Under the pieces are notes generated by a model. That model was given only the letters and a program-made list of their open reading frames with translations. It was not told the DNA's origin and searched no databases. Positions 1 through 20,000 of a DNA stretch of 20,000 bases are shown piece after piece. Source of the stretch: an uncultured delta proteobacterium (lineage in GTDB: Bacteria > Desulfobacterota > Desulfobacteria > Desulfobacterales > SG8-13); assembly GCA_963848135.1 (NCBI GenBank), contig CAWKCK010000001.1, forward strand, positions 244,175-264,174, in the 5' to 3' direction. The position numbers and the translations under genes are program-made. How positions within the stretch are numbered: the stretch's first letter is position 1; each line of letters starts with the position of its first letter.

Positions 1-561
1 ATTGTCTGCTAAATGATCAAGGACCTTCTCCTTTCGCCCGTGCCCCCTGAAATCGCCACTGTAAAAGATTCTCTTGCCCTGTGTCTCCACCAAAAAGGCT
101 GATGCATCATATCCGGAGTGATCCATCAAATAGGAAGTTACTTTGAATGGGCCGACTTGAACAGGCCGCCAGTGTTTAAACAGGCTGATATTGTCACAAT
201 GGATTTTATTCTGCTCAGGATAAAAGATTGTGCCGATATCAATCAGGGCCTGTGAACCTTTGCTCATATAAACCGGTATTGATGGATGGACCAAATTTAA
301 CAGGCCGTAGTGATCGATATGAGCATGAGATACAAACAGGGCATCGACTTCCGGTTGCTGCTCCTTATACAATCCGGCTACATTGGGAAGGATGCCGTTT
401 TCAATGCTTGGTGCTACCAGCTTTTGTTCGTTGATGGCAGTACCGCCTTTTTCCATTAGCGGTGTGCCGATATCAAAGATGATCCGGTGACCATCTGAGT
501 TGATCTCGATACAGCTGCCGCCGATGGTGTGGGCCCCTCTATGGAGAATGATACTTGGCAT
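1..561 (-). CDS. MBL-fold metallo-hydrolase, RNase J/beta-CASP-like (partial; 3' end beyond the left edge)
   Basis: Not in the ORF track (no stop in window). Manual translation from ATG at 561 is open to base 1: MPSIILHRGAHTIGGSCIEINSDGHRIIFDIGTPL...VDALFVSHAHIDHYGLL...MDHSGYDASAFLVETQGKRIFYSGDFRGHGRK. Contains the HxHxDH, DHS and SGDF motifs. Confidence 0.85.
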   Translation of the reverse strand, partial: MPSIILHRGAHTIGGSCIEINSDGHRIIFDIGTPLMEKGGTAINEQKLVAPSIENGILPNVAGLYKEQQPEVDALFVSHAHIDHYGLLNLVHPSIPVYMSKGSQALIDIGTIFYPEQNKIHCDNISLFKHWRPVQVGPFKVTSYLMDHSGYDASAFLVETQGKRIFYSGDFRGHGRKEKVLDHLADN

Positions 562-766
562 TAAATGATATGTTTTACCTCAAATTTTCGCTGTGAACCC
601 CATGGGTCTTTCTCGAATTCGACAAAATAAATTTCTGCATTGATTATGTACTTTTTAATTTCTCGGATATAATCTCTGAACAACTTAGCCCTATCATCAT
701 CACCGATTTCATTAATGATAACGTAGATAATCGGATTATCCCAATCAAGATCATAAAGCTCTTGCA

Positions 767-2163
767 GGAGTTATAATTAAAAGTTGTGTTTAGAAGAAAA
801 GGCGGTGTATCCACCGGAAGATTGTTCGCGGCAGTCAACCGGCCACATTAAAAATGGAAAGGATACACCACCCATGAGCCAGAGATAATGTAATTGATTT
901 AAAAAAGCCAGAGCCGTTTATTGATGATCCGATCACAGAAATCATTCGTCAGGGAGCACGTGAAATTGTTAGCCCAGGCACTTGGAGACCGAGATCGAGC
1001 TTATTATCAGCCAGTATACCGATTTAAAAGACGAGATCGGCAGACAACGCATCGTCAGAAACGGTTACCTGCCAAAGCGCGAGATCCAGTCCGGAGTCGG
1101 TCCGATTGCGGTTAAAGCACCGCGCATTCGGGACCGTCATACAAATCCATCGGAAAGGATTCATTTCAGGTCCTCGATTCTGCCGCCGTATCTTCGCAAA
1201 ACCAAAAGCATCGAGAACGCTTGATTCCCTGGCTGTATCTTAAAGGGTATTTCCACCGGTGATTTTACCAGATGCCCTGGCCGCTCTGGTTGGCAAAGAT
1301 GCCCCTGGCCTGTCACCATCAACCATCAGCCGCTTAAAGGCCAGCTGGCAGCAGGATCTGGATCAGTGGCAAAAGCGCGATCTGAGCGGTAAACAGTACG
1401 TATATTTCTGGGTCGATGGCATTTACTGCAATGTGCGCATGGATGACAAACAGTGCCTGCTGGTCATCATTGGAGCCACCGAAGATGGTCACAAGGAATT
1501 GGTGGCCATCGAGGGCGGCTTCCGGGAAAGCGAATTATCCTGGACCCAGTTGTTGCTGGACCTGAAAGCTCGTGGTCTTGATCAAGGCCCTCAGCTGGCT
1601 ATAGGAGACGGCGGGCTTGGATTTTGGAAAGCACTCAGCCAGGTATATGCCGACACCCGTTGGCAGCGTTGCTGGGTTCACAAGACGGCTAATGTGCTCA
1701 ATAAACTGCCTAAAAGCCTGCAGGCAAAGGCGAAAGACAAGCTGCATCAGATTTGGATGGCCCCGGAAAAGGATGAGGCCCAACGTCACTTCGATGAATT
1801 TGTTCGACTCTACGAGGCCAAATATCCGAAGGCGGCAGAGTGTCTCCAGAAGGATCACGACGTGCTGCTGACCTTTTACGATTTTCCGGCTGAGCACTGG
1901 CGACACATTCGCACGACCAATCCGATTGAATCAACCTTTGCGACGGTAAGGTTGCGAACCAATAAAGTGCGCGGCTGTTTTTCAGCCCAGACCGTGATCA
2001 CGATGGCCTTCAAACTCTGTCAGTGTGCACAGAAACGGTGGATTCGATTACATCACCCTCAGCGCTTGGCAGAAGTAATTCGAGGAGTAAAATTCGTCAA
2101 TGGTGTTGAAGAAAAAAGGATCGCCGCCTAATTTCTCCATACACAACTATTGACTATATCTCC
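767..2163 (+). mobile_element. IS256-family insertion sequence (~1.4 kb)
   Basis: Imperfect terminal inverted repeats: left GGAGTTATAATTAAAAGTTGTGTT (767-790) vs reverse complement of right end GGAGATATAGTCAATAGTTGTGTA (2163-2140), 19/24 identical. They enclose a Mutator-type DDE transposase. No target-site duplication visible. Confidence 0.85.
874..2131 (+). pseudogene. IS256-family (Mutator-like DDE) transposase, several frameshifts in the 5' third (real or sequencing error)
   Basis: Fragments MSQ/DNVIDLKKPEPFIDDPITEIIRQGAR, IVRNGYLPKREIQSGVGPIAVKAPRIRDR and ORF 1259-2131 with YFWVDG, AIGDG, QRCWVHK, IRTTNPIES. Indels near 883, 962, 984 and 1215-1270. Confidence 0.9.
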
Positions 2164-2271
2164 AAGATTTCTTGATAATCATCTAAAAGGCACCTCCCGT
2201 TCGCAAATGACACAGCGATTCGTTATAAAGGGTTAACCGCAACCATAACCCTATAACGTAGGAGGTGCCCT

Positions 2272-3291
2272 ATGGAACTGTATGCCGGTCTGGATCTTCA
2301 TTCAAGAAATACCTACATCGGAATCATGGACGATGCATTGAATCGTGTTTTCAAAAAGCGTGTGGCCAATGACCTTGACCAGATTCTTCACACGTTAGAA
2401 CCCTTCAAAAAACGATTAAAGGGATTCGTTGTAGAGTCCACCTACAACTGGTACTGGCTCGTAGATGGCCTCATGGATGCGGGATATGGCTCTGCACACT
2501 TGGCCAACCCGTCGGCAATCAAACAATACGAAGGGCTAAAGTACAGTGACGATCAGCATGACGCCTTTTTTCTGGCCCAACTTCTCATACTCGGTATTTT
2601 GCCCGAAGGCTACATTTACCCAAAGCAACATCGCCCGGTACGGGACCTGGCACGCAAACGGATGTTTTTAGTCCGGCACAAGACCGCGAACATCTTGAGC
2701 CTGCAATCGCTCATTCAAAGATGCTGTGCAGTAAAAATAAGCACCAGTGACATCCGAAAGATGAACGTCGAAGCATTGGAAAGGTGGCTAAAAGAAGAGT
2801 ACCTGATTTTCTCTGCTCAAACCAGTTTGGATACAATAAATTTTCTCAAGCAGAAGATCAAAAGTATAGAGAAAGCAGTAATAGAAAGAGTAAAACTCAA
2901 AAAAGGGTTCAGGCAATTGCTGACAATACCCGGTATCGGTAACATTCTGGCTATGACTATCATGCTGGAAGTGGGTGACATCAATCGTTTTCCAAAGGTC
3001 GGCAATTTTGCTTCCTACTGTCGGTGCGTGCCATCCAAGCGGTTGTCCGACGGAAAAAGCAAGGGGTGTGGCAATCGTAAAAACGGCAATCGCTACCTGA
3101 GCTGGGCCCTCACTGAAGCCGCTCAATTGGGCCGTCGGTATAATGAACAGTTTAGACGATACTATAACCGCAAGGTTGCTCAGGCCAATACAAGTCTGGC
3201 GACCAAAGCGCTGGGCAACAAACTGGCCCGCATCTGCTACTATATCATGAGAGATCAGGTTCCCTTTCGTGAGGAGCTTCTTGCGCAATAG
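2272..3291 (+). CDS. IS110-family transposase/recombinase (DEDD RuvC-like + Tnp20 domain), 339 aa
   Basis: AGLDLH, VVESTYNW, KYSDDQHDA, LLTIPGIG, SDGK (candidate catalytic Ser), GNRYL. GGAGG RBS at 2261-2265. Confidence 0.95.
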   Translation: MELYAGLDLHSRNTYIGIMDDALNRVFKKRVANDLDQILHTLEPFKKRLKGFVVESTYNWYWLVDGLMDAGYGSAHLANPSAIKQYEGLKYSDDQHDAFFLAQLLILGILPEGYIYPKQHRPVRDLARKRMFLVRHKTANILSLQSLIQRCCAVKISTSDIRKMNVEALERWLKEEYLIFSAQTSLDTINFLKQKIKSIEKAVIERVKLKKGFRQLLTIPGIGNILAMTIMLEVGDINRFPKVGNFASYCRCVPSKRLSDGKSKGCGNRKNGNRYLSWALTEAAQLGRRYNEQFRRYYNRKVAQANTSLATKALGNKLARICYYIMRDQVPFREELLAQ

Positions 3292-3600
3292 TTTGGGACT
3301 GCAGCGGTGATCCTTTGCTATTGGTGGTTAAAATCCCTATTGCTTGGTTGGCCACCGCTGCACTCCCTACAAAATAGATTCAGGCGGGTGTCCGCTTTTT
3401 CGATCTGCCCTTGTCATAAGCTCGCAATGGCTGGCCCGAAAGGAGCCCTATCTCTTGTGACAACCCAATTGGCTTTGACAAGGTACCGATCTTTTTCTGG
3501 GGTCCGATTACGGACCAGGGGCTTTAGATATTCTCTCTTTGGCCTTGATCCTGATGGGTGCCTGTTAGCAGATTAAGTGACGCTGCACAGCAAACAAAAA
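3292..3600 (+). ncRNA. Predicted bridge/seek RNA of IS110 copy 1 (ends approximate)
   Basis: Stem TGCAGCGGTG (3300-3309)/CACCGCTGCA (3353-3362) closes a loop with segments matching the insertion flanks. Second stem CCTTGTCA (3409-3416)/TGACAAGG (3476-3483) has an internal GAAA hairpin. Hairpin GGTCCG-N4-CGGACC (3501-3516). Position downstream of tnp fits IS1111-type elements. Confidence 0.75.
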
Positions 3601-3864
3601 GAAATTTCGGGAGCAGGTAAAAAAATAGGACGAACGCCGTACTGAATTATAGTCCTGCAAAAAAATGTACCCCTTTTGCGATGGCGAGGTGTTTTTTGTT
3701 GACGGAAGCCTTTTAATGGGTGCCAATAGCTGGATTTTCAGTTTCCAAGGATTTTCTAAGTTTAGAATTTGGCTATCACAAGTCTTTGAGGTACATCCAC
3801 AGTTTCGATAGATAGCAGGTATCTTTAATTCAATTCGCTTTCAGGCAAAAGACTGTAATCTGAC

Positions 3865-4329
3865 TCACCGATTCTTAGAATCTTTACATTCAAGCTTCTG
3901 GATAATTGCCCTGCAAAAATCTTTTCTTTCTTTGTCCAAGCAATATTTGTGAATCGGGTTTAATAGTTTATATACCCCGTGTGTTTTCGGGACCACGGTG
4001 TGGACCACTTTGGTCGTATGGTCTTCTGAGAGCAACTGATAATCTATGTAGGATGAAAACAGAGGAAAAATAGAAAAGGTTGTTTGATCAATCGCAAACC
4101 TGACTGGAGGGTCGTATCTGACTATTTTCCCGACGCTTTTGCAACCAAAACGCATCTTGTCCACGAATGTTGTATTCAAACCTTTGGTTATTTCCGAAGT
4201 TATCGTTGTCCCATAGTAGACCCAACTGCATTGAGGGGCCCAATCATTGTAATGCGCGATGTCGCTGATAACTTCGAAAACTTCGTTGATTGGCTTTCTT
4301 ACAGCAAATTTTACCATTGCGGGTTTCAT
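3865..4329 (-). CDS. SRPBCC/START-like (polyketide cyclase/dehydrase family) ligand-binding protein, 154 aa
   Basis: N-terminal VRKPINEVFEVISDIAHYNDWAP signature, VRYDPPVRFAI and a C-terminal helix; typical size. Follows the cyclase gene after a 46 bp gap. Confidence 0.7.
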   Translation of the reverse strand: MKPAMVKFAVRKPINEVFEVISDIAHYNDWAPQCSWVYYGTTITSEITKGLNTTFVDKMRFGCKSVGKIVRYDPPVRFAIDQTTFSIFPLFSSYIDYQLLSEDHTTKVVHTVVPKTHGVYKLLNPIHKYCLDKERKDFCRAIIQKLECKDSKNR

Positions 4330-4375
4330 ATCTTAGCCTCGATGAATATTTGCATACCAGCGGCGACCCAGCCTT

Positions 4376-6154
4376 CTAAGCCATTAGGGGTATACCTGCT
4401 TTTCTTAAATCATTATGCTGGCGTTCCAAATGTGTTTTGTACTTATAGAGCCCATAGCTTTTATCCCATTCAAGGGAATAACCGGGAAACTCCCTCATGA
4501 CATTCCGTGCGGCCCGTCGTGCATCTTTCTCACGCCCAAGTCTTACGTAGTTCATAGCCAAGAGAGCATAATACAAATACAATAAATCGGTCTCATTCCG
4601 GCTAATGGACAAATCCTTGAACTGTTTCGCGGTCTCCAATGCTTCGCGAAACTTGTCCAAGTAATAGTAGCACAACGCAAGTTCCGCTAAAAACCAGGTG
4701 GGATAAAACGGTTGAAGGCGTAGAGCCTTTCTGACCATCACGATGGCTTCCTCGAATCTCCCATTAAACCGGAGTATATGCGCCATAACGGCATGGACAT
4801 CGGCGCTGTTTGGGCCCAAAACAATGGCTTGTTGTCCTTTTTCGACCGCCATGCTGTGCTCGCCATTGTAAAGGTGAAAAATTCCCGACAATATATGGAC
4901 CTCCGGATGATGATCATCCAAGGAACGCGCTCTTTCGACCATCAATATAGCATTTTGGAAAGATGCTTCACGGGAATCACTCCATCCAAACCTGGCTTCA
5001 AATATGTTTACCCATGCGATCAGGATGTACGGATCGATGTAACTTTCATCCGCTTCAATAGCCTCGTATGACAGCTGTTTCGCTTTGAAATGGCCCTCCT
5101 TGGTGATGCCCCACAGTTGGTTACGTGCCTGAAGATATTTCAGATACGACTCAAGGTTATTTGTCCTTTTAGCCCAGAATGCGGCCTGCTCGCCTTCAGT
5201 GAGTTTCACCTGCAAAGCTGTCAATACCTTGAAAGCGATTTCATCTTGCAAACTGAAGATATCATTAAGCTCACGATCATATCTATTCGCCCACAGGTGA
5301 TACCCTGATACGGCGTCCACTAGTTGAGCAGTTATTCGCAGCCGTTTTTTTGACTTTCGCAAACTACCCTCAAGGATGTACTGTACACCCAGTTCCAGAC
5401 TTATTCGCTGGACTTTTACCGACCGATTTTTATACACGAACGATGAATTGCGGGCGATTACGAAAATTTTCGGTACTTTAGAGAGTGCTGTAATGATCTC
5501 CTCAGCAATTCCGTCACTGATATATTCCTGCCCAGGATCTTCACTCAAATTGTCGAATGGCAAAACGGCGATGGAGGGATCTGTTGGGATCTCATGCTTT
5601 GTGTCCGAGCTTGGAATCGAGAAGTCTGAATTTTTCAAGACTCGAAAGACTTTGACTGGATCGGAAATATTCTTGACAGTGTGTTCGCCAATATATTCAT
5701 ATCCCAAATCAAGCTTATTTTTAATTTGGTCATATACGCTCTTCGAAAGACAAATACCTCCCGGATTTGAGAGGCTTTCAATCCTTGCCGCGATATTTAC
5801 AGCATCACCATAAATTCGTTCCCCCCTTATAATAATATCGCCCATGTTGATACCAATGCGGAATTCCATTTTCCGGTTTTGGGGCAACTCGGCATTCCTT
5901 AGGGCCAGTTGGTTCTGTACTTCAAGGGAAGCCTCAACAACGTCAACTGCACTGTCAAAAGATGCGAGAATATTGTCCCCTGGTGAATCAATAACGCGAC
6001 CACTGAATCGTGTAACTATTTCGGATATTAATCCCCGATACTCTTCTATGGTGGCGACTGTGGATAGCTCATTGTCCCCCATAAGTCGGCTATATCCTTT
6101 GACATCCGCGCTAAATATTGCCGAAAGTTTACGATTAGGTCTCTTGGATTCCAT
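4376..6154 (-). CDS. Class III adenylate/guanylate cyclase-domain protein with TolB_N-like domain and TPR repeats, 592 aa, no predicted TM helix
   Basis: SADVKGYSRLM (D17), IDSPGDN (D60), FRIGINMGD, IYGDAVNIAARIE (N120, R124); PSIAVLPFDNLS...VIARNSSF...LEGS...RITAQL; C-terminal TPR-like helices. Confidence 0.92.
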   Translation of the reverse strand: MESKRPNRKLSAIFSADVKGYSRLMGDNELSTVATIEEYRGLISEIVTRFSGRVIDSPGDNILASFDSAVDVVEASLEVQNQLALRNAELPQNRKMEFRIGINMGDIIIRGERIYGDAVNIAARIESLSNPGGICLSKSVYDQIKNKLDLGYEYIGEHTVKNISDPVKVFRVLKNSDFSIPSSDTKHEIPTDPSIAVLPFDNLSEDPGQEYISDGIAEEIITALSKVPKIFVIARNSSFVYKNRSVKVQRISLELGVQYILEGSLRKSKKRLRITAQLVDAVSGYHLWANRYDRELNDIFSLQDEIAFKVLTALQVKLTEGEQAAFWAKRTNNLESYLKYLQARNQLWGITKEGHFKAKQLSYEAIEADESYIDPYILIAWVNIFEARFGWSDSREASFQNAILMVERARSLDDHHPEVHILSGIFHLYNGEHSMAVEKGQQAIVLGPNSADVHAVMAHILRFNGRFEEAIVMVRKALRLQPFYPTWFLAELALCYYYLDKFREALETAKQFKDLSISRNETDLLYLYYALLAMNYVRLGREKDARRAARNVMREFPGYSLEWDKSYGLYKYKTHLERQHNDLRKAGIPLMA

Positions 6155-6563
6155 TTAAATGTCCGTTTGATATTCTCGTAATTTTAACCATCGAAATGAC
6201 ATCAGTATAATACGTATAGTAACTGCATTTCCGACGAAGACAGACTGAATAAATTGAATATAAACAATGGGTAGGTGAGCAAATACGTTGCTCAATGTTT
6301 ACACGGGGAACATTGAATCTAAAGGTGAAATTGTCAAGTATACAGGGATTTCATCAGCTTAGGAGCAGGCTTCGTATGTATCTAATATTGAAAACATTAA
6401 CCAAGTTCATAGATAACGATTTAAAAACTGTACTTAATAGTAAGACATGAAACTATGAACAGCTTGATAATCATCTAAAAGGCACCTCCCAATCGCAAAG
6501 GACATCGCGATTCGTTATAAAGGGTTAACCGCAATCATAACCCTATAATCCAGGAGGTGCCCT

Positions 6564-7583
6564 ATGGAACTGTATGCCGGTTTGGATCTTCATTCAAGAA
6601 ATACCTACATCGGAATCATGGACGATGCATTTAACCGTGTCTTCAAAAAACGTGTATCCAATGATCTTGACCAAATTCTTCATACTTTAAAGCCCTTCAA
6701 AAAACGACTAAAGGGATTTGTTGTTGAGTCCACCTACAACTGGTACTGGCTCGTCGATGGCCTCATGGGTGCCGGATATGGCATTGCGCACCTGGCCAAC
6801 CCGTCGGCCATCAAGCAATATGAAGGTCTAAAGTACAGTGACGATCAGCACGACGCTTTCTTTCTGGCCAAACTTCTCATACTCGGCATTTTGCCCGAAG
6901 GTTACATTTACCCAAAGGACCATCGTCCGGTGCGTGACCTGGCTCGCAAACGGATGTTTTTAGTCCGGCACAAGACCGCCAATATTTTGAGCCTGCAATC
7001 TTTCATTCAACGGTGTTGTTGCGTAAAAATAAGTACAGGTGATATTCGCAATCTGACCGTCGAAGCATTACAAGAGTGGTTAAAAGAAGAGTATTTGGTT
7101 ATCTCGGCCCAAACCAGTTTGGATACAATCAACTTTCTGAAGGAGAAGATTAAACGTTTAGAGAAAGCGATCATACAGAGAGTCAAACTCAAAAAAGAGT
7201 TCGGGCAATTGCTGACAATACCCGGTATCGGTAACATCCTGGCAATGACTATCATGTTGGAAGTGGGTGACATCAAGCGTTTTCCAAAGGTCGGTAATTT
7301 TGCTTCCTACTGTCGGTGTGTACCATCGAAGCGGTTATCCGACGGAAAAAGCAAGGGGTGTGGCAATCGTAAAAACGGCAATCGCTACCTGAGTTGGGCG
7401 CTCACTGAAGCCGCTCAATTGGGCCGTCGGTATAATGAACCGTTCAGACGATACTATAACCGCAAGGCCGCTCAGGCCAATACAAGCCTTGCGACCAAAG
7501 CGCTGGGTAACAAACTGGCCCGCATCTGCTACTATATCATGAGAGATCAAGTCCCCTTTCGGGAGGAGCTTATTGCGCACTAG
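6564..7583 (+). CDS. IS110-family transposase/recombinase, 339 aa (about 91% identical to copy 1; 29 differences by manual count)
   Basis: Same DEDD and SDGK motifs; collinear with 2272-3291. Confidence 0.95.
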   Translation: MELYAGLDLHSRNTYIGIMDDAFNRVFKKRVSNDLDQILHTLKPFKKRLKGFVVESTYNWYWLVDGLMGAGYGIAHLANPSAIKQYEGLKYSDDQHDAFFLAKLLILGILPEGYIYPKDHRPVRDLARKRMFLVRHKTANILSLQSFIQRCCCVKISTGDIRNLTVEALQEWLKEEYLVISAQTSLDTINFLKEKIKRLEKAIIQRVKLKKEFGQLLTIPGIGNILAMTIMLEVGDIKRFPKVGNFASYCRCVPSKRLSDGKSKGCGNRKNGNRYLSWALTEAAQLGRRYNEPFRRYYNRKAAQANTSLATKALGNKLARICYYIMRDQVPFREELIAH

Positions 7584-7893
7584 TTTGGGACTGCAGCGGT
7601 GATCCCTACATATTGGTGGTGAAAATCCCTGTTGCTTGGTTGGTACACCGCTGCACTCCCTACAAAATAAATTCAGGCGGGTGTCCGCTTTTTCGATCTG
7701 CCCTTGTCATAAGCTCGCAATGGCTGGCCCGAAAGGAGCCCTATCTCTTGTGACAACCCAATTGGCTTTGACAAGGTACCGATCTTTTTCTGGGGTCCGG
7801 TATCGGACCAGGGGCTTTAGATATTCTCTCTTTGGCCTTGATCCTGATGGGTGCCTGTTAGCAGATTAAGTGACGCTGCACAGCAAACAAAAA
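7584..7893 (+). ncRNA. Predicted bridge/seek RNA of IS110 copy 2 (ends approximate)
   Basis: Same stems as copy 1 (7592-7601/7646-7655; 7702-7709/7769-7776). Sequence changes fall mostly in the first loop and in hairpin loops. Confidence 0.75.
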
Positions 7894-8118
7894 GAAATTT
7901 CGGGAGCAGGTAAAAAAATAGAACGAACGTCGAACTGAATTTTGTTCCTGCAAAAAAATATACCCCTTTTGCGATGGCGTGGTGTTTTTTGTTGACGGAA
8001 GCCTTTTAATGGGTGCCAATATATTCACCGAGGGCAAATGGCGGTGGACCCCAATATAGAGTGGTCGGCTAAAATTCTGCGAAACTTATGATACCATTCA
8101 AATATCTGCATGATCGCA

Positions 8119-8152
8119 AAACTACATATATGTCAGATGGTATATGTAGTTT
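8119..8152. repeat. Perfect 12-bp inverted repeat, 10-nt spacer (operator or hairpin)
   Basis: AAACTACATATA (8119-8130) / TATATGTAGTTT (8141-8152). Confidence 0.6.
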
Positions 8153-8513
8153 GTCAGATTTCATTAGACCTCACATATAGGAATGTAAGTTCAAGTCTCA
8201 ATTTTCACACCTAAGAGGATAGAATTTATTATACATTCATAAATATATCCTATATTTGAAATTTCTCCACAAATGAGGTATGTCCTTTCCTTATTTATTC
8301 CGAATAACTGAGCAGGGCTACTTGACATAAGGTCAATATTCGGTAGAAACAAAGTTGTTAGAGCTTTAACAAAGATCCGGGGATTTTTACCTACCCTTTT
8401 GGTTGGTAAGAATTAGACAAATTTCAGCCGCGCTTTCGATCATTAATGACCTGAGTGTATTGTTAAGTGCGATACAATGAATGGTTATTAAATTTCTGAA
8501 CGGGCGTTATATT

Positions 8514-8556
8514 TGTGCCGCGGACCTTATGTTTTGTGGACGGAACTTATGTTTTG
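8514..8556 (+). repeat. TGT-initiated tandem repeats with 20-bp period; possible Tn7/Mu-like transposon end
   Basis: TGTGCCG, then CGGACCTTATGTTTTG (8521-8536) and CGGAACTTATGTTTTG (8541-8556). Partial copies: GGACCTTAT at 8714-8722 and inverted ACATAAGGTC at 8325-8334. The repeat is certain; the transposon-end reading is inference. Confidence 0.5.
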
Positions 8557-8611
8557 AGAATATAGAAGGGATGGTAAGGACCAAAAGATAGTGTCCGCTG
8601 TGTTCTAATAA

Positions 8612-8624
8612 TATCAGTGAGTTA
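8612..8624 (+). promoter_or_regulatory. IHF-binding-site-like motif
   Basis: TATCAGTGAGTTA fits WATCARNNNNTTR. Near-identical TATCAGTAAGTTA at 13354-13366. Confidence 0.4.
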
Positions 8625-8627
8625 CAA

Positions 8628-8705
8628 AATCGATAAAAAACAAAACAAAGTGTCACTCAGTCGGAAATTAAACATGAGTGACACTTTGTTTTGTTTCTAT
8701 CGATT
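8628..8705. repeat. Long inverted repeat (22-bp perfect core, ~31-bp arms, 15-nt loop)
   Basis: AAACAAAACAAAGTGTCACTCA (8638-8659) / TGAGTGACACTTTGTTTTGTTT (8675-8696), extended by AATCGATA/TATCGATT. Confidence 0.8.
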
Positions 8706-8963
8706 CTAACTTTGGACCTTATCCGAGCGGCATTTACGGCGACCACAATGTTGGGGGGCCAAGGATCAAACTTTCGACACAGGTACTTGCAACATATTTT
8801 GGGTTTAATACCCTCTTATTAGATACGGAATCGGCAAACTATCTCAAACTCCATACATCCATTTGAAATTTTAAGAATAATCACGTCGGGAATCCACAAT
8901 ATTGAAATCGATTCTCAAACAACATCCCAAAAATCTTGACAAATTTTGCGCTACCGCATTAAT

Positions 8964-9314
8964 AATTATGGATCATCTCCAAAAAAGTTGGTGGTTTTTG
9001 CGGGTAAATGATTCATCATATTATTAGAATAAAACCATAAATTAGCCGCAGACACACGCTGACATAACGCAGACAAACCCTTTTTACCCGGGCGACTTGC
9101 CCGGGCAAAATATGCATGCCTTTCAGGCAGAAAAGCAGATGGCCTCGCGCAGCGACTGCTTGTTTTACCTCCGCAGGTCGCGGAGGCAAAAGTCTGTGTC
9201 CGTCAGCGTCTGTCGAGCGAGCGCAGTGAGCGGGCGGCCAATTTAAAAACGCTATGATCCATGCATTAGCTTCGCATCAATTTACACCAACTAAATCGGA
9301 GAAGAACCATAATT
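8964..9314. repeat. MITE-like/structured non-coding element with nested inverted repeats
   Basis: Outer imperfect IR AATTATGGATCATCTCC-N5-AGTTGGTG / CACCAACT-N5-GGAGAAGAACCATAATT. Inner GC-rich multibranch structure 9038-9245. Confidence 0.55.
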
Positions 9315-9424
9315 TTAACTCACATCGCGCCCGAAGCTGACCTGCCGTATTTCGTTGCATTCCTTTTCGAGCAGCTCCCCCACCGCCAATTCAAATATGA
9401 TCGCTTGTAGTTTGGAGGTCTCTT

Positions 9425-11348
9425 ATGGCTGATGAGGACTACAAACGCAAACTTACCGCCATCCTCAGTGCTGACGTCGCTGGCTACAGCCGCCTCATGG
9501 GTGATGATGAGACGGCAACTGTCAGCACCCTCAAATCACATCGCAACATTTTTTACGAAAAAGTTCAGGCATTCAACGGGCGAGTTGTGGATTCCCCAGG
9601 TGATAATATATTAGCGGAATTTAGAAGCATCGTGGATGCGGTCTCTTGTGCGGTGGAAATCCAGCACGTGCTCAGAGAACAGAACGAGAAACTCTCAGAA
9701 GACCGCAAAATGGACTTCAGAATCGGTGTCAATCTCGGCGATGTAATCCATGATGAGGATCGAATCTATGGCGACGGTGTGAACATTGCCGCAAGGGTCG
9801 AAGGGTTGGCAGATCCGGGTGGCATTGCAATCTCAGGAACCGCTTTCGACAATGTCAGAAATAAACTCGATTTTGGTTATCAATTTTCAGGAGAGCACGC
9901 CGTTAAGAATATTGTCAACCCTGTAAGGGTATATAAAGTATTAACGGAGCCGGAATTTGCTGGAAAGGTTATTGGGGAAAAGCGTTTTTTAGGATGGATG
10001 TCACGCAAACTGGCTATGTCGGCTATTTTGGCATCAGCCATAATAATTGGCGGGTTGGTTTCATACTACATCTACCTTCATCAATCCGGAAGAATAGAGC
10101 CTGCATCGATAGAAAAGATGGCGTTTCCATTACCGGATGAACCTTCTATTGCCGTTTTGCCGTTTGACAATATGAGTAAAGATCCTGAGGAAGAATACTT
10201 CAGTGATGGTATAACAGAACAAATTATAACCTCACTTTCAAATGCACCCTACCTGTTCGTCATTGCACGAAACTCCTCCTTTGCCTATAAAAATAAACCA
10301 ACAAAAGTCCAACAAATCGCTGAAGAGCTTGGAGTTCAATATTTACTTGAGGGAAGTGTATCGAGGTCTGATGATCGTGTGCGAATAACAGCTCAGCTAA
10401 TTGATGCGCTTACAGGACGCCATCTATGGGCTGAAACCTATGATCGAAAAGGTAAAGATATTTTTAAAATTTATGACGAAATCACGATGAAAATAGTAGC
10501 AGAACTTCAAGTGGAGCTATCAGAAGCAGATCTCGGTCGGTCGATTTCAGTAAAAACAAATAACCTCAAAGCATATGAAAAATATTTGAGAGGCCGAAAA
10601 CACCTTTCTGTCAGAACAGTGGGTGATACGCTCGAAGCTCCAAATTAGGCCAAGAGGCGATTGAATTAGATCCTAAGTATGGAGCCGCTTACCAGTTACT
10701 TGCCAGAACGTATCTTGACGAAATTTTTTTCCATCGAGTTTCATCGAGGGATGAATTCCTTGAAAAAACGGAAGACTTAATCGATAAATCAATCGAATTT
10801 AGCGGCAAGGATTCTCAAACCCATGAGTTGCTTTGTACTCTATTTTTCTTTAAAAAAAATTTTGCTCAAGCCATTGTAGAGGGCCAAAAAGCTATCGACC
10901 TAAACCCCAACTCTGCCCATTCTCATTTTATTTACGGGATGATTCTGGGGCTGTCCGGAAGGCATGACGAGGCTATTCCGGTTTTGAAAAAGGCCATTCG
11001 GTTAAATCCTGTTGCACCGATAGCTTATCTTAATCATTTAGCCTTTGCTTATACATATAAAGAGCAATATGAAAAAGCGATACCTTTATGGAAACAAACG
11101 CTCGAACGCAACCCTGATTACTATTTGCCCATATGGGTTTGACAGTTGCATATCAGCTTTCGGGTCAACCGGATAAGGCCCGTGAGTCTGCCGCTGAATT
11201 AATTCGCGTAAAACCAGGATTATCAGTATCGGTCCTCGAAAAACGAGCTATCCAACAACACAAGGAAAGCAGAGAGCTATTTTTCAAAGGTTTGCGCGGA
11301 GCCGGACTTCCTGAATACAGATCAGACAAAACTGTAAAGAATCCATGA
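9425..11348 (+). CDS. Class III cyclase-TM-TolB_N-TPR protein (~640 aa when joined), split by two apparent 1-nt deletions near 10640 and 11126
   Basis: GGAGG RBS; SADVAGYSRLM, VVDSPGDN, RIYGDGVNIAARVE; hydrophobic LAMSAILASAIIIGGLVSYYIYL; PSIAVLPFDNMS. After a shift at ~10640 the frame reads KLGQEAIELDPKYGAAYQLLA into ORF 10828-11142, then ORF 11133-11348 (TPRs; ends GLRGAGLPE, like LRKAGIP in the paralog). Confidence 0.85.
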
Positions 11349-11411
11349 TAGATAAGGCGAGAAACATAAGACGTCTATTACTTTCAATATTCACAAGAAA
11401 GGAGGTAACTG

Positions 11412-11846
11412 GTGAGAAGAATCCTATTTGCGAGTTCCATTCTTTCTGTTTTAGTGCTCCTCATTTCATGCGGCACCCCGTTGGAACAGTATCAACCAAA
11501 AAACGAAACCGAGAAAGAGTTAACAGAGACCTTGTTGAGACACGCTAATGCGAGAGTTTCCGGTGATGCAGATAAGATTTTGGCTGGTTTTCACGATAAT
11601 TGCCAAGTTAGTCTGCGACCTAATGTTATGCTATCCAAACAACAATTATCAGAACTTAAAGCCGATGACTGGACTTATGATGGAAAGGTATATTTTTCCG
11701 ATCCAAAATTTGATATTGAAGGAGATAAAGCCATAGTAAACCTAAAGTTAAATGTTGGCGTTGCTGGTAACAGAAATAGCCACTACACAATGGTTAAGGA
11801 AAATGATGAGTGGTTAATATCTAATGTCGTTATTGACAATTATTAA
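11412..11846 (+). CDS. Putative lipoprotein, probably NTF2/SnoaL-like fold, 144 aa
   Basis: GGAGG RBS, GTG start; signal peptide with lipobox LIS-C; helix then GDADKILAGFHDN; C-terminal MVKENDEWLISN typical of NTF2-like domains. Confidence 0.7.
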   Translation: MRRILFASSILSVLVLLISCGTPLEQYQPKNETEKELTETLLRHANARVSGDADKILAGFHDNCQVSLRPNVMLSKQQLSELKADDWTYDGKVYFSDPKFDIEGDKAIVNLKLNVGVAGNRNSHYTMVKENDEWLISNVVIDNY

Positions 11847-12279
11847 ATTTCGCACGGATACAGAAGTAAAATACTGCAATAATTTGAATGGAAGATTTTC
11901 ATAATGTGTTGTCAGCTGTTATGGTATTTGAGCCATTTCAGGCCGGTTTCCTTGAGATAGCCATGCCGTCTCATAATAATTAGGGTAATGACTGAGAGTT
12001 ACGGTTATCGCAAGATAGGTTTAACGATACACCCCTCTGTAGCATTGCATATTTGTCGTAATTTGAATATGCGTATATTGGGAAAAACTGAACCGACACT
12101 TATTCTGGCGCTACAAAACGACCTACCTTTTCGAATCTTATTGAGATAATTATCATCCACTCCCCACTTGTTGTTGTTCGCTTAAACTGGCCTCCTACTT
12201 TTCTTGAGTAAAAACTTGTAATTCTCATTTCGTTAATTCAGGAATCTTTGGATAAATTGATTGTGGAGGTAGGTAACAA

Positions 12280-12720
12280 GTGAAAAAAATCATATTTATC
12301 ATTTTAGTTCTTTCCTTCGTTTCCGTTTTCAACTCGTGCGACACGCCATTAAATGAATACAAAACTAAAAATGAAGAAGAAAAACAGATTATTGCCCTAT
12401 TAAATACTTATGTTGATTCACGCAATAGAGGTGACATAGATGGTCTTGAATCAGTATTCAATAACATTGGGATATACACTTCTGAAGGTGGTGAACAAAT
12501 CTCAAAAAGCCGATTTAAAGAAACCAAATCTGAATGGTGGATAAAAGATGGAGAACTGAAACTATTTAATCCTGACATAAATATCAAAGTCAATAATGCT
12601 ACGGTTTTAGTTCGAGTCAAAAGAGTAAATGTTAAAACACCTAATTTGACTTTTATACCTGATCAATATGTCACCCTAACTAAAGAAAATAACAATTGGC
12701 TAATTACAAAGATCGAATGA
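12280..12720 (+). CDS. Putative lipoprotein, probably NTF2/SnoaL-like fold, 146 aa; paralog of 11412-11846
   Basis: Signal peptide ending FNS-C; shared C-[GD]-TPLxxYxxKNExEK; GDIDGLESVF; LTKENNNWLITKIE. Confidence 0.7.
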   Translation: MKKIIFIILVLSFVSVFNSCDTPLNEYKTKNEEEKQIIALLNTYVDSRNRGDIDGLESVFNNIGIYTSEGGEQISKSRFKETKSEWWIKDGELKLFNPDINIKVNNATVLVRVKRVNVKTPNLTFIPDQYVTLTKENNNWLITKIE

Positions 12721-12764
12721 TTTATTGGAAACGAAAGAAAAAACCAAAATTGGGAGGTAGATAG

Positions 12765-13052
12765 ATGTCCTATCATAATTATCGAAACTCATCATGCCGA
12801 AACAACCGTGTCCTTCTGGCAATGCTTGTTTTTATCGGCATAACTGTCGTAATTGCAAAGAATCTTGTCGATTTAGCCCAGTTGGTAGGCAGGAAGGACT
12901 GGGATAAACCCAGAAAGGACGCCCTTATCTTTAAAATCAAAGATGAAATGGTAAAGCAGTGCGTGGCGAAAATCCATGACATTGATCATGACTTTGAACT
13001 GATTATTGGAAAGCCACTTGATTTAACCATTGAGTCGGAACAAAAGGATTAA
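12765..13052 (+). CDS. Small hypothetical protein with one hydrophobic segment, 95 aa
   Basis: GGGAGG RBS upstream of the ATG; VLLAMLVFIGITVVIA segment; no recognised family. Confidence 0.45.
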   Translation: MSYHNYRNSSCRNNRVLLAMLVFIGITVVIAKNLVDLAQLVGRKDWDKPRKDALIFKIKDEMVKQCVAKIHDIDHDFELIIGKPLDLTIESEQKD

Positions 13053-13314
13053 ATTGTTACCAAAAATTTAAATTATTGCGCTTGCTCCTATCATGCATAT
13101 TTGCATACGGAATCCTAAAATCTCCAAGCCACCTAATTATTAAGGATCTATGCGAAGTTAAATCGATTGCATTAAACAGCTACATCTATCATCAACCAAG
13201 GTAACCGTTTATTCAGCGCATAAAATCATATTACGACATTCATATTTATCCCACGTTTAATCTTACCAAGTGTTTTACACTATCATGCACACCAAGATTG
13301 AATCTGATATGATA

Positions 13315-13343
13315 TTGACGATATATGTAACTTATGGTATAAA
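13315..13343 (+). promoter_or_regulatory. Candidate sigma70 promoter upstream of the BREX operon
   Basis: TTGACG-N17-TATAAA with TG extended -10; overlapped by an 11-bp imperfect inverted repeat (13324-13334/13360-13370). Confidence 0.55.
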
Positions 13344-13638
13344 GATTTAAATATATCAGTAAGTTATATAAAGAATTGCAGGCTGTATCACTCAAGAACA
13401 AAGGATGCTCTTAAATAAGGCATCCTCTGTAGGAATAATATGTGAGTGGTGATGGCTTATTATCCGCAGCGCATCACAATAATATTGCGCAATTTGTTGA
13501 CATCAGGCCAATGCAGCGCAGGATGCACTTTTGATGCATCCAACGAAAAATGATTCCCGCTGTGTACCCTATGACAATGTAAAATGTTAGCATCAAAGAA
13601 AATTAAAGAGATTGCGGGTTCTAATCTGAAAGATACAG

Positions 13639-14253
13639 ATGCAAACGAAACAATAACCTAACAATTTACGCAGGAGATATCGTTGCCGGATCGCTGCTTA
13701 ATAACCGGAAAGCCGAAAAATTGCGGGATTATTATTAAAAAGAGTAAATGATGATGCATGGCATAAAGCCATTGTGATAGACAATATCCTTCAAAAACGC
13801 AGTCCAGTAGCAGCGAAAAGGCAAGCACGATTGATTAAAAACAGGTTAATCCTGATGAAACCCGATCTGTGGGATCTGGTCCATAAGGGTAAAAGCGAGG
13901 TATCTATTCAGGCGCTGTTAGCTGCAGCAATAAAACACAGCAGACTTCTTGGAGATTTTATGAACCAGGTTGTCCATGAAAACTGGAGAACGTTTAAACC
14001 AAAGATAAATGTGAAGGACTGGAAATATTTCTTTGAAACTTGCAGCCAAGCTGATCCACAGATGCTTGAATGGACAGAATCAACTCAAAAAAAGCTTAAA
14101 CAGATCATATTTCGGATTTTAGCTGAATCCAATTACATCGATACCACACGATCCAGGCAGCTTCAGTCCGTAACCGTATTACCAGAAATCAAAAAATATT
14201 TAACGGATAATTCAGAAAGGTATGTTTTAAGCTGCATGGAGGCAACACAATAG
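13639..14253 (+). CDS. brxA: BREX type 1 BrxA (DUF1819); 5' end frameshifted, start approximate
   Basis: Upstream of ORF 13774 the sequence encodes IYAGDIVAGSLL / ESRKIAGLLL...W...I.DNILQKRSP; also SRLLGDFM, WTESTQKKLKQIIFRILAESNYI. Lies directly before brxB. Confidence 0.85.
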
Positions 14254-14267
14254 AAAAGGGATCGCCT

Positions 14268-14840
14268 ATGCTTTCTTTTAAGGAACGCTTGGACAAGGTC
14301 ATTGATCGTTTAATATCCCGAGAACTGCTTAGCAATGAAGGTCTGGGCAACGAAATCGGGTTTTATATTTTTGATTATCCCCCTGAATTTGAACTGGAGG
14401 TCAGAGATCATATCCAGTTCATCATTCGCCAACTCCCCAAAAAGAAACCAAATCTTAAATTCGTACACATCAATCTTTTTCAACTCATCTGCAATTACCT
14501 GAAAAATCGTAAGCTTCTGGACCGTGCTCTTGAAATTCAACAGCAAAAAGGTGACCTGGCGCTTCTAAAAGCACTGAAAGGACCATTGGATGCAAAAAGA
14601 ATCGCCGGTGCCTTTATTGAAGAGGCAAAACCTGATGAGAACGATCTCGTTCTGGTTTCCGGAGTGGGAAACGCTTATCCGCTGTTAAGAAGCCATAACC
14701 TGCTGAACAACCTACACTCACTCATGGGAGATACCCCCCTGGTAATGTTCTATCCAGGAATTTACACCGGTCAGGGATTGAGGTTGTTCGGCAAGCTGAA
14801 AGAAACCAATTATTATAGAGCGTTCCAATTGGTCGTATAG
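14268..14840 (+). CDS. brxB: BREX BrxB (DUF1788), 190 aa
   Basis: GLGNEIGFYIFDYPPE, GVGNAYPLLRSHNLLNNL, PLVMFYPGIYTGQGLRLFG, NYYRAF. Confidence 0.93.
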   Translation: MLSFKERLDKVIDRLISRELLSNEGLGNEIGFYIFDYPPEFELEVRDHIQFIIRQLPKKKPNLKFVHINLFQLICNYLKNRKLLDRALEIQQQKGDLALLKALKGPLDAKRIAGAFIEEAKPDENDLVLVSGVGNAYPLLRSHNLLNNLHSLMGDTPLVMFYPGIYTGQGLRLFGKLKETNYYRAFQLVV

Positions 14841-14876
14841 TTAACAGTCTGATAATATTACATCAAGGGAACTATC

Positions 14877-17800
14877 ATGCAGATCAAAGACATTTTCACA
14901 AAAGACATCTCACGACCCATTAATGGCGTTGTTAAAGCTGATCAGTTGGACGAAGCCATTGTATGGCAGGAACTGGATGAATACGTCGTTACACGTGAAT
15001 TGGACCAACATCTACGAAAGTTCATATCAGCTTATCTGACTGCAATTGATAACGCCCATGATCCTGTCATAACGAGCCGGATTGGTGTCTGGGTGTCTGG
15101 TTTTTTTGGATCAGGAAAGTCTCACTTTATCAAGATCCTGTCCTATCTGCTTGGTAACCGCAATACCATCAACCCTGAATCGACCGCTGAAAAGAAGGCA
15201 ATAGATTTCTTTAAAGATAAAATAAAAGACCCCATGCTGCTTGGAGATTTACAGCGTGTTGCCGGTGTCGATACCGATATCATCTTATTCAATATCGACA
15301 GTAAGGCAGATTCCAATGATGGACGATCAGCTGTCCTATCCACCTTCTGGCGTGTATTCAATGAGAGCCAGGGATTCTGTGGTGAATACCTGCATTTGGC
15401 GGAAATAGAGAGATATCTGACCAAAAAAGGAAAGTACGATGAGTTTAAGGATAAATTCTTTGAAACCCATGGCTCCAAATGGGAGATCAGAAAGGGATGC
15501 TTATGCGCTTCATCAGGATGAGATCGTTGAAATCCTATCCGGTGTTTTAGGGAAAAGCACCCAGGCTACAAGCGATTGGTTTGAAAAGTCTGAACAAGAT
15601 TTCAATCTTACCGTTGAGAATTTTGCAAAGCGGATAAAAGAATATCTGGATTCCTGCTCAAAAAATCATCGGATCGTTTTTCTGGTTGATGAAATAGGTC
15701 AATTCATCGGTAGCGATACTCATCTGATGTTGAATCTACAGACCATTGTGGAGGATTTGGGGCGTATCTGTAATGGTCAAGTCTGGGTATTGGTAACGTC
15801 CCAGGAGGATATTGATGCGATACTCGGGGACATAAAAGCATCCAAAGCAAATGATTTTTCCAAGATTCAGGGGCGCTTTAATACAAGACTATCCTTGTCC
15901 AGTTCCAATACGGATGAGGTTATTCAAGCTCGACTCCTTGAAAAAACGGAAGATGCGGAAAGCGAGCTCGATGATTTGTTTAAGGAGAAAGGTGATATCC
16001 TAAAGAGTCAGCTCAGTTTTTCTCATGACAGCACCACCTTGAAAAATTTCAGTGACTCAAAGACCTTTAAAACCAACTACCCTTTCACACCGTTTCATTT
16101 TCAGCTTGTACAAAATATCTTTGAATCCATCCGTAAAGCTGGCGCTACTGGTTTACATCTGGCTCGTGGTGAGCGTTCTATGCTCGATGCTTTTCAATCT
16201 GCCGCTATCAGTCTTTCATCCAAAAAACCGGTGCACTGGTTCCATTGCATGAATTTTTTCCCTGTATTGAAAATTTTCTGGATACAGCGGTCATGCTCAG
16301 TATCAATAACGCCAAGGACAATTCCAGTTTAGAAATGCCCTTTGATCTTCATTTGCTCCAAACATTGTTCCTGATCCGGTATGTGGAGTTGATAAAACCC
16401 AATGTGGATAATCTGGTGACCCTTTGCATCGACCAGGTGGATGCTGATCGGATAAGTATAAAAGAAAAGATTGAATTATCCCTTGAGCGTCTTGAAAAAC
16501 AGAACCTTATCAACCGCAATGGCGACCTTTATTTTTTCCTGACCAATGATGAACGGGAAGTCTCGCGAGAGATTAAAAATGTGGCAATACCGTCTGCTGC
16601 TGAATCTCAGCTTTTAGGCGAGATCATTTTTGATGACATTCTGAAAGGCAAGACCAAGCATCGCTACATGCCCTATAAAAACGATTACCCTTTTAACCGT
16701 ATTTGCGATGATCGTATCTGGGGCAAAGAGTTGAAGGATGAATTGGGTCTTGAGATTATCAGTCCTCTGCATGACGAATACAATTTGTTTTTTTCGGCAA
16801 AATGCAATCTGTACAGCGCCAATAAAACGGTCATATCATAGCCAAACTTCCAGACGATAAGGATTTGATTACTGAAATTCGCATCTATCTCCAGACGGAT
16901 AAATACATAAATGATAAAAGCAGTGCCTCTGCTTCTGACAATCTTAAGAAGATTCTAAGCGACAGGGCTACTGAAAATCGAAGCCGAAGAGACCGTCTGA
17001 CTGAAATGGTGGATACAATGCTTACCCAAGCTGAATATTATGCTTTGGGTAAGGGACTCGAAATAAAAGGAGCAAACCACCTCAAAAGTTTTGGATGAAG
17101 CTTTTGACCACCTGATCCAGAATGTTTTCAGCAAATACAGCTATCTGACCAAACAATTTGATGAACCACTCAAGGAAATCAAACAGATCCTTCAGTCTGA
17201 TGATATCGCCCAGCAACAGCTAATGATGGATTTCGAGAAAGCTGAACCTTCAGATATAAAGGAAATCAGAACCTTCATTGAGCTTAAAACAGCCAGTAAC
17301 CAGCCAATCATCCTATCGGATCTTGTACATCATTTTGCTAAGCGTCCATATGGATGGGGAGATCTACAGGTTGTTGTTCTAATAGCTAAGCTGTTTATGT
17401 CGGGAAGTATCAACCTGGCTATGGATGGTTCCAAGCTTAAACCCAAGGACGCCATCGCCCCACTGACCAAGACACCGCAGTGGAAGAATGTGAAAATCAT
17501 TAAACGCACTAACCTCTCCAAAGCTGATACCCAGAAAGCACAGACTCTGGCTAAAGAATTATTTGGTTCCATTGCACCGGATGGTCAGGACCAGTTAGCC
17601 CAGTTTATTAGAGATGGTCTGAATAAATGGGTTCAAACACTTGAGAAATTCAAACCCCTTGCGGACACGGGAAATTATCCTGGCAAAAAAGAGATAGATG
17701 ATTGTCTGGCTACGGCAAACAATCTTGTGAAGATTCATGATTCCTATGAACTTGCTAAAGAGTTCAACGCTAAAAAAGAGGATCTTAAAGATACCTCCGA

Positions 17801-18440
17801 TGATCTTTATGAATTGAAGGATTTTTATACGAATCAAAAAGGAACCTGGGAAACCTTGCGAAGTGCGATGGACAGATTCAAGCCTAACCAGAATGCTTTG
17901 GAAAAGGATTTAGATGCTGGCAAGGCAATGCAAAGGATGTCTCAGATATTGAGTGCTCCCAGTCCCTACGGAATGCTAAAGGATGTAAATGACCTCGTAT
18001 CGAAAGTTGAGACTGTAAATAATACCTTGATCGAGGAAAAACGGAAATCTGCAACTCAAGAGGTCGAAAATAAAATTGGCCAAATTTCCACCTTGCTGAA
18101 GGATCACAAAGCTGATCCGGATTTCAGCAATAAATCATTGTATCCACTGCAGGAAATCAAAAAGAAGATCCTGACTGAATACAGCATCCCCCAGATCATT
18201 ACATATAGTGTAAATGACGCCCAGGAATTGTTTGAGGAAGCATTGGAATCCATTGAGGATGCTTTCAAACCTCCGAAAGAACCGGGTCAAAAAACCAAAC
18301 CAATCAAAACAATTAAACCGGCAAATCTGAAGCAGAAAGCTTATCTGGAAACTGTGGAGGATGTGGATGATTTTGTAAATAAAGTTAAAGATTCCCTCTT
18401 GGAAGCATTGAAGAATAATGTCCGAATTAGAATTGAGTAA
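14877..18440 (+). CDS. brxC: BREX P-loop ATPase BrxC (~1190 aa joined), split into five ORFs by indels near 15485, 16225, 16827 and 17080
   Basis: IFTKDISRPINGVVK, Walker A VWVSGFFGSGKSHF, LFNIDSK, Walker B IVFLVDEIGQF, VTSQE, FSKIQGRF, GERSML, YFFLTNDE, PYGW. Confidence 0.92.
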
Positions 18441-18469
18441 GCGGAAATCAACATCATAAAGGGTGATGG

Positions 18470-20000
18470 ATGAATACATCTAAGATCAAATCATATGCAA
18501 TTCAAGCACGCAGGGATTTCTTAAAGGCAGTAACCGAACGGGCAAATGCCTATGGTATTTTTGCTGATGATCATATCGAGCCAATAGAGTTTAAGGGTGA
18601 TATGGCAATTATCGGTGAGCGTGCTTTCACAAAAAAAGAAGGTGAACTGCGGGAAAAGCTTGTGGAGCGTATAAAAAGAGACGGTTTCACGATGGTAATG
18701 CGGTCTTGCGCTTACACATGGTTTAATCGGTTTGTAGCTCTTAGATATATGGAGATCCACGGTTATCTGGAGCATGGTTATCGAGTTCTAAGTAATAGCG
18801 CAGGTTCAGTCACTCCTGAAATCCTGGAACATGCTGCTGATATTGAATTTCAGGGTCTTGATAAGGATAAAGTTATTGAACTCAAATTGGCTGGCACTAA
18901 GGATAATGAATTATACCGCCTTTTGATTCTTGCACAATGTGATGACCTGCATAAATCCATGCCTTTCTTGTTTGACCGAATTGATAACGAGACCGAGTTG
19001 TTGCTTCCTGATAACCTGCTCCATTCAGATTCCCCTATACGAAAATTGGTCACTGAAATTGATGAATCAGATTGGGATGATGTGGAAATCATTGGATGGA
19101 TCTATCAGTTTTATATTTCTGAACGCAAAGATGAGGTGATTGGAAAAGTTGTAAAAAGTGAGGATATACCAGCGGCTACACAGCTATTTACTCCCAACTG
19201 GATCGTAAAATACATGGTTCATAATACCTTGGGAGGATGTGGCTGGCCACATATCCTGACTCTCCATTAAGAGATAAAATGGAGTATTACATTGAACCAG
19301 CTGAGCAGGAACCCGAAGTTCAAAAGCAACTTGATGAGATTACGCCAAAAGAATTGAATCCTGAAGAGATCACATTTCTTAGACCCTGCATGTGGATCAG
19401 GTCATATCCTTGTTGAAGCATACGAATTTTTAAAGAGATCTATTTAGAACGAGGATATCGAACACGTGATATTCCTAGGTTGATCTGGAAAAGAATATTT
19501 TTGGATTGGATATTTGTGATCGAGCGGCGCAGCTTGCTTGTTTTGCGGTCTTAATGAAATCAAGGGAAGATGACCGGAGAATATTGGATCGGGAATAATC
19601 TGAAGTTGAATGTGATGGCGATTCAGGAGACAAGTTCCGTCAGATTAAGAAATATAGAGCTGTTTTTCAAGGGAGATGAATATAAAATCATAAGAGAGTG
19701 ACTTAAATGAAATCGTTTCATTGTTTGAAAAAGGCAAAACATTCGGATCTCTGATCACTGTACCGGATCATCTTGTTCAAAGGATGGAAAGTGTTAGAAA
19801 GACAGTTGATGATAAGATTGGCAAATGGATTTCGCAAAGCGATGTTCAGAATTTGACTAGCCTTGGTAAAACAGGCGCAAGTTTTGGCACGAAAGTATGA
19901 TTGTGTAGTGACTAATCCACCCTTATATGGGAACAAAGGATACTGAATTCAAAACTTAAATATTTCGCAAAAAACAATTTTCCTAATAGCAAATCTGATT
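18470..20000 (+). CDS. pglX: BREX adenine methyltransferase PglX/BrxX (partial, runs off the right edge; many indels after ~19232)
   Basis: [53 protein letters not shown]-binding DPACGSGH at 19382-19405; catalytic NPPY near 19914-19926 (interrupted by one extra C). Confidence 0.92.

Follow-up and report, generated by a model that had tools for sequence, protein, structure and literature searches.

RNA-guided recombinases of IS110/IS1111 elements are under development as programmable genome-insertion tools. In the IS1111 elements ISEc11, ISPa11, ISKpn4 and ISPst6 (Siddiquee et al., 2024; PMC11187229), transposases of 330–350 aa are followed by a long non-coding region, in which a hairpin of about 80 nt directly 3' of tnp, the seekRNA, has its match to the top strand of the target 5' of its match to the bottom strand. 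These elements have subterminal inverted repeats, given as 11–13 bp by Siddiquee et al. and as 7–17 bp by Durrant et al. (2024; PMC11208160), and for the family the ends are quoted as reaching beyond these repeats by 7 bp on the left and 3 bp on the right. Their targets are repeated sequences (REP for ISPa11, one end of attC for ISKpn4 and ISPst6), and junction promoters have been described for ISEc11. Natural re-direction is already in print: ISEc11 and ISXne4 keep the stem, change the loop strands with the flanks and have just 3 of 13 target bases in common (PMC11187229). IS621, which uses a bridge RNA (Durrant et al., 2024; Hiraizumi et al., 2024, PMC11208158), combines a DEDD and Tnp-domain recombinase with a CT core, guide strands that read opposite DNA strands, and two-base extensions past the core that match the other partner (handshake).

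The window, that is, the whole stretch of 20,000 nucleotides analysed here, contains two elements (copies 1 and 2; Table 1) which are very probably active-looking IS1111-branch members of the IS110 family of RNA-guided DEDD recombinases. They add a new member to an already known kind of RNA-guided mobile element, and no new principle. The likeness to the seekRNA elements extends to the 339-aa transposase (as in ISEc11), the long 3' non-coding region, the subterminal repeats, the hairpin with its strand order (found in the window elements and their relatives), the repeated-sequence target and a predicted junction promoter. The differences are that the closest named annotation found, “ISGsu4 family”, has only 45.6% identity, that the inverted repeat is 8 bp with extensions of 9 and 5 nt instead of 7 and 3, that the non-coding end, at 431 nt, greatly exceeds theirs in length and carries a second conserved module, and that the target is a different repeat, apparently neither REP nor attC. 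The domain composition, the dinucleotide core and the predicted reading of opposite strands by two guides are as in IS621, and so is the logic of the handshake: AU or GU comes after the left-guide strand and matches the AT of the left end, and the second module continues with the target's +1/+2. In contrast to IS621, the predicted RNA lies in the right end and not the left, its strands come in the opposite order, TG and not CT is the core, and the putative donor-side module is far from the target loop, its second strand not having been found.

For the comparisons below, 578 relatives were confirmed and 80 examined. Since the family is a well-sampled natural series with a fixed scaffold, a TG core, a target of 5 + 2 + about 6–8 nt and at least five target classes, it should help in working out the rules that govern guide length and the tolerance of mismatches.

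Table 1. Positions of the element features within the window
Feature	Position	Strand	Evidence or remark
IS1111-type element, copy 1	2175..3722	+	ATAATC...GGGTG, 1548 bp, right-hand TG included
IS1111-type element, copy 2	6467..8015	+	1549 bp
Core TG, left junction, copy 1	2173..2174	.	empty sites CTTG/CCA
Core TG, right junction, copy 1	3721..3722	.	empty sites; metagenome contig edge
Core TG, left junction, copy 2	6465..6466	.	read from sequence; empty sites
Core TG, right junction, copy 2	8014..8015	.	read from sequence; empty sites
Left target flank, copy 1, TTTCT	2168..2172	+	5 nt read by left-flank guide (predicted); 4/5 identical to UUGCU
Left subterminal inverted repeat, copy 1, TAAAAGGC	2184..2191	+	9 nt inside end; reverse complement of 3708-3715; kept in relatives
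Transposase gene, copy 1	2272..3291	+	339 aa; PF01548, PF02371; NF033542; IS621 8wt6 match
Transposase gene, copy 2	6564..7583	+	339 aa; 311/339 residues identical to copy 1
seekRNA / target-binding hairpin, copy 1 (predicted)	3292..3374	+	covariance model R1, 75.3 bits; fold
seekRNA / target-binding hairpin, copy 2 (predicted)	7584..7667	+	R1, 76.5 bits; fold
Right-flank guide, copy 1, 5' loop strand, GCTATTGG	3317..3324	+	complementary to top strand of 3723-3730
Left-flank guide and core, copy 1, 3' loop strand, UUGCU-UG	3340..3346	+	left-flank sense
Right-flank guide, copy 2, CATATTGG	7609..7616	+	read from sequence
Left-flank guide and core, copy 2, TTGCTTG	7632..7638	+	read from sequence
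Short GC hairpin followed by T run	3383..3400	+	fold; possibly 3' end of short RNA
Second module, copy 1, CCTTGATCC-T-GATGGGTG-CC-TG	3543..3564	+	copies right end, core and first 2 nt of right flank
Second module, copy 2	7836..7857	+	read from sequence; comparison with relatives
TTGACG, predicted -35 box of circle-only promoter	3699..3704	+	17 nt to GATAAT = G 3722 + 2175-2179
Right subterminal inverted repeat, copy 1, GCCTTTTA	3708..3715	+	read from sequence
Right target flank, copy 1, CCAATAGC	3723..3730	+	start of ~100-nt repeat
Right target flank, copy 2, CCAATATA	8016..8023	+	start of second repeat family, common to copy H

Transposases, element ends and target sites

The first-pass annotation had proposed a pair of sister IS110/IS1111 elements with a 3' guide RNA and intact ORFs. 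Both transposase genes are open throughout, and their length is inside the IS1111 range. The N-terminal DEDD/RuvC-like (PF01548, E 9.7e-11) and C-terminal Transposase_20 (PF02371, E 1.1e-19) domains are present, the model NF033542, “IS110 family RNA-guided transposase”, is matched at 188.9 bits (cut-off 140), and IS621 (8wt6) is matched at E 1.2e-8 with the Tnp-domain serine aligned. Judged from this alignment, for which the residue numbers D102/D105/S241 were taken from PMC11208158, a D-x-x-D pair and a serine appear to stand opposite those of IS621, the residue after the serine being D and not G. Taken with the ends, the hairpin and the family-wide covariation, the domains bear out the family assignment and the 3' guide, the RNA itself being predicted. 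The word “sister” is not strictly correct: in the tree of transposases, copy 2 is placed beside L020, an element of another genome, and not beside copy 1 (support 95/80), and the two copies belong to two sub-lineages with a common core target.

Eight full copies and three fragments are found in the genome, with identical ends throughout. Copy 1 has 431 nt of non-coding sequence 3' of tnp (3292-3722) versus 97 nt on the 5' side (2175-2271), which is the IS1111 layout. Its subterminal repeats are perfect over 8 bp and match at 9/11 positions if extended; 8 bp falls in the range of Durrant et al. and below that of Siddiquee et al. The 7/3 extensions were not found in copy 1: without the core, 9 nt (left) and 5 nt (right) lie beyond the 8-bp repeat. 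The ends differ by 4 nt, as in the IS1111 norm, and counting two mismatched positions into the repeat would give 7/3.

Every copy has CTTG...CCA at its edges, as would be expected if CTTG and CCA were part of the element, in which case there would be neither a TG core nor site specificity. This reading has next to no probability and is already contradicted by sites that carry no element: the 5' edge is reached by 39 members of the main repeat family, of which 5 hold an element, 25 lack one and read exactly CTTG/CCA, and 9 lack one and deviate from this sequence, and further unoccupied sites with contiguous CTTGCCA are present in the congeners G006 and G007. Because these unoccupied paralogous sites carry uninterrupted CTTGCCA, the TG core and the element boundaries first proposed from the two copies are confirmed. 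One metagenome contig matches the window from 3721 onward only, the preceding foreign sequence ending in ...CTTGCT, and loose contig ends are found at 2168/2170, 3721 and 3725.

The targets lie at the edge of repeats of about 100 nt, which form same-orientation arrays between unrelated genes; in this genome the elements mark the limits of cassette-like gene arrays and may disrupt them. The layout recalls the IS1111-attC group, whose targets are attC sites in integron cassette arrays. However, a search for an integron integrase gave none above the cut-off (best 93.5 bits versus 265), and inspection of the target repeats by eye revealed no inverted pair of ends.

The guide hairpin and its covariation with the flanks

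The first hairpin 3' of tnp is conserved, with compensatory (double) changes in 12 of 15 pairs among relatives, and its fold energy in copy 1 is -40.2 kcal/mol (z -3.1). The hairpin search gave 97 matches at E <= 0.001 in 86 sources, 96 of them on the transposase strand and one weak and antisense. Copies 1 and 2 have the same closing stem, CTGCAGCGGTG/CACCGCTGCA, as had been claimed, and all strings quoted in the first-pass annotation were found at their positions. In copy 1, GCTATTGG is the exact reverse complement of CCAATAGC, and ATTGCTTG (3339-3346) is identical at 7/8 positions to the left flank plus core ATTTCTTG (2167-2174). In copy 2, ATATTGG (7610-7616) is the reverse complement of CCAATAT (8016-8022), and GCTTG at 7634-7638 is identical to the left flank at 6462-6466. 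A right-flank guide on the 5' strand and a left-flank plus core guide on the 3' strand are found where they had been predicted.

Covariation with the flanks was strong when homologous copies were collected with their flanks, both loop strands following them. For the right flank (9 nt), self matches averaged 6.15 versus 4.14 for cross matches in 74 unique pairs, and for the left flank (7 nt) 4.69 versus 2.31 in 55 pairs, each with 0/2000 permutations, figures that overstate the significance as relatives are not independent. Within the close group of CC type, positions +4 to +9 gave 3.65 versus 2.61 (0/5000 permutations, with relatives likewise non-independent). The per-position signal in the family spans +1 to +8 and -3 to -7, and the effective target is 5 nt, TG and then about 6–8 nt. 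At least five target classes are distinguished by sub-family, CTTG/CCA, CGTG/CC, TTTG/ACAG, CTTG/ACCCC and AATG/TCCT, across which the stem is kept and the loop strands are changed to fit different flanks, as between ISEc11 and ISXne4. A hairpin that begins right after the stop codon and has a strong stem might also be a mere terminator or attenuator of the transposase gene, with flank matches by chance. We regard this as extremely improbable: loop strands covary with both flanks family-wide, the stem covaries independently of them, and the per-position signal also contradicts a terminator alone. A terminator scan did not list the short GC hairpin that follows (3383..3400), and its T run is kept in close relatives.

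We propose the following mechanism from these features. The element would excise as a circle, and joining of its ends would make the promoter TTGACG-17-GATAAT, whose -35 box reads TTGACA in relatives. The 3' non-coding end would then yield a hairpin RNA of about 80 nt, a seekRNA, which corresponds to the loop that binds the target in a bridge RNA; the transposase would presumably bind this hairpin. The 5' strand of its internal loop may pair with the target top strand right of the core, from +1 to about +8 (CCAATAGC in copy 1); the 3' strand, UUGCU-UG, runs in the sense of the core and of the 5 nt to its left, and would therefore pair with the bottom strand. Insertion would take place in a single orientation at CTTG^CCA, the core TG being exchanged, at the edges of the repeats that punctuate the cassette-like arrays.

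Targets of the two window copies

That the window holds a naturally re-targeted pair is a weak claim, which in this form the comparison did not bear out: the copies aim at essentially the same site. Both reconstructed targets contain CTTGCCAATA, the left guide UUGCUUG is common to both over its effective length (they differ only at -8, a position without signal in the family), and the right guides are the same at +1 to +6, differing only at +7 to +9. Those positions are weakly constrained, with family matches of 0.45, 0.47 and 0.32 (self) versus 0.32, 0.27 and 0.24 (cross). While ISEc11 and ISXne4 differ over most of their target, the core target of the window copies is the same throughout, and only its rim differs between them.

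It is doubtful, against this, that the loop differences have been selected and steer each sub-lineage to a different target. At +7 to +9 the own guide type fits better in five copies (A, B, F, C and H), ties in two (D and E) and is worse in one (G), by manual reading of the match table. C and H, the sole copies with a full copy-2-type hairpin, are both in the second repeat family, but these repeats are homologous and the two insertions amount to about one event among nine copies in all. When the correlation was checked in the genomic copies, weak tracking was found within the genome (self 3.56 versus cross 2.92; the observed value was reached by 217/5000 permutations with Watson-Crick pairs and 106/5000 with G-U pairs added; n=9 non-independent copies), and copy G contradicts it, combining a right-flank guide of copy-2 type and a left-flank guide of copy-1 type with a site like that of copy 1. 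At most, the differences at +7 to +9 make one repeat sub-family more likely to be chosen than another. Five of the copies have the same loops, and each of them has a different flank; since identical loops are found at sites matching just 2–5/6 at +4 to +9, either the guide is tolerant, or copies were mobilised in trans, or the flanks have drifted.

The second 3' module

About 250 nt farther downstream lies the second conserved module, which is most likely a donor-side guide with a handshake to the target, and which bears on a point between the two descriptions of 2024, namely whether IS1111-type elements use such a guide. The base that follows ...GGGTG in the module equals flank position +1 in 57 of 59 elements, over whose transposase tree the flank labels have to change 8 times, and the next two bases agree likewise with +1/+2. 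The module and its tracking of a flank base are new here. In one lineage the right end reads GGATG, and so does the module (10/10 rows), and in the relatives compared the module does not track the left end. Examined as a donor-binding loop, it offers one strand that matches the right end, the core and flank +1/+2 and covaries with them; neither a left-end strand nor a consensus fold was obtained, the best exact match to the left end (the donor's right half) being a 7-mer reached by 184/300 shuffles. A T-rich possible terminator between the module and the hairpin likewise speaks against this role.

Alternatively, the module might be no RNA guide but a feature of the DNA, either a site bound by protein or what is left of a right end that was once duplicated. 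Its sequence is like that of the right end (GCCTT...ATGGGTG in both), the relative L020 has a fresh partial duplication of that end, and the published short ISEc11 seekRNA works without such a module (PMC11187229), which, together with the lack of a consensus fold, would suit this explanation. We consider it unlikely, since a relic would not keep following a base outside the element through 8 changes on the tree; moreover, the module is almost invariant amid diverging neighbours, and handshake dinucleotides of like logic are documented for IS621 (PMC11208158). Returning to the donor-side guide, we offer tentatively, and with less than even confidence, a fuller reading with three co-evolving RNA sites: a right-flank guide, a left-flank plus core guide, and a distal donor-side module with right end, core and a base for the handshake with the first base of the target. 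The family would then be specialised on the boundaries of a non-canonical-integron cassette array, with same-genome sub-lineages tuned to different repeat sub-families, and natural re-targeting would need coordinated change at all three sites.

Identity and boundaries of the elements

Each string quoted in the first-pass annotation was found at its coordinates, and the assignment of both elements to IS110/IS1111 was right, since Pfam, NCBIfam and an IS1111-type layout agree. The transposase genes (tnp) of copy 1 and copy 2 are intact, as had been stated, with an open frame of 339 aa in each. Both products carry DEDD_Tnp_IS110 and Transposase_20 (Pfam) and match the NCBIfam model 'IS110 family RNA-guided transposase' (188.9 bits; cut-off 140), and their only relatives with solved structures are the transposases of IS621 (E 1.2e-8) and ISCro4 (E 4.2e-7). 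The transposase length is inside the 330-350 aa given for the IS1111 group in PMC11187229. Non-coding DNA amounts to 431 nt downstream of tnp versus 97 nt upstream, and extensions beyond the 8-bp subterminal inverted repeat are 9 and 5 nt, compared with the 7 and 3 nt quoted there, with an equal 4-nt asymmetry. The elements are of a previously known RNA-guided type, and their novelty had been overstated.

The two copies are 94% identical by alignment column (91% by megablast and blastn), and 311 of 339 transposase residues are identical. They had been called sisters; the copy 2 transposase, however, groups with that of L020, a locus of another genome, and not with that of copy 1 (support 95/80). 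The own genome (6.03 Mb, 18 contigs) has eight full copies (A-H) and three fragments. Among 578 confirmed relatives, the best 80 span 51-89% amino acid identity and come mostly from Desulfobacterales, with Nitrospirota and others also present. In plasmid records, the top match of any kind has 50.6% identity and the closest named annotation, 'ISGsu4 family', 45.6%. An Rfam scan of the window matched no family.

Each copy has the left edge ...CTTG/ATAATC and the right edge ...AATGGGTG/CCA (slashes mark boundaries), and the right flanks of the copies fall into repeat families. For the main family, a profile search of the own genome gave 65 members in same-orientation clusters with 0.5-4 kb spacing. 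Among the 39 members reaching the 5' edge of the profile, 5 are occupied by an element, 25 are empty with exact CTTG/CCA and 9 are empty and deviating. Two congeneric genomes (G006 and G007) also have unoccupied members, e.g., ...TTTCTTGCCAATACC..., so that the empty-site check fixes the boundaries at the TG core that had been proposed. Metagenome contigs depart from the window at 2168/2170 and 3725, and one matches from 3721 onward only; these sequencing-run matches are assembled contigs, and their coverage in RNA libraries does not demonstrate transcription. Because empty sites are uninterrupted and contigs depart from the window at the junctions, insertion adds ATAATC...GGGTG, the core being the ambiguous dinucleotide TG. 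An orthologous empty site of copy 1 was not found among 40 relatives, where the ~100-nt repeat alone matches; within the genus, 15 genomes were searched and 2 gave this match.

A circle junction would put TTGACG 17 nt from GATAAT, forming a predicted promoter of the same kind as the junction promoter described for ISEc11 (PMC11187229). In the linear window, a -35-like TTGACT stands 18 nt from the GATAAT of copy 1.

Some relatives have the right junction GGGCA (L031, L034) or GGGCG (L045, L046, L048, L091); their left junction is TG where readable and their internal module retains TG, and the CA variant gives perfect pairing with the UG after the right-flank guide. L020 carries a tandem duplication of the final ~50 nt of its right end, with ...AATGGGTG read twice in succession before the flank. 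Fragment J, a 204-nt left-end piece, abuts a normal right-flank repeat; its join is at the tnp-internal ...GTGTGGCCAAT (window equivalent ~2363-2373), which resembles the right half of the target, and it may be a deletion at a pseudo-target within the element.

Coordinates of the elements, their parts and associated features (window positions unless a locus or contig is named; L0xx, loci of relatives; L100-L102, own-genome array loci; C, own-genome contigs)
Feature	Position	Strand
IS1111-type element, copy 1	2175-3722	+
IS1111-type element, copy 2	6467-8015	+
Subterminal inverted repeat, 8 bp	2184-2191 with 3708-3715	
First hairpin (predicted seekRNA), copy 1	3292-3374	+
First hairpin (predicted seekRNA), copy 2	7584-7667	+
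Possible terminator	3383-3400	
Second module, copy 1; copy 2	3543-3564; 7836-7857	
TTGACG of predicted junction promoter	3699-3704	
-35-like TTGACT	2150	
~100-nt repeats	3723-3830; 8016-8140	
Mutator/IS256-type transposase ORF	1259-2131	+
SRPBCC-like ORF	3865-4329	-
Cyclase-domain gene	4376-6154	-
Cyclase-domain gene	9425-10648	+
Right-end tandem duplication	L020 ~3330-3417	
Fragment J	C18:594483-594686	
Tandem hairpins	L048 1031 + 1206	
Tandem hairpins	L054 2220 + 2391	
Tandem hairpins	L055 1289 + 1459	
Tandem hairpins	L078/L079 2220 + 2334	
Tandem hairpins	L088 2220 + 2328	
Repeat array (L102)	C17:30-45 kb	
Repeat array (L100)	C17:1213-1248 kb	
Repeat array (L101)	C5:27.7-47 kb	
Repeat array	C1:70-79 kb	
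Repeat arrays	C18:445-456, 536-552, 586-608 kb	
c-di-GMP-I riboswitch	L101 10533-10647 (C5, ~37.5 kb)	

The first hairpin and its guide strands

The predicted first hairpin, directly 3' of tnp, is a conserved RNA structure. Differences between the 3' non-coding ends of copy 1 and copy 2 concentrate in the 5' strand of its loop, while the closing stem is identical. The ~80-nt stretch that follows the stop codon gave a clean alignment for 40 of the best 80 relatives, and the RNAalifold consensus of this alignment has 15 pairs, 12 of them with compensatory double changes. The covariance model derived from it (R1) gave 97 matches at E <= 0.001 from 86 sources; 96 share the strand of the transposase gene, and the remaining one is weak and antisense. 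One strong plus-strand match was found per element in the window (75.3 and 76.5 bits); with filters off, the further matches (24.4 and 22.3 bits) were weak and lay antisense over these hairpins. Single-sequence folds of copy 1 and copy 2 have energies of -40.2 and -41.1 kcal/mol (z -3.1 and -2.9).

The first-pass annotation had placed target guides in the loop of this hairpin, and this placement was borne out by strong family-wide covariation between guide and target over homologous copies. Since the element ends are conserved family-wide, most loci had readable flanks. With a register shift of 0 or 1 permitted for self and cross pairings alike, the 5' loop strand scored 6.15 (self) and 4.14 (cross) against the first 9 nt of the right flank in 74 unique pairs, and the 3' loop strand 4.69 and 2.31 against the 7 nt left of the core in 55 unique pairs, each with 0/2000 permutations reaching the observed value, figures that overstate significance because relatives are not independent. 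Several independent guide/flank switches are visible among relatives, and both sides switch jointly between the sub-families CTTG/CCA, CGTG/CC, TTTG/ACAG, CTTG/ACCCC and AATG/TCCT. The match of the right guide over positions +1 to +9 after the core is 0.93, 0.97, 0.88, 0.77, 0.67, 0.58, 0.45, 0.47 and 0.32, with a cross-match of ~0.25-0.47 except for 0.97 at the invariant +2; that of the left guide over -3 to -7 (core at -1/-2) is 0.91, 0.96, 0.73, 0.76 and 0.84, falling to background level at -8. From this position-by-position profile, the effective target is estimated as 5 nt + TG + ~6-8 nt. The top-strand match lies 5' of the bottom-strand match, the same order as in the IS1111 seekRNAs described in PMC11187229.

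Some relatives have tandem pairs of seekRNA-like hairpins at 110-175 nt spacing with slightly different guide strands (also L051 and L061, in addition to those tabulated). Each member is a target-type hairpin, and a donor loop is therefore not among them.

Target choice and the repeat arrays

The loops are predicted to act as guides, and the evidence for re-targeting between the two window copies is weak. The own genome has three loop types. Copies A, B, D, E and F carry type 1; C, G and H carry type 2, a label defined on the right-flank guide, with G having a type-1 apical loop and left-flank guide; and fragment I carries type 3. Between types 1 and 2, left guides are equal over the effective length and right guides are equal at +1 to +6, differing at +7 to +9. 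The two target endings in question are ...CCAATAGC and ...CCAATATA, and the core target common to copy 1 and copy 2 is CTTGCCAATA. Over +4 to +9, the close group of CC type (23 pairs) scored 3.65 self and 2.61 cross (0/5000 permutations) and relatives only 3.71 and 2.53 (0/5000), compared with 3.56 and 2.92 for the nine copies of the own genome (217/5000, or 106/5000 with G-U pairs). The five type-1 copies are in five distinct flanks with 2-5 of 6 positions matching, C and H are in a common repeat family and thus represent about one event, and copy G has a type-2 right-flank guide yet a type-1-like site. The description of the two copies as a natural re-targeting pair was therefore overstated, given the single shared core target, the weak own-genome tracking and the contrary copy G, and a naturally re-directed IS1111 seekRNA has been published before (PMC11187229). 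The rim of the guide may bias choice between repeat sub-families.

The elements insert in one fixed orientation, at the 5' edge of ~100-nt repeats; targeting of repeats (REP, attC, transposon ends) is given in PMC11187229 as usual in the IS1111 group. These repeats part unrelated genes (amidohydrolase, PEBP, beta-lactamase fold, RraA-like, radical SAM, MscS, nitroreductase and tyrosine recombinase), and this layout resembles a cassette array. Tyrosine recombinase genes in or beside arrays are singles of 277 aa or groups of two or three. A search for an integron integrase gave nothing above the cut-off (top score 93.5 bits versus 265), and no consensus RNA fold of the repeat was obtained. The arrays may represent a cassette system distinct from canonical integrons. 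The 65 profile hits form arrays of one orientation between unrelated single genes, and on visual inspection the first half of the repeat recombines with the second in varying combinations around ...GATACG/ATCTGGCTATC.... The sole Rfam match in three arrays is a c-di-GMP-I riboswitch (46.5 bits; gathering score 35).

In the window, a Mutator/IS256-type ORF ending 43 nt before copy 1 covers profile positions 131-362 of 379 and looks 5'-truncated. Overlapping the 3' end of this ORF, the 150 nt to the left of copy 1 match nothing else in the genome. On either side of copy 2 is an adenylate/guanylate cyclase-domain gene, and one of these two has TPR repeats. A search of 40 related genomes with 3723-4400 (the small SRPBCC-like ORF and the first bases of a cyclase gene) found nothing beyond the ~100-nt repeat.

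A second module in the 3' non-coding end

When the non-coding ends of close relatives were aligned in full, additional near-invariant blocks appeared, among them a second module, CCTTGATCC-T-GATGGGTG-CC-TG, in which the right end, core and flank +1/+2 are replicated. The two bases after its ...GGGTG equal flank +1/+2 in 57 of 59 elements (classes AC, CC and TC; exceptions L042 and L045), and flank labels change 8 times on the transposase tree versus a shuffled mean of 21.4. The only GGATG right-end lineage has GGATG in the module too (10/10 rows). The left-guide strand has a parallel layout of guide, core UG, two bases and then UGG, and these two bases, AU for most family members and GU here, fit the initial AT of the left end.

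Because this flank and right-end tracking and the left-guide layout match the logic of the IS621 'handshake guides' (PMC11208158), mirrored as expected with the reversed IS1111 arrangement, the second module is read, by analogy, as a donor-side guide. This candidate deserves testing, and the family-level data set is useful.

Pairing of the module with the left end was rejected, as the left-end GGCACC is constant whatever the module base, and a copy of the first hairpin was undetectable there by R1 with filters off. A search for a donor guide by exact words gave a 7-mer at best, attained in 184/300 shuffles, with no left-end partner strand found. The consensus fold of the module has only 4 pairs, with zero covariation, and single-sequence folds concur on an apical hairpin only. 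The published short seekRNA of ISEc11 functions without such a module according to PMC11187229. A possible terminator is located between the first hairpin and the second module.
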